Shown in pieces: positions 1-64,000 of a stretch of 64,000 nucleotides of DNA. The stretch comes from an uncultured delta proteobacterium (GTDB taxonomy: Bacteria > Myxococcota_A > Polyangia > Polyangiales > Polyangiaceae). Where the stretch lies: positions 288,001 through 352,000 of the forward strand of contig CAVQUB010000015.1 of NCBI GenBank assembly GCA_963716725.1, given 5' to 3'. A program made the position numbers and the translations under genes. Under the pieces are notes generated by a model. The model did no database searches and was not told the origin of the DNA. It was given only the letters and a program-made list of their open reading frames with translations. Every line of letters starts with the position of its first letter. Within the stretch, counting starts at the first letter, position 1.

Positions 1-710
1 TGCGCATCATCCACGGCGTGCTGCGGCTGGCGCCGCTCGGCGTGTTCGCGCTGATGTTCTCGGCCACCTCGCGCCTCGGTCTCGATCTCTTGCGGCTGAT
101 CGCGATCTACGTGCTGGTGGTGCTGCTCGGCCTCGGCTTGCACATGTTCGTGGTGTACTCGCTGAGCGTGAAGTTCTTCGGTGGGCGCGACCCCCGAGAG
201 TTCTTCCGTTCGGTGCGGCTCGCCATGGTCACGGCGTTCTCCACGGCGTCGAGCAACGCTTCTCTGCCCGCCGCGCTCGAGGTCGCCGAACAGAACTTGA
301 AACTCCCGCGTCACGTGAGTCGTTTCGTGCTGACGGCCGGGAGCAGCATGAATCAAAACGGCACTGCGCTCTTCGAAGGAGTCACGGTGCTATTTTTGGC
401 TCAGGTCTACGGCGTGCATTTGGGCTTTGGTCAGCAGATATTGGTGGTTTTCGTCTGCATTTTGGCCGGCATCGGCACCGCGGGGGTGCCGGCGGGATCG
501 CTGCCCGTGATCGCCATGATCCTCGGCATGCTGAAGATCCCGGTGGAGGGCATTGGGCTCATCCTCGGGGTGGATCGACTCTTGGACATGTGCCGGACCA
601 CGCTGAACGTCACCGGAGATCTGGCGGCGGCGGTGTTTGTGGCGCGAGGCGAGGTCGACGAGACCGACGAGACCGACGAGGGCGGGGGAGACCCGGCAGC
701 GGGAGGCTGA
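1..710 (+). CDS. Dicarboxylate/amino acid:cation symporter (DAACS/GltP family), 5' end outside window
   Basis: AFSTASSNASLP, SMNQNGTALFE, AGIGTAGVPAGS and DRLLDMCRTTLNVTGD match the DAACS hairpin and TM motifs. Confidence 0.9.
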   Translation, partial: RIIHGVLRLAPLGVFALMFSATSRLGLDLLRLIAIYVLVVLLGLGLHMFVVYSLSVKFFGGRDPREFFRSVRLAMVTAFSTASSNASLPAALEVAEQNLKLPRHVSRFVLTAGSSMNQNGTALFEGVTVLFLAQVYGVHLGFGQQILVVFVCILAGIGTAGVPAGSLPVIAMILGMLKIPVEGIGLILGVDRLLDMCRTTLNVTGDLAAAVFVARGEVDETDETDEGGGDPAAGG

Positions 711-780
711 TCCAAGAACCGGGTCTGCGTGGGGGAGGACTGAACCGAAGCGGGGCAACTCTATGCCCGCGCGAATTGTG

Positions 781-920
781 GTGGGCGCCAAACGCCACGC
801 CGGAAGGCGTTGCGACGTGGTCGATGTCGCTGTGGACGCCAAACGCCACCTGGCAGCGCGCTCTGACGTGGTCGATGTCGCCGTGGGCGCCAAACGCCAC
901 GCCGGAAGGCGCTGCGCGAC
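781..920. repeat. Intergenic ~51-bp-period repeat (about 2.7 units) with palindromic core GTGG[G/A]CGCCAAACGCCAC; REP/BIME-like
   Basis: Core at 781-798, 832-849 and 883-900; linker GTGGTCGATGTCGC at 817-830 and 868-881. Lies between convergent genes. Confidence 0.75.
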
Positions 921-923
921 TCC

Positions 924-2684
924 TCAGGGCACCTCGACGCCCTTCGCGGTCGCGGTCTCGATGGCCTCGGGGTAGCCCGCGATGGCGTGACGGGCCACGC
1001 CGACGCCTGGATCGACGGTGAGCACGCGGTCGAGGCGTTCGGCGCGCGCGTCGGTGCCATCGGCTACGACGACCATGCCCGCGTGCAGCGAGTTGCCGAT
1101 GCCGACGCCGCCGCCGTGGTGGAAGCTCACCCACGACGCCCCGGATGCGGTGTTGAGCGCAAAGTTCAGGAGCGCCCAGTCGGCGATGGCGTCGGAGCCG
1201 TCCCGCATGGCCTCGGTCTCGCGGTCCGGCGAGGCCACCGAGCCACAGTCGAGGTGATCCCGCCCGATGGCGACGGGCGCGCTCACCTTGCCGTCGTGGA
1301 TCAGCCGGTTCATCGCGAGGCCGAACTTGGCGCGATCGCCGTAGCCCAGCCAGCAGATGCGGGTGGGCATGGCCAAGAACGGCACCCGCTCGCTGGCCAG
1401 GCGCACCCAGCGATGCAGGCCTTCGTCGTCGGGGAACACCTTCAGGAGCTCCGCGTCGATCGCGTGGATGTCCTTGGCATCACCGCTCAAGGCGGCCCAA
1501 CGGAACGGGCCGAGTCCGCGGGAGAAGAGCGGGCGGATGTAGGCCGGGACGAAGCCCGGATACTTCCAGTGCCCGCTTTCGTCGCGCGCGCTCACGCCCG
1601 CGAGCTCGGCCTGGGCCCGCAGGTTGTTGCCGTAGTCGAAGGCGATGGCGCCGCGCCGCTGCATCTCGAGGATGGCTTCGACGTGCTTGGCGATGGCTGC
1701 CAGCGATCGCCGGTGGTACTCGGCGAGGTCTTTGCCTCGGAGCGTGTCGAGCTCGGAGAGATCGCCTTCCGGCACGTAGGCGCCAAGATCGTGGGCCGGG
1801 GTCTGATCGGTGACCATGTCCGGGGTCACGTTGCGGCGGACCAGCTCGGGATAGACCTCCGCCGCGTTGCCGACCAGGCCAATCGACAGACCGCGGCCCG
1901 CGCGCTTGGCTTCGTCGGCCCAGGCCAGCGCCTCGTCGAGGGAGTGGGTCATCTTGTCGCAGTAGCCTTCGGCCACCTTGCGCTCGACGCGATCGGCGCG
2001 GACCTCGACGTCGATCACCACGCCTTCGTTCATGGTCACGGCCATCGGTTGCGCGCCGCTCATGCCGCCAAGGCCCGCGGTGAGGACAAGCTTGCCCGCG
2101 AGGGACGGCACGCCGTAGTGCTTCTCGGCCGCTGCGAGGAAGGTCTGATAGGTGCCCTGCAAGATGCCTTGGGTGCCGATGTAGATCCAAGAACCGGCGG
2201 TCATCTGCCCGTACATGGTGAGCCCCATGCGGTCGAGTTCGTCGAAGTTCGACTGTGTTGCCCACTTGGGGACCAGGTTGCTGTTCGCGATGAGCACCCG
2301 GGGCGCGTGCTCGTGGGTCTTCGCGACGTACACCGCGCGACCGGACTGCACGCACAACGTCTCGTCGGGTGCGAGGCCGTCGAGCAGCGCCGTGATCTTG
2401 GAATACTCGTGCCAGTTCCGCGCGGCGCGTCCACTGCCGCCGTAGACGACCAGGTGTTGCCAGTCCACGGCGTTGGCCGGATCGAGGTTGTTCATCAACA
2501 TGCGCTTGGCGGCTTCGGCGTCCCAGCTCCGGGCGCTTCGCCGGGTGCCGCGTGGGGCGCGGGGCGCTTCGGCCGGGCGGGCGGCCATGTGCAAAGGTCG
2601 CCCATGACGAGCGAGCTCGCTGCCGATGTCGCAGGAGCACCCGTACTTTGCCCGCTCGTTTTCGACGATCTCGCGATCCTGCAT
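924..2684 (-). CDS. hutU: Urocanate hydratase
   Basis: [57 protein letters not shown] and [11 protein letters not shown] motifs. Confidence 0.97.
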
Positions 2685-2770
2685 GGGCGCGGAGCATAGC
2701 CCGCTCCTCGGGAAAATCGGAGGGTCAGGGCTGCGCGGCGGGCATGATAAGGTCTAACGTCGCTTCAGCC

Positions 2771-5700
2771 ATGGCAGCGGACGACGCATCCGGGTCCAAG
2801 AAACCACCCGTTCAGGGAAAGCGCTCGGTGCCGCCGCCGCCGCGCAAGGCTCCACCACCACAGCCGCCGGTCGGGTCGAATCCGAAGGCAGCGGTTCCTC
2901 CGCCGCCGCCGCAACGGCACCCAGCCGGCACCTCACCCGCCACGGGCGGCTCCGTCCGCGTGGTCCCGCCGCCGGTCGCGGTGGGCTCGGCCACCCAGAC
3001 TCCGAAGCCAGCTGCGGCCATGGCGATCCCGCCTCCGCTGCCGCAGTCACCGTCAGCGCAGTCGCCGTCTGCGCACTCACCGGCACCACACTCACCGGCA
3101 CCGCCGCCCGTTGCACCGCCGGTCGCGCCGCCGGTGCATCTCAAGACCGACATGGGACTTGGCGTCGCGCCCGTCAGCGAGACCCCGGTCTGGGCCCAGC
3201 GCGCGCTCCGGAAGCTCGACGCGGAGCTCGCGCGCACGAGCGATCCTCTGCGCGTCGGGCGCCTGCACTTCGAGATCGGGCGGCTCTACGAGTCGCCGCT
3301 CGGCGAGCTTGCGAGCGCCGCCGATCACTATCAGAAGGCGTACGCCACCTGTCCCGATCACTTGCCCACGCTGCGCGGCGCGCGGCGCGTGCTTTGCGCG
3401 ACCAAGAACTTCCACGGGGCGCTGCCGCTCTTCGACGCCGAAGCGCGCTACCTGTCCGAGCCGAGCCTCAAGGCTCAGCTGTTTTACGAGAAGGGACGCA
3501 CGCTCGAAGATCATCTGGCGCAGAAGCGTGAGGCCCGCGACGCCTACGCTGCGGCGGTCGATCTCGACGGACAGAATGCAACGTACCTGAAGGCCCTCGA
3601 ACGCGTCGATACGCAGGCCAAGGCCTGGGATGCCCTGGACAAGACCCTCGAACGCTCCGCAAACGCGGTCTCGAGCGATGCGCGTCACCGCGCGGCTCTG
3701 TTGGTCGAGCGCGCCCGCTTGGTCGAGGCGCGCAAGAGCGACAGCCGCACCGCCACGGAGTTGTACAACGAGGCTCTGGGCTTCGATCCCCGGGCTCCCG
3801 CCGCGCTCGAGGCCCTGAAGCGCCTGCACTACGCGCACCAACGCTGGCGAGACCTCACCTTCGTGCTCCAGCGCGAAGCGGAGCAGGCCAGCGACGTCAC
3901 CGTGCGGGGCATGGCCTACTACCGCATGGGCCGCGTGTTGGTCGATCGCCTCGGACATTTGGACGAAGGGCTCAGCGCCTTCGAACGTGCCGCGAGCGAG
4001 TTGCCCCACGAGCCGATGGTGCTGGAGGCGCTAGCGCGGCTCTACGAGCTGTCGAAACGCTGGGACGCCATCGCCAGCGTGCTCGAGCGCCTGTCGGATC
4101 TGGCGCGGTCCGATAGCGAGAAGCTGGGCATTCAACACCGCATCGGGCAGATCGCCGACGAGCGCCTGAACGACGAAGCGCGAGCCATCACCTGGTTCTC
4201 CAGCGCACTGTCGCTCGATCCGACCTACCTGCCCGCGCTGCAAGCGCTGGGCAAGATTTACACTCGCCGGCAGCAATGGGCCGAGCTGATCGAGATGCAT
4301 CTGGCCGAAGCCGGCGCAACGGCCGACGCGACCCGCAAGGCCGGCGCCCACGGCCGAGTCGCGGCCATCTACGAGGAACGCCTCGGCAACATCGAGCACG
4401 CCACGGCCCACCACTCGCGCGCGTTGGGGCTCGTGCCGGGCTACGCGTCGAGCTTCAAGGCGCTCTCCCGCATCTTCCAACAGGCGGGAAAGTGGCGTGA
4501 ATTGGTCGAACTCTTCGAGCGCGCGGTGGACGAGGCGAAGGAGCCCGAGACCAAGATCACCTACCTGTTCAAGATCGGTCGAGCCTGGGAAGACGCCCTC
4601 GGGTCGCCCGTCCACGCCATGAGCGCCTACAAACGCGTGCTCGACGTCTCGCCGAACCACGTGGGTGCCATCCACGCAGTGCAGCGCGCTGCCGAGCGCG
4701 CGGGTCGCTACAAGGAGTTGGTCTGGGCCCTGGAGCTCGAGGCCGAGAAGGCCACCGACAAGCGCCAAGCCGTGATGCTCCAGCACCGCGCGGGGGAGGT
4801 CTACGAAGACTGTCTGGCCGATGTCGAGAGCGCGATCGCTCGCTACAAACACGTCGTCGAGCTGGACTGCGGCTACCAACCCGCGCTGAGCAGCCTGGGC
4901 CGTTTGTTCTATGCCGCTGGTCGCTGGGAAGATCTGCTCGATACCTACAAGCGCGAGCTCGAGGTTGCGGCCAAGGGCGTCGCGTCGGCGGCGCTGCTGT
5001 ACAAGATGGGCGAACTGAGCGAGGAGCGCATTGGCAACGACGACGACGCCATTGGCTACTATCGCCGGGCCATTGACGCCGATCCCTTCCATCAGCCCGC
5101 GCTGCACGCGCTGGGGCGTAAGCTGGCCGAGCGTGGGCAGTGGCCCGAGCTCGTGAAGGTGATCGAGCTCGAGCTCTCGGGCCTGAAGGACCCGGCGGAA
5201 CGGGCGCGGGCTGCTTTCCACCTGGGCGAGGTCTACGAAAACCGTCTCTCTCAGGCGGATCGGGCGCTGGCTGCTTACGAGCAGGCCCTGGTGGCAGTTC
5301 CCGAGTTTCGCCCGGCGGCCGACGGCCGCTCGCGGCTGCTCACTCTGGCGCGGGACTACAAACGCCTCGCCGAAGACTTGGCGCGCGAGGTCAGCAGCGC
5401 CAGCGATCCGGTCGTGGCGATGGTGGCGCTCTTCCGTCAGGGCGAGCTCTTTCGCGACGAGCTCGGTGACACTCGACGCGCTATCGAGTCCTTCGAAGGG
5501 GTGCTCTCACGCGACCCGTCGCACCTCGGGGCGCTGCTGGCCCTCGAGCCGCTGTACACCGAGGTCGGCGCTTGGGAGCCTCTGGCACGGATATTCGCCA
5601 CCGAGGCTCGGGTCCTCACCGACTCGGGGGCCAGAGTCGCCGCGCTGAAGGAGCTCGCGCGCCTCGAAGAGATCCGCGGCGTGGGCAAGCCCGAGGAGAT

Positions 5701-8110
5701 CCGCGCCGCCTACATCAGCGTGCTCCAGCTCGCGCCCGCTGATCCCGGAGCCCTCTTCGCTCTCGAGCGCATCGCGCTCGCCGCGGGCGACGACCAGCTG
5801 CTCACCCACGTCGATGCCAAGCTCGGAGCGACGCTCTCGTCTCCGACGCTAGCGGCAGTGCATCAAACTCGACTCGCGGAGGCCCTGGAAGCCATGGGCG
5901 ATCCGAGCGCGCTGGAGACCTTCCGGGCGGCCTTGGCCCGCGATCGCGACAACCTGGCGGCGGCGTTGGGCGTGACGCGCCTTGCAGAGCAGAGCGACGA
6001 TCCCGGCCTCCTGGGCGAGGCCGCCGAACTCGCGTTCCGGGTGCTGCTCGACAAACCCTTGGGCGCGGCCATCTTGGTCCGCGCGTCGAGCGCGCTGGGC
6101 GAGCGTGGTGATGTCGAGGGCGCCGTGATGGCCCTCGAGGCTGCGCTCGAGAAGCACCCCGACAGCGTGGAGGCCGCGGCCGAGTTGCGCCGAATCCTGC
6201 TCGGCCGGCGCGAGTTCGATCGCCTCTTCGACACTCTGTGCCAGGCGGCCCAGTGGGCGAGTGATCGCGAGCGCATGGCGGGGCTGTGGCTCGACGTCTC
6301 GGAGATCCTGGCCGACGAGAAGCGGGATGTGCCCGCGGCAATCGCCGCGCTGCACCGGACCCTCGAGCACCTTCCTCGGCATGTGTCGACGCTGATGCGC
6401 CTCGCGGATCTCTACGGTCGCGACAAGCAGTGGGCCGAGGCGGTCGACCGGCTCAAGCAGACCCTCGCCGCAAATCCGCCGCCCGAGATCGAGATCGCTG
6501 CGCACCTCATGCTGTCGCGGATCTTGAAGGACGAGCTGGGCGACGAAGCGCGGGCGCTGGTCAGCCTGGAGAGGGTGCTGGTCTTGCATTCGAAGAACCG
6601 CGAGGCGCTGACCCGCGTGCTGGAGATCCAGATGCGTCGCGAGCAGATGGACGCCGCGGCAGCTACTGCGGCGGAGCTGGTGTCCGTCGCGTCGTCCAAC
6701 AAAGAGCGCGCCGAGACGCTGGGTCTGCTCGCGCGACTGAACCGCCAGAGCAAGAACCTCGACGCGGCTGCCAACGCCTACGAACAAGCCGTGACACTGG
6801 TCGGGACCGAGGGCACGACCGCGGCCGAATTCAAGGACCTGCTGCTCGAGCAGAAGCTCTTGGGCGAAGACCCCCGCTGGGACTACTACGTCGGCGCTCT
6901 CAGCGGCTACTCGGATTCGCAGAGCGACCCGCGCAAGCGTTCGGAGATCCAGCTCGAGATCGCCCAAGTGCTGGCCGACGAGATGGAACTCGGCGAGCGG
7001 GCACTGCACACGCTGCAACGGGCGCTGGCCGCCGACGTCGAGAACTCGGCGCTGCGCACCGAACTGGCAAAACGCCTGCGGCTCGCCGGTCACTACCCCC
7101 AAGCGCTGATCGAGCTTCGACGGTTGCTCGAGGCGGACGTGACCAAGATCGAGACCTGGGGCGCTATTCTCGAGTGCTTCCAGGGCATGAAGCGCACGGA
7201 GGAGGCGTCGCTGGCCATGGCGCCGCTCGTGGCGCTGGGCTTCGCGAACGATCTGGAGCGTGCGACCGTCTCGTCGCGCCCGTCGCACTTTGCCCGGGCA
7301 CGCCCCCAGTCCTTCGACGACACCGCGTTTCGCGGAGTCGACGCCCGCGGTGCTGATCCAGCGCTGGCGGTGCTGGCGGCCATTTCCGAGAACCTCGGCA
7401 AGGTGCATCCGCCGGAGCTCGAGCGCTGGGGTGTCTCGACGCGTGACCGCATCAACTCGCGCTCGGGCCACCCGCTGAAGCAGCTCGCGGATCGCGTCGC
7501 GGCGGTGTTCGGACCCTTGGAGTTCGACCTCTACCTGCACCGTGCCCACCAAGGCGGGCTGGAAATCGAGCTCACCGATCCGCCCGGCATCCTGGTGCCC
7601 GCCCACGTCGCGAATCTGCGGGAGACCGAGCAGATCTTCTTGTTTGCGCGCCCGATTGCGCTGTTGGCGCGGGGCGCTCACGTGCTCGGTCGTCTCGCGC
7701 CCGCCGAGATCGCGCTGCTCCTGCTCTCCGCGTGCCGGATCCTCGACCCGAGCTTTGGCGCAGGGCTGGCGGACGAAGACTTCCTGCAGGCGCAGTCGAA
7801 ACGCGTGCAGAAGGCGCTCTCGCGTCGTGCGCGCCGGGCGCTGGAGGAAAGCGCCGCTCCGTTCATGACTGGCCCGAGGCTGGACTGGGAGCAGTGGGCC
7901 TTCGAACACCGGAAGATAGCCTCGCGCGTCGCCGCGCTCCTGGCCGACGAGCTTCCGTCTTCCATTGCGCTGGTGCGCCGCATGGAAGGCGATCTGGCGG
8001 GATTGCGTGGGGCGGCCTTGGCCCAGGGCATCAACCTGACCCACGACCTGCTGCGCTTCTGGGTCAGCGACGCGGCTTTCGCCCTGCGTCGACGCGTTGG
8101 GCTGCTCTGA
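2771..8110 (+). CDS. Giant tetratricopeptide-repeat protein with Pro-rich N-terminus
   Basis: Dozens of TPR-like helical repeats (A..Y..AL..DP....AL..L.RLY). Start chosen at ATG 2771; the ORF track opens earlier. Confidence 0.85.
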   Translation: MAADDASGSKKPPVQGKRSVPPPPRKAPPPQPPVGSNPKAAVPPPPPQRHPAGTSPATGGSVRVVPPPVAVGSATQTPKPAAAMAIPPPLPQSPSAQSPSAHSPAPHSPAPPPVAPPVAPPVHLKTDMGLGVAPVSETPVWAQRALRKLDAELARTSDPLRVGRLHFEIGRLYESPLGELASAADHYQKAYATCPDHLPTLRGARRVLCATKNFHGALPLFDAEARYLSEPSLKAQLFYEKGRTLEDHLAQKREARDAYAAAVDLDGQNATYLKALERVDTQAKAWDALDKTLERSANAVSSDARHRAALLVERARLVEARKSDSRTATELYNEALGFDPRAPAALEALKRLHYAHQRWRDLTFVLQREAEQASDVTVRGMAYYRMGRVLVDRLGHLDEGLSAFERAASELPHEPMVLEALARLYELSKRWDAIASVLERLSDLARSDSEKLGIQHRIGQIADERLNDEARAITWFSSALSLDPTYLPALQALGKIYTRRQQWAELIEMHLAEAGATADATRKAGAHGRVAAIYEERLGNIEHATAHHSRALGLVPGYASSFKALSRIFQQAGKWRELVELFERAVDEAKEPETKITYLFKIGRAWEDALGSPVHAMSAYKRVLDVSPNHVGAIHAVQRAAERAGRYKELVWALELEAEKATDKRQAVMLQHRAGEVYEDCLADVESAIARYKHVVELDCGYQPALSSLGRLFYAAGRWEDLLDTYKRELEVAAKGVASAALLYKMGELSEERIGNDDDAIGYYRRAIDADPFHQPALHALGRKLAERGQWPELVKVIELELSGLKDPAERARAAFHLGEVYENRLSQADRALAAYEQALVAVPEFRPAADGRSRLLTLARDYKRLAEDLAREVSSASDPVVAMVALFRQGELFRDELGDTRRAIESFEGVLSRDPSHLGALLALEPLYTEVGAWEPLARIFATEARVLTDSGARVAALKELARLEEIRGVGKPEEIRAAYISVLQLAPADPGALFALERIALAAGDDQLLTHVDAKLGATLSSPTLAAVHQTRLAEALEAMGDPSALETFRAALARDRDNLAAALGVTRLAEQSDDPGLLGEAAELAFRVLLDKPLGAAILVRASSALGERGDVEGAVMALEAALEKHPDSVEAAAELRRILLGRREFDRLFDTLCQAAQWASDRERMAGLWLDVSEILADEKRDVPAAIAALHRTLEHLPRHVSTLMRLADLYGRDKQWAEAVDRLKQTLAANPPPEIEIAAHLMLSRILKDELGDEARALVSLERVLVLHSKNREALTRVLEIQMRREQMDAAAATAAELVSVASSNKERAETLGLLARLNRQSKNLDAAANAYEQAVTLVGTEGTTAAEFKDLLLEQKLLGEDPRWDYYVGALSGYSDSQSDPRKRSEIQLEIAQVLADEMELGERALHTLQRALAADVENSALRTELAKRLRLAGHYPQALIELRRLLEADVTKIETWGAILECFQGMKRTEEASLAMAPLVALGFANDLERATVSSRPSHFARARPQSFDDTAFRGVDARGADPALAVLAAISENLGKVHPPELERWGVSTRDRINSRSGHPLKQLADRVAAVFGPLEFDLYLHRAHQGGLEIELTDPPGILVPAHVANLRETEQIFLFARPIALLARGAHVLGRLAPAEIALLLLSACRILDPSFGAGLADEDFLQAQSKRVQKALSRRARRALEESAAPFMTGPRLDWEQWAFEHRKIASRVAALLADELPSSIALVRRMEGDLAGLRGAALAQGINLTHDLLRFWVSDAAFALRRRVGLL

Positions 8111-8199
8111 ACTCCGGTCTTGCCTGCCGAAAGCGCCAGGCCCGCAGCGAGAGTGCGCTCGGCCTTTCGAGCTGACGACGGTTCGGCTACACCCGGGTC

Positions 8200-10224
<2,025 letters not shown>

Positions 10225-10293
10225 AGTCCGCGACCCTGCAATCCATCGAGCCGCGGGACGACGTCGCCATGGCAGGCATCGTTCGCCCTCGCG

Positions 10294-10653
10294 CTAGGAC
10301 AACGCAAACAGCGCGGTCGATGCGATGGCTAGGACCCAGGCCCAAGCGGCGATGAGTCGTCCCCGGCCCTGGACCGACGCCTGCTCAGCCGGGTCGATGA
10401 TGGGCTCGAGTCCCTGGTCGGTTTCGCGCAGACCGCGCGACGCCTTGTAGCTTCAAGTGCCGTAAAGCCCTTGCAGAAAGCCGCGGGCCGACAGCGCGAA
10501 GGGCAAGATCAACAGCAGGCGCCAGGCCCAATGCACGCCAGTCTTGGCCAAGACGGTCGCCGCCAGGAGCGTGCCGGCCAGCGCAAATACGCCGATGCCC
10601 AGGTCGCGGGCCCGGCAGGTGGGGCTCAGATTGGTCACCGCGGTCGATTCCAT
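10294..10653 (-). CDS. Small membrane protein with in-frame TGA (10453-10455); probable selenoprotein, 119 aa with U67
   Basis: The frame continues past TGA as SYKASRGLRETDQGLEPIIDPAEQASVQGRGRLIAAWAWVLAIASTALFALS to a TAG at 10294, adding another TM helix. A SECIS-like hairpin follows the TGA. Confidence 0.75.
10424..10440 (-). promoter_or_regulatory. Putative bacterial SECIS element
   Basis: TCGCGC-GGTCT-GCGCGA, a perfect 6-bp stem; the loop G is 19 nt after the UGA. Confidence 0.7.
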
Positions 10654-10722
10654 GGTGGGGCCGATGTACTAAGCCTAGCGAATTGTGCCGCTGGCGTCAG
10701 TGGCAGGCTCGAGCTTTCGACC

Positions 10723-13461
10723 GTGACCGTTGTTGATTCCAAGTCTGCCGTGCGGTTGTCCCTGGTGGACGTGCGGGCCGGCGAGCGTCGACCGCTGCTG
10801 GCGGCAGCGGGGACCCTCTTCGGGCTGGTCGCTGCCCACTCCCTGCTGGAGACCGCGCGGGACGCCCTGTTCCTCGACCAGCTCGCGCCCACCCGGCTGC
10901 CGATCGTCTACCTGATCGTCGCGGTGCTGGGCTTTGGGCTCACGGATCTGAACGCGCGCTTCATTCGCCGCTTCGGCCGCCGCAACGCCTTGGTCGTGAC
11001 GCTGGCCCTCTACGCGATGGGCACGACCTGGTTCAATTTCCGGCCGCTGACGCCCGCCCTCGCCATGGGGCTCTACGTCTGGAGCGCCCTGGCAGGTTCG
11101 CTGGGCGTCGTTCAGTTCTGGTTGTTCGCGAGCGAGGCGTTCACGTCGGCGCAGAGCAAGCGCTTCTTCCCGGCCATCTCTGCCGGCGGCGTGCTCGGGG
11201 CCGTGGTGGGCTCGGGCATCGCCGTCGTGCTGCTCTCGCTGCTCCCGGTCGGCAGCTTGCTGCTCGTCGCCGCGGGGCTGGCGCTCGGGACCGCCTTGCT
11301 TGTCGCCCAGAGCGCCGAGCCCGACGCGACGCTACCCGCGGAGCGGGCCCCCAAGCCCGCGCTCAGCGGCGGTCTTGGGCTGTTGTCGAGCGACAGATAC
11401 CTGCTGCGCGTCGCGGTCCTGGTCGTCACCTCGACGCTCGCGGTCCTGACCTTGGACTACCTGTTCAAGAGCACGGCTGCGGCGCGCTTCCCGAAATCGG
11501 AGCTCGGACCGTTTTTTGCTCGCTACTACGGCGCGGCGAACACCGCGGCGCTCGCCGTGCAGTTGCTCGTGGCCGGCCGCATGTTGCGACGCTTCGGCGT
11601 GGCGACGGCGCTGGCGGTACTGCCGATCTGCCTCGTTGCGGGCTCCGCCGGCCTCCTGCTGATGGGCGGCAGCTTCGCTGTGTTGCTCCTGACCAAGGGC
11701 GCTGACGGTGCGCTCCGTCACTCCCTGCACCGGGTTTCCTCCGAGCTCTTGTACCTGCCGCTGGAACCCGCGCTGCGCGATCGAGCCAAGCCGCTGGTGG
11801 ACTCGGTGCTCGCTCGCTCAGCTCAGGCGGTCGGCGCCGGCGTGCTCCTGGTGCTCGCGAGCTTCGGTCTGGGCACGGTCGTCGTGCTGAGCGGGGTCGT
11901 GATCGCCCTGGCGTTGGTCTGGGTAGTCGCTGCCGCGTCGATTCGACGGCCCTACCTGGATCTCTTCCGTCAATCCTTGGGTCGGGGCGACGAGAGCGCC
12001 AGAGTGTCGCTCGAAGATTTGGATTTGGCCGCCGCGGAGACCGTGATCGAGGCCCTGTCGAGCCCCGAGTCTGCGCGGGCGCTGGCCGCCATGAACTTGC
12101 TCGCAGATGCAAAACGCTCGCGGTTGATACCAGCGCTCATTCTTTTTCACGATCGCGAAGAGGTGCTGCTGCGCGCCCTGGAGGTCGTCCCCGACGCGCA
12201 TCGCGCGGACTGGGTGCCGCTCGCTCGACGCTTGCTCGATCACGTTTCCCCTCGGGTCGTCGCCGCGGCAGCGCGCGCGCTCGGCCGCTTCGGCAAGCTG
12301 CCCGCCGAAGCGCACCCGACCGGGGCCTTGCGCGCCTTCATCACGATCGAGCGACTGAGCCGCGACTCCCCGGTGGTCGCCGAAGAGGATCCCGACGTCG
12401 CCGCCATGCTGGAGGGCGCGTCGCCCGAGTGCAGCAGCGCCCGGGCAGCTCTCGCCAACGCCATCGCGGATACCAGAGACTTGCGCTTTTCGGGGCTGGC
12501 TCAGCGTCTCTCCCGGGACGCGGATCCAGAGGTGGCCGGGCTCGCCATCGCTGCGCTCGGCCAGATCCAAGACGCCGACAGCCTGCCCTTCTTGGTCGGG
12601 CTCTTGGCGGACGCGAAGCACCGCGCGACCGCGGTCCAGTCCCTGGCGCCCTTCGGAGACCGGGCGGTCGACGCGCTGGCGAAGGCCCTCATCGATCCGG
12701 CCGCTCCGGCCCGCGTTCGTCGCGAAGCGCCGCGCGCCCTCGCTGAGGTCGGCAGCGAAGGGGCAGGTCTGGTGCTGTTCGACGCGCTGGTGTCGGATAT
12801 CCCGGGCCTCGTCCGCTATCGCGTCCTGCGGGCGCTCGGCACAATGGTGCGCAAGCGTGCGATCCGGGTCGATCGCGATGGCATCGAGCCCGAGCTCAGG
12901 CGCAACCTGCTGGAGTGTCTCCGCTTTGCTTCCCTCGAGGTTGCTTTCGAAGAAGGCGAGCCGGCGCCGGAGCGTGCGCGGGCGAGCCATCGCTTGCTCC
13001 GTGGCCTGATCCACGACAAGCAGCGGCAGGCACGGGAGCGCGCCTTTCGAATCCTGCAAATGCTCCACCCGAATGAGGACTTCCGCAGCGTCTACTTCTC
13101 TCTCGAGTCGGACGACAAGCGGCTGCGAGCCCATGCCCTCGAGTTCGTCGAGGCGCTGACCCTGAACGCCAAGGACGAGCTGCGGGAGCTCTTGCGTTGG
13201 GTCATCGATGACCTCTCGCCGCGGGAACGCGTCGAGCGCGCCGGGGCCTTTCTGGAAGGTCGCCCGCGGATCCGGGACGAAGCACTGGCGGCCATGCTCG
13301 CCGATCCCGACGACGCCCTCGCCACCCTCGCGGCCTACCACGTCCGCGCGCTCGCCCTCGCCGAGCTCGATGGCGAGGCCGAAGCGGTGTTCAGCCAACG
13401 CCGCTGGGTGCCCCTCGAGACCATGCCGCCGCCGCTGCTCGATGGAGAGATTCGTGGCTGA
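10723..13461 (+). CDS. NTT/Npt (TLC ATP/ADP transporter-like) MFS domain fused to HEAT repeats
   Basis: About 12 TM segments with LLETARDALFL, QFWLFASEAFTSAQSKRFF, LDYLFK and ELLYLPL...RAKPLVD, followed by HEAT-like repeats. Start approximate. Confidence 0.8.
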   Translation: MTVVDSKSAVRLSLVDVRAGERRPLLAAAGTLFGLVAAHSLLETARDALFLDQLAPTRLPIVYLIVAVLGFGLTDLNARFIRRFGRRNALVVTLALYAMGTTWFNFRPLTPALAMGLYVWSALAGSLGVVQFWLFASEAFTSAQSKRFFPAISAGGVLGAVVGSGIAVVLLSLLPVGSLLLVAAGLALGTALLVAQSAEPDATLPAERAPKPALSGGLGLLSSDRYLLRVAVLVVTSTLAVLTLDYLFKSTAAARFPKSELGPFFARYYGAANTAALAVQLLVAGRMLRRFGVATALAVLPICLVAGSAGLLLMGGSFAVLLLTKGADGALRHSLHRVSSELLYLPLEPALRDRAKPLVDSVLARSAQAVGAGVLLVLASFGLGTVVVLSGVVIALALVWVVAAASIRRPYLDLFRQSLGRGDESARVSLEDLDLAAAETVIEALSSPESARALAAMNLLADAKRSRLIPALILFHDREEVLLRALEVVPDAHRADWVPLARRLLDHVSPRVVAAAARALGRFGKLPAEAHPTGALRAFITIERLSRDSPVVAEEDPDVAAMLEGASPECSSARAALANAIADTRDLRFSGLAQRLSRDADPEVAGLAIAALGQIQDADSLPFLVGLLADAKHRATAVQSLAPFGDRAVDALAKALIDPAAPARVRREAPRALAEVGSEGAGLVLFDALVSDIPGLVRYRVLRALGTMVRKRAIRVDRDGIEPELRRNLLECLRFASLEVAFEEGEPAPERARASHRLLRGLIHDKQRQARERAFRILQMLHPNEDFRSVYFSLESDDKRLRAHALEFVEALTLNAKDELRELLRWVIDDLSPRERVERAGAFLEGRPRIRDEALAAMLADPDDALATLAAYHVRALALAELDGEAEAVFSQRRWVPLETMPPPLLDGEIRG

Positions 13462-14389
13462 GAGCATCGTCAAGCGCGTCGAATATTCGCTCTTCTTGCG
13501 CACTCTCTTCGGCGGGCGTCGCTCCGGCGTGGCGGTCGAGCGGGTGGCGACGCTGATGCGCGATGTCTACTTCGACGCCGGTCAGGTCATCTACCGGCGG
13601 GCCGAGGCGAGCACGCACATCTACTTCATCGTCTCGGGGCAGATCGTGCTCGATGCACCAGGGCTCGCTCCGTGGACCTTCGGGCCACGGGACGGCGTGG
13701 GCTTCCTCGACGCCATGCAGGACGCACCGCACGCTCGCACCGCCCGCGCGGCCACCGACGTGCACGCCTTGGCCTTCTCGGTGGAGGACTGGTTCGACGT
13801 CCTGGAAGGTCACCCCGAGCTCGGCCGCGGCGCGCTCTTGGATCACGCAGATTCAGTCGCGAAGATGATCGAGGTGATCGGCGTCGCTCGAGCGTTTCCC
13901 GGCGGACACGCTCCCGTCCCGGCGGATCTCCGGCGCCCTCCGGGGTTGGTCGAGCGCATGCTCGCGCTGACCGACTCGCCGATCTTCGCCCGAGCGGGGA
14001 TCCAGGCGGTGGCGGTCCTGGCGCAGCGGGCCCGGCCTGTGGCGCTGCACGAAGGCGCAGAGATCGTGCGCGAAGGCGCGCCGCGCGACCATCGGCTCTG
14101 GCTAGTGGGGCAGGGCGAAGTCGCGCTGCGTCGCTCCGAGGAGAGCGAAGCGGGGCGCGTTGGCCCCGGCGCCTTGGTCGGTGGGTTGGCGGTCATGGCG
14201 CGCGACGATCAGAGCGCCACGCTGAGTGCGGCGACCGACACGGTGGCGCTCGAATTCAGCGAATACGACCTCATGGACGTCATGGACGATCACTTCGACT
14301 TCTCCAAGGCGATCTTCGCCTACATGGCGCGAGAGCGCGGGCGGCTGATGGAGATCGTGGCGCAAGGGCGGGCGCCGATCAGCAGCTGA
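13454..14389 (+). CDS. Tandem cyclic-nucleotide-binding (cNMP/Crp-like) domain protein
   Basis: Two CAP_ED-like units (FDAGQVIYRRAE..IYFIVSG; LHEGAEIVREG..LWLVGQGEV). GTG start with GGAGA RBS overlaps the upstream stop. Confidence 0.8.
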   Translation: MAESIVKRVEYSLFLRTLFGGRRSGVAVERVATLMRDVYFDAGQVIYRRAEASTHIYFIVSGQIVLDAPGLAPWTFGPRDGVGFLDAMQDAPHARTARAATDVHALAFSVEDWFDVLEGHPELGRGALLDHADSVAKMIEVIGVARAFPGGHAPVPADLRRPPGLVERMLALTDSPIFARAGIQAVAVLAQRARPVALHEGAEIVREGAPRDHRLWLVGQGEVALRRSEESEAGRVGPGALVGGLAVMARDDQSATLSAATDTVALEFSEYDLMDVMDDHFDFSKAIFAYMARERGRLMEIVAQGRAPISS

Positions 14390-16076
14390 AGACCTGCCAC
14401 TCGAAGATCACCGGATTGGACTTCTGCCCGGTGCTGCTGGTGGCGTGGACGCCGTAGATGCGGATCTTGGTGGTGCTGACCGCGGTCGGGAAGGTGTAGC
14501 TCCAGTCATTGGTCTTGGCGGAGACCGTTCCGGAGGTCACCCAGGAGCTCCCGCTCCAGTACTGCACGGTGCCGCCGGCCAGTGAGCGACCGGAGCTGGT
14601 GCAGGTCGCGCTGGTGGACAGCGCGGTGTCGATGCTGAAGCGCTTCACGGTCTTGGCGCTCGTCCAGCCGTATTCGATCCAGGCCGTGCCGGGGGAGCTG
14701 CCTGCCGACACCCAGTGGAACTTTTGCGTGGAGCACGACGCCTCGAGGTAGCCGTCGTTCATCTTGTCGGGGCCGACGTTGTTGGGGGTCGTGCCGCCGC
14801 CGCTCGAGGTCGCCGTCGCCGTGGTCGCGATGTTGGTCGTGGGGTTGCAGGTCGAGATGCAGCTGCCCGCCTGGCAGGTCTGCCCCGAGGTGCAGGCGTG
14901 GCCGCAGGTGCCGCAGTGGCTGTTGTCGGTGCCGGTGTTGACGCAGAGGGTCCCGCACTTGGTCTGCCCCGACGGGCACACCAACGTGCAAATCCCGGTC
15001 TGACAAACGTTCCCGGAGGGGCACTTGTTCGAGCAAGTGCCGCAATTGTTGGGGTCGTTCTTGGTGTCGACGCAGATCGTCCCGCACTTGGTCTGCGTCG
15101 GTGGGCAGACGAGCGTGCAGGTGCCCGAGAGGCAGGTCAGGCCCGAGCCGCAGGCGTTGGTGCAGGTGCCGCAGTTGTTGGGGTCCACCTCGGTGTCCAC
15201 ACAGGTGTCGCTGCAGTTCGTGGTTCCGCCGCTGCACACCACCGTGCATTTGCTCGCGACGCAGCTCTTGCCGTTCGGGCACGGGGATCCGCAGGCGCCG
15301 CAATTCGCGGGATCTTGGGTCAGGTCGGCGCACTTGCTTCCGCATTTGGTGAGCCCGCCTGAGCACACCAGGCCGCATTGCCCCGACTGGCAGGCCTCAC
15401 CTGTGGCACAGGGCTTGTTGCACGCGCCGCAGTGGGCGGGATGGACCGACGTATCGACGCACTTGCCGGCGCAGTTCGTGGATCCGCCGGAGCAGACCAC
15501 GCCGCACTGTCCCTGCGAGCAGAGCTCGCCCGTCGCGCAGGCCTTGTCGCACTGCCCGCAATTTTTGGGATCGACCTCGAGGTCGACGCACTTGCCGGCC
15601 TGTCCCGAGCTCGAACAGTTGACGGTTCCGCCGAGACAGTCGGCGGCGCACACGCCCAGCGTGCACACCTGACCGACGGCGCAGATGTTCCCGCAGGTCC
15701 CGCAGTTGGCTGGATCGGCCTGCAAGTCGGCGCACTTGTCGCCGCAACTGGTGGTGCCACCGTTGCACTGCGCCCCGCACTTGCCTTGGGAGCAGAGCTG
15801 CCCGCTGGGGCACGCTTGGTCGCAGGAGCCGCAGTGCTCGGTCGCCGTCATCGGATCGGCGCAGACGCTGCCGCACTGCAGGTTGGGCGGCGCGCAAGGC
15901 CAGCCGCCGCCATCGCCGCCAGTGCCGACGCCACCGCCGACGCCACCGACGCCACCGCCACCGCCACCGCCACCGCCACCGCCACCGCTGCCGGGCAGAT
16001 CCGTGTCCGCGGTGCCAGCTGCGCAGCCGAGCAAGAGAGCAATGGACAGGAACGCCGCGGGTCCAAGTAAGCGCAT
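14379..16076 (-). CDS. Cys-rich repeat lipoprotein (Stig1-like CxD...DPxNCGxCGxxC repeats) with C-terminal discoidin/galactose-binding-like domain
   Basis: Lipobox LLGC, poly-Gly linker, 8 CVD..DP.NCG.C repeats, then a beta-sandwich ending PVIFEWQVF. Confidence 0.8.
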   Translation of the reverse strand: MRLLGPAAFLSIALLLGCAAGTADTDLPGSGGGGGGGGGGGGVGGVGGGVGTGGDGGGWPCAPPNLQCGSVCADPMTATEHCGSCDQACPSGQLCSQGKCGAQCNGGTTSCGDKCADLQADPANCGTCGNICAVGQVCTLGVCAADCLGGTVNCSSSGQAGKCVDLEVDPKNCGQCDKACATGELCSQGQCGVVCSGGSTNCAGKCVDTSVHPAHCGACNKPCATGEACQSGQCGLVCSGGLTKCGSKCADLTQDPANCGACGSPCPNGKSCVASKCTVVCSGGTTNCSDTCVDTEVDPNNCGTCTNACGSGLTCLSGTCTLVCPPTQTKCGTICVDTKNDPNNCGTCSNKCPSGNVCQTGICTLVCPSGQTKCGTLCVNTGTDNSHCGTCGHACTSGQTCQAGSCISTCNPTTNIATTATATSSGGGTTPNNVGPDKMNDGYLEASCSTQKFHWVSAGSSPGTAWIEYGWTSAKTVKRFSIDTALSTSATCTSSGRSLAGGTVQYWSGSSWVTSGTVSAKTNDWSYTFPTAVSTTKIRIYGVHATSSTGQKSNPVIFEWQVFSC

Positions 16077-16109
16077 TGCCCCGAGCTTACCCCATCTTTC
16101 GCCTCGCCT

Positions 16110-16535
16110 CTAGCGAGCGCGGGCCATCAGCGAGCCCCCATCTTTACCTACACCCTGATTCGTCCAGAACACGCAGGCTTCATCCACCACGACGCCACGC
16201 GGGATCTCGAATCCAGTAGCGAGCGTCTCGATCTGCCCACCCGCCCGCGGGATGCGCGCGAGGCGCCCGTCGGTGGTCGCTCCGCCCTCGACCCAATAGA
16301 GGTGCGGTCCCGCCAGCGCGATACCGTGGGCGAAGGTCGCCGTCGTGAGGGTCTCGCGAGGGCCACCAGAGCGCGGAACGCGTCCGACCTCGGCGTTCAT
16401 CGCGTAGTACACGTGGGTGTCGTCGAGCTCGAGGTCGTTGCCGTTCGCCGCGGACAGGGGCGTCACCAGCTGCGGAGCCGCGGTCGTCGCGGGCACGTAG
16501 CGCCAGATTGCGGGCCGCGCCCGCTCATCGAACAC
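16110..16535 (-). pseudogene. Orphan C-terminal fragment of a beta-propeller protein (xDxTHVYW-type repeats)
   Basis: LELDDTHVYY, IALAGPHLYW and VVVDEACVFW repeats. Only about 3 blades, no signal peptide, and it overlaps the upstream stop. Confidence 0.5.
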
Positions 16536-17022
16536 AGCGGTGCGACGAGCACCGCAGGCCGGAGCCCTTGCCGCAGTCGGAGTCGAAGTTGCACGTGCCA
16601 TAGGTGCTGTTCGCGCAGCGCTGGCTGCTGCATTTCGCGCCGCCGCAGTCGGAGTCGAAGTTGCACCTGCCCACCGTCGGCACGCAGGAGCCCGACTGGC
16701 ACATCGTCCCGCTCTTGCAGTCCGTGTCGCGCTGACACCCGCCGGTGTTGGCAGGCGCCAATCCCCAAGTGGCGGAGGTCGGGGTGGCGCAGGATGAGCC
16801 GTTGGAGGGAGCGGGCGTCGATGCTCGGGGGGGCGGCGCGGGCGAGTATCCCGCCGCTAGCCCGGACTGCGGCGGCATGCCCTGCGGTGGGGGCGCCGGG
16901 TAGGCGTAGGGGCGGTGGCTGCTGCGCTCCGAGCACGCCGCGAACGCCACCAGCGCGAGCGACGCCAGCATCAGTGCGGCAAGAGGCCGAGCGGCGGAGC
17001 ACCTCTTGGCGTTACGGATCAT
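16525..17022 (-). CDS. Small Cys-rich lipoprotein (C-x-x-DSDC repeats)
   Basis: Lipobox FAAC, Pro-rich linker, then CQRDTDC, CNFDSDC and CNFDSDC repeats. Confidence 0.7.
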   Translation of the reverse strand: MIRNAKRCSAARPLAALMLASLALVAFAACSERSSHRPYAYPAPPPQGMPPQSGLAAGYSPAPPPRASTPAPSNGSSCATPTSATWGLAPANTGGCQRDTDCKSGTMCQSGSCVPTVGRCNFDSDCGGAKCSSQRCANSTYGTCNFDSDCGKGSGLRCSSHRCVR

Positions 17023-17185
17023 ACTTAGGTCCACCGTGTCACGGTTGCATGGCGCTCCGGGGCTTGTCCAGCCGTGGACGCAACCTGTAGTTGGCAGGGA
17101 CAACCACAGGTTAGCAGCTCGGACGCGGAATGGACGCAAGAACGCCGAACCTTGGCCCAGGCTCGGTCGGCATCCACCTTGCTCT

Positions 17186-18513
17186 GTGTCGTGGGATGAG
17201 TTCCTGCGCCTGCGCCTGCGCCTGCTGGCAATAATCGTCCTGGCCCTGCTCGCCGCCGCTTGCTCCGCACCCGTGGACGCCGCCGTGGACACCGCCTACG
17301 GCGAAACCGGCGACCTGCCCGAAGGCGAGGACGCCGTGCTGACGAGCGCCAGCAGCCAGAGCCTCTCCAGCGTCGACTGCTCCGAGTCTCAGGATACGGG
17401 CTACACCTCGGGCAAGGCGTTTGCGATCACGGTCGTGACCGTGGACGGCAAGAAGGTCGAGAAGGACACCGCAAACGCGTACTACGTGATGGCTCAAGCC
17501 GCAGCGTCGGCGGGAGTGAACCTGAAGATCGTCAGCGGTTTTCGTACCATGGCGGAGCAGCAGTACCTGTACAACTGCTACGTCAATTGCAGCTGCAACA
17601 GCTGCAATCTCGCGGCCAAGCCCGGCTACAGCAACCATCAGAGCGGCCACGCGCTGGACCTGAACACCTCGACCGGCGGCGTGCTCACCTGGCTGAACGC
17701 CCATGGCGGCAGCTACGGCTTCAAGCGCACGGTGCCGAGCGAGGCTTGGCACTGGGAGTGGTGGGGCGGCGGATCCGGAGGCGGCCCCTGCGGCAAGGCG
17801 AAGTACGCTGGCGAGTCCCTGGGCAAGAGCGGGCAGAGCTACCCGATCACGTCCGAAGCAGCAGTGGCCGTGGAGGTCGGGCAGACCGTCACCGGTTGGG
17901 TGAAGCTCAAGAACATCGGGACCGAGACCTGGAAGTCCGGCGCGGTTTGGATGGCGCCCATCCCACGGGACCAAGCCAGCCCCTTCGCCGGTCCGAGCTG
18001 GCACTCACCCCATCGCATTTCGACGCCAAGCGCGGACGTTGCCCCGGGCCAGGTCGGCCAATTCGAGCTCGATATCACCGGCAGCGTCGAAGGCGAGTCG
18101 GTGCTCCAGCTGGGCTGGGTCGCCGAAGGCGTCACCTGGTTTGCGGACAAGCCCAAGGGCGGCGGCCCCTTGGACGGCTACTTTGCCGTGAAGGTCAAGG
18201 TGACTCCGAGCACCAAGCCGCCCGGAAGCGGCGGCGCCGGTGGTGCAAGCGCGATGGAGGAGCAGCGGGAGCCGCTGGAGCGGCCGGTGCAGCTGGAGCG
18301 GCTGGAGCGCCAGCCGCCGGCGGAAGCGCGGGCTCGGGTTGGGGCGGCGCTGGAGGAATTGGTGCGGCCGGCACGGCGGGCTCGATGACCAACCCGGCAG
18401 ACGCTGAGAGCGACGGCGGATGCAGCGTGGCACAGCGCTCGAAGGGTGACCGCTCCGTTTGGCTATTGGCGGCGATGGCGCTGCTGTGGTGGCGACGACG
18501 GCGAGTCAGCTAA
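17186..18513 (+). CDS. M15B D-Ala-D-Ala carboxypeptidase-like lipoprotein with Ig-like domain and MYXO-CTERM tail; frameshift at ~18250
   Basis: SGFRT..EQ, SNHQSGHALD and EAWH zinc motifs. The Gly-rich linker and GGCSVA...WWRRRR tail lie in another frame (one G missing). Start approximate. Confidence 0.8.
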
Positions 18514-18546
18514 CCGTCTCGGGCGTTGGGCCCGACGGGATGGGGA

Positions 18547-19667
18547 TCAGTCGCAGTCGGCGCCGAGGGGAAAGCCGTTGGCCGGGGACTTCTCCAGGCG
18601 CTGCTGGGTGGCGGGCGTGTAGCTGCCGGACTCCGGGATGCGGTCGTCCTCGTGGTTGCGATTCCACAGCTGTTGGAAGGCCTTGACGTCGATGCTGCTG
18701 CGGGACGCAGCGTCGGGGCCTTGGAAATCGAAGTGGACTCGGTCGATGGAGCCGAGCCAGCGGAAGCGCTCTGCTTCGAGCGCGGCGCGCCACGCCGGCC
18801 CCTCCGCGATGTCGAGGCTGAGCCCCGACTCGTGGTTGCTCTCACCGGGAGGACTCGCGATCTCGATCCCGCAGCGCTTGCCCAGCGCCCAACGACGCAG
18901 CAGGTACTGCTGTGCGACCGTGCGCAAGGCGCTGTGGACCGTCATGGTCTTCTTGCGATTGGCGTCGAGGGCCTCGAGCAGGTGATCGCGGGCGGAAGAG
19001 TCGAGGTAGAAAATACGTTCGATTTGACGTTCAAGTTCGGACGGGACGGCACCGGGACAAAGGCCTTGGGATTGATGCAGCGTGATTGAGCGATGATCTG
19101 TCGGCTCAGGCCGGCGACGCTCGCGGTGTTGCAAGCGCGAGCCGCCGCCTCGAGCACGGTGCCGGGCAAGCTGCGCGCATCGGGTTTTGGCTTGCGTGGC
19201 TCGGGGCCGGGCGGCCTTTCGTCGCCGTCGTCTTGGAACAGCTCGACGCCGGCCGCCCCGCTCTCGGCAGGGACCACCGCAGCGGCCGGTGGCGGTGATG
19301 GGTCCGGATCTTCTAGCAGCGGAGCGACGCCGTTGGCGCTGGCGGTGTTCGCGCTGGGCGCGGCTGTCGATGCGGGCGCACCGACCGCGCCACCTCGCCC
19401 CGGCGACCGAAGGATGAACGAAAACTGGACGACGACGAGCCCGACCAGCCCGGCCAGCGCAGCCGCGATGACCAACGAGCGCCGCGATCGCCACTCGGAT
19501 CCGTAGCTGAACTGCGGTGCGGGTGGAGCTGCGCTCACGCTGACGGGATCGGGGGGCGCCGTTCCCGTTGCGTCGCGCGGAGCGTCGCTCGCGAGCTCGC
19601 CCTCGCCTGACGACACGTCACCGGGTTCGTCGGGTGACGAATCGAGATCGGGATCGCCGGCCGCCAT
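18547..19667 (-). CDS. Membrane-anchored M15-family peptidase with peptidoglycan-binding-like C-terminus; frameshift at ~19012
   Basis: TM segment, then SALRTVAQQY, SNHESGLSLD, DRVHF and VKAFQQLWN...GSYTPATQQRL. The two frames join at a T run. Confidence 0.75.
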
Positions 19668-20041
19668 CGGCCCGGGCGTTAGCGCGATGGTCCGAGCAGG
19701 GCAATGCCCGAGACGGCGGCGGGCGCTTCGCCCGGGTGATTGGGGGGGAGAGGAGCAGGGCTGCGCGAGGCTCGCGTGCGTTTCCGGGCCTGCCGCCACG
19801 CCGAAGCCGACCGTGCCGCCCGCTCGAAGCCCAGGCACGCCGAACGTCGAGCGCAGGGGCGCGACGCCCAAAAGGCGGCGAAACGGACGCGCTGGGCGGC
19901 AGATGGCTGCGCGTCCACACCACCATCAGGTCGGTCCACGCGAAGTGCACGGTCGGCGGCGCATCAGTCCGGCCACGCCTGGTCGTCGGGGTCGCTGCCG
20001 GTTGAACCGTCGAACCGAGGCGATCACGCAAGCCGGGGGGA

Positions 20042-20311
20042 TCACGCGGCGCGCAGCGGCGCCCAATCCTCTGCGGCGAGCTCCGCGACGCCGATCCGGG
20101 CGAGCACGGCGTTCACGTCCGCAATGGTCACAGCCGAGGGCGCTGTGATCTCGATGCCGATGGGCTTGCCACTCGCGTCGTAGTCGACACGGAGCCCCGG
20201 CCCACCGTCCTCGGTGCGCGCTGACCTCGCACCGACCTCGCGCGGCAAGTAGAGGTACGCAGCGAGCGGCTTGCCCTTGCGGTAGGTGACCTCCAGGTAT
20301 CGCTGCTTCAT
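20042..20311 (-). CDS. DUF2283-like small protein (putative antitoxin)
   Basis: AAYLYL...LRVDYDASGKPIGIEI signature; downstream of a DUF4258-like gene. Confidence 0.7.
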   Translation of the reverse strand: MKQRYLEVTYRKGKPLAAYLYLPREVGARSARTEDGGPGLRVDYDASGKPIGIEITAPSAVTIADVNAVLARIGVAELAAEDWAPLRAA

Positions 20312-20321
20312 CGGACCTTGC

Positions 20322-20573
20322 TCACAGAGAATACGCGGTTACGACGACAAGCCAATGGTCGACTTCGTCCGGCTCGACGATGACTTCCCAGTCCACGCCG
20401 CGGTGCCTGGTTTCCACCACAAAGCGCCCCTCGATGAGGGGATCGTTTCGATAGGCGCTCGCCACCTCGAGCATGCGCCGGAGCTCGACCTCGGTGAACT
20501 CGCGGTCCACCATCCGCCGCTGGACATGCGACGTGAGCTCGAGCTCCCACTCCCACCAAGTCGGCCAGGGCAC
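20322..20573 (-). CDS. DUF4258-like small protein (putative RelE-fold toxin)
   Basis: LTSHVQRRMVDREFTEVEL...WEVIVE...VVVTAY pattern. Confidence 0.7.
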   Translation of the reverse strand: MPWPTWWEWELELTSHVQRRMVDREFTEVELRRMLEVASAYRNDPLIEGRFVVETRHRGVDWEVIVEPDEVDHWLVVVTAYSL

Positions 20574-20784
20574 GCGCTACGAAGGTAGCCTGTCCCGCGC
20601 GCGGAAGGACCGAAAGACGCTCTTAGTTCGGCCCCCCCAGAAAAGGGGCGAGCACGGAACCACCTCAGGGGTCTTGGCAGGCGGCAGCAGCAGCGCCGCG
20701 CGCTTCAGAGTTTCGGGGCAGAATTCCGGGGCAGTCTCAGCGCGACGCTCGCTCAGCGTCACGCAACACCACGAACTTACTTAG

Positions 20785-20868
20785 TGCGAAGGAGAGGACT
20801 TGAACCTCCACGCCATTTCTGGCACTGGAACCTGAATCCAGCGCGTCTGCCAATTCCGCCACCTTCGC
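20785..20868 (-). tRNA. tRNA-Leu(CAG), no encoded CCA
   Basis: GCGAAGG/CCTTCGC acceptor stem, CTGGA-TTCAGGT-TCCAG anticodon arm, long variable arm, GGTTCAAGTCC T-loop. Confidence 0.95.
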
Positions 20869-21029
20869 GAGGGGGCCGCGGATCTAGCGCATCCGCGGGG
20901 CGCGATGCAAGCAGGGAGTTCCGGACCTGGCTCGACCGACGCGAAGCTCGCCGGAGCCCCGGAACCTGCCCAGATGGGGCCCAGCGTAAAACGGAAGATC
21001 CTCGCGTTTCCGAGCGGTCTGGCCGCGAC

Positions 21030-22239
21030 TCACTTGCAATAGTCGGGCGGCGGCGGGACCGGGCTCGCGACCGGCCCGAGCTTGGCGGCGGTCGCCTCGA
21101 AGGCCAGGCCGATCGAGATACCGTCACAGGTCTTGCTCGGGTCGCCGTTCGTGCCGTCCTTCATGATGTCGCTGGCCGCGCGGAACGCCTGCGCGACGGA
21201 CTCCCAGGTCGAGCCCTCGCACAGCGTCTGGTCGAAGGAGCCGGCCACCTGCTGCAGCTGCTTCAAGTATTCCTCGGTGTCGAGGACTCCGGAGACCACC
21301 CCGGTCGCCGTTGCGACTGGGCCGGTGCCGACGATGGTCGCCACCACGCGCGCACGGCGGATCCGGAACGTGAGTCCGAACCCCTGGGTGTCCACGTTCA
21401 GATCGAGGGCAGCATTCGCGGGCGGCGAGCCCACCCAGACTCCGCCGACGACGTAGCTCTGGGGGAAGGTGACCAGCGGCTTGGTGATGTCGCCGCCGGA
21501 CACCGACTCGAAGGTGGGCGGGCGAAGATCGCTGCCCGACCAAGCCGGCGGCGCGCCGACGGGTGCGGCGCCGAACAGGGCCGCCTTCACCCCGTTCTGC
21601 GCCGCGGGAGCGCCGAGGTTCGCCAGATGGATGAGCCAGGTGCCCGAGCCCGAGTCGATGGCGGCGCTCAGCTCCTGAGTCGGGTCGGGGCTGAGGCTCA
21701 GGATGATCTTGAGCACGTTCGAACCAAAGGAGTTGTCGATGCCGTTGTCTCCGTCGGTCTGCACCGACGATTTGACCCCGCCCTTCTGCGGCGCGCAGTG
21801 GTTGGTCGAGTTCTTGGTCGGAGACCAGCCCGTCGACGTTCAACCCGTAGCTGCGCCACGCGGTCGAACTCGGTTGCCCCTGCGTGTCGGTGTCGCCGAG
21901 GAATATCTTTCGCATCACCAGCGTGGTCGGCGTGCTTCCGGTCGCGGGGGGCGCGTTTGGATCCGGGGGCGGAGGCTGCCCGACCTCCGCGCCACTGCCG
22001 CCCATGCCTCCGCTGCCGGCCATGCCGCCAGCGCCACCCGCACCGCCAGCGCCACCTGCGCCACCTGCGCCACCTGCGCCGCCCGCGCCGCCCGTGCCTC
22101 CGCCGCCAGCGCCACCCGCACCGCCGGTGCTCGTGCCTCCGCTGCCACCCGTCGCGTTGCCGGTGGAGGTCGAGCCTCCGCATCCAACACCCACCAGCGC
22201 TGACAGCGCCGCTAGCGCAACCCACTCAGAGCCCCGCAT
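21030..22239 (-). CDS. Gly-rich myxobacterial-type lipoprotein of unknown function; frameshift at ~21820
   Basis: Lipobox VGVGC, Gly/Ala linker and YGLNVDG. After removing one base it continues TKNSTNHC...DGDNGIDNSFG...CDGISIGL. Confidence 0.7.
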
Positions 22240-22339
22240 GAGCACCTCCACCGCCCAGCGTCGCGCGGGGATCCGGTTTGCGCAAGCCAGAACGCAAGTT
22301 CGAGCGTGCGCTGCGCCGGGTGGTACGCTGGTCGGCTCC

Positions 22340-25300
22340 GTGTCGAAGGGTCCGCTCGCACATTTTCACGAGCCCGTGCGCGTCTGGTTCGAAGAGGCGC
22401 TCGGCGCTGCCACGCCCGTGCAGGCGCGGGGCTGGAAGGCGATCGCCGAAGGCCGATCCGCGCTGATGCTCGCGCCAACGGGATCGGGCAAGACGCTCGC
22501 GGCATTTCTGGCGGCGCTCGATCGCCTGGCGTTTCGATCCGAGCCCGAGAAGCAGCAGCGCCTCGCGGTCCTGTACGTGTCTCCGCTCAAGGCCTTGGCG
22601 GCGGACATCGAGAAGAACCTCGTGGCGCCCATCGCGGGGATCCGAGCCAAGAGCCTAGAGCTCGGGGTGCCGTGTCGCGAGATTGCGGTGTCGGTGCGGA
22701 CCGGCGACACCCCGGCCCGCGAGCGCAGCGCGTTTGCCCGATCGCCGACCGACATCCTGATCACGACCCCGGAGTCGCTGTACCTGCTGCTCACGAGCGA
22801 GGCTCGCGCGCGGCTCGCGAGCGTGGACACGGTGATCGTCGACGAGATCCACTCGCTCGCGGCGACCAAGCGCGGCGCGCACCTGTTTCTGTCTCTCGAG
22901 CGGCTCGAGGCCCTCCGCTCGGGGCGGCCGCGGCTGCAACGCATCGGGCTCTCGGCGACGCAGCGCCCGCTGGGAGAAATCGCGCGACTCCTCGGCGGCG
23001 GCGAGGTCGATGGCGGGGTCGATGGCGGGGTCGATGGCGGGGTCGATGGCTGGGGTCAGAGCTGGAGCCCGCGCCCCGTCGAGGTGGTCGACGCGTCTGC
23101 CGGCAAGCAGCTCGAACTCCGGGTCGAGGTGCCCATCGAAGACATGGCGCGGCTCGCCGGCGCAAACGGGGAGGGGGAGGCGTCGATCTGGCCATCGATC
23201 CACCCGCGCCTGGTGGAGCTGGTGCGAGCTCACCGCTCGAGCATGATCTTCGTGAACAACCGCCGGCTCGCGGAGCGCCTGGCGGCCGCGATCAACGAGA
23301 CCGCGGGCGAGACCCTGGCCCTGGCGCATCACGGATCGGTCGCGAAGGAGCGCCGCCGCGAGATCGAAGAGCGGCTGAAATCGGGCCTCTTGCCGGCGAT
23401 CGTGGCCACGAGTTCGTTGGAGCTCGGCATCGACATGGGCGCGGTCGATCTCGTGGTCCAGATCGAGGCGCCGCCCTCGGTGGCGTCCGGCATCCAACGC
23501 ATCGGGCGGGCCGGGCATCAGGTCGGGGCGCCGTCGAAGGGCGTGATCGTGCCCAAATATCGCGGTGATCTGTTGGCCTGCGCCGCCGCGGTCGAGCGCA
23601 TGATGGCGGGCCAGGTCGAGGCGACCGCGTACCTCCGAAATCCCCTGGACGTGCTCTCGCAACAGATCGTCGCCATCGCCAGCGTGGAGCCGATCGGCGA
23701 AGACGATCTGTACGCGCTGGTGCGCCGGGCGGCGCCCTACGCCGATCTGCCCCGAGGCTCCTTCGAAGGCGTGCTCGACATGCTCTCGGGCCGCTACCCC
23801 TCCGACGAGTTCGCCGAGCTCAGGCCACGGCTGACCTGGGATCGCAGGGCCCGAGTCGTGCGCGCCCGCCGCGGCGCGAAGCGCCTGGCCGTGGTCAACG
23901 CTGGCACCATCCCGGATCGCGGCCTCTACGGCGTGTTCTTGGCCGGCTCGGAGGATCGCCCGGTGCGCGTCGGTGAGCTCGACGAGGAGATGGTCTTCGA
24001 GTGTCGAGTCGGGGATGTGTTCGTGCTCGGGGCGTCGAGCTGGCGCATCGACGAGATCAGCCACGATCGCGTGCTGGTCCGACCGGCGCCGGGTGAGCCG
24101 GGGCGAATGCCCTTCTGGCACGGCGACCGTCCGGGCCGTGCTCCGGAGCTCGGTCTGGCCATGGGCGCGTTGGCCCGGGAGTTGGCCGATGCTGGGAGCG
24201 ACACCGCGGCGCGCCTCAGGTCGGATCACGCGCTCGAGGCCGGGGCCGCCGAGAACCTGCGCGCCTACGTGCGCGATGAGCTTGCAGCCACGGGACACGT
24301 GCCGAGCGACCGGACCTGGGTGGTCGAGCGCTTCGTGGACGAAGTGGGCGACTTTCGCGTGTGCCTGATGAGCCCCATGGGTTCCAGAGTTCACGCGCCG
24401 CTCGCCCTGGCCATGCGCGCGCGCGCTCGCAGCGAGAGGTCCGCCGAACTCGAGTGTCTGTGGTCCGACGACGGCATCGTGTTTCGCTTCCCCGAGAGCG
24501 ACGCGCCGCCGGACGTCGCGGGCTGGATCCCCCGCGCCGACGAGATCGAAGATCTGCTGATCGAGAGCCTCGGGACCAGCTCGCTCTTCGCGGCGCGCTT
24601 CCGCGAGAACGCAGCCCGGGCGCTGCTCTTGCCGCGCCGCTATCCAGGCAAACGCAGCCCGCTCTGGGCGCAGCGCAAGCGCTCCGCGGATCTGCTGCGG
24701 GTGGCCGCCCGCTATGGCAGCTTCCCGATCCTGCTCGAGACCTATCGCGAGTGTCTGCGCGACGTGTTCGACCTGCCCGCCCTCGTCGACGCGCTCCGGC
24801 GCATCGAGTCGCGAGAGCTCCGGGTCGTCACCGTGGACACCCGCCGCGCGTCGCCTTTCGCCGCAGCGCTTCTGTTCGCCTACGTCGGCAACTTCATCTA
24901 CGACGATGACGCCCCCTTGGCTGAGCGTCGAGCGCGCGCGCTGACCATCGACTCGGGCGAGCTCGCGGAGCTGCTCGGGGAGGCGGAGCTGCGCGAGTTG
25001 CTCGATCCGGAGGCCATCGAGAGCGCCGAGCGATCGCTGCTGCGCCTGACCGAGCCCAGCGTGGCGCACCCGGACCAAGTGCACGATCTCTTGCTCGGCC
25101 TGGGACCGCTCTCGCTCGACGAGATCGGAATGCGCGTCGTGCCGGGGGCGGATCCCGCGAGCCTGCTGCGAGCGCTCGTGGACGAAGGCCGCGTGTTTCA
25201 GGTCACGATCGCGGGCGACCAACGAGTCGTGGCCGCGGAGGACATCGGTCGGCTGCGGGACGCGCTCGGCGTCGTGCCGTCCCCGGACGTGCCTCGGGCC

Positions 25301-26791
25301 TACCTCGAGCCGGTGGCCGACCCGCTCGGAGATCTCTGCTCGCGCTACGCCCGCACCCACGGGCCTTTCGCCATCGAGAGCGTGCGGCAGCGCTTCGGCG
25401 TTGAGGTGCGCGACGCATTCGATCGATTGATCGCCCAGGGGCGCGTGGTCGAGGGCGAGTTCCTGCCTGGAGGACGTGGTTCGGAGCTCTGCGACGTCGA
25501 GGTGCTGCGCACGCTCAAGCGACGATCGCTGGCCAAGCTGCGTCGCGAGATCGAGCCGGTGGATGCGGCGGCGCTGGGGCGTTTCACTTGTGAATGGCAC
25601 GAGATCGGCGGCAGAGCATCGGGCCAGGATGCGCTCGCGACGGTGGTCGATCGCTTGGAGGGCGCGCCGCTGGTCGCGTCGGTGCTCGAGAGCGAGATCT
25701 TGCCCGCCCGACTGGCGCGGACCGCGAGCGCCGAGCTCGATCTCGCCTGCGCGCGCGGTGAGATCGTGTGGCGTGGGCTCGAGCCGCTCGGCGATCGAGA
25801 CGGCCGCATCGCGCTCTACCACTCGTCTCGCTACCCGCTCTTGGCGCCAGCGCCGACCCAGGTCGACGGGCAGCTTGCCGGAAAGGTCCGCGAGCTGTTG
25901 GCTGCGCGGGGCGCGTCCTTCTTCCAAGACCTCGTGCGCGGCACGGACGCGTTTGGTCGCGACGTTCTCGACGCGATCTGGGACCTGGTTTGGTCGGGCG
26001 AGGTGACGAACGACACGCTCGCGCCCCTGCGATCGCGCCTGGCGGGCGACGCGGCGCCCAGCCGGCGACAGCGCATCAGCGGGCGACGAGCGCATCCGAT
26101 GGGTCCCCCGGGCAGCGAAGGGCGCTGGTCGCTGCTGGCGTCCACGGGTGAGCGCTCCGAGACGGAACGGCGCGTGGCCTTGGCGGAGTCGCTGCTGGAA
26201 CGGCACGGCGTGCTGACGCGTGAGGCCGCGCACTCCGAAGGCCTCAGCGGAGGCTTCTCGGCGGTCTACGACGTGCTGAAACAAATGGAGGAGCGCGGGC
26301 GGGTGCGCCGTGGGTACTTCGTGGCGGGGCTCGGCGGGACTCAGTTCGCGCTGCCCGGCGCGGTCGATCGCCTGCGCCGCCGGCGCTCAGGGGCCGACGA
26401 CGCTCGGGCTCATCTGCTCGCGGCCACCGATCCGGCCAACCCTTACGGGGCCGTCGTGCCGTGGCCCGAATCGACGGAGCCGCAGCGCTTGTCGCGGAGC
26501 GCCGGCGCGAGCGTGGTGATCGTGGACGGAGCCCTCGCTGCCTACCTGGCCCGCGGCGACGCGCGGCTGCAGACCTTCTCCCGCGACGATCGGACGCTCG
26601 CTGCCGTGGCCGCCGCGCTGTTCCAGCTCTTCCGGCGCGGGCGGCGCGCGCTCCTGATCGAAGAGATCGACGGCGGGCCAGCCCAGAGCTCGGCCTTCGC
26701 GCCGGCGCTCCGGGCGGCGGGTTTTTCCGCATCATGCCAAGGCCTCCTGGCTCGGCCGAGCCTCGAAGCCGCGACGCTCGCCGCGCCCTAG
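22340..26791 (+). CDS. lhr: Lhr family ATP-dependent SF2 helicase (long form)
   Basis: APTGSGKTLAAFL, YVSPLKAL, ITTPESL, DEIH, GLSATQRP, TSSLELGID and QRIGRAGH, plus a C-terminal RRGYFV..LGGTQF / AATDPANPYG extension. Confidence 0.92.
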   Translation: MSKGPLAHFHEPVRVWFEEALGAATPVQARGWKAIAEGRSALMLAPTGSGKTLAAFLAALDRLAFRSEPEKQQRLAVLYVSPLKALAADIEKNLVAPIAGIRAKSLELGVPCREIAVSVRTGDTPARERSAFARSPTDILITTPESLYLLLTSEARARLASVDTVIVDEIHSLAATKRGAHLFLSLERLEALRSGRPRLQRIGLSATQRPLGEIARLLGGGEVDGGVDGGVDGGVDGWGQSWSPRPVEVVDASAGKQLELRVEVPIEDMARLAGANGEGEASIWPSIHPRLVELVRAHRSSMIFVNNRRLAERLAAAINETAGETLALAHHGSVAKERRREIEERLKSGLLPAIVATSSLELGIDMGAVDLVVQIEAPPSVASGIQRIGRAGHQVGAPSKGVIVPKYRGDLLACAAAVERMMAGQVEATAYLRNPLDVLSQQIVAIASVEPIGEDDLYALVRRAAPYADLPRGSFEGVLDMLSGRYPSDEFAELRPRLTWDRRARVVRARRGAKRLAVVNAGTIPDRGLYGVFLAGSEDRPVRVGELDEEMVFECRVGDVFVLGASSWRIDEISHDRVLVRPAPGEPGRMPFWHGDRPGRAPELGLAMGALARELADAGSDTAARLRSDHALEAGAAENLRAYVRDELAATGHVPSDRTWVVERFVDEVGDFRVCLMSPMGSRVHAPLALAMRARARSERSAELECLWSDDGIVFRFPESDAPPDVAGWIPRADEIEDLLIESLGTSSLFAARFRENAARALLLPRRYPGKRSPLWAQRKRSADLLRVAARYGSFPILLETYRECLRDVFDLPALVDALRRIESRELRVVTVDTRRASPFAAALLFAYVGNFIYDDDAPLAERRARALTIDSGELAELLGEAELRELLDPEAIESAERSLLRLTEPSVAHPDQVHDLLLGLGPLSLDEIGMRVVPGADPASLLRALVDEGRVFQVTIAGDQRVVAAEDIGRLRDALGVVPSPDVPRAYLEPVADPLGDLCSRYARTHGPFAIESVRQRFGVEVRDAFDRLIAQGRVVEGEFLPGGRGSELCDVEVLRTLKRRSLAKLRREIEPVDAAALGRFTCEWHEIGGRASGQDALATVVDRLEGAPLVASVLESEILPARLARTASAELDLACARGEIVWRGLEPLGDRDGRIALYHSSRYPLLAPAPTQVDGQLAGKVRELLAARGASFFQDLVRGTDAFGRDVLDAIWDLVWSGEVTNDTLAPLRSRLAGDAAPSRRQRISGRRAHPMGPPGSEGRWSLLASTGERSETERRVALAESLLERHGVLTREAAHSEGLSGGFSAVYDVLKQMEERGRVRRGYFVAGLGGTQFALPGAVDRLRRRRSGADDARAHLLAATDPANPYGAVVPWPESTEPQRLSRSAGASVVIVDGALAAYLARGDARLQTFSRDDRTLAAVAAALFQLFRRGRRALLIEEIDGGPAQSSAFAPALRAAGFSASCQGLLARPSLEAATLAAP
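23006..23050 (+). repeat. In-frame 12-bp tandem repeat GTCGATGGCGGG x3.75 inside lhr
   Basis: Encodes VDGG-VDGG-VDGG-VDG between the two RecA domains. Confidence 0.9.
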
Positions 26792-26798
26792 TGCCGGC

Positions 26799-27827
26799 TC
26801 ACCACTGGCCGTCGCGCACCAGGTGCTTGGCCAACAGAACGAGCTTGTTCAGCGGACCCGGTGCGACGCTGTCGTCGTCCTGGAGCGGGAGCGTGCTCTT
26901 CTGGGCGTCGAGCTGCTTCACGCTCTCGATGCGCTTCAACGCATTTGTCCCGTCGAGCGTCTCGCAGTGCTCGTCGTAGAGCGCGAACCAGGGCAGCGCG
27001 TGCTTTCGATATTCCTTCGCGGTCACAGGTGACTGCGGCGGACGCTCGCCAGTGATCTCTCGCCACAGCTCGCTGTTCACGATGTGCAGGTAGATCCGCG
27101 CGCTGGCGTCGAGATCCCAGCTGTCGATGCCGTGGGGATCGGGGTAGATCTTTTGGTGCATGCTGCCGCCGGCGCCGAGGCCCATCGACCCCGCGCTCCG
27201 CGACTTTGCGCCCGGACTCATGGACGCGCGGTAGGGACCTGCCCCGGGGGCTGCGCATGGCGCCGGCATGGCGCCGAGGGAGCACTGCCCGAGATCGCTC
27301 CTTCGTGGCGGAAAGCGCCCGGGTTTTGGCGCGCAGACCTTGATCTGGATCCCGCCGAAGCGCTCTTCGCCGGTGACCTGGCCTTCCACCGTGTACCCCA
27401 TGCCGAGCGGCATGGCGATGAACTGTCGGATGCGACCCGGTCCGACGCAGATGCCGTCGAGCCACGGTTGCGGCGGCGCGACCAGGTAGTCCTGTGGCAC
27501 GTCGTGCAAGCGTTCGGACCAGGGGTCGCCCGTCAGCGCGCAGATCTTGCCCACGGCGATCTTGACGGCGTGGGGAACCAGGCTGCCAAACGAGAGCCAC
27601 ATGGCCTCGCGCTGGTACATGGGCAGGAATACGCCGCCGCGGCCAAGCCAATCGGCCGGGACGCGATCGGCGTAGTCGTCGACGCGGCGCACCGGAAACG
27701 CCCCGAGCCCGGGCGGCAGCGGATAGCTGCGGCCGTCGTCGGGGATGCGCAGCGTGCGTTGAAAGCGGATGCTGAGGTCGTTGCCGAAGGACACGCAGTC
27801 GTTCTTCACCTGTACGTCGAGCTTCAT
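26799..27827 (-). CDS. Conserved-looking hypothetical protein
   Basis: FQRTLRIPDDG..YPLPPGLG.FP, FLPMYQREAMW, QPWLDG, QFIAMPLGMGYTVEGQVTG and MGLGAGG..QKIY.D; AGGAG RBS. Confidence 0.75.
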   Translation of the reverse strand: MKLDVQVKNDCVSFGNDLSIRFQRTLRIPDDGRSYPLPPGLGAFPVRRVDDYADRVPADWLGRGGVFLPMYQREAMWLSFGSLVPHAVKIAVGKICALTGDPWSERLHDVPQDYLVAPPQPWLDGICVGPGRIRQFIAMPLGMGYTVEGQVTGEERFGGIQIKVCAPKPGRFPPRRSDLGQCSLGAMPAPCAAPGAGPYRASMSPGAKSRSAGSMGLGAGGSMHQKIYPDPHGIDSWDLDASARIYLHIVNSELWREITGERPPQSPVTAKEYRKHALPWFALYDEHCETLDGTNALKRIESVKQLDAQKSTLPLQDDDSVAPGPLNKLVLLAKHLVRDGQW

Positions 27828-27872
27828 CGGGTTCTCCTTCTCTGGGCGGGGTCGTCTGCCCACGAGAGAACC

Positions 27873-27898
27873 GACGGAGGGACCGCGGCGCTTGTCAC
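27873..27898 (-). promoter_or_regulatory. Putative ECF promoter GTGACA-N16-CGTC upstream of the 26799-27827 gene
   Basis: Same bipartite motif as the one upstream of the divergent sigma gene. Confidence 0.55.
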
Positions 27899-27966
27899 GG
27901 GGTTGCCGGACAGTCGCTTCAAGTTTCCGTAAGTAAGGGAGATTTTCGGGTTCCCGGGGGGGCGCG

Positions 27967-27993
27967 GTGACAGGAATGGCCCGCTGTCGTCTA
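27967..27993 (+). promoter_or_regulatory. Putative ECF autoregulatory promoter GTGACA-N15-CGTCTA
   Basis: Ends 8 nt before the sigma gene GTG, so the mRNA may be leaderless. Confidence 0.55.
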
Positions 27994-28001
27994 GTGGCGA
28001 G

Positions 28002-28961
28002 GTGGATGCCCTCGCGCCGTCCCGGGAGCTGTCGATGCTGATCGCGGCGGGCGATTTGCGCCGAGCCGGAGAGTGGCTCGTGGCGCGCTACGCGCGGGAC
28101 GTGATCGCGTTGTGTCGGAGCATGGTGAGAGAGCGCGCGCTCTCGGAGGATCTGGCGCAAGACGTGTTCGCGCAGGCGTTCGCGCACCTCGGAGGCTATC
28201 GCGCGGAGGCGGCGCCCCGGACCTGGCTGCTCGCCATCGCGCGCAACCGCTGCATCGATCAGCTCCGGCGCAGCGATCGTGAGCCCTGGCGAGATGCCGA
28301 CGACGGGCTCGAGGCGGATCACCTCGCGGACGACGCTCCACTGCCGCCCGAGCTGTTGCTGCGCCGTGCCGACGTCGATGACGCCTTGAGGGATCTGGAA
28401 GAGAACGAGCGAGCGCTGATTGTTCTGCGTTTCCGCCACGGACTCGAGTACCCCGAGCTGGCGAGCGTGTTCGGTTTGCGGGAAGGCACCGTGCGCATGC
28501 GGCTGTCGCGCGCGCTCGGCAAGATGCGCAGCAGGCTCGAAGCGCGGGACGGGCAGGCAGCGTCGCTTGGGGGCAGCGCCCCCGAAGCGCAGGGCGAAGC
28601 GGCGCCCTCGCGGGGGCGAGGGGCTATCGAGCTACCCGCTCCAGGCGCGCCGCCGCCGGCCGCGGCTCGAGCGCCTTCGTTCGCGCCGCCACTTGCCTCG
28701 GAGCAAGCCCCGAGCGCCCGGCCGCTGTCCGCTCCCTCGCGCGCGAGCCGAGCCACGTCGGGCGCTCCGGCTCCGCGGGCCGTGAGCTGGCTCGAACGCC
28801 TGCGCGGCTTCTTCCGCAGCGCCCCCGAGGAGCTCGCGCCAGAAGACACCGAGCCGCAGCCGCCCACGACGCCCTTCGCGGCGGCGCTCGCCGACCCCGA
28901 CGCCGAGCCGACCGAAGGGTTCTCCCGGAAGCTGGAGGCTCTCCTGGCTGGGCTGCCCTGA
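28002..28961 (+). CDS. ECF sigma-70 factor with Pro/Ala-rich C-terminal extension
   Basis: EDLAQDVF..., TWLLAIARNRCID (region 2); L.Y.ELA...G..EGTVRMRLSRA (region 4). Confidence 0.9.
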   Translation: MDALAPSRELSMLIAAGDLRRAGEWLVARYARDVIALCRSMVRERALSEDLAQDVFAQAFAHLGGYRAEAAPRTWLLAIARNRCIDQLRRSDREPWRDADDGLEADHLADDAPLPPELLLRRADVDDALRDLEENERALIVLRFRHGLEYPELASVFGLREGTVRMRLSRALGKMRSRLEARDGQAASLGGSAPEAQGEAAPSRGRGAIELPAPGAPPPAAARAPSFAPPLASEQAPSARPLSAPSRASRATSGAPAPRAVSWLERLRGFFRSAPEELAPEDTEPQPPTTPFAAALADPDAEPTEGFSRKLEALLAGLP

Positions 28962-28968
28962 TCGGGCG

Positions 28969-31201
28969 TCAGCCGCTGCGCACGGCCTTGGCTCGGAGCG
29001 ACGCGACGCTCACGCCGCCCTTCGTTCGCACCGCGACCCGCAGCGAATCGTCAGCGTCGACCGCCGGGGTCCAGCGGATCTCGCTGCCCGTGCCTTCGAC
29101 GAGTCCCTCGGCCTCCCAGCGCCAGGTCGCGCCCGCGGGCGCGCCGCGGAGCTGCGCGTCGATGGCGTCGCCGGTGCGAGTGGCGACGATTTCGATCTCG
29201 GGTGGATCGAAGAGCGGCAGATCCCGGCTTCGCACGGCGCGCCGGGCGCCGGTGTCGACCCATTGATCGATCACGTCGAGGCGCTTGCCTGCCGGAGCGT
29301 CGCCGTCGTTGAGCGACATGCCGCCGTCGGCGGGCGGCGGATCGGCGACCATCGAGTCGTCCTCGGCGTCCGCGTCCTTGCCGCCATCGTCGGGCAGCGC
29401 ATCGACCACCATCTGATCGGGCTCCACGTCGTAGCCGCTGTCGCCCGGCAGCGGATCAGCGACGAAGTGGTCGTCCTTGCCGCCGTCGGTCGGCGGATCG
29501 GTCGAGCTGGTGTCGCCCCCGCAGCCCGTGGCGCCGAGGGCCCAGAGCGCGAGCGAAGCCGTCAGCGCGACATTGGATCTCGAGCGCGCCGGCGCACGCT
29601 TCCGTGCCCGAGGCTCCCCGAGGCGGCGGACGAAAGCGCTGATGTCGGCGTAGAACTCGTCGAGCTCGTGCTGCCAGGCTCGGTCCGAGGCGGCGACATC
29701 GAGGGCCAAGAGCGCGGTTCCGCGCTCGATGGCGTCGAAGTCATCGAGGCTCGCCGACTGAGCCAGGTCGACGGCCTTCTCGAGCAACGCGGCAGTGTCG
29801 AGGGTGATGGCGCGGGTCAGTGACTCGGCGCGCTCGAGCAAGCGTCGGTGCGCCCCCCCGAGGTCCGGGTGGAAGTGCTCCACCAGCTTGGCCGCGTAGC
29901 CCACGCCCATGTAGCGGTTGGCCACACCGTCGCAGCGGTAGTTGCGCTCGCGGAACGCCGCCGACGCGATGCGGAACGCGAGCTCCGCTCGGGCGTCGTC
30001 GATGCGGTAGTTCCAGCCGAGGTAGCTGCCGCCGATCTTGCCGGCGTCGGCCAGACCCTGTTGCAGCGGCGTGCCGTAGTAGGGCTCGGCGCGGCAGAAG
30101 TTCACGGGCTGCGTCGGGTGCTCGCGCATGAACGCGATGTTCTCGCGCACGTCGGTCGAGGGTCGCCCCGGGCTCGAATACCAGCAGATTGTAGCAGGCG
30201 AAGATCCCGGCTTGCTCGCAGGCCGCCAGCGCCTGCGCCACGGCCTGGTGCTGCACGCCGCGGTTCAAATGCTCCGAGCCCGCGCGGGCCACGTTCTCGA
30301 CTCCGACGTAGAGGCGCACGACGCCCAGCGCGCGGAGCTCGGTGGCGAGCTCGGCGGTCAGGGTCTCGGGCCGGCATTTACCGATGAATCCGGCGCCTTC
30401 GACCTGCCGCGCGCGCAGACTGTCCCGGATGGCGCGGATCCGCGCCAGCGAGTCTTCGGGTTTGGGCAACAAGAAGTTGTCGTCGTGGAAGCAGAACACG
30501 CAGGCCTCGCCGATGGCGTGGCTGAGCCCCGCCATTTCGTCGGCGATGTTCTCGGGGCTGCGGAAGCGCAGCATCGGACCGCCGCCGTCGCGCTTGGCGT
30601 CGCGGTAGAACGACGTGATGGAGCAGTACGAGCAGCTGCCCCAGCAGCCGCGAGAGGCCATGATGGGCACGAAGGGCACGCCGGCGTGGCGCGCGGGCTG
30701 GCGGTAGCGGATGGGGAAGGGCAGCGAATCGAGGCTGGTGCCCAGGCCGCGCCCGGGGTTCTTGCGGACGCCCTCCGGTGCAGCGAGGGCGAGCCCACGC
30801 ACGGAGTCTAGGGGCTCACGTCGCTCGAGCTTCTCGAGCAGCTCGACGAAGGTCTCTTCGCCGTCGTGCAGCACCACGCTGTCGACCCCGTGCCCGCGGC
30901 CGAGCACCTCGCTGAAGGCCAGGGTCGGAAACTGTCCGCCCGCCGTCACGTGTCCGCGAAAGCCCTCGCGCCGCAGCAGGCGCGCCAGCGAGAGGAACTC
31001 GTGGGAGCGGTGCTGGAACTGCATGCTGAGCCCGACGACGTCGGGCGAGTCGTGGGCTATCTCGCGAGCGATGCGCCCGCGGGAGCCCGAGTCGTTGAAG
31101 GGCACGACTCGCACCTCGTGGCCGGCACCTTGCGCCACGGCCGCGATCATCCCGAGCCCGAAATTCTCCTCGAAGTCCGCCCCGACCAGCACCACGCGCA
31201 T
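28969..31201 (-). CDS. B12-binding radical SAM enzyme with C-terminal lipoprotein-like, repeat-bearing tail; frameshift at ~30156
   Basis: N-terminal cobalamin-binding domain (PDVVGLS, TAGGQFPT), RGCWGSCSYC, FHDDNF and LYVGVEN. One extra base in CTCGACCGACGTG separates TLD from DVRENIAF. Confidence 0.85.
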
Positions 31202-31286
31202 GGGTCACCTCCACGGCAATGCTGCGGCGCTTCGTCGGCCCTGAACATGACGGGCATCAACACCTCGGATAGGCTCGACCGTCGCG

Positions 31287-32606
31287 ATGCAGCTCATCGT
31301 CACCCACGACATGACGGACTTCGACGCTTTGGCCGCGGCGGTGGCCGCGCAGAAGCTCCATCCGGGCGCCGCGATCGCGCTGGGGCGTCGCGTGGGCAAA
31401 GAGGTGCGCGGGTACCTGGCGCTGCACAAGGACCGGTTCGTGACCTTGCTGCACTCCGAGATCGATCCGGAGCTGGTGCGCCACCTGATCGTCGTGGACG
31501 TGCGGCGCAAGAGCCGGCTCAGGGATTTTGCCCGACTGGTCGAGCGCGCGGAGCTCGGCGAGGTCGAGGTCACCGTCTACGATCACCATCCCGCCGACGA
31601 CGACGATCTGCGCGCTGACCGGGCGGTGATCGAGGCGGTCGGCTCGGCCACGACCCTGCTGGTGGAGCAGATGGACGCCGAAGACGTCGTCGTGGACGAG
31701 GTCGAGGCCACGCTGCTGGCGCTGGGCATCCACGCGGACACGGGCTCGCTCAACTATGCGGGCACCACCGCGCGCGACGCCCGTGCGCTCGGGTGGCTGC
31801 TCGACCAAGGCGCGAGCTTGGCGGTGATGAGCCGCTACCTCGAGCCGGCTTTCACCGGGGCCCAGCGAGCGCTCTTGGTGGAGCTGCTTGGCGCCATCGA
31901 GGTCGAGCACGTGGGCCACCTCGACGTCGCGTTTGTGCACAGGACCATGCCGCGGGCGGTGGAGGGCTTCGCCGAGGTGATCACCGAGATCGCGGAGCTG
32001 ACCGGGCACGCCGCCGTGTTCGCCGTGTTTGGCATCGCAGGCAAGCGCGTCCAGGTGGTCGCACGATCGCGCTCCCCGTTGGTCGACGTCGGTGCGTTGG
32101 TCTCGGCGGTCGGGGGTGGGGGACACCACGGCGCGGCGTCGGGGGCGCTCAAGCGCGAGGACTCGTTGGTCGTGATGGCGGAGCTGCAGGCGGCGGTTCG
32201 AGCGAACCCGCCGCAGGCAAGGCGCGTCTCAGATCTGATGTCGAGCCCCGTTCGAACGGTGTCGTCGACGACAACCCTGCGGGAGCTTGCGCGCTCGTTG
32301 ACCAGCTGGCGACACACCGGCGTGCCGGTCATGAAGGACGGCCAGATCGTGGGCATCGTCTCGCGTCGCGACATCGCGAAGGCCACGCGCAACGACAGCC
32401 TGTCGCTCCCGGTCTCGGGGGTGATGACGCACAAGGTCCATACGGTCGACTCCGAAGAGGCGCCGGAGCGCGCGCTCTCCCTGATGCAGAGTCAGGACGT
32501 CGGCCGGTTGCCCGTGCTCCGCGATGGCCGTCTCGTCGGCATCGTCACGCGCTCCGATCTGCGGCGCATGCTCTACGGAGAGAGCTCCCGGCCCCGCCAG
32601 GATTGA
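31287..32606 (+). CDS. DHH/DHHA1 phosphoesterase with C-terminal CBS pair
   Basis: TH..TDFDA, YDHH, GIHADTG and GGGGHHGAAS, then two CBS domains. Confidence 0.85.
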   Translation: MQLIVTHDMTDFDALAAAVAAQKLHPGAAIALGRRVGKEVRGYLALHKDRFVTLLHSEIDPELVRHLIVVDVRRKSRLRDFARLVERAELGEVEVTVYDHHPADDDDLRADRAVIEAVGSATTLLVEQMDAEDVVVDEVEATLLALGIHADTGSLNYAGTTARDARALGWLLDQGASLAVMSRYLEPAFTGAQRALLVELLGAIEVEHVGHLDVAFVHRTMPRAVEGFAEVITEIAELTGHAAVFAVFGIAGKRVQVVARSRSPLVDVGALVSAVGGGGHHGAASGALKREDSLVVMAELQAAVRANPPQARRVSDLMSSPVRTVSSTTTLRELARSLTSWRHTGVPVMKDGQIVGIVSRRDIAKATRNDSLSLPVSGVMTHKVHTVDSEEAPERALSLMQSQDVGRLPVLRDGRLVGIVTRSDLRRMLYGESSRPRQD

Positions 32607-32649
32607 GGGCCGCTGTCGCCGATCGCGGAACTGCCCTATCCTAGCCCGG

Positions 32650-33555
32650 GTGACCACGCCATCCGATCTCCCGCCGTCTCGCCGGGCGCCGCAGTCCCTC
32701 GCCAGCATGCAGGTCGACGTGACCACGCGAATGGGCGCGCTGCATCCGGCGACGGCCACGGGCTTGCCCATCCTCGATCGCATGCTGGCCGGGGGGCTCC
32801 GCCGGGGCGCGCTGATCTCGGTGGCCGGAGCCCCGGGAGTGGGCAAGACGGCCTTCGGTCTCCTGATCGCGTACATGGCCGCCCGCGCCCGCGCCGGGAC
32901 GGTGTTCGTGAGCCCGGTGCTCGACGAAACGGAGCTGGTGGCTCGCCTCGCGGCCAGGGCGCTGCACCGCGAACATCCGGACAGCCGGGTGAGCTACGGC
33001 GCGCTGTGGACCGGACAGGCGTGGCAGGACGAGGCGACCCACGCCGCAGTGAGCGCCGCCGTCGACACCGTGGTCAAGAAGGTCGGCAGCATGTTTCACG
33101 TCCACAAATGCGAGCCCTTCGAGTCCACGGAGAGCATCAAAGCAGCCGTGGCCCACCTCTGGGGTCGTCACGAGCGCGTCGTCCTCGTGGTCGACGGCAT
33201 CGAGTCCTTGAGCGCGTCGACGGGTGGCGATCCGGCTCGAGCCGCGACGGCAAACTCCGGGATCGAGAGCCGCGTCAGCCAAGTGGCGCTCGAGCTGCGC
33301 CGTATTGCCGAGGGCGGATGTGCCGTGGTGGTCAGCGCGCAGGCGTGTCACGCGGATCTGGTAGCTCCCGCCGCGACCGTGAGCGCGGAGCTTCGAAACG
33401 TCGAGGGCTCCCCCTCGCCGCTGACCGAGCGGCAGCTCGCCCTCGGTGCACGACCGGTGGAGCTGGTGATCCGCAAGAATCACGTCGGGCCCACGGGCAT
33501 CGTTCCCTTGCGTTTCATCGCGGGCGCGGCGACCTTCGAAGAGCGCGCGCCGTGA
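32650..33555 (+). CDS. Stand-alone DnaB-C/RecA-like P-loop ATPase
   Basis: TGLPILDRMLAGGLRRG, GAPGVGKT, VLVVDG and VELVIRKNHVGPTG. Confidence 0.75.
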   Translation: MTTPSDLPPSRRAPQSLASMQVDVTTRMGALHPATATGLPILDRMLAGGLRRGALISVAGAPGVGKTAFGLLIAYMAARARAGTVFVSPVLDETELVARLAARALHREHPDSRVSYGALWTGQAWQDEATHAAVSAAVDTVVKKVGSMFHVHKCEPFESTESIKAAVAHLWGRHERVVLVVDGIESLSASTGGDPARAATANSGIESRVSQVALELRRIAEGGCAVVVSAQACHADLVAPAATVSAELRNVEGSPSPLTERQLALGARPVELVIRKNHVGPTGIVPLRFIAGAATFEERAP

Positions 33556-34067
33556 GCCGGCGGCTGCGCGTGCAGCTGATCCACGGCCTGGAGGGCAGCC
33601 CCACCGGCGCCAAGGCCCAGGTCCTCGCGCGGCACTTCGAGCTCTCGGCCCCGGCCATGGACACGGGCGACTTCGAGGGCGCCTTGAGCACCCAGTCGGA
33701 GGCGATCACGGCCTTCAGGCCCGACGTGCTGGTCGGCTCATCCTTCGGGGGTGCCGTCGCGCTGGCCCTCCTGCAGCGGGGCCTTTGGCGAGGGCCCACC
33801 CTGCTCTTGGCCCCCGCACAGGCGCACTTCGGCGTCGAGTCGAGCGTCCCCGAGGGCCTCCGGATCACCGTCGTGCACGGCACCCGCGACGACATCTGCC
33901 CCCTCGAGCACAGCCGTGCGCTGGCCCGGAGCGCGTCCGTCGAACTGATCGAGGTGGACGACGATCACCGGCTCAGCTCGCTGCTCGAAGGCGACGCGAT
34001 CGCAGATTTGGTGCGAGGGCTGGAGCGGGCGGCGATCGCGGCTAGACTCCCGGCGAGGCTTCGATGA
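33552..34067 (+). CDS. Small alpha/beta hydrolase (YqiA-like)
   Basis: IHGLEGSP, GSSFGG, VHGTRDD and DDDH; GTGA overlap with the upstream gene. Confidence 0.85.
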   Translation: MSRRLRVQLIHGLEGSPTGAKAQVLARHFELSAPAMDTGDFEGALSTQSEAITAFRPDVLVGSSFGGAVALALLQRGLWRGPTLLLAPAQAHFGVESSVPEGLRITVVHGTRDDICPLEHSRALARSASVELIEVDDDHRLSSLLEGDAIADLVRGLERAAIAARLPARLR

Positions 34068-35185
34068 AACGCGCTTTCCGTTTGCTCGCCGTGTTTGCCG
34101 TCGGTGCTGCCATGAGCTTTGCCTGTGGGTCCGAGGCGGACGACGCACCCGGCTCCGGAGGTGATGGCGGCAGCGGTGGCAGCGGCGGGCTCAACGTCGG
34201 TGGCGGAACCGGCGGCAGCGGCGGCACAGTGCTCGACACCGGGCTCAACGACGCCCTCGATCCGGACGGTGGCTGCTTCTACACCAAGGAAGTGGGCAAG
34301 AACACGCCGCTCCAACTGTTCATCGCCCTCGACAAGTCCAGCAGCATGCTGGGCTTCAAGTGGGACGCCGCCAAGGCCGGCCTCATCTCCTTCGTCAAGA
34401 ACCCGACCTCGGCGGGCATCCACGTTGGCCTGAAGTTCTTTCCGCGAGCGGGCGACGGCACGCCGGTCTGCGATCAGAAGCCGTACTCGACGCCGGACAC
34501 GCCCTTCGCGCTCCTGCCGGGCAACGCCGCGGCCATCGAGGCCGCGATCAACGCCGCCGCTCCGGATGGGCTGAGCACGCCCACCTATCCCGCGCTCGGA
34601 GGCGCGATCCTGAAGGGCATCGAGATCGGCAAGAACAACCCCGGGCACACCGCGGCGGTGCTCTTGGTGACCGACGGCGCGCCGGCCGGCCCGGCCCCTC
34701 TTTGCCAGGGCGTCGACCCGACCTCCACCGCAGAGATCGCCAAGCTCGCTGCGAGCGGCCTCTCGTTCTCGGTGCTCACCTTCGTGATCGGCTTGCCCGG
34801 CGTCGATCAGGCTTTTGCCAACGCCGTCGCCAAGGCCGGCGGCAGCAATAGCGCCATCCTGGTCTCGAACACCAACGTGCAGAAGGAGTTCGAAGACGCG
34901 ATGGGCAAGGTGAGGGGAGAAGCGCTGCCCTGTGAGTACGAAATCCCCGAGAAGGTCCAGAAGGGTGAGATCTCGTACAACCTGGTCAACGTGGCGCTCA
35001 CGCCCGGTGGCGGTGCGCTTCAGATCTTGAAACAGACCACGGACTGCAACGCCGGCGGCGATTGGATCTACAGCAACACCACGCCGAAGAAGATCCTGCT
35101 CTGCCCCAGCGTCTGCGCCGCGGTGAAGAAGGACTACTTGGCACAGATCGAGATCCAGATGGGCTGCGCCACGGTCATCAAGTGA
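34064..35185 (+). CDS. VWA-domain lipoprotein
   Basis: Lipobox FAC, Gly linker, MIDAS residues DKSSSM, TPT and LVTDG, and a Cys-containing C-terminal domain. Confidence 0.85.
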   Translation: MKRAFRLLAVFAVGAAMSFACGSEADDAPGSGGDGGSGGSGGLNVGGGTGGSGGTVLDTGLNDALDPDGGCFYTKEVGKNTPLQLFIALDKSSSMLGFKWDAAKAGLISFVKNPTSAGIHVGLKFFPRAGDGTPVCDQKPYSTPDTPFALLPGNAAAIEAAINAAAPDGLSTPTYPALGGAILKGIEIGKNNPGHTAAVLLVTDGAPAGPAPLCQGVDPTSTAEIAKLAASGLSFSVLTFVIGLPGVDQAFANAVAKAGGSNSAILVSNTNVQKEFEDAMGKVRGEALPCEYEIPEKVQKGEISYNLVNVALTPGGGALQILKQTTDCNAGGDWIYSNTTPKKILLCPSVCAAVKKDYLAQIEIQMGCATVIK

Positions 35186-35589
35186 GCGGCTACCGGCAGG
35201 CGCGCGACCCGCGCGAGATCGCCGCCGAGCTCCATCAAGAGGCACTAGAGGGGGAGGCCCGGGCGACGTCGAAGAAGCACGGCGCCGAGGCGGGGCTGCT
35301 GATCGCCCAGCACGAGCGCGAGATCGCGCTGACCACCCGCGGTTCCCGGGTGGAGATCCTCCGTCACCTCAGGGCGCTGGTGACCGCCGAAACGTCCCCT
35401 CGGCCCGAGCTCTCCCGCCAGATCGAGGCGCTCGAGAGCGAAATCGTAGCCGCGGACGCCGCCGTTGTCGTCGCCGAGGTGCGCATCGCCGAGGCCCAGG
35501 TCGAGCTCAAGCGGAGCCTTGAAGGACTGGGCGAGGCAATGCGCGTGGTCCGAGAGCGCAAGGAAGAGCTGCAGCGAAGCCTGCGCTGA
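35182..35589 (+). CDS. Small coiled-coil hypothetical protein
   Basis: GTGA overlap with the VWA gene; E/R/A/L-rich heptads. Confidence 0.55.
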   Translation: MSGYRQARDPREIAAELHQEALEGEARATSKKHGAEAGLLIAQHEREIALTTRGSRVEILRHLRALVTAETSPRPELSRQIEALESEIVAADAAVVVAEVRIAEAQVELKRSLEGLGEAMRVVRERKEELQRSLR

Positions 35590-35614
35590 GCGCGAAGTGC
35601 GCGCGGCGCCGTCT

Positions 35615-38600
35615 CTAGCCGCGCCGGCGTCGGCGGGATGCCGCGAGCAGGCCGGCCAGGCCCAGCGCGATCCAGCTGCCCCGAGGCGTTGGCGCGCTCG
35701 AGGCCGCGCGGCAGTCGCAACCGCCGGCGGGGTACACGGGCACGGGCTTGGCTTTCGGTGTGATGCTCAAGCTGGACGTGGTGCTGTTGTTAGCGGTGGT
35801 GGTCTCGCAGTCGAGATCGCTCGAGAGCTGAGCGGTCACGGCGAGGGTCTGCGAGTCGGTGCCCGCCCGCACGGTCGCGGTCACGGTCACGGTGCTGCCC
35901 GGGGCCATCTCGCCGAGCGCGCAGTCCAGCTCGCCCTTGCCGTCGCACTTGCCTTGGCTGGCGGCGGCGCTCACGACGGAGCCGCCCGTGGCGCTGCCAG
36001 TCAGCTTCACCGATTCGACGCTGAAGGGACCGGAGTTCGCGACGGTGAAATGCAGGTCGGTGGTCGCGCCGGCGGCGACGCTGCTCTCCCACGCGACGCC
36101 CAGGCCCAAGTCGCCCGAGACGCTCGGCGCGAGGCTCACGACCTCGAAGCGTGAGCCGGCGACGTTGGTGTGGTGCAAGAGCAAGAGATCGAGCGGAAAG
36201 CTGCCGGTTCGCCCTTCTTCCGACACGCCCACCAAGATCGGGCCCGGACCGACGAAGAGCGGCAGGCCGTCCGTGCCGTATTTCGCCGTGTCGAGCAGGG
36301 GTTTGCCGGCGTCGAAGCGCGCCCAGGCGGTCGCTTCGCCCAGGGTGAGATCCTTCGGATCCTCGATGACCGCGGAATAGGAGAGCACGGGGCTGTCCGC
36401 CGACACTCCCAAATCGCTCAAGAGCGCGGTGAAAACCAGCACCGAGTTGTTGAACACGTGGGTCTGGGCCACGTCGGGGGTCACCAGATTGAGCGGGAGG
36501 CGCCGAATGCGTTGCTCGCTGCCCTTGGCGTAGGTGGAGGAGGCCAGCGCATCCCGGAAGAAGAAGCTCTTGTTCCGGGCTTCGGCCCGGATCTCGAAGT
36601 CGGCGTTGCCATCGTCGTCGGAGTCGACGTTGATGCTCACCACACTCAGGGGTCCGCGGGCGGGCGTGGTCCAATCGCCGCTGACGGCCACCGCGAAGAA
36701 GATCTGCGCCTCGTCGAACGACGCCGCCGTGGCTAGATCCGTCGCCGCGCCGATGGCACGCAGATCCACCATGGCGACGGTGGGATTGGTGGCTGACTCG
36801 GCTCGTTCGTCGTCGAGGGCGCCGAGCTGGAAGGCCGTCACCACGGGTTCGGGGTGTGCCGAGTCGCCGTCGAGCGCGACCTTCACGGTGGACTCCACGC
36901 CGGGGCCGCAGTTCTTGGGTGCAATGCCTCGGCGGTTGGCCCCGGCTCGCACGCTGCCCTGATAGGGCACGAGCACGTCCTGGCCGCCACCCCCGCTGTG
37001 AACGAAGCGAACGTTGCCGCTGGCCTCGTTCAAATAGTGCCGAGCTTGCTGGCTGACGATGGCCGCGGTGCCAGGGTCGGGGCCGGGGCTGCCGAGCGCG
37101 AGCGAATCCAAGCTCAGCGCCACGGTGACGGTCGCGCTCTGTCCCGCCGCGACTTTCACCGAGGTCGGTGCGACGCTGACCGTGACGCCGGGCAGGGTGT
37201 GCGTGGGAAGGACCGTGGCGTCGAGCACGGCCTCGCTGGTGGCGTGATTGGTGAGCGTGATGCTGCGCTCGACCGTGGTCTTGGTGTCGCTCACCACCGA
37301 GCCGAAGGCCACGCCGATCTCGCCGCCGGCGACGTCGGCGCCGGCCGTTATGAGCTGCTCGACGGCACGCTCCACGGCGACTCGTCCGCTGCCCACGATG
37401 GACGTCTGGTAGCGCTGTGACGTCAGATCCTCGAGGGGCTCCGTGCTGTTCATCAGCGCCGCCTTGACCTCCATGGGCGAGAAGGCCGGTCGCGCTTGCC
37501 GCACCAGCGCCGCGGCTCCCGCCACCACCGGCGACGCCTGGCTCGTGCCCTGGGAACGACGCGGCTCGTTGCCGGAGCCGACGCGAGCCGAGTCGATGGA
37601 GAAGCCCGGCGCGGCGATCTCGGGCTTGAGCCGCCCGTCGTCGGAGCTGGGGCCCCGGGAGCTGAAGCCGGCCAGCAGCTCGGCGCCGACCCCGGTGTAC
37701 GGGTCGCTCGGATCGAGGCCCGCCGTGAGGCTTCCCTGCGCCAGGGCTTGCTTGACCTTTCCCCCGTCGACCAGGCGGATCATCACGCCGGGGATGGGGA
37801 CAGATCCGGGATCGCCACCGCCCATGGCGAAGGGCAGGGGCTCGTCCTCGTCGTCCACGATCACCACGGCCGCGGCCCCTGCGGTCGCGGCGTTGTTGAA
37901 CTTCTGGATGAACGAGCACACTCCGCGGTCGATGAGCGCGATCTTGCCGCTGATGGCGGCGGCGTTGGAAAGCGCCGAACACCCATTGGCCGGCACACTC
38001 GCGATCAGCGGACCGCTGATGGGTCCCGTGTCGACCAAGCGCTTGCTGAATCCGCCCTCTGCGGCGGCGTATTTTTCGGTGCCCGCGGTCGACGTGACGC
38101 TGAGGGCCAAGAACTCGTTGTCGGCGCTGGCGGCGACGGCGAGCGATTGGGGGACCGAGGCCGGCGACGCGACCACGAAGAAGGTCTGACCGTCGTTGCC
38201 CGCGGCGGTGACCAAGAGCGTGCCGACCTTGGTGAGGTTCTCGACCATCGTGGTGGTGACCGGTGAGTTGAGGGCGTAGCCGGTGCCGAGGGAGCCGTTG
38301 ACCACATCGAGGCGATCCGCGAAGTTGCCGTCCTGGTTCGGATCCGAGGCGCGTTCGAGGGCGGCCGCGAGCATGCTGGTCGACCCATCGCAGCCGAAGA
38401 TCCGCAGCGACCACAGCCTGGATTTCGGCGCGACCCCGGGCGCGATGCGGAACGCGGTGGGCACGAAGCTCACCGAGTAGGGGCCGAGGTAGGCGCTGCC
38501 GTCCTGCTTGACGCCATTTCCGCCTGCGATGCCCGCCACATGAGTGCCGTGGCCCCCGGCGACCGCCGTGCTCTCGGGCTTGGTGCAGTCGAGCGGATCG

Positions 38601-39289
38601 GGATCCGGGCTCGGCACGTTCACGTTTGCGGTCGGGTTGTAGTCGTCGCCCACGAAGTCCCAGCCGCCGACCACCCGAGCGGTGGGGAAGCTGCCCGCTT
38701 CGATGATCTTGGAGTTGTTGCTGGTGTAGGCCGCGACCGTGCCGGGACCGCCGAAGTCCGCGTGCGTGTAGTCGATGCCCGAGTCGATGACGCCGATGGT
38801 GACGCCGTCCCCATCGAGCGGCGTGCTCTTGGCCCAGACCTCGGGCGCTCCGACCACCGGCAGCAGCGAGGCTAGCTGCGGGTACAGCAGCGGGACCTCT
38901 TCCACGCGCGCGACGCCCGGCAAGCGACGGAGCCGCTCCACTTGGGGCCGAGTCGCGACGACTTGGATCACGTTGGCGAGGCGGCTCAGCTCTGCGATGA
39001 CGACGGCGCCCTGCTCTTCCAGGGCGGGGCGCAGCGCGGCGTGCTCGGTGTCGATCTCGCGCAGTCGGCTCTGTGCCGCCGCCGCCGCCTGAGCCGAGCG
39101 AGGATCGACGCCGTCGGGGATCCGGCTGACCGCCGCCGGGCCTTCGAGCACGACGAAGTACGACGCGAGGGGCCCGGAGGTGCTGACCGCAGCACCGCTC
39201 CGCGCGAGCGGTTCGGGCGGATTCGACGCGGCGCAGGCCGCGATGAGAAGACCGGCGCCGAGGGGGAGGGCAGTCCAGGGTCCACGCAT
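35615..39289 (-). CDS. S8 subtilisin-like protease (prodomain, PA domain, DUF11-like Ig domain, MYXO-CTERM)
   Basis: VIDSGID, HGTHVAG, AAGN, GTSQASPVVAG, ALIDRGVCSF and a GGCDC...RRRRR tail. Confidence 0.92.
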   Translation of the reverse strand: MRGPWTALPLGAGLLIAACAASNPPEPLARSGAAVSTSGPLASYFVVLEGPAAVSRIPDGVDPRSAQAAAAAQSRLREIDTEHAALRPALEEQGAVVIAELSRLANVIQVVATRPQVERLRRLPGVARVEEVPLLYPQLASLLPVVGAPEVWAKSTPLDGDGVTIGVIDSGIDYTHADFGGPGTVAAYTSNNSKIIEAGSFPTARVVGGWDFVGDDYNPTANVNVPSPDPDPLDCTKPESTAVAGGHGTHVAGIAGGNGVKQDGSAYLGPYSVSFVPTAFRIAPGVAPKSRLWSLRIFGCDGSTSMLAAALERASDPNQDGNFADRLDVVNGSLGTGYALNSPVTTTMVENLTKVGTLLVTAAGNDGQTFFVVASPASVPQSLAVAASADNEFLALSVTSTAGTEKYAAAEGGFSKRLVDTGPISGPLIASVPANGCSALSNAAAISGKIALIDRGVCSFIQKFNNAATAGAAAVVIVDDEDEPLPFAMGGGDPGSVPIPGVMIRLVDGGKVKQALAQGSLTAGLDPSDPYTGVGAELLAGFSSRGPSSDDGRLKPEIAAPGFSIDSARVGSGNEPRRSQGTSQASPVVAGAAALVRQARPAFSPMEVKAALMNSTEPLEDLTSQRYQTSIVGSGRVAVERAVEQLITAGADVAGGEIGVAFGSVVSDTKTTVERSITLTNHATSEAVLDATVLPTHTLPGVTVSVAPTSVKVAAGQSATVTVALSLDSLALGSPGPDPGTAAIVSQQARHYLNEASGNVRFVHSGGGGQDVLVPYQGSVRAGANRRGIAPKNCGPGVESTVKVALDGDSAHPEPVVTAFQLGALDDERAESATNPTVAMVDLRAIGAATDLATAASFDEAQIFFAVAVSGDWTTPARGPLSVVSINVDSDDDGNADFEIRAEARNKSFFFRDALASSTYAKGSEQRIRRLPLNLVTPDVAQTHVFNNSVLVFTALLSDLGVSADSPVLSYSAVIEDPKDLTLGEATAWARFDAGKPLLDTAKYGTDGLPLFVGPGPILVGVSEEGRTGSFPLDLLLLHHTNVAGSRFEVVSLAPSVSGDLGLGVAWESSVAAGATTDLHFTVANSGPFSVESVKLTGSATGGSVVSAAASQGKCDGKGELDCALGEMAPGSTVTVTATVRAGTDSQTLAVTAQLSSDLDCETTTANNSTTSSLSITPKAKPVPVYPAGGCDCRAASSAPTPRGSWIALGLAGLLAASRRRRRG

Positions 39290-39378
39290 GACCGGGCGGG
39301 TATATGCCGAGTCGCTTGCCGGCGCGAGCCGTGATGCGTTGACGGAGGTCCGGGACCGAGGAACGCTCCGTACCCGGC

Positions 39379-40620
39379 ATGGCCGAGCGCTGGATCCTGC
39401 ACGCCGACATGGATGCGTTCTTCGCCTCCATCGAGCAGCGGGATCGGCCTGAGCTCCGAGGAAAGCCGGTCATCGTCGGCGCAACCAGCCCCCGGGGCGT
39501 GGTGGCCGCGGCCTCCTACGAGGCCCGGATCTTCGGGGTCCGGTCGGCGATGCCGGGCTTCCGCGCGCGGGAGCTGTGCCCCGACGGGATCTTCGTCGCC
39601 AGCGACATCGAAAAGTACGCAGGCGTCAGCGCCGAGGTGCACGCGGTGTTCGCCGAGGTCACGCCGGAGATCGAGCCCGTCGCGCTGGATGAGGCCTTCT
39701 TGGAGATCACGGGCTCGGTGGGGCTGTTCGGTGGTCCGGTCGAGCTCGCGCGGTTCTTGAAGCGTCGCGTGCGCGAGGCGGTGGACCTGCCCATCAGCGT
39801 GGGCCTCGGGCCCACCAAACAGGTCGCCAAGATCGCGTGCACCCTGGGCAAGCCCGACGGGCTCTTGTTGGTCCCGCCCGAGGCCGTGCGGTGGATGCTC
39901 GATCCGCTCTCGGTGCGGCGCATCTGGGGTATCGGTCCAGTGCTCGGCGATAAGCTCGAACGCTTCGGCATCCGGACCATCGCCCAGCTCGCCGCCTTCG
40001 ACCCGCGCACGCTCGAGCGTGAGCTGGGTGCGCGGGGCCAGGAGCTCCAGGCTCTGGCCCGGGGCGAGGATCCGCGGGCCGTGGTCAGCGAGCGCGATCC
40101 CAAGAGTTACGGTGAGGAGAACACCTTCGAGCGCGACGTGCTCGACCGCGAGATCGTGAGCGCCGCGCTCACCTCGCACGCCGAGGCCGTCGCTCGACGC
40201 CTGCGTCACGACGGCTTCCGCGGGCGCGTGGTCACGCTGAAGGTCAAGCTGGGCACACGCAGCGGACTGCGCGCGCCGCGGGTCGCGGGACAAGACGCGG
40301 AGCCCGTCTATCCGCTGCTCACGCGCCGGAAAAGCCTGTTGGACCCCACCGACGACGGAGCATCGATTCGGCGGACCGCCCTCGAGCTGTGGGACGCGCT
40401 CGCTCTCGACGAGCCCGTGCGGCTCCTCGGCGTGTCACTCTCGGGCCTCGAGGCGACGGACCGAGCGCAGCTCGATCTGTTCGCGTCGCCTCGCGCGCCC
40501 GACCGGCTCGGGCCCGCGCTCGACGCCATCCAGGAGCGGTTCGGGCGCGGCGCGATCCACCGGGCGGTGGACGATCCGGGCAAGATCACGCCGGGTATGC
40601 GTAAGAAGCGCGGGCAGTGA
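39379..40620 (+). CDS. dinB: DNA polymerase IV
   Basis: ILHADMDAFFASIE, AASYEAR.FGV.SAMP, LDEAFL, KPDG and IWGIG. Confidence 0.95.
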   Translation: MAERWILHADMDAFFASIEQRDRPELRGKPVIVGATSPRGVVAAASYEARIFGVRSAMPGFRARELCPDGIFVASDIEKYAGVSAEVHAVFAEVTPEIEPVALDEAFLEITGSVGLFGGPVELARFLKRRVREAVDLPISVGLGPTKQVAKIACTLGKPDGLLLVPPEAVRWMLDPLSVRRIWGIGPVLGDKLERFGIRTIAQLAAFDPRTLERELGARGQELQALARGEDPRAVVSERDPKSYGEENTFERDVLDREIVSAALTSHAEAVARRLRHDGFRGRVVTLKVKLGTRSGLRAPRVAGQDAEPVYPLLTRRKSLLDPTDDGASIRRTALELWDALALDEPVRLLGVSLSGLEATDRAQLDLFASPRAPDRLGPALDAIQERFGRGAIHRAVDDPGKITPGMRKKRGQ

Positions 40621-40664
40621 GGCCCTCTTCGCTTCCGGCGCGCGAGCCGCTATGCTCCGCGCAA

Positions 40665-41440
40665 ATGCGCGCCGTTCGCTCCGTGTCGTTCATCGCAGTC
40701 GTCGGTCTGCTCCCAGCTTGCGCCACCCAGGGCGTGCTCTTCGACGGCCACGCCGAGCCGCGCATTGCGCGCCCGGCCGAGCTCGGGGAGGTCGAGACCC
40801 TGCCCGCCGGATACGACCGCATCGGTCGGCTCCGCGCGAGTTGCACCTTGGTCGAAGGCGCGCACCCCGGCGATGGCGCCAAGCTCGTCGATGTCGACTG
40901 CACCGAGAGCCGTCTGATGGCAGCGTTGCGCGAGCGCGCCGCCGAGGTGGGGGCCGAACTCTTGGTGGACCGCCGCTGCCAATCCCGGATCGCCTCGCAG
41001 AGTGACACGTCGAGCGAACTCGACATTTCGTGTGACGCGGATGTCGCGCGACCGAGCGGAGATTCGATGGCGCGGCGCCCCCTTGTCTCGGGGGTGATGG
41101 CCGACGACGCTGCGCCGCGTGCCCAGGAAGCCTGGGCCATCCGCGTGCACTTTGCCGCGGCGCAGGGCGTACCGCAGCGGCCTCCGCGGCGCGCGGACAT
41201 GGTGCGCGAGGTGCCCTACATGCCCGGCGCGAACCTGCGACTGGGGGACATCGTCACGCGCTGCAGAGAAGGCTGCACCAAGGACGGCGCCCGCCTGGGC
41301 CTGATGGCAGCAGCGGGTCGATTTGGCGCCTTCGACGTGGTGGACCTGAGCTGCGTTGCCAAGGGCAAGGGCTACCAGTGCAGTGGGGTTGCGACCGCTC
41401 CGGAGGTCAACCCCGAGCTCGAATCCCAGGGCGCGCTGAG
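40665..41440 (+). CDS. Cys-containing lipoprotein of unknown function; as assembled it reads through into the phosphatase gene
   Basis: Lipobox LPAC and two similar alpha/beta units. An out-of-frame TGA near 41437 would become its stop if one G were removed. Confidence 0.55.
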
Positions 41441-41459
41441 CCGAGACCGGGTGCCGTCG

Positions 41460-42125
41460 ATGGACATCCTGCTGGTTCGCCACGGGGAGACCGATGCCAA
41501 CGCCCAGGGCCGTCTCCAGGGCTGGCTCGACACCTCGCTGTCCGAGCGAGGTCGCGCTCAGGCGCGCCAGCTCGCGCGTTGGCTCCGCGACGCGCAGGTC
41601 GGGTGGGACGTGGCCTACGTCTCACCGCTGGCGCGCGCGCGGGAGACCGCGGAGATCGTTTGCGCCGAGACCCCGGGACCGCCTGCGGTCGTCGATCCCG
41701 ATCTGACGGAGCTGAGCGCGGGTTCCCTCGAAGGGCTGACGCACGAGGAGATCGCAGCGAAGCATCCGGAGTGGATGACGCGCAAGGTGACCGAGCTCGG
41801 CGACTTCTCCGAGTTCGGTGGCGAGAGCTACGACGATCTGCAGCTGCGATCGTCGCGCTTGATCGAAGGCTGGACACGGAAGCACGGCCAGCAGTCCTCT
41901 CGCGTCTTGGTGGTGGCTCACGGCGGGATCAACTTCCAGCTGCTCAAGCGGCTGATCTGCCTGCCGGTGCCCCGCGTCTGCATCGTGCGCATGGGCAACT
42001 GCAGCGTGACCCGAGTGAAGCTCCGCGAGCGCCGCGGGACGCTGATGGGCGAGCTGGTGTTTCACCTGCCCATCGAGATGATGGGGCAAGTGACCTCTGC
42101 GGATACCGGCGTCCTGTTTCGCTGA
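41460..42125 (+). CDS. Histidine phosphatase (phosphoglycerate mutase family)
   Basis: LLVRHGET..N, SPL.RA.ETA, GGES and VVAHGG. Confidence 0.88.
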   Translation: MDILLVRHGETDANAQGRLQGWLDTSLSERGRAQARQLARWLRDAQVGWDVAYVSPLARARETAEIVCAETPGPPAVVDPDLTELSAGSLEGLTHEEIAAKHPEWMTRKVTELGDFSEFGGESYDDLQLRSSRLIEGWTRKHGQQSSRVLVVAHGGINFQLLKRLICLPVPRVCIVRMGNCSVTRVKLRERRGTLMGELVFHLPIEMMGQVTSADTGVLFR

Positions 42126-42167
42126 GCGGGTTGCCGATCACCCGGGCGCGCCCTAGGCTTCGAGCGG

Positions 42168-43115
42168 ATGCTGGGACGCGCTCTACTGTTGCTCGCACTG
42201 GTAGGGTCCGGCTGCGGCGGCGGCGAGGCCGACTCCAAGGCGGGCGGCACGGGCGGCGGCGGAGCCAGCGGGACCGGCGGCACCAGCGCGACCGGCGGGG
42301 GCGCCGGCAAGGGCGGCCCCTGCGCCGACGATCCTGGACCCGGTTCGGTGTGCGTGATGCACGTGTTGGGGCGGGTGGTGGACGGCGCGGGCCAGCCGCT
42401 GCCCCAGCTCTCGACCAGCGTCTGTGGCGAGGTGTGCTGGTTTGGCGAGTCCGACGCCAGCGGCGAGTTCAGCGTGGCCATCGGCGAGCGCATCCTCCCC
42501 GGCCTGTTCTCGGTCTTGCCGCACGGTCGCCCGAAGCACACGAGCTTCTACTTCCCACTGCCTGCGGCGCTCTCGGCGAGCATCGACGTCGGCGACCTCT
42601 CGTTGCTCGAGCTTCCTGCCAGCGGCCCTGCGCTCGTGGTGTGGTCCGACAAGCAGGGCGCGCCGGCCCAGACGGTCGACAGCGGCGGTCTGCGTCTGGA
42701 GGTGAGCGCGGGCACTCAGGTGAAGCTCGACGTCGAGGACGTCGCACAAGACGTGCTCGGCAGACAGTTCCGCGTGCTGCCGATCCCGGCGGCGCAGCGC
42801 GATCACTTCGCCGATGGGGCGCTGGGTCTCGCGGCGTTGTGGGCGCTGATGCCCTTCGAAGCCGCCATCGTGCAGGAGAGCGGCGGCGCGCCGGCGCTCG
42901 CGCGGATCAGCGCCGACAACAGCGCGGTTCTCCCGGCGGACACCGCGGTCGAGTGGTTGGCGCTGGGCAGCTATTTGTTCGCGGACTGGGTGGCCCCGGC
43001 CCAGTTCGAGGTCGTCGCCACCGGCAAGGTGAGCTCGGATGGCCTACGCATCGAAATGGACGCTGGGCAGGGGACCCCGTACCTCACGTGGATCGGAGTG
43101 CGAAAGAAGCCATGA
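42168..43115 (+). CDS. Lipoprotein with carboxypeptidase-regulatory-like beta-sandwich
   Basis: Lipobox GSGC, Gly linker and GRVVDGAGQPL...SDASGEF. ATGA overlap with the next gene. Confidence 0.65.
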   Translation: MLGRALLLLALVGSGCGGGEADSKAGGTGGGGASGTGGTSATGGGAGKGGPCADDPGPGSVCVMHVLGRVVDGAGQPLPQLSTSVCGEVCWFGESDASGEFSVAIGERILPGLFSVLPHGRPKHTSFYFPLPAALSASIDVGDLSLLELPASGPALVVWSDKQGAPAQTVDSGGLRLEVSAGTQVKLDVEDVAQDVLGRQFRVLPIPAAQRDHFADGALGLAALWALMPFEAAIVQESGGAPALARISADNSAVLPADTAVEWLALGSYLFADWVAPAQFEVVATGKVSSDGLRIEMDAGQGTPYLTWIGVRKKP

Positions 43116-43843
43116 CACCCAAGCACCTGCGGAGCATTTCGATCGGTCTCGTGCTCGCCCTCCAAGTGGGCTCGGGCGCGTGCGGTTCCGATGACGCGTC
43201 GGGTAACGGTGGCAGCGGCGGCCTCACGCAATCCGGTGGCAGTGGCGGTCTCACCGCGGGCGCGGGCGGGGTCGCCACCGGAGGCTCGGCCGGGGTGGGG
43301 CTCGATGCCAGCGCGGACGCTCCCATCGACTACGGACCGTACCCGGCCGGGCCCTACGGCAACGCGGTGGGCGACACCATCGCGAACCTCGCCTGGCAGG
43401 GCCACGTCAACCTCAGCGCGGCGGTTTCGTCCGACACGCTGCCCTCCAGCGACTATTCGACCGACGACATGCGCAAGAGCGGCAAGTCGTACGGGCTGAT
43501 ACACCTCTCCGCCTTCACCTGACCCGGCTGCAAGAAGGCCGCCCAGGTCTTGGGCGGGAGTCAGCAGAAAGGCAAGGCGGCCATCGAGGCGGGCGGTCTG
43601 GTGGTGGAGATCCTGCACTCCGGCGACGTGCTCGCGTGGATCAAGGCCGAAGACCTGCACGTGACGGTCGTCGAACCGAAGGACCCGCAGACCTTGGCGG
43701 CGCTCGTCTCCCGCGAGTGGACCTACGTGATCGATCTGAAGACCATGAAGATCGTCTGGAAGGGCTTCGGCAGTTACGATGGCAGCAAGGCCTCGAGCGT
43801 CGACGCGGGCCTGAGTGAGCTGATGACCCTGCTCGGCAAGTGA
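43112..43843 (+). CDS. Thioredoxin-fold (redoxin-like) lipoprotein with UPGC motif; probable selenoprotein, 243 aa with U137
   Basis: LIHLSAFT-TGA-PGC reads as UxxC at the canonical active-site position. The frame continues to TYVIDLKTMKI and a stop at 43843, with a SECIS-like hairpin after the TGA. Confidence 0.85.
43539..43557 (+). promoter_or_regulatory. Putative bacterial SECIS element
   Basis: CCGCCCA-GGTCT-TGGGCGG, a perfect 7-bp stem; the loop G is 24 nt after the UGA at 43520-43522. Confidence 0.75.
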
Positions 43844-43994
43844 ACGCCCGGGTCCACGCTCAGCCCGCCCCGACGCCGGACAAAAACGCGGCCAAGGCTG
43901 CTCGCTCTCCCGGGAGATCTTCGTGCGCGATCCGCTCGTGTCCCGAGATCGGCGTGGACGCCAGCGCGCTCTTCGGCGCTTACTGGGGCGGTTG

Positions 43995-45356
43995 ATGTTG
44001 AAGCTCGGCTTTGCCTTCGGCACCCTCGAACTCCGGGATCTGCCCGAGGGTCTCACGCTCCCACCGCCGGTGCGCTGGGATGCCCGGGCGCGCTGTCACC
44101 GCGCCCCGGCCCACGCCTACGCCGAACTCGTGCTCGGGCTCACCCGCGACCAGGTGCCCTTCGACGATCAGGCCCGCCGTTACGAGGAGCTGCGCGAGGG
44201 CCTGCGCGTCCGCCGCGAGCCTCGGCCCTTTCAGGAGCGGGCTCTAGAGGCCTGGCGCAAGGCGCAAGGCCGCGGCGTGGTGGTGCTCCCGACCGGGGCT
44301 GGCAAGAGCCACGTGGCGGTGCTCGCCATCGCGGACAAGAAGCGCAGCGCGCTGGTGGTCGCGCCCACCTTGGATCTCGTGCGTCAGTGGTACGACCTGC
44401 TGCGCACCAGCTTCGGCACGGAGGTCGGCATCGTGGGCGGTGGCGAGCACACGGTGCTGCCGCTCACGGTCACCACCTACGACAGCGCGCACCTGCACAT
44501 GGAACACTTCGGTGCTCGCTTCGGGCTCGTGGTCTTCGATGAGTGCCACCACCTGCCGGGGGCCACCTACCAGCTCGCCGCCGAACAGTGCCTCGCCCCC
44601 TACCGCCTCGGGCTCACGGCTACGCCCGAGCGGAGCGACGGCCGCGAGGCGACCCTCGACGATCTAATCGGACCGATCGTGTGCCGGGTCGAGATCGGGG
44701 AGATTTCTGGCAGCTTTTTGGCTGAATACGAGACAGTTCAGCTCAGCGTCGAACTCAGCCCGAGCGAACGCCAAGAGCACGACGAAGAGCGCGCTATCTA
44801 CCTGCAGTTCCTCCGATCCAACGGCATTCGCATGGGCACGCCCCGGGGCTGGGGCGAGTTCGTGATGCGCTCGGCGCAGCGCACCGACGGCCGGCGCGCG
44901 ATGCGAGCCTACCGCCGGCAGCGCGAGATCGCGTTTGCTTCGGCGGCGAAGCTAGACTTCGTCGAGAGCCTCTTGGAACAACATCGTAAGGATCGCGCGC
45001 TGGTCTTCACGCAAGACAACGCGACGGCCTACGCGGTGGCGCGCCGCTGTCTGGTGCCGGTGATCACCCACCAGACCAAGGTGAGGGAGCGCAGCGAAAT
45101 CCTGGAGCGCTTCGCGCGCGGCGACTACGGCGCGGTCTCCACCAGCAAGGTCTTGAACGAGGGCGTCGACGTGCCCGACGCCAACGTGGCCATCGTGATC
45201 AGCGGCTCGGGATCGGTGCGCGAGCACGTGCAGCGGCTGGGCCGCATCTTGCGCAAACGCGAGGGCAAACAGGCCATCTTGTACGAACTGGTCAGCGGCG
45301 GCACGGCAGAGACGGGCACCAGCGAGCGCCGCCGCGAGCACGAGGCCTACCGCTGA
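43995..45356 (+). CDS. XPB/Rad25-like SF2 helicase
   Basis: LPTGAGKS, DECHH, LGLTATPER, VLNEGVDVPDA and QRLGRILR. Confidence 0.88.
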   Translation: MLKLGFAFGTLELRDLPEGLTLPPPVRWDARARCHRAPAHAYAELVLGLTRDQVPFDDQARRYEELREGLRVRREPRPFQERALEAWRKAQGRGVVVLPTGAGKSHVAVLAIADKKRSALVVAPTLDLVRQWYDLLRTSFGTEVGIVGGGEHTVLPLTVTTYDSAHLHMEHFGARFGLVVFDECHHLPGATYQLAAEQCLAPYRLGLTATPERSDGREATLDDLIGPIVCRVEIGEISGSFLAEYETVQLSVELSPSERQEHDEERAIYLQFLRSNGIRMGTPRGWGEFVMRSAQRTDGRRAMRAYRRQREIAFASAAKLDFVESLLEQHRKDRALVFTQDNATAYAVARRCLVPVITHQTKVRERSEILERFARGDYGAVSTSKVLNEGVDVPDANVAIVISGSGSVREHVQRLGRILRKREGKQAILYELVSGGTAETGTSERRREHEAYR

Positions 45357-46588
45357 TGCTGGGCCCGGACCACGTGCGCGTGCGGCGCCAAGGCGATCTG
45401 CTGATCTTGCCGCCCTTCGACAAGAAACGCCGGGCGACGGCCCTGAGCTTGGCCACCGAGGTCATCGCCATCGCGGCGGAAAGCCAGGGACAGCGCCGGC
45501 GGGCGCTGGAAGAGGCCGTGGCCGCCATCGAGTGCCGGCCCAGCGAGCGTCGCATGGTCGAAGGGCTCGCCAAGCTCTTGCTCGATGCTTGCGACATCGA
45601 GTCGCCCAGCGTCGTGGACGTGCCGGCCTTGCGTCGCGCCATCTTCGAACGCGCCGCGGAAGAACGCCGCACGCTGGCGCCGGGCACGAACCTCGACCGC
45701 AGCGTGGTGCTGAAGGAAGTCGGCGCCAGCTTTGGACTGTCGCCGGAGGCTGCCGACGAGGCGCTGTTCTCGGATCTGCCGAGCGAGGCCCGGCTGACCC
45801 GGGTGCCGGCCTTGACGCCCGAGGTGCTCGCGGACGACTACGAGCGCTCGTCCCGGCAGGCCATCCTGCTCAAGGCCGTGAGCATCACCGCGGACGTGGT
45901 GTGTCGTTCACCGAGCGCGTACCGGGTGCTCTTCGGGAAGCTGAAGTTCCGACGGCTGCTGCATCGCATCGAGCGCACCGAGCGCGGCTATCGGATCGTG
46001 ATCGACGGTCCCCACAGCCTCTTCGACTCGGTCACCAAGTACGGCCTCAGCCTCGCGCTCATGTTGCCGGCGCTCGAGGCCGTGGACGAACTGCGCCTGT
46101 CGGCCGAACTCCGCTGGGGCCGCCGCCGCGAGCGCCTGACCTTCAGCTACGAGACCCAGGGGCCCGGGGGCGCGGGCGGAGACGCCGTCGAGAACGACGA
46201 CGTTCGAGCGCTGGCCGAGGCGATTTCGTCCCTCGACACGCCCTGGCGGGCGGCGCCCGCCGAGCGGCTCTTCGACGTGCCGGGCCTGGGTGTGTGTGTG
46301 CCCGATCTGACCTTCACCCACGCCAAAACCGGGCGGGCGGTGCACCTCGAGGTGCTCGGCTATTGGAGTCGCGACGCGGTGTTCCGCCGGGCGGAACTGG
46401 CCGAAGCGGGCCTGCCGGAGCCAGTGGTCTTCGCCGTCTCGAGCCGGCTTCGAGTCAGCGAAGAGGTCCTCGACGACCGGACCGCGAGCGCGCTGTACGT
46501 CTACAAAGGCGTGATGAACCCCCGGGCCGTCGCCCGGCGCCTCGACGAGGTCCACGCCCGGCTTTGCTCGGGGCAGGGCCTCGTGTAG
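45356..46588 (+). CDS. DUF790 / Bax1-like nuclease
   Basis: IDGPHSLF..TKYG..LA and a C-terminal VPDLTF...HLEVLGYW PD-(D/E)xK-like motif; translationally coupled to the helicase. Confidence 0.85.
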   Translation: MLGPDHVRVRRQGDLLILPPFDKKRRATALSLATEVIAIAAESQGQRRRALEEAVAAIECRPSERRMVEGLAKLLLDACDIESPSVVDVPALRRAIFERAAEERRTLAPGTNLDRSVVLKEVGASFGLSPEAADEALFSDLPSEARLTRVPALTPEVLADDYERSSRQAILLKAVSITADVVCRSPSAYRVLFGKLKFRRLLHRIERTERGYRIVIDGPHSLFDSVTKYGLSLALMLPALEAVDELRLSAELRWGRRRERLTFSYETQGPGGAGGDAVENDDVRALAEAISSLDTPWRAAPAERLFDVPGLGVCVPDLTFTHAKTGRAVHLEVLGYWSRDAVFRRAELAEAGLPEPVVFAVSSRLRVSEEVLDDRTASALYVYKGVMNPRAVARRLDEVHARLCSGQGLV

Positions 46589-46598
46589 AACTGCGAGC

Positions 46599-47012
46599 GT
46601 GGTCGGGACCCGCGCCAAGCACTTACTGGTCGAGTACGAAGGCTGCGACTGCGCCATCTTGGACGATCTCGAATGCGTCAGATCGTTGATGCGAGAGGCG
46701 GCCGTGGCCGCAGGTGCCACGGTGGTCGCCGAGGCCTTTCATCGCTACCGGCCCCAGGGGGTGACGGGCGTCCTGGTGATTGAAGAGTCGCACTTCTCCG
46801 TCCATACCTGGCCGGAACATGGTTACGCGGCCGTCGACTTCTACACCTGCGGCGAGTGCCGGCCAGAGCTCGCCGATCAGGTGCTCCGCCGGGGTTTCGG
46901 GGCAAAACATGCCGAGGTCGCCTTGGTCGAGCGCGGCCTGCGCCTCGCGTCTGGATCCATGCAACTGGTCGAACGGCGCAGCGAGCCGGTGGCATTTCAA
47001 GCGGAGACCTGA
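46599..47012 (+). CDS. speD: S-adenosylmethionine decarboxylase proenzyme
   Basis: QGVTGV..IEESH.SVHTWPE.GYAAVDFYTCG. Confidence 0.9.
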   Translation: MVGTRAKHLLVEYEGCDCAILDDLECVRSLMREAAVAAGATVVAEAFHRYRPQGVTGVLVIEESHFSVHTWPEHGYAAVDFYTCGECRPELADQVLRRGFGAKHAEVALVERGLRLASGSMQLVERRSEPVAFQAET

Positions 47013-47036
47013 GGGCGTCCGGGGGTTGGGGAGGCG

Positions 47037-48263
47037 GTGACACGACGGCGATTCGCGACGCTCACCGCATGCCTGGCGCTGCTGGCGCCGGCGGCGGCGG
47101 CCGAGACCCTCGGTGGCAAGGTCGACAACCACGTGGACAGCCACTTGCCCAGCGGAAGGGGCAAGAAGAAGCCGAAGGGCAAGAAGCAGAACAGGTCGCA
47201 CCAGCCGTCGTCGCGTCCCATTCACTCCGGTCCCGCGCCGGCGCCCGGGCCGCGACCCAAGGCCAAGCAGACGGATCTTCCGCACCGCGTCTTCGGCAAG
47301 TCGTTCCAGCTCGATCCGTCCACGGGGCTCGCGTATCGCGGTTGGCGCCCGCAGAACTATCAGGGCATGGACGTCTCGTCCGAGAACGCGCTGACGTGGC
47401 AAGTGGGCGCGCGGGCCAAGCTCTTCTTCATCGCGGTCAACCACGCGCACTACGAATCCAATGGCATTGGCTCGCCGCGCCGTGCCGGAGCGAGCGTCGC
47501 GACGCGGGCCGCGGCGGCGACCCCGGTTGCGGCGTGGTTCTTGGGCGCCATTGGTTTCCCCTTCAACTGGGTGCTCGAGCCGATCATCCGCTACGAAGCG
47601 CGGGCCTTCCAGAGCACGCTGAAGCCGGGCGCGCCGGTGCGCATCATCCCGCAGTCGGCCAGCAAGAACGACGACCTGTCCAGCTTTCCCGCGACCACCT
47701 CCGAGCTGCTCTTGACCAGCGCCTTCGAGACCTTCGTCGTGGGGCTGCGCTACCACCACGACAACGATCCCTCCGGCATCATCAGCAACGAGTCGGGCTC
47801 GTTCCCCAAGCTCTACTTCGGCGTCGGCCTCACCCAGTACAGCAAGCCCTATCAAGTGCGCGTCGGCGACGAGGTGCTCGCGGATCTCTTGTTCGACGCC
47901 CGCATGCGCGGCGCGGGCCTCGCCCTCGGCCTCGAGACGGGGCAGAAGCCCGAGAGCTTCTTCCTCGACGTCTCGAGCCAGGTGGGCATCGGCGAGGTGC
48001 GCCTGACCCACGACTTCACCGTCAACGAGACCCTGCCCAAGGGTTGGCTCATCGGCTACGCGCAGGGGGAGGTGACCGGGGGCTACCTGCACCCGATCCT
48101 GCGCACGCGTCCTACGCTGCTCGCCGGCCTCTCCGCATCGGTGGGCGGGGCGACCTTCTTCTACTTCAAGCCCTTCACGACCTCGGAGGAGGACCGCAGC
48201 ACACCCGCGCTCAACTGGGATCTGCTCTGGGGCCTCCGGGCGTTCGTGGTCCTTCCGCTCTAG
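47037..48263 (+). CDS. Exported hypothetical protein, possibly an outer-membrane beta-barrel
   Basis: Signal peptide, basic linker and amphipathic beta-strands. Confidence 0.55.
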   Translation: MTRRRFATLTACLALLAPAAAAETLGGKVDNHVDSHLPSGRGKKKPKGKKQNRSHQPSSRPIHSGPAPAPGPRPKAKQTDLPHRVFGKSFQLDPSTGLAYRGWRPQNYQGMDVSSENALTWQVGARAKLFFIAVNHAHYESNGIGSPRRAGASVATRAAAATPVAAWFLGAIGFPFNWVLEPIIRYEARAFQSTLKPGAPVRIIPQSASKNDDLSSFPATTSELLLTSAFETFVVGLRYHHDNDPSGIISNESGSFPKLYFGVGLTQYSKPYQVRVGDEVLADLLFDARMRGAGLALGLETGQKPESFFLDVSSQVGIGEVRLTHDFTVNETLPKGWLIGYAQGEVTGGYLHPILRTRPTLLAGLSASVGGATFFYFKPFTTSEEDRSTPALNWDLLWGLRAFVVLPL

Positions 48264-48294
48264 GCGGCGCTGGTCGGCTTGGGCGAGTCGCCGC

Positions 48295-49665
48295 TCAGCG
48301 AGTCGCCGTGAACACGTCGAAGTCGGTGGCAGTGTCGGCGTTGGTCGAGAAATAGAGCGAGCAGAAACCGGGGTTCAGCGACGGCGTGCGCAGCGCGAAG
48401 CTCGTCTTGCTGTAGGTCGCGGCCAGCGAGGCGCGCACGCTCTTGATTTCCTTGGCAACGCCGATCTGCTGCCCGGTCGCCGGGTCCATGTAAGTGTAGA
48501 AGAGCGCGCGGTTGCCGCCGTCGATGGCGTTGGCGCAGTTTGGCGTCTCGTGGCGCGGCGAGCTGAAGAAGAGCACCGTGCCGTCGGGCGTCACCCAGGG
48601 CTCGACGTCTTCGACCGTGACCGCGCAGCCGCTCTCGAGCGTCAGCGGCACGTTTGAAACTGGGCCCCCAGCCTTTATCGCTTGCGTGTAGAGGCCCGGC
48701 TTGCCGTTCCGATCGCTGCTCCAATACAGCTGGGCGGTCGCGCTCAGATAGGCGTAGGCCGGGTTGTAGTCGTGGGTGCCCGAGGTGCCTTGGTTGATCG
48801 GGGAGGCGAGCGGTGCGGGCGACAGCGTCGACTTGAACAGCGCGCTGGAGAAGATCTGGTGTTTGCCGCTGTCGCGCTTGCTGTCGAAGAGGATGAAGGG
48901 CTCGGTGGCGACCGAGCCGTTGGATGGATTGACGGCGCCGGTCGGGATGATGACCGGGCCCGAGTCCTCGGCGTTCGGGTAGTTGACCAAGTTGCCCAGG
49001 TTGTTGGTCAGCGTGGTCCAACCCGAGCCCTGAACGGTCGCCGTGTACAGGTCGAGTTCGCTCGAAGCGGTCTGACGGAGCACGACCCGGTCGATGCTCG
49101 AGAGCGTGGTGATGCGCGGGTAAAGCGCGTTGCTCCCGCCGCTCAGCCCAGCCACCTTGGTCACCGGATCGCCGAACGCGAGCCACGACAGATCGGTGCA
49201 CGGAGCGCAGAGCTGCAGGCAGGGATTGAAATATTGGCCGACCGCGCAGCCCGCGTCGGGGGCCGGACCGGCGTCTGCGGCCGGCACGCAGTTGCCGGCG
49301 TCCGGTCCGCTGTCGACCGGCGAATCGATCGCCACGTCGCTGGGCGAGTCGACGGAGGCATCTCCACCCACCCCCGCGGCTCCACCGCTGCCGCTGGCGC
49401 CCCCGGTTCCTCCGCTAGCGCCGCCGCCACCGCTGCCGCTGCTGCCGCCCGTGGCGCCGGTAGCGCCGCTGCCACCGCTGCCGCCACCGGTGGCGCCCGC
49501 GCCTCCGCCGCCGCCGCCGCCGAAGCCGCCGCCGGTGCCGCCCTGGCCCCCCGTGCCCCCGGTGTTCTTCGGCTTGTCGTCGGCGCTGTCGCCGTCCGCA
49601 CAACTGAAGACAGCACCTGCCACGAGCAGGCTCGAGAAAGCTCCGAAGACCACGCGGTTACGCAT
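48295..49665 (-). CDS. Lipoprotein with TolB/PD40-like beta-propeller
   Basis: Lipobox FSC, Gly/Asp linker, and LYWSSDR, EPWVTPDG.VLFFSS and LYFST repeats. Confidence 0.7.
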   Translation of the reverse strand: MRNRVVFGAFSSLLVAGAVFSCADGDSADDKPKNTGGTGGQGGTGGGFGGGGGGGAGATGGGSGGSGATGATGGSSGSGGGGASGGTGGASGSGGAAGVGGDASVDSPSDVAIDSPVDSGPDAGNCVPAADAGPAPDAGCAVGQYFNPCLQLCAPCTDLSWLAFGDPVTKVAGLSGGSNALYPRITTLSSIDRVVLRQTASSELDLYTATVQGSGWTTLTNNLGNLVNYPNAEDSGPVIIPTGAVNPSNGSVATEPFILFDSKRDSGKHQIFSSALFKSTLSPAPLASPINQGTSGTHDYNPAYAYLSATAQLYWSSDRNGKPGLYTQAIKAGGPVSNVPLTLESGCAVTVEDVEPWVTPDGTVLFFSSPRHETPNCANAIDGGNRALFYTYMDPATGQQIGVAKEIKSVRASLAATYSKTSFALRTPSLNPGFCSLYFSTNADTATDFDVFTATR

Positions 49666-49767
49666 GGGGCGAAGTCTCGCCCGAACCGGGTGCGATCCGC
49701 AATTGTCGCCTGCGCGGGAAGGGTGGCGACCTGCCTGCCGTACACGGGGACTCCGAGGAGGTAGTGG

Positions 49768-50718
49768 GTGAGGTCGTCATCGACTCGACTGGCGTTTGGC
49801 ACTGTGCTTCTGGCTTCCTTGTCCCTTGGGTCGGCGGCCAGCGCTGACGCTCCCAAGCCCATCGGCGCCACCCCGCGGACCACCGGCGCGTGGAGCGAGA
49901 TCCGCGCCGACGTCGGCGACGACGTTCGGGCCGGCAAGCCGCTCGTGATCGAGGTGTTCGTCCCGCTCTGCTCCGACGACAAGGGGGGCCCCTGCGGCAA
50001 ACACCCTGGCGCTGGCGATCCGAAGAACCTGGAAGACAACCTGTACTGGGGCGCGGTGTTCGGCGCACGCCGTTACCTCGCGCGCAGAGACACCGGCTGG
50101 AGTCGCGTCGAGTCCGGCTCCGCGGACGGCTTCGAGATCGAGCGCGCGACCTTCAAGCGCAGCGTCTCGGGGGCCCGCTGGGGCACCAGCGGCAGCGTCG
50201 ATGTGTTCGTGGTGATGCACGCCATCGACGGTGATTCCGGGCAAGATGCCCTCGAGCGATTCCTCCGGGTCGCGAGCGGCGGTGGCCGCGTGAAGTTCAG
50301 CGACGGTGGCGAGACGCGCGAGGAGCGCGTGCACGCCGTTGGGTTCATGGGGCGCAATCCGCTGCTGAAGAACGGGCGGGTTCCAGAGAAACTGGAGCTC
50401 CCAGCCACCGCTGCCGGCGCGGGCATCCCCGCCTTCACGACCATGGCGCACGCCCGCGAGACCATCGGGGGCTGGCTCCGCCGCGCTGGCGCGACCGAGA
50501 TCCTCTTGCCGCGCGGTCCGGTCGCTTCCGAGGGCTACGTGCTCGACGCGGTGCTGCAGGGCCTGGCTGGCAATGAAGCGCGCTGGAGCATTCGCAAACG
50601 GGTCGTGAAGTCCTACACGCGCTGGCACAAGGGAGTTCCGGCGTCGCTGGCGGCGATCTACTTCGAGCCTGTGCCGCCGAAGGCCTGGAAATTCGGCGCG
50701 AACAAGCCGACCGGCTGA
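49768..50718 (+). CDS. Exported hypothetical protein
   Basis: Signal peptide with ASA cleavage site, VFVPLC and NLYWGA.FG; GAGGAGG RBS. Confidence 0.7.
   Translation: MRSSSTRLAFGTVLLASLSLGSAASADAPKPIGATPRTTGAWSEIRADVGDDVRAGKPLVIEVFVPLCSDDKGGPCGKHPGAGDPKNLEDNLYWGAVFGARRYLARRDTGWSRVESGSADGFEIERATFKRSVSGARWGTSGSVDVFVVMHAIDGDSGQDALERFLRVASGGGRVKFSDGGETREERVHAVGFMGRNPLLKNGRVPEKLELPATAAGAGIPAFTTMAHARETIGGWLRRAGATEILLPRGPVASEGYVLDAVLQGLAGNEARWSIRKRVVKSYTRWHKGVPASLAAIYFEPVPPKAWKFGANKPTG
50660..50717 (+). repeat. Copy 1 of an imperfect 58-bp direct repeat (3' end of the 49768-50718 gene)
   Basis: 49/58 identical to 52129-52186, with a 17-bp perfect core CCTGGAAATTCGGCGCG. Confidence 0.8.
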
Positions 50719-51226
50719 GGTCGCCTCGGTCTTGCTCGGTAGTCGGGCCGGACGCGCGCAAGAAGCGACGCATCGACGATCGTCGCCGCAGCCCCGGACG
50801 CAGTCGTCGAGTACTCGCCCGGAGGCCGGTTCACGAAGCCGCCGATGCCGACGCGGCTCGCGGATCTTGCGGCACGCCGCGGGACAAGAGACGTCGGTCC
50901 GGTACATCTCCAGAGAGCTCGGGGGGTGCGTGCACGAGACGAGGGTGCGGGTCGCTGCTGACGTTACGTTCGGCGGCCTCTTCCGACCGACCGGGTGCGC
51001 CAGACCGAGAAATTGACCATTCTCGAACGCGGTCCGCCGTGGAATCCAACCAGCTGATGAAAGACCCGACGGAGGACGGGAGCTGATGCTCGTCGAGATC
51101 CCCGCAGTCGGACCGAGCTCGTCGCCCTCTGTTCCAACAGCGGGACCGTCGCCCCGCTCTGCCCCAGCCTTCCCCTCAGTCGCTGATCTCGAACCCGCTG
51201 TCCGAGGTCACGACGTTGATCGGTCG

Positions 51227-51793
51227 CTACTCCTTCACCAGCGCGTCCAGCAGCTTCCTCGCGGCGCCGGGTGCGTCTTTCATCAGGTTGATGGCAATGA
51301 GCACGTTTGCAGGCTCGTCAAAGCGGATCGCATTCTTCGCGCCCGGGGCTTCCGCCGACGCTTTCCACTTCGCAAAATCCTCTTTCAAAGGCGCCGCCTT
51401 GCAGTCGTCCGGCTTCGCGGCAGGGCGCTTGATGATCACGAGTCCCACTGGCTTGGCGTTGCGCGTGACACTCAGCTGAAGCGTCTCGATCTCACCACAA
51501 GTCACGATCTCCTCTGGCCCGATGGCAGCGTAGCCGGCTTTTTCGAGCGCCGCCTTCACCGTCGGTACGTCCACGCTGCTCAGGTCCGTCCCCTCGATCT
51601 TCCACGTCGATGCCACCTTGCCGGAGCTCGCCGGCGGCGCGCTCTCGGGCTCCGTCGGGTCGCTCGCGTTCGGTGCGACTGTCGGCGCAGCGACAGGGCC
51701 CGTCTCGGGCTTCGGATCTACGGCGGGCGGTGAGGTCCCGCCACAGGCGCTCAGCAGGACTACGAGAATGGAGACCGGCGACAGTGAACTCAT
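51227..51793 (-). CDS. Hypothetical lipoprotein
   Basis: Lipobox LSAC, Pro-rich linker and a small globular domain. Confidence 0.7.
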   Translation of the reverse strand: MSSLSPVSILVVLLSACGGTSPPAVDPKPETGPVAAPTVAPNASDPTEPESAPPASSGKVASTWKIEGTDLSSVDVPTVKAALEKAGYAAIGPEEIVTCGEIETLQLSVTRNAKPVGLVIIKRPAAKPDDCKAAPLKEDFAKWKASAEAPGAKNAIRFDEPANVLIAINLMKDAPGAARKLLDALVKE

Positions 51794-51891
51794 CCCGCGC
51801 TGGATACACCAAGGTCCGGCCGCGAGGAAGGCGGTTCGCGCAGTCGCGCCTGCGTTCTTGGGTTGGGCTCCCAGCGCTGCAACAACGCCCG

Positions 51892-52062
51892 ATGACCGTC
51901 CGGATCCTGTGGGCTGCGATCTTTGCCTCGACGGTCATCTTCTTCGTCATGGCCTTCGTCGTGAAGGACCCGCAGCCGATCCCGCTGCTGGTCATGCCCG
52001 CAGCGCTGGCCTTCGTCGCGCTCGTCTTGGCGATGATCGGCTTCGTGCTTCCCGCGCACTGT
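51892..52062 (+). pseudogene. Truncated two-TM membrane protein fragment
   Basis: MTVRILWAAIFAS...IGFVLPAH, then non-protein-like sequence near the repeat. Confidence 0.4.
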
Positions 52063-52128
52063 CGGCGGCCAACGCGCCGCCCGCGCCAAGCGGAGCTGGG
52101 GCTGCCCGTCCCAGCCTCACCCGGAGGC

Positions 52129-52186
52129 ACTTCGCGCCGGCGCCGCCGAAGACCTGGAAATTCGGCGCGGACCACCCGATTGGCTG
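52129..52186 (+). repeat. Copy 2 of the imperfect 58-bp direct repeat (displaced gene end)
   Basis: Encodes FAPAPPKTWKFGADHPIG, versus FEPVPPKAWKFGANKPTG in copy 1. Confidence 0.8.
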
Positions 52187-52239
52187 GGGCGGTGGCCCCG
52201 CGTTGGCGCCAGGTGCTCGCCGCCGCTATCCTTCGCGAC

Positions 52240-53394
52240 GTGAGCGTTGGGCAGCGCCGACCGGCGAGCGTGTGGTTGCTGATGGCGGCGGGGATCGCCA
52301 CCATCGTCGCCGCGTCGTGTGCGGAGTCCGAAGGCATCGACGGCTCGACGCCGGTGGGCGGCGCCGGCGGCGGCACGGGGGACGCGAGCGTCGGTGGGAG
52401 CGGTGCCTTCGGAGGCGCGCCGACCGGGGGCGCGGCGGGCGCACCAATCGGAGGCAGCGGCGGAGCCACGGGTGGCGGCGGCAGCGGCGGAGCGACCGGC
52501 GGCAGCGGCGGCACGACCGGCGGCAGCGGCGGCACGACCGGCGGCAGCGGCGGAGCGACCGGCGGCAGCGGCGGCACGACCGGCGGCAGCGGCGGAGCGA
52601 CCGGCGGCAGCGGCGGCACGACCGGCGGCAGCGGCGGAGCGACCGGCGGCAGCGGCGGCACGACCGGCGGCAGCGGCGGAGCGACCGGCGGCAGCGGCGG
52701 AGCGACCGGCGGCACTGGCGGCACTGGCGGCACCGGAGGCAGCGGAGGCTGTCCCATCAAGAGCTACGACTTCACGGATTGCACCGGATGGACGGCGTCG
52801 GGCGCCAAGAGCGATTGGCAGTGCGGTGTGCCGTCAGTGGGTCCACCGAACGGGGACCACACTGGGGGAGGCAAGTGCTGGGGCACCAAGCTCACCGGCA
52901 ACGCCACCAACTGCCAGGACTCCACGCTGACTTCGCCGGTGGTGAACCTCTCGGCCGACAGCGGCAAGGCTCTGCGGCTCAGGTTCTGGCACTACTACGA
53001 CTTCCGGGCCTGTGTTCCGGGCAGTCTCTGCGGCTTCGTCTGCGCCCTCGAGAAGAGCACGTACTCCGGTGGCGTTGTCGAGGTCACGACCAACGGTTCG
53101 ACCTGGACCAAGGTCGCACCGTCCGGCGGCTACAACGGCCCGGCCATCGAGTGCTACTCGACGGACTCGGACGGCGGAACGACCTGCGCGCCCTGCGCCC
53201 TCGATGGACAGGTCGGCTTCGGCGGCAAGGCGGCGGGCTGGGAGTTGGTCGAGATCGACATCTCGAGCTACGCCACCGCCACCTTCCAAGCGCGGTTCCA
53301 CTTCGCGAGCTACGGAACCGAGTTCCTCTGCCATCCGGACAAGCCGGGTTGGTACGTCGACGACGTGTCGATCGTGAAGCTCAGCTGTCCGTGA
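52240..53394 (+). CDS. Lipoprotein with long Gly-rich linker and MAM/cleaved-adhesin-like beta-sandwich
   Basis: Lipobox AASC, WQCG.P, STLTSPVVNL, LRFWHYYD, VEVTTNGSTW and GWYVDDVSI. Confidence 0.75.
   Translation: MSVGQRRPASVWLLMAAGIATIVAASCAESEGIDGSTPVGGAGGGTGDASVGGSGAFGGAPTGGAAGAPIGGSGGATGGGGSGGATGGSGGTTGGSGGTTGGSGGATGGSGGTTGGSGGATGGSGGTTGGSGGATGGSGGTTGGSGGATGGSGGATGGTGGTGGTGGSGGCPIKSYDFTDCTGWTASGAKSDWQCGVPSVGPPNGDHTGGGKCWGTKLTGNATNCQDSTLTSPVVNLSADSGKALRLRFWHYYDFRACVPGSLCGFVCALEKSTYSGGVVEVTTNGSTWTKVAPSGGYNGPAIECYSTDSDGGTTCAPCALDGQVGFGGKAAGWELVEIDISSYATATFQARFHFASYGTEFLCHPDKPGWYVDDVSIVKLSCP
52477..52707 (+). repeat. 21-bp tandem repeat x11 encoding GGSGG[A/T]T
   Basis: Two unit variants: GGCGGCAGCGGCGGAGCGACC and GGCGGCAGCGGCGGCACGACC. 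Confidence 0.95.
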
Positions 53395-53398
53395 GCGA

Positions 53399-53815
53399 TC
53401 AGCTCCGGGACGATCCGCGCTTCACCGTGCGGCGTTCAGTGGCCGCCCGACGTTCCACCCCGCCTGGTGGCGGCGGCTTCGTCGCCGTCGGCGCCGCGGT
53501 CCGTCTGCGTTCCGTGTGTCGGCGATCAGAGGTTCGCCGCTCTGCCCCGGCGCGGCGATCGCCTGGGGGGGCGCACTCGGCGCATAGATCGGTCAGCGTG
53601 AGCGACCGCCGTCCGGCGATCGCGGCGTGGTTCGCGCACAGCACGACGAAGCCGTCGCGCAACTTGTGCCGGCGCAGCACGCGCAGATCGGCGATGCCGC
53701 ACACCGCACAGGGCTTGGCGACAGCGTGACCGCGCTGCGCGCGGCGGTAGCACGCCGGACAGCAACCGCGGCGTGGTCGGTCGGTGGGTCGTCCGCAGGA
53801 CGCGCAGGCTTGCAT
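53399..53815 (-). CDS. Small Cys-rich (zinc-finger-like) protein with [D/E]RR repeats
   Basis: CASC..CCPAC..CAVC..LCANH, then DRR, ERR, DRR, ERRR, ERR and ERR. Confidence 0.55.
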   Translation of the reverse strand: MQACASCGRPTDRPRRGCCPACYRRAQRGHAVAKPCAVCGIADLRVLRRHKLRDGFVVLCANHAAIAGRRSLTLTDLCAECAPPGDRRAGAERRTSDRRHTERRRTAAPTATKPPPPGGVERRAATERRTVKRGSSRS

Positions 53816-54020
53816 GGCCCCTCGATCTATCGCGGAAACTGCCGCCGATCTCAAGTCCTTCGCGGGGTGCCCAGAGTCGGAATCGAACCAACGACACGCG
53901 GAGGGGGTGACTCGGACTTCGCCTTGGCTCCCGGAGACGGCTCGGGGCGCGCTAGAAAACCGCTGGACTTCACCGGTGACTTGCGTTTTCCTCAACCCGC
54001 GACCACGCTTGGAGGGTGAC

Positions 54021-54305
54021 TTGGCACACCGACTCGACCCGACGGAGGCGATCGACGCCGCGCGCACCGCGGTGCTCACGGGCCGGACGCGCGTGTCGGA
54101 TGTAGCCGAGGACCAGATGGCGCGGCTCTTCTGGACTGCGGCGGACGTGGAGCGCGCGATCCGCAACGCAACGGCCGCCGAGGCCATCGCGCCGCCTGAG
54201 TGCTGGCGTCTCGCCGGAGGCACAACGCCCGACGGTGAACCGGCGGTGATCGAGATCGATGTAACGGACCGCTTCGTTCGCATTCTCAGCGTGGCGCGGG
54301 CGTAG
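54021..54305 (+). CDS. Putative DUF4258/MqsR-like toxin
   Basis: 94 aa from a TTG start with GGAGG RBS; RelE-like layout; precedes an HTH gene. Confidence 0.55.
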   Translation: MAHRLDPTEAIDAARTAVLTGRTRVSDVAEDQMARLFWTAADVERAIRNATAAEAIAPPECWRLAGGTTPDGEPAVIEIDVTDRFVRILSVARA

Positions 54306-54314
54306 GAGGCACAC

Positions 54315-54710
54315 ATGGCAAAGAAGATCACCAAGGTTGGGCGATACCGCGTCGAGGATGCATCGCGCCCGTACACGGCCGGCGAGGAGCTTTCGCTGCG
54401 CCAGCTTGCCGGCTACGAGCGACGGGCCGCGCGCACGATTCTGCGGGACGTGAAGGGCGTCGAGCCCGAGGTGCTCCGCTACGCGCGCAAAGCCATCGGG
54501 CTCACGCAACCGCAACTGGCCGAGCTCTTCGGGGTCAGCCCGGAAACAGTCTCGCGCTGGGAAACCGGCGCCGACCCGTTCAAGCCCTTCGTGCAACTGG
54601 CGCTCGCCACGCTTGTTGACGTGGCAGAGGCGGCCGGCGGCGAAGACCTCGGATCTCGGCTACAGCGCCCGGTGCCGGCCGATGGCACGATCACGCTGAA
54701 AGCGAGCTGA
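54315..54710 (+). CDS. XRE-family HTH protein (MqsA/HigA-like antitoxin)
   Basis: LRYARKAIGLTQPQLAELFGVSPETVSRWETG; AGGAGG RBS. Confidence 0.8.
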   Translation: MAKKITKVGRYRVEDASRPYTAGEELSLRQLAGYERRAARTILRDVKGVEPEVLRYARKAIGLTQPQLAELFGVSPETVSRWETGADPFKPFVQLALATLVDVAEAAGGEDLGSRLQRPVPADGTITLKAS

Positions 54711-54843
54711 GCAAGCAAGCGCCCCGCAGGCTGGCAGGCCCCGGGGCGCGAACAGGGAAGGCGATCCGATGCCGCGGTGCCGGAACTCGCTGACTCGGGG
54801 TCACCCGCGGGGCAGAACTGCCCCACAGCTGCCCCACCGATCG

Positions 54844-54916
54844 TGCCCAGAGTCGGAATCGAACCAACGACACGCGGATTTTCAATCCGCTGCTCTACCA
54901 ACTGAGCTATCTGGGC
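54844..54916 (-). tRNA. tRNA-Phe(GAA), no encoded CCA
   Basis: GCCCAGA/TCTGGGC acceptor stem, GCGGA-TTGAAAA-TCCGC anticodon arm, GGTTCGATTCC T-loop. Confidence 0.96.
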
Positions 54917-55050
54917 GGCGGGAGCGAGCTATTAGCGCACCCGGGGCGGGCTGTGCAATCTCTCGAGGCGCCCCAGGCGCGATTTGTGGTGATTCTCGGC
55001 GCTTCGATGCGCGTCTGAAAAGGGCGTCGTTCTGGTATCCTGCCGTTCCC

Positions 55051-56127
55051 GTGGCGAGCCTTGCACCTGGATCTGGCGGAAACCCGTATTCGAGCGAGTC
55101 CTATCTGCACCAGCTCCTGGCGAAGGCGGTGGCAGCCGGCGCCCGGGACGTTCACCTGAAGGTCGGCCAGCCGCCGGGGGCCCGGGTGAGGGGCTCGCTG
55201 GTGTATTTCCGCCTCGATCGCATCCGCCCGCAGGACACCGAGGCCGCGGCGCGCCACATCATCCGCGACCCGGCGTTGCGCGACGATCTGGACCACCTGA
55301 CCGAGTTCGACACCTCGTACGCGGCGCCTGACATCGGCCGCTTCCGCGTCAACATCTACCGGCAGCGCGGCACCCTCGCCATCGTGATGCGCGCCATCCC
55401 CTTCGAGATCCCGTCGCTGGAGGACATTCGGGCGCCTAGCGCGTGCAAAGAGCTCGCGGAGCGCGACCGCGGGCTCGTGCTCGTGGTCGGTGCGGCCGGC
55501 AACGGCAAGAGCACGACGCTGGCGGCGATGATCTCCCACATGAACCACAACATGTCGCGGCACATCGTCACCATCGAAGATCCCATCGAATACCTGCACA
55601 ACGACGATCGCTGCTCGGTCAGCCAGCGTGAGCTGAACCTCGACACCGCCAGCTTCGCCGATGCGCTTCGCGCATCGCTGCGCCAAGATCCCGACGTGAT
55701 TCAGGTCGGCGAGATCCGAGATCCGGAGACCATGGAAATCGCACTCAAGGCGGCGGAGACCGGCCACTTGGTGCTCTCGACCCTGCACACGCCCGACGTG
55801 TCGCGCACGGTCAACCGCGTGATCGCCCTCTCCGGAGGGGATCCGGCGGAGGTCCGCGAGCGCCTCGGCGACGCGCTCCAGGGCGTGATCGCGCAAAGGC
55901 TTCTGCCGCGGGCGGACGGGCAAGGCATGGTGCTCGCCGCCGAGGTCTTGATCGCCACGGGCATCGTGCGCGAGGCCATCAAGCGCCCAGCGGGCAACCC
56001 CGCGCTCAAGGATCTGATGGAAGGCGGCGACATGTACGGCATGCAGACCTTCGAGATGGCGGTGAAGGCCATGCTGCGCGAGAACGTGGTGGACAAAGAG
56101 ACCGCCCGCTCGGCCATCGGCTTCTGA
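55051..56127 (+). CDS. PilT/PilU family type IV pilus ATPase paralog
   Basis: GRFRVNIYRQRG, GAAGNGKSTTLAAM, TIEDPIEY, LRQDPDVI.VGEIRD, AAETGHLV.STLHT and GMQTF. It lacks the canonical AIRNLIRE motif (IVREAIKR instead). Confidence 0.9.
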   Translation: MASLAPGSGGNPYSSESYLHQLLAKAVAAGARDVHLKVGQPPGARVRGSLVYFRLDRIRPQDTEAAARHIIRDPALRDDLDHLTEFDTSYAAPDIGRFRVNIYRQRGTLAIVMRAIPFEIPSLEDIRAPSACKELAERDRGLVLVVGAAGNGKSTTLAAMISHMNHNMSRHIVTIEDPIEYLHNDDRCSVSQRELNLDTASFADALRASLRQDPDVIQVGEIRDPETMEIALKAAETGHLVLSTLHTPDVSRTVNRVIALSGGDPAEVRERLGDALQGVIAQRLLPRADGQGMVLAAEVLIATGIVREAIKRPAGNPALKDLMEGGDMYGMQTFEMAVKAMLRENVVDKETARSAIGF

Positions 56128-56132
56128 GAAAT

Positions 56133-56212
56133 TGGTGCACCGCAACAAATCGGCTTGACGTTGGCCGTAGCGTGTGGGAAATTGGCTGCGGAAGCGTTGT
56201 TGCGCCGCAATA
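56133..56212 (+). promoter_or_regulatory. Two TGC-N3-GCA operator-like palindromes flanking a sigma70-like promoter
   Basis: TGGTGCACCGCAACA (56133-56147), TTGACG (56155-56160), GAAATT (56178-56183) and TGTTGCGCCGCAATA (56198-56212). Confidence 0.5.
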
Positions 56213-56228
56213 CGCCTGGAGGAGAGCC

Positions 56229-56897
56229 ATGCAGCCCGAGAGCCCGCCGACGGCGCCGCCGTCGCCCACCCTGTCCTTTGCGGATCCCACGCCCCTCGGC
56301 CTAATCGCCCTGGCCATGGGCTGCGCGGCGCTATTGCCGCTGGCCTTCGGCGTGACGACCAGTCGCGCGGCGCTCGAGACCGGCGCAGTGTTCTGCATCC
56401 TGTTCGGTTGCGGCGGCCAGTTGCTCGCGGGCGTGTTGAACTTGGCGAACAAGAACCTGCTCGGCGGCACGGTCTTCACGGCGTTTGCGTTCAACTGGGC
56501 GGTCAACGCCTGGGTCTTGTGGTCCTTGTCGCGCGGGGCGCCGCCCGACCACCACGTGCTGTTGGCCACCGAGGCGGCGTCACTGGTCTTGTTCCTACCG
56601 CTGACCTACGCCTTTGGCTTTCACTCCAAGATCTTGTTCGCCTTCCTCCTGGACATCGACCTGCTCTACGTCTTCAAGCTCGCACGCGGCTACGGGCACG
56701 TGACGGGGCTCGAGACGCCCATCGCGCTGGCCACCCTGGGTCTGGGCGCGATCTCGCTCTACATCGCCCTCGCGATGCTGGTGAACCCCACCGCCGGACG
56801 CGCCGTCTTCCCGATCCCGGGGCCGCTGTTCGGGGCCAAGTCGCCGCTGCCCAGCGCCGGCGATGCCGCCAGCGTGGCGACGCGCGCCGTGGCCTGA
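56229..56897 (+). CDS. GPR1/FUN34/YaaH (SatP-like) small-acid transporter
   Basis: FADPTPLGL signature, GCGGQLLAG and N..GGT.F..FAF.W; 6 TM segments. Confidence 0.8.
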   Translation: MQPESPPTAPPSPTLSFADPTPLGLIALAMGCAALLPLAFGVTTSRAALETGAVFCILFGCGGQLLAGVLNLANKNLLGGTVFTAFAFNWAVNAWVLWSLSRGAPPDHHVLLATEAASLVLFLPLTYAFGFHSKILFAFLLDIDLLYVFKLARGYGHVTGLETPIALATLGLGAISLYIALAMLVNPTAGRAVFPIPGPLFGAKSPLPSAGDAASVATRAVA

Positions 56898-56948
56898 GAT
56901 CCCGGGTCTTCTGGACCCGCTGGCGGTCCTGGTCTATGGCCACGCCCG

Positions 56949-57905
56949 ATGTCCGACGGTCTTCGCCACGACTACGCTCGCGCCGAGGTGCGCGCGATCC
57001 ACGACCTGCCGCTCTTCGAGCTCATCGACCGTGCGCGGGCGGTGCACGTCGCTCATCACCCGACGTCCGAGCTTCAGCTCTGCACCCTGCTCAGCGTGAA
57101 GACCGGCGGCTGTCCGGAAGACTGCGCCTACTGCCCTCAGTCGGCCCACTACAAGACGTCCGTCGATCGCGAGCAGCTGCTGGAGGTGGACGAGGTCATC
57201 GCAGCCGCCAAGCGCGCCCGCGAGGTCGGCGCGACGCGCCTGTGCATGGGCGCGGCCTGGCGCGAGGTGAAGGACGGACCAGCCTTCGAGCAGATCCTAG
57301 AGATGGTGCGCAAGGTGAAGTCCGAAGGGCTCGAGACCTGTGTGACCTTGGGCATGCTCACGGCGGAGCAGGCGCTCCGCCTGCGCGAGGCCGGGCTCGA
57401 CGCCTACAACCACAACCTCGACAGCTCGCCGGAGTTCTACCGATCCATCATCACGACGCGAACCTTCGATCAACGACTGGACACCCTGAAGCACGTGCGC
57501 GCCGCGGGCATCACGGTCTGCACCGGCGGGATCATCGGGATGGGCGAGGGCGTGGAAGATCGCTGCGCCATGCTGGTGGAGCTGTCGCGCCTCGACCCGC
57601 ACCCAGAGAGCGTGCCCATCAACGCGCTGGTGCGCGTCGCCGGCACGCCCCTGGAGAACATGCCGCCGGTCGATCCGCTGGATCTGGTGCGCATGGTGGC
57701 CACGGCGCGCATCCTGATGCCGCGCTCGCGCGTGCGCCTCTCGGCCGGGCGCACCGAGCTGGCGCGCGAGGCTCAGCTCTTGTGCATGTATGCCGGCGCC
57801 AACAGCATCTTCTACGGTGAGACGCTGCTCACCACGCCGAACCCCGGTCCGGACGCCGACGCCGAGCTGATGCGCTCGGCCGGGCTCAGCGCGGCTCCGG
57901 GCTGA
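56949..57905 (+). CDS. bioB: Biotin synthase
   Basis: [43 protein letters not shown] and AGANSIFYG. Confidence 0.96.
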
Positions 57906-59407
57906 GCGAAGGCGGCAGCCCCGGTCTTCTCCAGGTGCGTCACCCAGATGGTGCGCACGACCCGGCCGCCGCGGACGACGTTGACCTGGGACACGTCTCG
58001 CAGGACGCGACCCGGGAGATCTCGCTCGGGATCGACCCGGAACCGGCTGTCGTGCACGAAGATCAGGTGCCGAACGTCGGCCCAGTGGTCGCGCGGCAGC
58101 CAGTCGTCGAAATCGTCGCGGCGCGGGCCGTTGCAGCCCACCCGCACGCGACGCCCCAGGTGCGCCTGGACCTGGGCGCAGATCGTCCAGTGCGGTCCGA
58201 CCACCACCAGACCCTCGGCTTCGGCGGCCGAGCTCCGCGCGATGACGGCGTCGAGCAGCTCGCGGCCGGGCCCCCAAGCGTAGAGGTCGTTGGCGATGTC
58301 GTAGCGCGGGCGATAGGACTCGCCGAGCCAGCGCGGCGCGAGCGGCGTGCGGATCCAGAGCCAGGCGAAGGCGACCACCGCCACGCCCGTGATCACGCTG
58401 CCGCGGGCGAGCCGCGGCCCGACGATTTCTGTGCGACCGACCTGGATGGCCAGCGCGAGGTAGGTCGGCGCGAACCAGTGAGGTTCGGCGACGCGGGACC
58501 ACAGGCAGAGCAGTGCCAAGGGCAAGGTCGTGACGACCAAGCAAGTGAACAGCATGGCGCTCACGGCGTCTTCGCGACGTCGTCGGATCAGATCTCGCGT
58601 CACCAACACCGCGCCGAGCAAGAACGGCGGCGTGACGTAGGCGACTTGCCCGCCCACGAAGGCTCCCAAATTCCTGAGCGAGAAGCCGGCGGCGCTCTGG
58701 GTGGAGATCAGGCGGTGGCGCGCCATGGGCCAGCCTTGGCCCAGCTCGAAGAGGACCAGCGGTGCGATCAGGATCAGCGCGACGGCGAGGGCCGCCCACG
58801 GGGCCAGGGTGCGAAAGCGAGGGCGCAAATCCCGATGAAACGCGGCGGCGAGCAGGCTGATGCCGAGCAGCGCTCCGCTCAGCTTCGACAAGGTCGCGAG
58901 TCCTACCAGCGCGCCCACGCCGAGGGTGCAGATGAAGGCGGTGAAGCTCTGAGCGGGCGAGCGCGCCGCCCGCGCAAAGAGCCCGAGGGCGCCGAGCCAG
59001 GCGAGCGCCAGCGGCAGGTCTGGCGTCAGACCGAACAGGCCGATCGCGAGCTCGGGCACCCAGGTCAAGGTGAGCGCGACGGCGAGCGCGCCGCGCAGAC
59101 GTGCTCCCGCTGCAAGGCTCGCCAGCGCCCCGACCCAAGGCACCGCCGCCGCGAGGCAGGCCGTGAGCAGGTGAGTCGACAAGGGTGTCGGCGCCGCGCC
59201 ACGCCCGATCAGCCGCGCGATGGATCCGATGAGCCCCGGGTGATCGAGGTACGCTGGCTGCGGGAAGAGCGCGTAGCTCGCGTACAGCGCTTCGGAGTCG
59301 CCGAAGCCGGTCCCCACCGCCACGTGCGCGCGCAGCGCGAACAGCACCAAGGTCGAGACGATGGTCGCCGTCCACAGAGTCGTTTCGGTTGCACGACGCG
59401 GGGTCAT
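57812..59407 (-). CDS. GT-C glycosyltransferase (ArnT/PMT, family 39/83-like)
   Basis: [26 protein letters not shown] and AEPHW; multi-TM. The 3' end overlaps bioB convergently. Confidence 0.82.
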
Positions 59408-60512
59408 GACAGCCACGGTGCGAGCAGGCGAGCGACGTGTTTGGAGCTCTCGGTGGCTCCGTCCGGGCACACCATCGCGCGGACGTCGCGGCAGGCGCGG
59501 ACGAAGGTGGCTCGATCGTCGAGCAAGCGTCCGGCCTCTTCGGCCAGCGCTTCGGCGCTGAATCGCCCTTGGAGCAGCTCGGGGAATACCGCCTCGCCGA
59601 GCACCAGGTTCGGCAGCCCGATGGTCTCCAGCGAGACGAGCCGTCTCGCAACCAGCTCGGTCAACGGTCCCACCCGGTAGCCGATCACCGGTGGGACCTC
59701 CGCGGCGACGCACTCGAGAGTCACGGTGCCGCTGGCTGCCAGCGCCGCGTCGAAGGCCGACAGCACGCTCGGAGCGCTCGACTCGACCACCGACACGCCG
59801 GCTGCGGTCGCAGCCCGTCCGATCCGATCGGCCACCTTGCGCGCCAGGGACGAGGCGACGATCACCCGCGCGTCGAGGGCGCCTCGGTCCGCGCGCAAGA
59901 GGGCTACCGCGTCGAGCATTGGCTCCAGGTGGCGGCCGATCTCCTCGGGGCGGCTGCCGGGAAGGATCGCGACGTACTCGGCCCAGGGCGCCAGCCCGAG
60001 GCGCTGCCGAACCGCGTCGCGCGGCGGTGCGGCGCGCTCGAAGGCGGGGTGCCCGACGTAGCTGGCGTCGACTCCATGGGCTTGCCAGAGCGCTTGTTCG
60101 AAGGGCAGCACGACCGCCATGCGATCGACGCTGCGGGCCAGGCTCGGGGCTCGACCGGGGCGCCAGGCCCAAACCTGGGGAGGCGCGTACCAGAGCACGC
60201 GCACGCCGCGCGATCGCAGCCGGGGAGCCAGCCAGGCGTTGAAGTCGGAGTAGCCGACGAGCAGCGCGGCGCGAGCGTGCCGGCTCTTGGCCTCGGACAG
60301 GAGCAGGTGCGCGGCCCGGGCGATGGCCGGTGCGCGCGCCACCACCGCGCCGACGCCCATGCCGGTGAGCGAGGGAGATCCACCAGCAAATCGACGCCCG
60401 CGGCCGCGAGGGCCCGACCGCCCAGTCCGAAGGCTGCCACGCCGAGCTCGCGCATGACCGGGGCCGCCATCGCGTCCCCGGAGCCCTCGCCCGCGGAGAC
60501 CAACAGCGTCAC
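59404..60512 (-). CDS. lpxB: Lipid-A-disaccharide synthase; frameshift at ~60374
   Basis: SAGEGSGD, then in a shifted frame YSDFN, YAPPQVWAWR, LPFE, YVGHP, LPGSR, ASGTVTLE, LPNL and PELLQ. Confidence 0.88.
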
Positions 60513-60546
60513 GAGCGTGCTCCGCCCGACAGGCGGCGAGCGAGCA

Positions 60547-61701
60547 TCACTTCTTCGGCACGTTCGGACGGATCTGGTGGACGTTCACCGTGTTTGCGAA
60601 GATCTCCACGCTCTTCTCGGCGAACTTCACGGCCTCGGTGTCGCTCTCGCTGAGGCGGCCCCAGTACTCGATTCGGTACTTGTTGCCGGCCTTGGGCTGA
60701 CCGGCAGCGTTCGATGGGGCGTTGGCGATGACAAAGAGCGACTGGCGATAGTCCGTGTAAGCGCACTTCACGTTGGGCAACGAGCCGTCGAAGTAGACGT
60801 AGCGCACGTCGCGCTCGCAGCTGCCTGGTTCGAGCTCTTTGGTGGCGTCCTCGTCGAAGAACTTTACCCGAGCGCCGCCGACGTCGTCGCCGACGCAGTC
60901 GCGGATCGGGCCGGTGATCACGGCCAGATCTTCCGGCGGGCTCCAGCCGGCGAGGGTCACGACCGCGCTGGTGAGCTGCGCGTAGGTGTCCGGCGTGAGG
61001 GTGGCGCCCTCGACCTTCCCGGGCGCTGCTGGCACGTCGTAGCCGAAGCCGACGAACTCCTTGGCGACGCCGGGCTTCTCTTTGACGCGGTACGAGAGGT
61101 ACTTGCCCGCCGGGTGAGGGAAGTAGAACTCGCCGATGTTCAGGCCCGGTTCGCTCGTGTGGTGATCGGAGCCCTTGGTGAAATCGGTGAGGAAGGGCGT
61201 CTTGCCGAAGATCGTCTCGCCGTCGAAGAGCTCGACCTCGATGTCGGCCACGCCCTTGTCGCTCGAGAAATCCAGCACGGCGAACTTGTTCTTGTCGGCG
61301 TTGCTGCCCGCGTCGGTATCGCCTCCGTCGGTATCGCCCGCGTCGGAGGCTCCGCCGCCGGCGCCTGCGCTGCCGCCTGCTCCGCCGGTGCCACCGGTGC
61401 CGCCGGTGCCGCCGCCGCCCGTGAGGCAGGACCAGTCCGGGGCGATCAGCTTGTCGTTCGTGTCGCGCTTCTTCATCACCGGCAGCGTCGTGCCGCAGCA
61501 CTCCGGCGGAGCGCCGCCCTTGCAGGTGCCGGGGAAGCCCAGCGGCGTCGGCCCGCAGGTCCCGCCTTCGCTGCCGCCCTTGCCGCCGGTGTTGCCCCCA
61601 CCGCCGCCGCCGCCGCCGTCTTCGTCACCGCCGCATGCGTATGCCGCGAGCGACAGCGCGCCGGCCAGAACCACCCCCACCACCTTAGCTGCACGAATCA
61701 C
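60547..61701 (-). CDS. Gly/Asp-linker lipoprotein with beta-sandwich domains
   Basis: Lipobox AYAC, Gly-rich and DAG linkers, and IRDCVGDDVGGA. Confidence 0.7.
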   Translation of the reverse strand: MIRAAKVVGVVLAGALSLAAYACGGDEDGGGGGGGGNTGGKGGSEGGTCGPTPLGFPGTCKGGAPPECCGTTLPVMKKRDTNDKLIAPDWSCLTGGGGTGGTGGTGGAGGSAGAGGGASDAGDTDGGDTDAGSNADKNKFAVLDFSSDKGVADIEVELFDGETIFGKTPFLTDFTKGSDHHTSEPGLNIGEFYFPHPAGKYLSYRVKEKPGVAKEFVGFGYDVPAAPGKVEGATLTPDTYAQLTSAVVTLAGWSPPEDLAVITGPIRDCVGDDVGGARVKFFDEDATKELEPGSCERDVRYVYFDGSLPNVKCAYTDYRQSLFVIANAPSNAAGQPKAGNKYRIEYWGRLSESDTEAVKFAEKSVEIFANTVNVHQIRPNVPKK

Positions 61702-61797
61702 GCTGATGCCTCCGCGTTGTGCGAGCGACGAGCCCGCCGTCGCCCACGACGCTGAGGGTTCTAACAGATGCGCTGAGGTTCGGCACGCGCGCGATTT

Positions 61798-62700
61798 TTA
61801 CCTACGCCGGGCCGGCCTGCATCGGCGACGCCGCGCACGGGCGAGGCCGAGCGCCCCGAGCCCGAGCCCGAGCGCCCAGCCCCCGGCGGTCCCGGCGCTG
61901 CCCGGCGCGGTGCTGCAACAGCCCGTGTCTTCCAGGGGTTCACCGCAGTCGATGGAAAAGCCGTGGCGCGGCGTCGGATCGCAAGAGCTGGTGTCCTTGC
62001 CGGGAGGGTAGATGGCGCAGATGCCAGCCACGTCGTCGGCCTCGAGGGTACGCAGGCCCGTCTCGCCGAACTGGTAGCTGGCGTACATGGTGGCGAGCTT
62101 GTCGCACGAGTGGGACAAGCCCAAGAAGTGTCCGGCTTCGTGCGCGATGATCGACGAGAGATCCGCCTGCACCTGGGTATCGCCGACCGTGAGCGGCACC
62201 TCGATGGAATTGATCTCGACGTCCGAGTCGTAGATCTCACCGGTCTTGACGTTGTAGGTCACGGTGGTCAGCGCGAGCGTGGAGCCGCTGCCGGCGTAAG
62301 GCCAGGCGTCGTCTCGGTACATCCAGACGTTCGCGTTGGGCGAGTCTTGGTTGTACTCCTGCTGGCCGCAGACGACCTCTTGGGTTCGGTAGATGTCCAG
62401 GGACGGCGGTGCGCCGCCGCAGTCCACCGCGATCCATTGGGCGAGGGCCTGCTCGACCAGCTGTCCGGTGGTCGCCGCCGAGATCCCGCGCAGCGTCGTT
62501 CCCGACACCTGCGTCGAGAACGAGGTGCAGCCGCCCGGCCAGTACAGCGGCAAGCCCCCGGTCAAGCAGTACGCGCACTCGGGTGCGGCCTGGCACTGAC
62601 CGGGGCTGCAGGTGGTCGTGCGACAGAAGGCTCGAGCGTGCTCCGCGGCCAGCGACAGCCCGAGCCCGAGCCCGAGGCAGAGCCAGCGACTAGCGCGCAT
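61798..62700 (-). CDS. Matrixin-like (M10) metalloprotease with MYXO-CTERM
   Basis: AHEAGHFLGLSH, Met-turn ATMY, DDVAGICAIY and a GCCS...RRRR tail. Confidence 0.88.
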   Translation of the reverse strand: MRASRWLCLGLGLGLSLAAEHARAFCRTTTCSPGQCQAAPECAYCLTGGLPLYWPGGCTSFSTQVSGTTLRGISAATTGQLVEQALAQWIAVDCGGAPPSLDIYRTQEVVCGQQEYNQDSPNANVWMYRDDAWPYAGSGSTLALTTVTYNVKTGEIYDSDVEINSIEVPLTVGDTQVQADLSSIIAHEAGHFLGLSHSCDKLATMYASYQFGETGLRTLEADDVAGICAIYPPGKDTSSCDPTPRHGFSIDCGEPLEDTGCCSTAPGSAGTAGGWALGLGLGALGLARARRRRCRPARRR

Positions 62701-63250
62701 TCCACGCCTTCCGCACCACGCCCGTCGCCTCGGAGACCCGCCGGCCCGACAGCTCCTTCACCGCGCCATCGCCCAACAGCTCGGAGAGTCGCGGGCTCGG
62801 CGCCGTGCGATGTTCACCCGACGGATCCCGTTGAATCGGGTAGTGACCTTGGGCCAGGGCGGTGACCGCAAAGACGCCCTCGGCCGTGGGCGTCAGGAAC
62901 ACGAGCATCGGCTGGTTCAGGAGCAAGACCGCCTCGCCGTGCACCACCTGTCCGATGTCCCCGACCTGCCCGCCGAGGGTGCGGACCATGATCTCGGCTC
63001 CGTCAGCGGGGCCACCGACCACCTCGTCGATACGCAGACGACTGGTCGTGACGATGCGGCGGCGCCCGCCGACGTGTTGCCAGCGGCCCTCCGCCGACAG
63101 GGTCGTGGCGACCAGGCAGCGGTCGCTGGCCCGGACCAGCTCGCGCAGGCTCAGCGCCCGGGCGACGCCGGCGGTGGCGGGTCGCCCCGGCAGCGTGAGC
63201 GCGGTGCTGGTCGCGCCCATCAGCCACAAAAACCGCCGCCGTCCCAGCAT
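62690..63250 (-). CDS. Exported hypothetical protein with twin-arginine-like signal
   Basis: GRRRFL signal, LSLRELV.ASD and TLGGQVG; overlaps the matrixin start. Confidence 0.7.
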   Translation of the reverse strand: MLGRRRFLWLMGATSTALTLPGRPATAGVARALSLRELVRASDRCLVATTLSAEGRWQHVGGRRRIVTTSRLRIDEVVGGPADGAEIMVRTLGGQVGDIGQVVHGEAVLLLNQPMLVFLTPTAEGVFAVTALAQGHYPIQRDPSGEHRTAPSPRLSELLGDGAVKELSGRRVSEATGVVRKAWNAR

Positions 63251-63320
63251 GTCGCGGGAGCCTAGCACGCCCCCCCGCTTTCGCTCGACTGCGCTATAAG
63301 AGACGGCCTCGCACGGCTCG

Positions 63321-64000
63321 ATGACGACCTCCTCTTCCACGCCCTCAGTGGGCCCGTTGCTCACGCGTGTGTCTCCCGAGCTCGGGCCGGAGCTCGGCCG
63401 CTACGTGGTTCGTCACCGCGCCGAGGTCGAAGCGATGATCCGCACGGGGGGGCGCGAAGCCGGGCTGCCCGCGGCCCGTCGCTACGCCAAGGTCTTCGAT
63501 GGCCTGCTCGGTGCGCTCTTCGGAGCCGTCGAAGCCACGATGCGAGGGTCCGGCGGGTGGCAGCCGGTGGCCCTGGCGGCGGTGGGCAGCTTCGGGCGCG
63601 GCGCGGTGGCCTTCGCCAGCGATCTCGACGTGCGCCTGCTGCCCGTCGGCGGCGTGCCCGAGCGAGCCCAGCCCATCGCCGAGGCGCTCTTGTATCCGCT
63701 CTGGGACACCGGGCTGTCGGTGGGTCACCAGGTCGTCGCGCCGGACGACGTGATCGATCTGGCACGAAGCGACTTGCCGACGGCAACGAGTTTGCTCGAC
63801 TGGCGCCATGTCGCCGGTGATCGCGACGCCAGCGCGCGGCTGCTCGAACGCGTCTTCGAAGGGCTGTTCGGGATCGGCGAGATCCGCGCGTTCTTGGAGC
63901 GGCTGGGGGCGCGCGCCCAGGATCGTCGCGACAGATTCGGTGGCTCGGTCTATCTGCTCGAGCCCGACGTCAAGAACGGTCCCGGCGGCATCCGTGATCT
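63321..64000 (+). CDS. glnD: [Protein-PII] uridylyltransferase, 3' end outside window
   Basis: ALAAVGSFGRG...SDLD, LYPLWD.GL.VGH and LLEPDVKNGPGGIRD. Absent from the ORF track because there is no stop in the window. Confidence 0.88.
   Translation, partial: MTTSSSTPSVGPLLTRVSPELGPELGRYVVRHRAEVEAMIRTGGREAGLPAARRYAKVFDGLLGALFGAVEATMRGSGGWQPVALAAVGSFGRGAVAFASDLDVRLLPVGGVPERAQPIAEALLYPLWDTGLSVGHQVVAPDDVIDLARSDLPTATSLLDWRHVAGDRDASARLLERVFEGLFGIGEIRAFLERLGARAQDRRDRFGGSVYLLEPDVKNGPGGIRD

Follow-up and report, generated by a model that had tools for sequence, protein, structure and literature searches.

A predicted membrane selenoprotein of 119 residues in an uncultured member of the Polyangiaceae

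Our study reports on a small gene of an uncultured delta proteobacterium (family Polyangiaceae; assembly GCA_963716725.1) which, on the evidence of comparative sequence analysis, very probably encodes a selenoprotein. The gene lies at 10297..10653 on the minus strand of a stretch of 64,000 nucleotides, referred to here as the window (contig CAVQUB010000015.1, positions 288,001 to 352,000), and the UGA at 10455-10453, in frame at its 67th codon, is predicted to be read as selenocysteine (Sec). An initial annotation made from the letters of the window had proposed this decoding from a reading frame that continues past the UGA and a hairpin just beyond it. That proposal is supported, and the points at which it had been declared vulnerable (the reads over this codon, the residue that homologs carry there and the Sec machinery of the genome) all came out, where examined, in favour of Sec.

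Results

An open reading frame continues beyond the UGA

The minus-strand open reading frame at 10653..10453 encodes 66 amino acids ending in GFLQGLYGT and is followed by a TGA at 10455-10453, beyond which the same frame stays open for 52 codons up to a TAG at 10296-10294, giving a total of 119 residues. Retranslation recovers, at the same coordinates, both the 66-residue frame and the 52-codon extension originally described. The features of the locus are as follows.

10297..10653, minus strand: full coding sequence of the predicted selenoprotein, 119 codons, with Met1 at 10653-10651 and Sec67 at 10455-10453
10453..10455, minus strand: in-frame UGA, predicted selenocysteine at residue 67, from the TGA/Cys column in homologs and contigs from four studies
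10294..10296, minus strand: predicted true stop codon, TAG, from the sequence and the read-through translation
10424..10440, minus strand: SECIS-like hairpin UCGCGC-GGUCU-GCGCGA, spanning nt +16 to +32 when the U of the UGA is nt 1
10726..13461, plus strand: divergent gene for a TLC (ATP/ADP-transporter-like)/MFS domain fused to HEAT repeats, 911 amino acids (Pfam HEAT_2 7.9e-22, TLC 1.3e-13)
13208..14389, plus strand: protein with two cyclic-nucleotide-binding domains, next in the operon (Pfam cNMP_binding 1.9e-23, two stretches)
8200..10224, plus strand: S9 prolyl-oligopeptidase-type peptidase, convergent downstream (Pfam Peptidase_S9 4e-36), listed for context only

The GTG start at 10726 of the TLC/MFS-HEAT gene was placed by alignment with its orthologues; 13208 is the first start codon of the cNMP-binding frame, the real start of which is probably near 13460.

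The GC3 of the selenoprotein frame is 0.85 upstream of the TGA and 0.81 downstream of it; the two alternative frames of the downstream part have values of 0.69 and 0.55. Three orthologue pairs, formed by the window gene and its two closest orthologues, have dN/dS values of 0.22-0.34 upstream of the TGA and 0.18-0.39 downstream. Database homologs match the window protein over residues 1-119, and hence on both sides of the UGA. In the list of open reading frames of the window, the downstream frame has no start codon that would open a frame of at least 30 amino acids; a split gene was considered and rejected on this ground.

Sec and Cys share a column in the homologs

We aligned 24 distinct homologous genes from relatives to the family profile, counting duplicates once and adding one locus via a neighbouring gene. 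The codon at column 67 is TGA in 12 of these genes, TGC or TGT in 11 and GAT (Asp) in one. The initial annotation had named, as the pattern that would speak for Sec, either a Cys or a retained TGA at column 67 flanked by similarity to either side, and all but the single Asp gene show this pattern. The other 11 TGA-bearing genomes show no frameshift or extra stop downstream of the codon. A six-frame search of 61 related genomes gave matches in 14, reaching up to residues 1-119, with one TGA inside the match at nine places and a stop-free match at six, and a profile search across the phylum matched 9 of 401 sampled genomes (six places with TGA, five without). A word-based homolog search returned as its sole match a near-identical entry of 66 amino acids, and a related-locus search with the window protein as single query found no relative.

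A maximum-likelihood tree of the 24 genes resolves two clades, each with 99/99 support, and Sec forms occur in both, in 8 of the 16 genes of clade A and 4 of the 8 genes of clade B. At least two changes between Sec and Cys are forced by well-supported branches and parsimony gives five; the genomes are kin, so the gene counts overstate the independence of these observations.

A HMMER search of 1.84 billion representative proteins returned 231 matches at E <=0.001, most of them about 120 residues long. Five among the 150 matches listed (P0003, P0005, P0123, P0148 and P0152) end exactly at query residue 66, which is consistent with gene callers cutting a Sec form; in public records the Sec forms appear as a 66-amino-acid 'hypothetical protein' (MCC6902669.1, MBI3204624.1) and a Cys form as a hypothetical protein of 122 amino acids (MEZ4222891.1). 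The family alignment used below consists of the window protein and 108 hits picked by hand from the 150 matches listed; the five 66-residue entries, short fragments and, for no reason of content, some full-length rows were left out. Column 67 is Cys in 104 of these 108 database proteins, Ser in two, Gly in one and Asp in one. Asn8 does not vary across the 109 members, and conservation is 90% or higher at each of Pro51, Cys67 and Gly74. The protein has no CxxU motif, as had been pointed out at the start; yet a second Cys lies within eight residues of the invariant Asn8 in 53 of the 109 members, and in the window protein and its genus this is Cys13.

The genome encodes the Sec machinery and the TGA recurs in independent assemblies

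The source genome is a draft assembly of 35 contigs (7.9 Mb, 84% complete). As in fdhF-type decoding, it encodes a full set of selA, selB, selD and tRNA-Sec. The protein matches all stand above their curated cut-offs, at 467 bits for selA (cut-off 268), 281 bits for selB (cut-off 242) and 302 bits for selD (cut-off 125), and a tRNA-Sec gene adjoins selB (Rfam 70 bits; called tRNA-SeC, anticodon TCA, by ARAGORN), so the selA/selB/selC/selD complement on which the proposed decoding depends is present. The selD gene itself carries an in-frame TGA in a G-G-G-U motif, with a hairpin downstream. A search for an FdhN-alpha-type gene in the genome, at its 84% completeness, gave no match. Among the relatives, selA is present in eight of the eight with TGA forms and in three of the six with Cys forms only, and in 21 of the 61 genomes overall.

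The stretch is contained in 20 public sequencing runs from nine studies, with no RNA run among those listed. Contigs of four runs, each from a different study, show no difference at 10453-10455, so the TGA flagged for inspection at these positions is kept in independent data. The same contigs differ at seven other places over the 651 bases compared; one of these, 10411, lies downstream of the TGA and is, by frame, a third codon position.

A SECIS-like hairpin is specific to the TGA genes

The perfect hairpin reported 12 nt past the TGA was found at 10440-10424, and it forms in the computed fold, with a stem of 6 bp and a 5-nt GGUCU loop. As a single hairpin it is unremarkable by chance in DNA of about 70% G+C. 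The 81-nt fold has a z of -0.66, with 48 of 200 shuffles folding equally well, and the 15-nt hairpin motif, with one mismatch allowed, occurs three times in the window against 2.26 expected. The combination of a TGA, a gap of 11-14 nt and the exact hairpin has a single occurrence in the 7.9-Mb genome, at this locus. We judge the hairpin to be beyond chance from the comparison with other genomes, not from the stem alone.

With the U of the UGA counted as 1, all 12 TGA genes have a perfect stem of 6-8 bp at nt +15 to +33, its register off by one or two nt in two of them, with loops of GGUCU, GGUCA, GGUCG, GGU/GUU, GGC or CGGGA. Of the 12 non-TGA genes, none has this hairpin at the corresponding position; three of them have equally stable local folds (-13.2 to -14.2 kcal/mol) that differ in shape and place. 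The mean energy of nt +10 to +42 is -13.2 kcal/mol in the TGA genes versus -8.9 kcal/mol in the non-TGA genes (one-sided Mann-Whitney p = 0.0019, a generous value that ignores kinship). The Cys gene G011 and the Sec gene G035 both encode the peptide AAQGLRD at the hairpin site, and the codons pair only in G035. When the 12 Sec genes are aligned, which needs no gaps, 88.1% of cells are paired, and both sides have changed in four of the seven pairs. The covariation score is 0.234 versus 0.084 in shuffles, none of 500 shuffles equalling it, and shifting the partner by one to three columns lowers the paired cells to 15.5-59.5%.

The position of the loop resembles that of the E. coli fdhF element. 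In the K-12 record of fdhF the sole in-frame stop is a TGA at codon 140, and the minimum-energy fold places the GGUC apical loop at nt 22-25 after the U of the UGA; in the window gene GGUCU occupies nt 22-26, so both loops begin at nt 22 and the comparison of loop distances made in the initial annotation is confirmed. The two elements differ in the stem, which is long and interrupted and starts at nt 3 in fdhF, and is a perfect 6-bp G+C stem starting at nt 16 here; formate dehydrogenase is moreover a protein unrelated to the window selenoprotein. A search of 10100-10800 with Rfam, bacterial SECIS models included, gave no match at E <=10. The bacterial SECIS models of Rfam are family-specific.

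As a side observation, a second candidate Sec gene within the window also has a GGUCU loop.

The family is probably a distant relative of the YgaP-like transmembrane domain

The window protein belongs to no family of Pfam-A or NCBIfam release 20.0, and no curated selenoprotein model in these collections matches any of the 109 members. PF11127 (YgaP-like TM, formerly DUF2892) hits 14 of the 109 members weakly. The best score is 24.0 bits, below the gathering cut-off of 25.3, and spans profile positions 4-58; six of the 108 relatives match at E <=0.005 (17.6-24.0 bits), and the window protein has no hit at E <=10. When the family alignment was compared by hhalign with 26 canonical PF11127 domains collected from relatives, the two aligned over 56 columns (probability 63.7%, E 6.7e-5), with Cys67/Sec67 placed on the invariant DUF2892 Cys and the N-terminal Asn, Arg and Gly on their PF11127 counterparts. 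In both families an Asn...Arg...Gly motif comes before a pair of transmembrane helices, after which there is a conserved Cys and, seven residues on, a Gly. They differ in that PF11127 is a domain of about 66 residues ending soon after its Cys motif, whereas the window family is some 45-50 residues longer and includes a third transmembrane helix, preceded by a short helix and a beta-hairpin, and in that the C-P-x-Y motif of PF11127 is replaced by C/U-x3-A-x2-G-x-R. The family is thus probably a distant, sub-threshold relative of PF11127 and not a member of it. We speak of relationship rather than membership because genome searches with the PF11127 model do not retrieve the genes of the selenoprotein family, and because of the 45-50 additional residues. 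The initial view that the protein stands outside the classical redox families needs refining: it is not wholly outside known families, given the probable distant DUF2892 relationship. Among the 150 canonical PF11127 matches listed for the 401 phylum genomes, none contains a TGA and three contain a TAG.

An AlphaFold2 model of the 119-residue read-through product, built with the family alignment, has a mean pLDDT of 95.6 and a pTM of 0.83. Its long helices span residues 11-38, 42-64 and 88-118; a short helix (68-72) directly follows Sec67, and a beta-hairpin is formed by residues 75-78 and 81-84. The third hydrophobic helix that had been noticed after the TGA is the modelled helix 88-118, where the family mean Kyte-Doolittle value is 1.73. 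Lys and Arg together average 3.5 in the N-terminal segment of the family, 0.4 in the loop 37-41 and 6.6 in the linker 64-99. Under the positive-inside rule segments rich in Lys and Arg face the cytoplasm, and this distribution therefore points to a cytoplasmic location for the N-terminus, Sec67 and the linker. In the model residue 9 pairs with the hairpin, which makes a Cys-Sec pair in space possible, and Cys13 is possibly near Sec67.

Searches of solved structures gave no match beyond generic helical bundles. A PDB sequence search with the family profile returned rows at chance level only (best E 2.7), Foldseek against the PDB gave no match at E <=0.001 (best E 1.0), and the best VIA-align result against about 48,000 chains (7d3u_G, Z 7.1, rmsd 5.2, 86 aligned) is in the common range for helical bundles. 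A protein-atlas search with the Cys homolog P0004 pointed to the structure of fungal RAX1_C, a look-alike taken as a generic three-helix match, and otherwise to unnamed clusters only.

The gene is paired with a TLC/MFS-HEAT gene in one of the two clades

The small gene had been described as transcribed divergently from an NTT-HEAT/cNMP operon, and this arrangement proves real and conserved. A TLC/MFS-HEAT gene of about 911-945 amino acids adjoins it divergently at 15 of 16 clade-A loci, the window included, and lies about 2.3 kb away at the 16th; a gene with two cNMP_binding domains comes next after the TLC/MFS-HEAT gene at all 12 loci scanned with Pfam. The S9 peptidase neighbour is found in the same genus only (L063-L065). 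At two of seven TLC-HEAT loci from a protein search, the flanks examined hold no small gene. The eight clade-B genes stand in unrelated contexts with no common theme, and no metal-resistance or sulfur-metabolism gene lies beside any locus scanned. Named relatives of the TLC-HEAT gene come from MAGs assigned to Polyangiaceae, Polyangiales or Myxococcales, with identities of up to 75%, which points to a probable origin of the window in the Polyangiaceae. No Cys is invariant among the 14 TLC-HEAT orthologues that were aligned, which speaks against a fixed intermolecular Se-S bond with the small protein.

We predicted the complex of a small protein of natural Cys type and residues 1-450 of its TLC-HEAT neighbour, both taken from a same-genus relative. 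The score was 0.57 and the best of three controls 0.00, a result rated 'weak support'; contacts agreed between runs at 90% or more, and the partner pLDDT was at least 73. Of 80 solved complexes 58 reach the mark set for the score, as do 2 of 110 mismatched pairs, and scores of up to 0.60, among which the present one falls, comprise only seven of the 80 solved complexes and both mismatches. Predictions in this range are rated as wrong more often than right, except where the pairing was already likely on other grounds.

Discussion

Our comparison strongly supports a model for the synthesis of this protein and suggests one for its placement. The UGA at 10455-10453 is very probably decoded as selenocysteine during translation, the hairpin 12 nt downstream, with its loop at nt +22 to +26, serving as a bacterial SECIS through which SelB is recruited together with Sec-tRNA(Sec). 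The predicted product is an inner-membrane protein of 119 residues with three long helices, and charge distribution and model together suggest a position for Sec67 at the cytoplasmic end of helix 2, directly ahead of the short helix and the beta-hairpin. In this position it would occupy the family's one nearly invariant Cys, the residue that aligns with the invariant Cys of DUF2892, and its selenol may pair with the nearby N-terminal Cys13. Pairs of Sec and Cys at one position usually mark chemically reactive residues, and for this reason we take Sec67 as the reactive residue of the family.

The same observations can be read in two ways that dispense with Sec. If the TGA were an ordinary stop, the gene would encode a 66-residue protein of two helices, with the next 52 codons untranslated or part of a separate product. 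Public annotation takes this view, in the entries of 66 amino acids cited above, and some termination always competes with Sec insertion at a UGA. The coding GC3 and the dN/dS of 0.18-0.39 downstream of the TGA tell against it, as does the lack of a downstream start for a frame of at least 30 amino acids. Moreover, the downstream part aligns with the C-terminal half of Cys homologs of about 120 amino acids, in 12 genes spread over two deep clades the TGA coincides precisely with the Cys column, and TGA forms are confined to genomes with selA (8/8); we regard an ordinary stop as very improbable. Nor are these data accounted for by a mistake in sequencing or assembly, or by a nonsense mutation of recent date that would make the gene a pseudogene. 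The window does come from a draft assembly (35 contigs, 84% complete), but its TGA is unchanged in the contigs of four runs from four studies and recurs at the same codon in 11 other genomes with no frameshift or further stop downstream; the 12 TGA genes and the four-study contigs rule this explanation out for practical purposes, and its probability is close to negligible.

What the predicted selenoprotein does can be stated with less assurance. We tentatively favour a role in which a selenol at the membrane surface serves in redox switching, or in the transfer or binding of sulfur, selenium or soft metals, coupled to the TLC-HEAT/cNMP module; the small protein would work with, and perhaps dock on, the TLC/MFS-HEAT protein and its cNMP-binding partner. 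It is also possible, if doubtful, that the selenoprotein acts alone, anchored in the membrane and carrying or binding sulfane sulfur, selenium or soft metal(loid)s, the adjacency of the genes reflecting shared regulation or lineage history. The YgaP-like TM domain is associated with rhodanese-linked sulfur chemistry, and the probable distant relationship to it points towards such an independent carrier. So do clade B, 8 of the 24 genes and four of them Sec forms, in its unrelated neighbourhoods, and a complex score that amounts to 'weak support'. A further point in favour comes from the available text of a 2026 review of the prokaryotic selenoproteome, which implicates the majority of the transporter-associated proteins with Sec in resistance to metals or metalloids (PMC13188914). 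Against a protein acting alone stand the divergent adjacency at 15 of 16 clade-A loci, at protein identities of 31-71%, the three complex-prediction controls at 0.00, and the finding that no metal-resistance or sulfur-metabolism gene lies beside the loci scanned.

A more far-reaching form of the coupled role seems unlikely to us as a whole. In it the Sec/Cys protein would be a reactive subunit, sensing redox state or chalcogens, docked on the MFS domain of the TLC-HEAT protein within a three-part module, which the cNMP-binding protein would also control, and the entire YgaP-like TM superfamily would use the corresponding Cys. The R-G-x-R that follows this Cys is nearly palindromic in G+C-rich codons, and this peptide would have pre-adapted the gene to switching from Cys to Sec repeatedly.

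Membrane selenoproteins have been catalogued before. The YeeE/YedE family, the putative mercuric transport protein, the SaoP permease and the SO_0444 efflux transporter, as covered in the available text of the review (PMC13188914), likewise carry Sec in an integral membrane protein and not in a soluble enzyme of thioredoxin fold. There is no sequence relationship between them and the window family, and their Pfam and NCBIfam families match none of the 109 members; the window protein also differs in having a single Sec and no adjacent Cys motif. The main text and family table of that review (PMC13188914) make no mention of DUF2892, PF11127 or YgaP. The available part of the BSepDB paper (PMC13326102) does not mention DUF2892 or YgaP either, and its family table could list the family under another name. 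The nine new selenoprotein families described in the available part of the deep-Sep paper (PMC12013277) are all others than the window family. A literature search found no paper linking DUF2892 with selenocysteine or YgaP with a selenoprotein. As far as these sources extend, then, the predicted selenoproteins form an uncatalogued bacterial family, absent from the lists examined.

The family adds to the prokaryotic selenoproteome a membrane-embedded group that has no motif of the CxxU type, and its recognition corrects the public annotation, in which Sec forms are filed as hypothetical proteins of 66 amino acids. The Sec/Cys pair singles out the probable functional residue in proteins of about 120 residues that form an uncharacterised family and, by way of the probable distant relationship, its counterpart in the DUF2892/YgaP-like membrane domain, which is very common. 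The conserved pairing with TLC/MFS-HEAT and cNMP genes offers a handle on the role of these transporter-like fusion proteins. If the three-part module were to prove true, the Cys of the YgaP-like TM superfamily would be used for selenol or thiol chemistry at the cytoplasmic face of the membrane.

A second candidate selenoprotein gene in the window

Besides the gene for the three-helix membrane protein, whose UGA is very probably read as Sec67, the window probably holds a second hidden selenoprotein gene:

43112-43843, + strand: candidate selenoprotein ORF of 243 codons, with an in-frame TGA at 43520-43522

The TGA falls within the motif F-T-U-P-G-C, a UxxC arrangement, and is followed on its 3' side by a 7-bp hairpin that carries a GGUCU loop at nt 27-31 after the UGA. 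The N-terminus of the product resembles a signal peptide with a lipobox, and the product has no match in Pfam or NCBIfam. Matches were found in the genomes of 17 of the 61 relatives searched, and the top ones span the entire query, on either side of the TGA; among the matches listed (n = 34), 20 contain one TGA and 14 contain none.

Genes surrounding the three-helix membrane protein

The TLC/MFS-HEAT fusion gene divergent from the three-helix protein gene is followed by a gene for a cNMP-binding protein, and together they form a conserved two-gene unit (10726-14389, + strand), present in 12/12 loci scanned (the window and the relatives' loci L063-L071, L074 and L075). The second protein of the unit has two cNMP-binding domains and no further Pfam domain. 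Upstream of the S9 peptidase gene lies an ORF with a Pro-rich N-terminal region:

2552-8110, + strand: very long ORF, 1852 aa counted from the first start codon

Selenocysteine use across the genome

The selenocysteine machinery of the genome is encoded on two contigs:

C32, 262008-273859: selA, selB and tRNA-Sec, all within ~12 kb on a single contig
C6, 227368-228291: selD, itself in the Sec form (motif G-G-G-U)

A crude screen of this whole genome for TGA codons that are accompanied by a G-rich-loop hairpin and flanked on either side by sequence with coding-like GC3 returned 17 candidate places and is not exhaustive, since it missed selD; only the three-helix protein gene and the TGA at 43520 appeared protein-like by eye. 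A search of this assembly, which is 84% complete, turned up no gene for a formate dehydrogenase of the FdhN-alpha type, and therefore the Sec trait of this organism may chiefly serve small uncatalogued selenoproteins.

Follow-up and report, generated by a model that had tools for sequence, protein, structure and literature searches.

The chemistry of cobalamin-dependent (class B) radical SAM enzymes is difficult and takes place on unactivated carbons; C-methylation is the commonest reaction of the class, and to our knowledge the substrates of most of its members are not known. In the solved members OxsB, MgmA, TsrM, CysS and TokK, a B12-binding domain at the N-terminus is paired with a radical SAM barrel that bears a CxxxCxxC motif. 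Self-modification has been demonstrated in borosins, which use a SAM-dependent alpha-N-methyltransferase, have no separate precursor gene nearby and carry no export signal between enzyme and core. There is also a precedent, at least in logic, for cytoplasmic radical SAM enzymes that modify a client before it crosses a membrane: AtsB/anSME acts on periplasmic sulfatases and QhpD on the QhpC subunit, both enzymes being of the SPASM/twitch type and encoded separately from their clients. Lipoprotein (type II) signals, for their part, are N-terminal and join a positively charged n-region to a short h-region without charged residues, which ends at a Cys with a small residue at -1, while in TonB a proline-rich stretch and a small C-terminal domain follow an N-in hydrophobic segment. 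That class B enzymes can C-methylate peptide residues is evident from ApyD, which contains an RRE, forms beta-methyltyrosine within the peptide ApyA and has separate precursor and partner genes (bioRxiv 10.1101/2023.10.30.564719). In the borosin OphMA, the enzyme and a C-terminal peptide core form one chain.

Here we describe a gene in a window of 64,000 nucleotides (the whole stretch of DNA that was analysed, from an uncultured delta proteobacterium), in which a putative class B enzyme runs on, through a lipoprotein-like segment, into a tail with repeats and an end domain. In window coordinates, its features are as follows.

28969..31201, minus strand: whole gene, 743 aa without base 30153, from ATG at 31201 to the stop codon at 28971-28969
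30836..31168, minus strand: cobalamin (B12)-binding domain, residues 12-122 (Pfam PF02310, E 1e-16, 61 bits against a cut-off of 32)
30155..30655, minus strand: radical SAM core, residues 183-349 (Pfam PF04055, E 5e-15, 57 bits against a cut-off of 29.5)
30646-30623, minus strand: CWGSCSYC (CxxxCxxC), inside the Radical_SAM domain
30153..30153, no strand: frame-breaking extra base, missing in contigs of the runs X1, X5 and X9
29611..30152, minus strand: end of the radical SAM barrel and helical bundle (long helices, pLDDT >85 in the ortholog model)
within 29611..30152, minus strand: pair of helices that clamp the tail in the complex prediction, window sequences ARAELAFRIASAA and FDAIERGTALLAL (interface residues 390-418 and 485-514 of the ortholog)
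29575..29610, minus strand: basic n-region RARKRAPARSRS (median net charge +4 over the 15 residues before the hydrophobic run, 37 proteins)
29524..29574, minus strand: short hydrophobic h-region NVALTASLALWALGATG (uncharged run, median 16 residues, 37 proteins)
29521..29523, minus strand: Cys closing a lipobox-like A-T-G-C
29290..29520, minus strand: acidic proline-rich linker with four D-P-x-P units, of which STDPPT lies at 29505-29488
29466-29446, minus strand: linker unit FVADPLP, a motif in the translation
29412-29392, minus strand: linker unit MVVDALP, a motif in the translation
29352-29332, minus strand: linker unit MVADPPP, a motif in the translation
29197..29289, minus strand: segment I-D-Q-W-x-D-T ... 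S-R-D-L-P-L-F-D-P-P-E, with invariant Q, W, D, L, P and P
28972..29196, minus strand: Ig/PKD-like seven-strand beta sandwich (AlphaFold2, pLDDT >80)

The sequence features that a sequence-only reading of this DNA had claimed were all found in the translation at the positions it first gave. Its indel, placed at about 30156, is real as a single-base frame break, and contigs of three runs locate it at 30153. Skipping this extra base yields a single 743-aa frame with the junction ATLDHVRENIAFM, and the public protein P0153, intact at 743 aa, is identical to the mended frame at 735 of 743 positions. The three runs are public and come from three studies: two contigs of X5 leave base 30153 out, and contig ends of X1, X5 and X9 that stop at 30152 resume with the window sequence at 30154 (a fourth run, X10, has no cover at 30153). 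The base is spurious: either it arose by error in assembly or consensus calling, or it is a lesion that this assembly alone has. Frameshifts of this gene are found in two other assemblies (L061/L014; L075), and same-genus orthologs have unbroken frames of 746-780 aa; the fusion is not a missed stop.

On its domain matches and modelled fold, the protein from residue 1 to about 530 is identified as a cobalamin-dependent (class B) radical SAM enzyme. The three Cys of the CxxxCxxC motif are invariant across 37 proteins, and the B12-binding domain is modelled with high confidence in the ortholog. Searching solved structures with Foldseek returned OxsB (E 1e-20), MgmA (6e-18), TsrM (9e-18), CysS (6e-16) and TokK (2e-15), with a reported range of 1e-20 to 4e-15 and identities of only 15-18%; OxsB is the sole solved member found by sequence (E 4e-11). 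MgmA, among the closest folds, is a protein methylase. These five enzymes have the same B12-binding domain and barrel but not the internal signal-like segment, the repeats or the Ig-like end domain of the family described here. The best-scoring named NCBIfam model for the enzyme part is ApyD (NF050148, E 1e-21), at 77 bits far below its membership cut-off of 750, and TIGR03975, the RiPP-maturing B12 radical SAM C-methyltransferases, likewise falls short at 50 bits against 282. The nearest named families include the lipid-modifying HpnR, HpnJ and ladderane-type enzymes, all under cut-off. Pfam and NCBIfam recover only the B12-binding and radical SAM domains, with no SAM-dependent alpha-N-methyltransferase domain; the likeness to borosins lies in the single chain, and the difference in the radical SAM/B12 enzyme. 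From AtsB/anSME and QhpD the enzyme differs in being B12-dependent and fused to the tail. Names in public records range over 'radical SAM protein', 'B12-binding domain-containing radical SAM protein', 'YgiQ' and 'hypothetical'.

Some 530 residues into the protein, there begins a segment which, judged by its residues, carries the three parts of a type II signal peptide: basic residues come first, a brief hydrophobic run is next, and a small residue with Cys behind it closes the segment. The Cys that had been noted at 29521-29523 is invariant in 37 of 37 homologs and is preceded at position -1 by G (25 proteins), A (11) or S (1). The pattern {DERK}6-[LIVMFWSTAG]2-[LIVMFYSTAGCQ]-[AGS]-C, which we take to be the PROSITE lipobox pattern, is fitted by 35 of the 37, and the residues past the Cys are acidic. 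The window's genome has a gene for LspA (86 bits against a cut-off of 74). Whereas lipoprotein signals are N-terminal, the Cys here stands at about residue 560 of 743, and our literature search on internal lipoprotein signals found no precedent for one this far in; a search on radical SAM enzymes and lipoboxes in myxobacteria found nothing relevant. By eye, roughly one family member in three shows another Cys 1-3 residues past the invariant one (CxC/CxxC).

Could the segment be N-terminal after all, by way of an internal translation start? It had been remarked from the letters alone that no in-frame start lies just upstream of the Cys, and indeed there is no ATG, GTG or TTG 11-40 codons before it in the window. 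Such a codon occurs in 31 of 38 sequences (the window is one of the seven without), which by a rough estimate is about the chance rate; the positions are not conserved, only four sequences have an SD-like site, and we reject an internal start on these grounds. We also reject a twin-arginine (Tat) signal, as no conserved RR is visible by eye in the listed n-regions.

The linker beyond the Cys is 20% Pro and 17% Asp. Its D-P-x-P units had been expected to be conserved and variable in number, and both expectations hold: we count 198 units across 37 proteins, with 2-12 copies each and a family consensus of D-x-M-V-V-D-P-P-P-P-D-A-G. Conservation extends outside the search pattern (V-1 65%, V-2 65%, D+5 80%, G+7 69%), and the repeat core is kept in distant members that have glycine-rich instead of acidic linkers. 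The unit D-T-M-V-V presumably resembles a TonB box. In all frames of at least 100 aa in the window's 7.9-Mb genome, [MFIVL][VI][VAIW][DE][PA][PLVA]P occurs 23 times, and this gene alone has two or more copies (three). Across 401 genomes, a coding pattern for MVVDPPPPD gave 24 matches in 15 genomes (reversed control: 0), and 22 of the 24 lie no more than 500 nt upstream of the family's C-domain; in these genomes the repeat turned up in this family alone. The genome count and the pattern search together rule out a common Polyangia linker.

Between the repeats and the end of the protein, the family keeps a segment of the form W-x-D-T...R-D-L-P-L-x-x-P-P. After it comes what had been called a small beta-rich end domain, which is modelled as a seven-strand beta sandwich. 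Its fold neighbours are only generic Ig/PKD domains (Foldseek best E 0.014; VIA best Z 7.8), and Atlas leads to PKD score below 0.9. Pfam assigns no family to the tails of the window and seven other proteins, nor any match to the tails of five long relatives, and finds only the two enzyme domains in seven long proteins. In a full-length ortholog model (pTM 0.81) both folded parts are confident. The tail is laid out like that of TonB, proline-rich stretch and small C-terminal domain after a hydrophobic segment, but the window protein has a 530-residue enzyme at its N-terminus and a lipobox-like Cys, and neither its tail nor eight ortholog tails match the TonB C-terminal domain. A further candidate, NF058595 (invert_tail, for lipo-invert putative C-terminal anchoring), reaches 15-18 bits against a cut-off of 37 in three of ten tails; matches below the cut-off also occur at nine places in the gene's own genome, and 10 of 14 control genomes have them too. 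We reject this model as non-specific, and our literature search did not find the term lipo-invert.

Is the joining of enzyme and tail a general property of the family? A profile of the C-domain matched 57 of 401 genomes of the order at 70 places, which are open frames of 637-1346 aa save for two frameshifted copies and five contig-end pieces. In a collection of 185,579 species we found 46 related loci, all carried by Myxococcota (Polyangia) MAGs, and CxxxCxxC is in the same frame in 39; of the other seven, tblastn shows one to be full length, two carry a frameshift and have the enzyme upstream, and four run off a contig end. Wherever upstream DNA is kept (42 of 46 loci) a radical SAM part lies upstream of the tail, 42 times out of 42. 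Homologs do keep the tail, as the sequence-only reading would have it. It had also asked whether the tail is sometimes a separate neighbouring lipoprotein gene; no stand-alone tail gene was found among these 42 loci or in the 401 genomes. The tests that it named on homologs, motif and fusion speak for it. On comparison of these sequences, we regard the fusion as confirmed to be recurrent and no artefact. A profile of the conserved segment plus end domain retrieved 151 proteins among 1.84 billion; of the 25 that we examined among the 150 matches listed, the majority start within the enzyme or the helical region and resemble fragments from contig ends. The N-terminus of P0026 is unrelated, and P0001 (214 aa) begins with a Met just before the hydrophobic run and is either a fragment or a separate tail gene.

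The surroundings of the gene are not conserved. Around six orthologs no ORF from 16-44 kb of the window has a match; across 47 loci no neighbour family recurs in more than five, and no conserved neighbour was seen within 4-8 kb; we found no conserved operon. Nor did we find conserved precursor peptide or maturation genes beside the enzyme, of the kind that accompany ApyD; no Tyr motif is involved either, and the only candidate substrate is the enzyme's own tail. The window's genus has three or four paralog types, every one with a different tail, and three types besides the window's own have the basic stretch, hydrophobic run and Cys before quite different tails. In L003, a paralog from the window's genome, the same enzyme is followed by a hydrophobic run and Cys and then by a proline-rich stretch, and there is a weak match to the TonB C-terminal domain (E 3e-4, 21 bits against a cut-off of 27).

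Complex prediction places the tail on the enzyme: the two are docked with an ipSAE of 0.79 (runs 0.80, 0.79 and 0.77), compared with 0.01 for the best control. Among solved complexes, 58 of 80 come up to this mark, and among mismatched pairs 2 of 110; the calibration holds only roughly, because we used a paired alignment of our own. The partner has a pLDDT of 54 or more, and 19% or more of the contacts are common to the runs. The predicted contact consists of the D-L-P-L motif and the Ig-like domain on the helical bundle, with L-P-L at its centre and the lowest expected error there. The repeats take no part; they are disordered (pLDDT <50) in both models and dock nowhere. Residues of the interface (E..FR) are kept also in the tail-less paralog L004 and are therefore not specific to tail binding. 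As a model, the docking fits enzyme action in cis; the predicted place of the beta domain, on a cytoplasmic enzyme, sits uneasily with a tail that is exported for good.

Taken as a whole, the architecture of the family suggests that the enzyme works on its own tail before export. We tentatively favour a single-chain cassette restricted to Polyangia, in which the enzyme acts on its tail and the tail is then exported, lipidated and cut off, although we would hold this well short of probable. Its fuller form is somewhat more doubtful: V-V-D-P-x-P repeats modified in cis, an internal signal, a lipid-anchored tail released by LspA, and D-L-P-L acting in the manner of a follower. Modification, export, lipidation and cleavage are all steps that we infer. 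After synthesis, the D-L-P-L segment and Ig-like domain would keep the tail on the helical bundle; the repeats, fixed at either end and close to the active site, could then be modified in cis (for example by C-methylation); the weakly hydrophobic signal might carry the tail across the inner membrane post-translationally; and Lgt and LspA would lipidate and cut at the invariant Cys, freeing a modified lipoprotein while the enzyme stays behind. The universal fusion, the signal-like segment with its invariant Cys and a hydrophobic run that is weak for an anchor, the LspA gene in the genome, the conserved repeats, the lack of partner genes, the strong predicted docking and the fold match to class B enzymes all favour this cassette. 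Against it, an Ig-like domain seated on a cytoplasmic enzyme would need release and unfolding before Sec export, the scores against peptide-modifying B12 radical SAM families are far under cut-off, and AlphaFold2 does not model the hydrophobic stretch as a helix. The undocked repeats in both models, the interface residues shared with L004, the missing precedent for so deep a signal and the possibility that P0001 is a separate tail gene count in the same direction. The earlier proposal of a self-modifying system thus survives in part: the fusion is universal and the docking fits cis action, but the contact runs through D-L-P-L and the beta domain, not through the repeats.

A second scenario, which we consider on the unlikely side, is that of a membrane-tethered enzyme. 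Here the hydrophobic segment is an uncleaved N-in/C-out signal anchor, the repeats are a rigid, proline-rich spacer in the periplasm and the Ig-like domain is the binding site for a partner in the envelope, in the manner of TonB or an anti-sigma factor, with the enzyme acting on some other substrate such as a membrane lipid or protein. The charge asymmetry across the hydrophobic run fits such an orientation, as do the Pro- and Asp-rich linker, the Ig/PKD-like end domain and the TonB-like traits of L003, and lipid-modifying enzymes are among the nearest families, albeit all below cut-off. However, a stable anchor would call for a longer and stronger run than this one (median 16 uncharged residues; median Kyte-Doolittle mean 1.26 in a stretch of 19 residues, with 1.6 reached in 0 of 37 proteins), and an anchor leaves the invariant Cys after G, A or S unexplained. 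Nor should one expect a motif exclusive to the family to outlast changes of linker composition in what is no more than a spacer, and the predicted docking is impossible if tail and enzyme always lie on opposite sides of the membrane.

The docking instead lends itself to a third scenario, to which we give a similarly low chance: the enzyme might be wholly cytoplasmic or peripheral, with the Ig-like domain permanently packed on the helical bundle and residues ~534-649 forming a long loop. The loop's hydrophobic stretch would dip into the membrane or serve recognition, its Cys would be a ligand, a redox site or a target, and the loop itself may or may not be a substrate. The gap between 0.79 and 0.01 in the complex prediction speaks for this, together with the confident full-length model, the weakness of the hydrophobic stretch and the second Cys seen in about a third of the family. 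Yet a loop has no use for a lipobox fit (35 of 37 proteins) combined with an n-region of positive charge, an unfailing G, A or S at -1 (all 37) and acidic residues after the Cys; three further paralog types keep the basic stretch, run and Cys before different tails; and the composition and Ig/PKD-like fold of the tail are more usual outside the cytoplasm, going by general knowledge and the weak Atlas leads.

Finally, that a sequencing error or missed stop merged separate enzyme and lipoprotein genes, or that the gene is a dead pseudogene, is very improbable and for the junction already refuted: the window and two other assemblies do have frameshifts, but the break at 30153 sits upstream in the enzyme core, away from the enzyme-tail junction, the base is missing from all three runs that reach the site and from P0153, and the junction is open in every ortholog examined, with no conserved start for a separate tail.

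To return to the cassette, our literature search found no description of a cobalamin radical SAM enzyme fused to its substrate, in agreement with the sequence-only reading, to which no description of this architecture was known, and a search on AtsB-type maturases found nothing relevant. Such a cassette would hold a candidate substrate in the enzyme's own chain, with no other gene needed, an arrangement apparently unique to this family, and the question of the substrate can be tested directly with one construct. If the reading is true, the family would provide the first case of a radical SAM enzyme joined to its own substrate and the first of a lipoprotein made from inside a larger polypeptide. 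If the segment is processed, lipoproteins can arise from polyproteins, a route for which neither present-day annotation nor signal-peptide prediction has room. The family occurs only in Polyangia, which have been little studied and are for the most part uncultured; in the window's genus, the paralog types with tails of their own point to a lineage-specific expansion of envelope-directed radical SAM systems.

The radical SAM gene is divided by the listed ORFs over two frames (31201..29741 and 30150..28969), the first of which turns to nonsense beyond ...FEPGATLD. Every element that the sequence-only reading had named behind the enzyme domains, from the basic and hydrophobic stretches and the Cys to the four motifs and the beta-rich part, is found where that reading placed it.

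Elements of the radical SAM gene
31201 (ATG) to 28971-28969 (stop), minus strand: radical SAM gene, with GGAGGTG ahead of the ATG
Residues 12-122 of the first frame, minus strand: Pfam B12-binding, 61 bits against a cut-off of 32
Residues 183-349 of the first frame, minus strand: Pfam Radical_SAM, 57 bits against a cut-off of 29.5
30646-30623, minus strand: CWGSCSYC, in the first frame
30150..28969, minus strand: second frame, 393 aa, the remainder of the protein
29610-29575, minus strand: basic stretch RARKRAPARSRS
29574-29524, minus strand: hydrophobic stretch NVALTASLALWALGATG
29523-29521, minus strand: lipobox-like Cys
Between 29505 and 29332, minus strand: repeat motifs STDPPT, FVADPLP, MVVDALP and MVADPPP
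C-terminal part: beta sandwich fold, from the predicted structure

A single spurious base, 30153, breaks the frame. Four public metagenome runs, each from a different study, supplied contigs for comparison with the gene: two contigs of run X5 omitted base 30153, and the loose ends of X1, X5 and X9 contigs stopping at 30152 equalled the window sequence from 30154 onward; X10 does not cover the position, and X1, possibly the window's source sample, is not counted as independent support. An indel does disrupt the frame, as had been proposed; the run contigs show it to be an extra base and move it from ~30156 to 30153. Leaving it out yields a single 743-aa frame with one terminal stop, whose junction ATLDHVRENIAFM matches the ...HVRENIAFM of orthologs. 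The public protein P0153 is likewise 743 aa and unbroken, and it agrees with the window's protein at 346 of 349 residues in the first part, at 387 of 393 in the second; the gene is thus intact in near-identical strains. Frameshifts also occur in other assemblies of this gene (loci L014/L061 of genome G025, and L075), one of them in the tail, several spread over the gene; they resemble the indel errors seen in long-read MAGs, and such copies counsel caution in automated annotation of the family.

The fusion of the enzyme with its C-terminal tail is real and is the rule. The second frame is matched in 16 of 41 related genomes, with unbroken frames of 746-780 aa and 66-83% identity in five members of the same genus (G001-G005) and of 762-783 aa at ~50% identity in other families of the order. 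A missed stop or error, raised earlier as a possible cause of the fusion, is ruled out by the unbroken frames of the orthologs, and an artefact at the enzyme-tail junction is excluded. A profile of the last 106 residues, covering the Ig/PKD-like end domain, has matches in 57 of 401 genomes of the order (41 of 304 high-quality genomes; 31 of 136 genera). The 70 end-domain places in these genomes lie in open frames of 637-1346 aa, except for the window (431), another frameshifted copy (406) and five pieces at most 100 bases from a contig start. A scan of 185,579 species, one genome each, gave 46 loci, all in MAGs labelled Polyangiaceae, Sandaracinaceae, Nannocystaceae, Haliangium, Myxococcales, Myxococcota, 'Deltaproteobacteria' or, once, 'proteobacterium'. 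CxxxCxxC and the end domain share one frame at 39 of these; among the remaining seven, tblastn shows one to be full length, two carry a frameshift and have the enzyme part upstream, and four are cut at a contig end. At none of the 46 loci did we find a tail without enzyme, and hence none as the separate neighbouring gene that the sequence-only reading had suggested looking for. Against 1.84 billion representative proteins the profile has 151 matches (122 at E 1e-10 or better); in the 25 inspected among 150 listed, the short ones mostly begin within the enzyme or helical region and are fragment-like. P0001, a public protein lacking genomic context, begins at a Met immediately before the hydrophobic run and may be either such a fragment or a separate tail gene.

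In an alignment of 37 full-length proteins (~52% mean identity) the lipobox-like Cys is invariant, and 35 fit the classical lipobox pattern of the PROSITE type, with G (25), A (11) or S (1) at -1. Median values are 16 residues for the uncharged run ahead of the Cys and +4 for the net charge of the 15 residues preceding that run; the stretch C-terminal to the Cys is acidic. The Kyte-Doolittle mean of the run has a median of 1.26 over 19 residues (at least 1.6 in 0 of 37) and of 1.85 over 11. Judged by these sequence properties, the segment resembles a cleavable signal more than it does a stable anchor. The window's genome has an LspA gene. In-frame starts upstream of the Cys are about as frequent as by chance and not conserved in position. 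An SD-like site accompanies such a start in only 4 of 38, and 7 have no start at all, including the window, where ATG, GTG and TTG are indeed absent 11-40 codons upstream, as first noticed from the sequence alone. A match of the signal stretch to NCBIfam NF058595 ('lipo-invert tail') was weak and non-specific. About a third of the 37 members carry a second Cys one to three residues past the invariant one (GCECG, GCDGCG, ACDSCG and similar), which is absent from the window's genus.

The 37 proteins hold 198 repeat units, 2-12 each (median 5), gathered with the pattern D-[PA]-x-P, whose positions are therefore fixed by construction. Among the free positions, V at -1 and -2 (65% each), M at -3 (40%), D at +5 (80%) and G at +7 (69%) are conserved, for a consensus of D-x-M-V-V-D-P-P-P-P-D-A-G, and distant members keep [VI]-[VA]-D-x-x-P units despite glycine-rich, non-acidic linkers. 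The repeats are thus conserved yet variable in number, as had been anticipated. Their distribution rules out a general linker motif: in its own genome only the radical SAM gene has at least two copies, and across the 401 genomes the coding pattern for MVVDPPPPD has 24 matches in 15 genomes (reversed control, 0). Of these, 22 precede the family's end domain by at most 500 nt, and the other two are both at a contig end, the gene copy of that genome being divided between contigs. Three or four units are identical or nearly so in DNA within one gene at G116:C4:182434-182673 and G040:C120:19600-19734 (genome, contig, positions); because units are identical in some genomes, copy number is still changing, by recent duplication.

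A full-length model of a 738-aa ortholog (37-row alignment; mean pLDDT 81.8, pTM 0.81) is confident for residues 1-533 (enzyme and long helices) and 650-738 (beta sandwich), while residues 534-649, with the signal-like segment and repeats, have pLDDT below 50 and no secondary structure. The modelled enzyme part resembles OxsB, MgmA, TsrM, AprD4, CysS and TokK; the structural neighbours of the end domain are all generic Ig/PKD folds. Predicted as a complex, enzyme (1-532) and tail (561-738) reach an ipSAE of 0.79 (runs 0.80, 0.79, 0.77) against 0.01 for the best control, with partner pLDDT at least 54 and at least 19% of contacts agreeing between runs. Among solved complexes 58 of 80 attained the mark applied, as did 2 of 110 mismatched pairs; these counts are only rough because our own paired alignment was used. 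In the prediction, L-P-L of an invariant R-D-L-P-L-x-x-P-P lies between two conserved helices (ortholog 403-415 and 488-500) and beta-domain strands lie against residues 496-514; the repeats are not placed. As a prediction, this supports the idea that the tail and the enzyme touch physically in some state.

No neighbour is conserved: window ORFs from 16 to 44 kb match nothing around six orthologs except the radical SAM gene, and no neighbour family is present at more than 5 of 47 loci, the recurrences being between close relatives.

Neighbours of the radical SAM gene
28002-28961, plus strand: ECF-type sigma factor (Sigma70_r2, r4, TIGR02937) with an Ala/Pro-rich C-terminal extension of ~130 residues
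26799-28439, minus strand: long ORF, listed as 546 aa, no Pfam/NCBIfam match
31287-32606 and 32524-33555, plus strand: DHH/DHHA1 phosphoesterase with two CBS domains, then a DnaB_C/KaiC-like ATPase

The sigma factor gene runs towards the radical SAM gene, and its end lies 8 bases from the latter's stop, a pairing not conserved at orthologous loci. The 546-aa form is probably too long, since in its upstream part it overlaps the sigma factor gene, which is on the opposite strand; an internal ATG (MKLDVQVKND...) is the likely start. The phosphoesterase gene is transcribed away from the radical SAM gene, and the two closest relatives (L030, L031) are the only ones with phosphoesterase/ATPase-like ORFs beside that gene.

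The window's genome has three B12 radical SAM paralogs (L002, L003 and L004, on contigs C3, C12 and C9). With the genus paralogs L076-L087 included, several tail types occur in the genus, and the tail motif differs from paralog to paralog.

Tail types of the paralogs
Type 2: ...IALTPLAC, then P-P-P-D-P-L-P-P-P repeats
Type 3: ...GC-KEKSHPTEMVAIP, then a weak TonB-C-like domain and RPEMAPRPPPP repeats
Type 4: shorter, with the SHPTEMVA start of type 3 (SHPTEMVA...HPSEMAP)
Further type: tail absent

The residue directly after the Cys is Lys in two paralog types. Since the paralog tails carry them, a basic stretch, hydrophobic run, Cys and proline-rich tail form a recurring theme of this enzyme clade.

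The conserved tripartite signal and invariant Cys suggest export and lipoprotein processing, while the end domain's predicted docking on an enzyme in the cytoplasm suggests one shared compartment. As an account of both we tentatively favour a transient pre-export complex, in which the tail would be bound on the enzyme before export, acted on there, let go and then exported post-translationally. Weakly hydrophobic signals favour post-translational over co-translational export (SecA versus SRP targeting). Simpler, and in our view rather doubtful, is an enzyme permanently tethered to the membrane with a periplasmic tail, which explains neither the docking nor the invariant Cys nor the weak hydrophobicity. 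A wholly cytoplasmic protein, also simpler, seems similarly unlikely and leaves the lipobox, the charge asymmetry and their recurrence in paralogs unexplained. We place the transient complex ahead of both. As to what the enzyme might do to the tail, C-methylation is the commonest reaction of class B radical SAM enzymes, and membership in any named family was not reached by score. The class can beta-methylate a peptide residue, according to a preprint on ApyD (bioRxiv 10.1101/2023.10.30.564719).

Public names of these proteins are generic, and we found no description of the architecture in full-text literature, a search whose coverage largely excludes subscription journals. The protein is a class B radical SAM enzyme with a conserved, apparently undescribed C-terminal architecture; the chance that it is something categorically new is real but modest. 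The unit D-(T/x)-M-V-V, at 29332-29466 of the window and at other loci, resembles the TonB-box consensus; if this likeness is real, the repeats would be there for a TonB-like domain to dock on, not as substrates of the enzyme.

Follow-up and report, generated by a model that had tools for sequence, protein, structure and literature searches.

The selenoprotein gene and its surroundings

The window considered here is a stretch of 64,000 nucleotides from an uncultured member of the Polyangiaceae, the relevant features of which all lie on the forward strand (Table 1). When its internal TGA codon is read as selenocysteine (Sec, U), the second of the two genes in Table 1 forms a single frame of 243 residues, with U137 in the translated context HLSAFT-U-PGC-KKAA; besides this codon, the only other in-frame TGA of the gene is its terminal stop. 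A table-11 listing of open reading frames cuts the gene into one frame that ends at 43522 and another, of 97 amino acids and starting with TTG, at 43550–43843. The ATG start codon (43112–43114) overlaps the TGA stop codon of the gene upstream (43113–43115) in the sequence ATGA.

The N-terminus of the selenoprotein, MTPKHLRSISIGLVLALQVGSGAC, displays a recognisable n-region, h-region and lipobox, and is followed by a Gly/Ser-rich stretch which ends near residue 73. In a 13-row alignment of the family (A4) C24 never varies, and in a broader one of 29 rows (A3) at least 90% have it; the lipoboxes of the orthologues are of the L/V/I-A-A/G-C type. Residues 1–70 have pLDDT values of 52–59 in the predicted structure, and both the length and the composition of the tether vary among orthologues. 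From this pattern the protein is predicted to be a lipoprotein, anchored at Cys24 and held outside the cytoplasm. A first-pass annotation of the window had already taken the two listed frames to be one gene with a signal peptide, lipobox and Gly-rich tether, joined by an ATGA overlap to an upstream lipoprotein gene. The single frame with its in-frame TGA and the positions of the start and stop codons bear out the one gene and the overlap, and the sequence pattern together with the conserved C24 agrees with the predicted signal peptide and lipobox.

Table 1. Features of the locus, in coordinates of the window
Feature	Position	Strand	Description or basis
Upstream partner gene	42168..43115	+	Putative 315-aa lipoprotein; lipobox LVGSGC; Gly-rich linker
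Selenoprotein gene	43112..43843	+	243 codons and stop TGA 43841–43843; very probably one polypeptide via UGA137
Predicted signal peptide and lipobox, ending in Cys24 (codon 43181–43183)	43112..43183	+	Sequence reading
Gly/Ser/Ala-rich low-complexity tether, residues 25 to ~73	43184..43330	+	pLDDT; orthologue comparison
Y-P-A-G-P-Y-G motif, residues 77–83, at start of folded domain	43340..43360	+	Alignments
Sec137 codon, UGA	43520..43522	+	Position 1 of U-P-G-C
Cys140 codon, putative resolving Cys of UxxC	43529..43531	+	Invariant in alignment A3
SECIS-type hairpin	43539..43557	+	7-bp stem; GGUCU apical loop; UGA-to-loop distance 23 nt
Arg201-Glu202, at the place of the x-cisPro dipeptide	43712..43717	+	Alignment A3; HMM alignment to ResA

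Conservation of the UGA codon and its alternation with cysteine

A search with alignment A4 as the query returned 52 related loci, in the DNA of which 46 matches span the Sec site. These reduce to 42 unique contexts, where the aligned codon is TGA in 26 cases, from Polyangiaceae/Myxococcota genomes of several genera, and TGC or TGT in the other 16. Protein identity runs on past the TGA, even in relatives that are only some 30% identical. Of 36 database relatives, moreover, 30 are represented by gene calls of 134–178 amino acids, all ending one residue before the Sec codon, and the six that are full-length (228–311 amino acids) each have Cys at the Sec position. The placing of the TGA at the first Cys of a CxxC motif, as previously proposed along with the expectation that homologues would carry either CxxC or UxxC, is therefore upheld by the Cys at the aligned codon in relatives. 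At least four switches between Sec and Cys are needed on the tree of the family.

The TGA is also unchanged in contigs from three runs of three studies (a biofilter, a wastewater and a groundwater run). The contigs from X1 and X11 match the stretch without a difference, and that of X6 has 15 differences, all of them outside the codon; in run X4 the codon is not covered. Comparison with independent assemblies, suggested earlier as a check on the codon, thus returned the same TGA and neither TGC nor TGT. None of the runs listed as containing the stretch is an RNA run.

The same genome contains selA (467 bits), selB (280.7 bits against a cut-off of 242, with the C-terminal part matched too), a tRNA-Sec gene (selC; 70.3 bits, anticodon TCA) adjoining selB, and selD (302 bits), the last with an in-frame TGA of its own in GGG-U-ARK and hence itself a selenoprotein. 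All exceed curated cut-offs, and with them the selABCD set on which the earlier reading depended is complete. Across 61 related genomes, selB scores above its cut-off in 10 of the 11 that have the TGA form as against 11 of the 50 others; the TGA-bearing genome with no selB above the cut-off, G004, is 84% complete. In other words, whether the Sec or the Cys form occurs tracks the presence of selB.

The hairpin downstream of the UGA codon

The hairpin is made up of a 5′ arm, CCGCCCA (43539–43545), the loop GGUCU (43546–43550) and a 3′ arm, UGGGCGG (43551–43557). Taken by itself, the 66-nt stretch that contains it is unexceptional for G+C-rich DNA (z = −1.34, with 19 of 200 shuffles folding equally well), and its significance therefore comes from the comparison with orthologues rather than from its own stability. 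In this regard, one hairpin occurs at the same position in all 26 Sec contexts, and the 16 Cys contexts have no structure in common. The median ΔG is −13.4 kcal/mol in the former and −9.7 kcal/mol in the latter, for which a one-sided Mann–Whitney test gives p = 0.0027, a value that overstates the difference because the rows are related. The 26 hairpins could not be described by one column-for-column structure, since they fall into two types, A and B, the pairing registers of which are one column apart and which were therefore counted separately. Type A hairpins (n = 16) are paired in 87.5% of cells, as compared with 30–45% when the partner is slid, and type B hairpins (n = 10) in 91.4% as compared with 24–44%; in each type three pairs have changed on both sides. 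The 7-bp hairpin with a GGTCT loop that had been pointed out 3′ of the TGA is, in other words, both conserved and covarying.

In lying just 3′ of the UGA and in having a small apical loop that begins with GGUC, the hairpin is like the SECIS element of Escherichia coli fdhF; a further likeness is a one-base bulge in the 5′ strand of the lower stem, which 11 of the 16 type A sequences have (alignment A5). It is unlike the fdhF element in the sequence of its stem, and in that other lineages of the same selenoprotein family have the second type of hairpin, with the loop CGUGAUCU. The bSECIS constraints set out in section 5 of PMC13188914 comprise a loop of 3–9 nt, a stem of 4–16 bp, a G within the first two loop positions, a UGA spacing of 16–37 nt and a minimum free energy of −7.5 kcal/mol or lower. 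The hairpin agrees with these constraints, its loop of 5 nt, stem of 7 bp and spacing of 23 nt all lying inside these ranges, and its 36-nt segment folds with −15.6 kcal/mol. An Rfam scan of positions 43000–44000 (E ≤ 10) matched no SECIS family; the only match, to COG3860 on the minus strand, scores 12.4 bits where the gathering score is 42.5, and is put down to chance.

It might be argued that there is no selenoprotein at this locus, the gene being broken or split, the assembly wrong, or the UGA decoded by some other tRNA, and the splitting of the gene by standard ORF calling, the public annotation of its orthologues as truncated ‘hypothetical proteins’ and the insignificance of the isolated hairpin against shuffles are all in keeping with such an explanation. 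It is nonetheless highly improbable, given the recurrence of the same TGA in 26 unique contexts from several genera with the downstream frame conserved, the agreement of independent assemblies, the covariation in the hairpin, the need for both halves of the gene to make up the folded domain, and the presence of selB in nearly all genomes with the TGA form. Furthermore, this gene and the one upstream of it both end in TGA as their ordinary stop codon, from which it follows that the codon is not generally reassigned in the organism. That the gene is a genuine selenoprotein gene can accordingly be stated with high confidence. The actual insertion of selenium at UGA137 is something that we infer.

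Fold and family placement

The AF2 model, calculated from 29 sequences, has a pLDDT of about 98 over residues 71–243, which form a single domain spanning the TGA. A strand (127–133) lies ahead of U137 and a helix (138–147) behind it, such that the dyad sits at the N-terminus of helix 1. Against PDB sequences, the profile of alignment A3 matches ResA best (E = 7.8e-9), followed by Etrx (2yp6), DsbE (3gl3), StoA, DipZ, CcmG and TlpA, the last (1jfu) with a profile E of 0.38 and a structural Z of 11.9. By VIA structure comparison, Z is 15.1 to ResA (2f9s, rmsd 2.3 over 132 residues) and 14.9 to DsbE (3gl3); BCP-type peroxiredoxins score level with ResA (2a4v, Z 15.5; 3drn, 15.0; 5epf, 14.9), and the structure hence does not separate a reductase from a peroxidase. 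The selenoprotein matches no Pfam model (E ≤ 1) and no NCBIfam model (E ≤ 0.01), so that its family placement rests on the profile of its relatives and on the predicted structure. Of 29 family members, two match the NCBIfam ResA model, and 13 of 29 relatives match PF00578 AhpC-TSA at E ≤ 0.1 (best 3.1e-10), a model to which the window's own protein has no match. The folded domain opens with the Y-P-A-G-P-Y-G motif, in which, over 29 sequences, Y77 never varies and P78, G80, P81 and G83 are conserved to 90% or more; in A4 all of these are invariant. Assignment of the fold to the thioredoxin class is close to certain. A deiodinase-like reading, prompted by Dio3 (Z 13.6), Dio2 and the T-U-P of the window's protein, was rejected, as the Thr that precedes Sec here is not shared across the family.

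Features in common with ResA, TlpA, CcmG (DsbE) and Etrx are a redox dyad placed at the beginning of helix 1 and a putative N-terminal export signal with an anchor; pneumococcal Etrx2 is described in the title of its PDB entry as an exposed lipoprotein thioredoxin. The window's family differs from these proteins in having Sec instead of the first Cys, in lacking a Trp ahead of the dyad, in its invariant N-terminal YPxGPYG motif, and in its partner, which is an all-beta lipoprotein with four Cys and not the product of a cytochrome c maturation, Sco or Msr gene.

A further difference from ResA, CcmG and TlpA is that there is no conserved cis-Pro loop facing the dyad. The columns of R201 and E202 are occupied by T/Q/L/F-Pro in distant Cys homologues and by L-P in Bacillus subtilis ResA, and in the HMM alignment the L-P of ResA LPTTFLIN stands opposite the Arg-Glu of the window's family. 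R-[E/D] is found in all 27 Sec forms and R/K-E/D in all 37 members of the Sec-bearing clade, with Pro kept in 12 distant WCxxC relatives; the replacement of the cis-Pro, which the first-pass annotation had suspected, is evidently real. The cis-Pro loop holds peptide substrates in thioredoxin-like oxidoreductases, and its loss consequently makes a classical protein-disulfide client less certain. The exchange of a nearly universal cis-Pro for Arg-Glu, linked as it is to the use of Sec, poses a testable structure–function question.

The upstream lipoprotein and the gene neighbourhood

The only directly abutting neighbour is the upstream gene. Its product is predicted to be all-beta (AF2 pLDDT 86.9), with an N-terminal domain of the carboxypeptidase-regulatory/CnaB-like kind, and an alignment of 19 unique sequences (A7) shows C52, C86 and C90 to be invariant, with C62 and G87 nearly so, giving the motif C-G-x-x-C. 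It has no Pfam or NCBIfam match. Whole-chain Foldseek matches are weak (best E 1.4e-4, TM 0.23), small-domain matches are to CnaB, carboxypeptidase-regulatory and transthyretin-like domains, and its neighbours in the Atlas are hypothetical proteins of Myxococcota, of which some contain CarboxypepD_reg.

An orthologue of this lipoprotein is encoded directly upstream on the same strand at 22 of the 52 loci (18 with Sec forms and four with Cys forms), and the end of its gene shares a base with the selenoprotein start in nine of the ten loci where both ends are defined, the overlap being usually 4 nt; the partner is absent beside several paralogues. The overlap and the conserved pairing together sustain the proposed coupling of the two genes. 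Within about 10 kb there are genes for a DinB-type polymerase, a histidine phosphatase, an XPB helicase with DUF790, an S8 protease and the like; the histidine phosphatase, which is located further upstream, and the downstream XPB helicase are found again in only a few loci. The suggestion that the enzyme serves many Cys-rich surface proteins encoded nearby is not supported by these neighbours, nor by the Cys contents: the putative exported proteins of the window mostly contain about 2% Cys or less, and the protein that reaches 5.3% is encoded at a distance of 18 kb.

Proposed mechanism and alternative chemistries

The reading preferred here, to which, taken as a whole with the mechanism that follows, we would attach a probability of about 60%, is that the gene encodes an exported, membrane-tethered redox protein in which Sec stands in for an active-site Cys; that its chemistry is that of a thiol-disulfide oxidoreductase is, likewise, probable. 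SelB and tRNA-Sec would read UGA137 as Sec under the direction of the hairpin, and the prolipoprotein would be exported and lipid-anchored at Cys24, with a flexible linker some 50 residues long. The folded part, residues ~75–243, would present Sec137-Pro-Gly-Cys140 at the start of helix 1 of a TlpA/ResA-type thioredoxin fold, from where the selenolate may attack an extracytoplasmic client at a disulfide or at some other oxidised centre of sulfur or selenium. Cys140 would then resolve the intermediate to give a selenenylsulfide, and the pair would be re-reduced, probably via a membrane protein of the DsbD/CcdA type; a DsbD_TM gene in the genome is a possible source of electrons. The most likely candidate for client or partner is the upstream four-Cys beta-sandwich lipoprotein, or whatever that lipoprotein binds in its turn, and identifying the lipoprotein itself as the client is tentative. 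The description of an extracytoplasmic selenoenzyme given by the first-pass annotation is in keeping with the Sec evidence and the lipoprotein-type N-terminus, and its further element, action on disulfides, is suggested by family resemblance. The redox direction, electron donor and client of the selenoprotein are matters that we infer.

The same protein could instead be a peroxidase of the peroxiredoxin or GPx kind, with peroxide oxidising Sec137 to a selenenic acid, Cys140 resolving it, and Arg helping to activate the substrate. Peroxiredoxins have a catalytic Arg in the loop that corresponds to the cis-Pro loop, and their signature is P-x3-T/S-x2-C. The family is like the BCP peroxiredoxins in its equal structural similarity to them (Ahp1 and Bcp also appear in the Foldseek results) and in having an Arg in the loop that leads to the late beta-strand; the invariant Arg-Glu in place of the peptide-binding cis-Pro, the near invariance of His131 in the Arg-Glu clade and the AhpC-TSA matches of the relatives point in the same direction. 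Peroxidase activity is nevertheless unlikely, as the redox motif is a thioredoxin-type UxxC and the peroxiredoxin signature is absent, with no Thr/Ser at −3 and with positions −1 to −4 before Sec varying (SAFT, LQGU, EFFU, AVFU and others). Moreover, Arg201 lies one residue before the cis-Pro position and not on it, and the profile matches are of the ResA/DsbE/TlpA type, with no peroxiredoxin (E ≤ 1) in the best 60 of 80 matches.

Quite improbable is a role in handling a metal or metalloid, whether in TlpA-like upkeep of the thiols of a copper site or chaperone or in binding Hg, Cu, As or Se together with the upstream lipoprotein. TlpA is indeed among the profile matches, the partner has its invariant C-G-x-x-C and two more Cys, and exported selenoproteins and lipoproteins of the SAO system have been proposed, in the part of bioRxiv 10.1101/2022.07.06.499078 drawn on here, to bind metals; set against this, no conserved neighbour gene is metal-related and neither protein matched a metal-binding family. 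A more elaborate proposal, which must be regarded as speculative, is that the Arg-Glu clade constitutes a Myxococcota-specific redox module of two lipoproteins with a chemistry of its own. In such a module the cis-Pro, with its clamping of peptides, would have been given up for His131 and Arg201-Glu202. Rather than being a general disulfide reductase, the enzyme would have one specific oxidised substrate, carried by the upstream lipoprotein or arising on it, for which a peroxide, a sulfenic or persulfide centre and a metalloid are candidates. Sec would be ancestral, with Cys taking its place again and again as the Sec machinery was lost.

Relation to known selenoproteins

New selenoprotein neighbourhoods were reportedly described by Haft and Tolstoy in 2025, and these could bear on the novelty of the family. 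The window's gene product, a Sec protein predicted to be exported and tethered to the membrane, apparently represents a real variant, so far not catalogued, of the UxxC selenoproteins with a thioredoxin fold that are already known. Selenoproteins with UxxC in a Prx/TlpA-like fold, together with Cys homologues, are recorded in the portions consulted of PMC13188914 (table), PMC2398784 and PMC1794560. The likeness to the catalogued Prx-like thiol:disulfide oxidoreductases consists in the UxxC motif and the fold class, and the window's protein differs from catalogued Prx-like and TlpA-like selenoproteins in having no match to their Pfam models (E ≤ 1); nor does it match any of the NCBIfam selenoprotein models. 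The main text of PMC13188914 does not contain Myxococc-, Polyangi-, lipoprotein or periplasm, and the selenoprotein literature searched, supplementary tables aside, makes no mention of this Polyangiaceae group. The bacterial selenoproteome would thereby gain an apparently uncatalogued family in the Polyangiaceae, offering a natural comparison of Sec with Cys within a thioredoxin fold that is predicted to be exported and lipid-anchored. In gene calls and public records the family ends at the UGA, the fragments bearing the name ‘hypothetical protein’ at NCBI; many Myxococcota annotations would be mended by a family model. Metagenome runs that contain part or all of the stretch are labelled as biofilter, wastewater, groundwater and sediment.

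A single gene with a very probable internal selenocysteine codon

The lipoprotein gene is one gene in which Sec and Cys alternate among relatives, with a covarying SECIS-type hairpin, a source genome that holds the Sec machinery, and membership of a conserved two-lipoprotein pair. To ordinary ORF calling it is two pieces, one that stops at 43522 and a 97-aa ORF with a TTG start; the first-pass annotation had taken these for one gene split by a TGA within SAFT-U-PGC, and a single frame does indeed run through the whole span (see table). The other features it had described, namely the 7-bp hairpin with a GGTCT loop, the ATGA overlap with an upstream lipoprotein gene, and a signal peptide, lipobox and Gly-rich tether, are likewise present in the sequence where it had placed them. 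TGA is also the ordinary stop of both this gene and its upstream neighbour, and the code is therefore not reassigned as a whole.

Features of the selenoprotein gene and its surroundings (window coordinates)
Feature	Position	Strand	Description
Subtilase	35615-39289	-	1224 aa, lipoprotein-type; Peptidase_S8, PA insert, C-terminal DUF11
Histidine-phosphatase protein	40617-42125		502 aa, 14 Cys, lipoprotein-like start; His_Phos_1 at residues 284-476
Upstream partner	42168-43115	+	315-aa four-Cys lipoprotein
Selenoprotein gene	43112-43843	+	One frame, 243 codons, TGA read as residue
Start/stop overlap	43112-43115		Start ATG 43112-14 over partner stop TGA 43113-15
YPxGPYG motif	43340-60		Invariant
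Internal TGA	43520-43522	+	Single in frame; HLSAFT-U-PGC-KKAA
Hairpin	43539-45 / 43551-57	+	Stem CCGCCCA / UGGGCGG, loop GGUCU 43546-50; 7 bp, begins sixteen bases past TGA
Arg201-Glu202	43712-17		Place of cis-Pro dipeptide
Terminal stop TGA	43841-43843	+	From translation of the frame
Helicase	43923-45356		XPB/ERCC3-type (ResIII, XPB_DRD, Helicase_C)
DUF790 protein	45356-46588
Cys-rich ORF	61798-62700	-	300 aa, 16 Cys (5.3%), signal-peptide-like start

Of four sequencing runs compared, one lacks coverage of the site, and the contigs of the other three, from three studies, agree on an unchanged TGA, one of them being a strain with 15 differences elsewhere. No RNA run is among those listed as containing the stretch.

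Alternation of Sec and Cys among relatives

Thirty-six relatives were found among 5.8 billion proteins searched. In 30 of them the gene call is 134-178 aa long and stops at the last residue before the TGA codon, with tails such as ...IH[LIV]SAFT and ...HLSEFY. The remaining six are full-length (228-311 aa) and have Cys at that position (YYCAGC, SDCPGC, FNCPSC, VWCGDC). At the DNA level, 22 of 61 related genomes match, strong matches with exactly one in-frame TGA occurring in 11 genomes, and a scan of GTDB genomes gave 22 further loci, from Polyangiaceae, Polyangiales and Myxococcales MAGs. The comparison comprises 52 loci, with 46 tblastn hits spanning residue 137 and 42 unique 72-nt contexts. 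The expectation that homologues would carry CxxC or UxxC is borne out: aligned codon 137 is TGA in 26 contexts and TGC or TGT in 16, and protein similarity among relatives is undiminished downstream of the TGA.

Several genomes contain at least two Sec-containing paralogues (loci L022/L038 in genome G006, L023/L039 in G014, L024/L040 in G046, L020/L041 in G002 and L021/L042 in G004). The partner gene is missing next to some paralogous copies, among them second copies such as L041 and L042, with the motif U-S-A-C.

The hairpin and the decoding machinery

Taken alone, the hairpin in the window is unremarkable for G+C-rich DNA (z -1.34; 19 of 200 shuffles fold equally well). With its 7-bp stem, 5-nt loop starting GG, UGA-to-loop distance of 23 nt and -15.6 kcal/mol, it agrees with all four constraints of a published bacterial SECIS model (section 5, PMC13188914); Rfam holds no matching family for the region. 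One hairpin at constant distance from the UGA is found in all 26 Sec contexts, whereas in the 16 Cys contexts structures are scattered and weaker (median -13.4 versus -9.7 kcal/mol; Mann-Whitney p = 0.0027, a value that overstates the significance since the rows are related).

Two types of hairpin are apparent, type A (16 sequences, codons A-A-Q-V-L-G, GGUCU-like loop) and type B (10 sequences, codons A-A-R-D-L-A, loop CGUGAUCU). Because the two types pair in registers one column apart, they were counted separately, in one ungapped alignment each. In type A, 87.5% of cells are paired, against 30-45% with slid partners, and 3 of 8 pairs have changed on both sides; in type B the figures are 91.4%, 24-44% and 3 of 7. 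The two alignments (A5 and A6, loci L016-L066) show a single protein family with two different SECIS hairpins. The hairpin-encoded peptide stretch is far more variable in Cys forms.

As the first-pass annotation had asked of the genome, selA, selB, tRNA-Sec and selD are all found in the source assembly (84% complete, 35 contigs): selA at 467 bits, selB at 280.7 bits (against a cut-off of 242; its C-terminal end is matched separately), the adjoining tRNA-Sec at 70.3 bits (anticodon TCA), and selD at 302 bits (contig C6:227368-228291, locus L047). This selD is itself a selenoprotein, with an in-frame TGA (QGGG-U-ARKLP) and, some 19 nt downstream, a hairpin of 8 bp whose loop is GUC. Among the 61 related genomes selB exceeds the cut-off in 21, that is, in 10 of 11 with the TGA form versus 11 of 50 others, figures which, the genomes being kin, serve as a consistency check and not as a statistical test. 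The single exception among TGA-form genomes, G004, is 84% complete; four of six genomes with only Cys forms spanning the site show no selB (G026, G036, G028, G020).

Fold, anchoring and the cis-proline position

The product, with a lipoprotein-type N-terminus, belongs to the TlpA/Prx class of thioredoxin folds, and its U-P-G-C sits where helix 1 begins. The N-terminus (MTPKHLRSISIGLVLALQVGSGAC) is charged at first, then hydrophobic, and leads to a lipobox with conserved Cys; among the canonical boxes of orthologues are LAACG, VACS and LTACS. The ensuing Gly/Ser-rich stretch is variable in length and of low confidence in the AlphaFold2 model (29 sequences), in which a single thioredoxin-fold domain begins at YPxGPYG with pLDDT ~98 and U137 is placed between strand 127-133 and helix 138-147. 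On this model, neither ORF half can be a domain by itself.

Of solved structures, B. subtilis ResA is the best match to the family profile (E 7.8e-9), followed by pneumococcal Etrx, DsbE, StoA, DipZ, CcmG and TlpA. By structure comparison, ResA and DsbE (Z 15.1, 14.9) are level with BCP-type peroxiredoxins (Z 15.5, 15.0, 14.9), and Ahp1/Bcp are among the Foldseek matches. Neither Pfam nor NCBIfam (June 2026 release) has a model that the window protein matches; across 29 family members AhpC-TSA matches 13, Redoxin 3 and NCBIfam ResA 2.

The apparent replacement of the cis-Pro, noted at first pass, holds up on alignment. Arg201-Glu202 align with the T/Q/L/F/M-Pro of twelve distant WCxxC relatives, and in an HMM alignment the L-P of ResA LPTTFLIN lies opposite them. 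Among 49 unique domain sequences, every one of the 27 Sec forms carries Arg-Glu or Arg-Asp here, while the Cys forms have R/K-E/D in 10 and Pro in 12. A maximum-likelihood tree separates a Pro/WCxxC group (12 rows) from an Arg-Glu group (37 rows) with support 100/95, and together with the alignment makes the replacement a clade-defining trait. Sec forms are among the deepest branches of the Arg-Glu group, where His131 is nearly invariant, and Cys forms lie nested at several points within it. Well-supported branches force at least four Sec/Cys changes, in either direction, on a tree rooted only at its midpoint.

The protein is very probably a genuine selenoprotein, and its type, UxxC in a thioredoxin fold, is familiar, UxxC selenoproteins of Prx/TlpA/Trx fold being a well-known kind; exported and lipoprotein selenoproteins have already been described for the SAO system (bioRxiv 10.1101/2022.07.06.499078). 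It differs in having Arg-Glu for the cis-Pro, a predicted lipid anchor and a dedicated, putative lipoprotein partner. So far as Pfam, NCBIfam (June 2026 release) and the selenoprotein literature searched go, the family is uncatalogued; the main text of that literature does not mention Myxococcota or Polyangiaceae. As sampled, the family is confined to Myxococcota.

Possible function

Sec137 would act as an exposed nucleophile, with Cys140 to resolve the intermediate; the selenenylsulfide formed by the two could be recycled via a DsbD/CcdA-type membrane protein, of which the source genome has one gene. The client may be the four-Cys lipoprotein encoded upstream, or a ligand of that protein. Peroxidase-type chemistry, albeit unlikely, stays a serious rival to such thiol-disulfide exchange, since the cis-Pro, a peptide-binding feature, has given way to Arg-Glu and the structure is as close to peroxiredoxins as to ResA. 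A role with a metal or metalloid is a lesser rival, and less probable still.

The upstream partner gene and the neighbourhood

In 22 of 52 loci (18 Sec forms, 4 Cys forms) the gene next upstream, in the same orientation, is a partner orthologue, and the stop/start junction of the window recurs in 9 of 10 loci with both gene ends defined, starts having been picked by a lipobox heuristic. In one NCBI record the two carry consecutive locus tags, the partner first and the truncated selenoprotein piece next. Three cysteines of the partner, C52, C86 and C90, never vary, and C62 and G87 hardly do, which gives a C-G-x-x-C motif. Its model is confidently all-beta (pLDDT 86.9); no convincing whole-chain structural match was found, the N-terminal domain resembling carboxypeptidase-regulatory, CnaB or transthyretin-like domains, and its database relatives are all unnamed Myxococcota proteins.

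The suggestion that the enzyme serves many Cys-rich surface proteins nearby is not supported, the exported proteins of the window not being notably Cys-rich, bar one 18 kb away, the only clearly Cys-rich exported candidate (see table). Around the pair lie genes of unrelated function, for a DinB-type polymerase, a histidine phosphatase, an XPB helicase with DUF790, and an S8 protease. The DUF790 gene comes immediately after the helicase gene, and this pair, of helicase/nuclease type, recurs on the downstream side of the selenoprotein gene at loci L023, L058 and L060. At least seven related loci share the histidine-phosphatase gene in synteny, upstream of the lipoprotein pair; the N-terminal ~280 residues of its product match no family.
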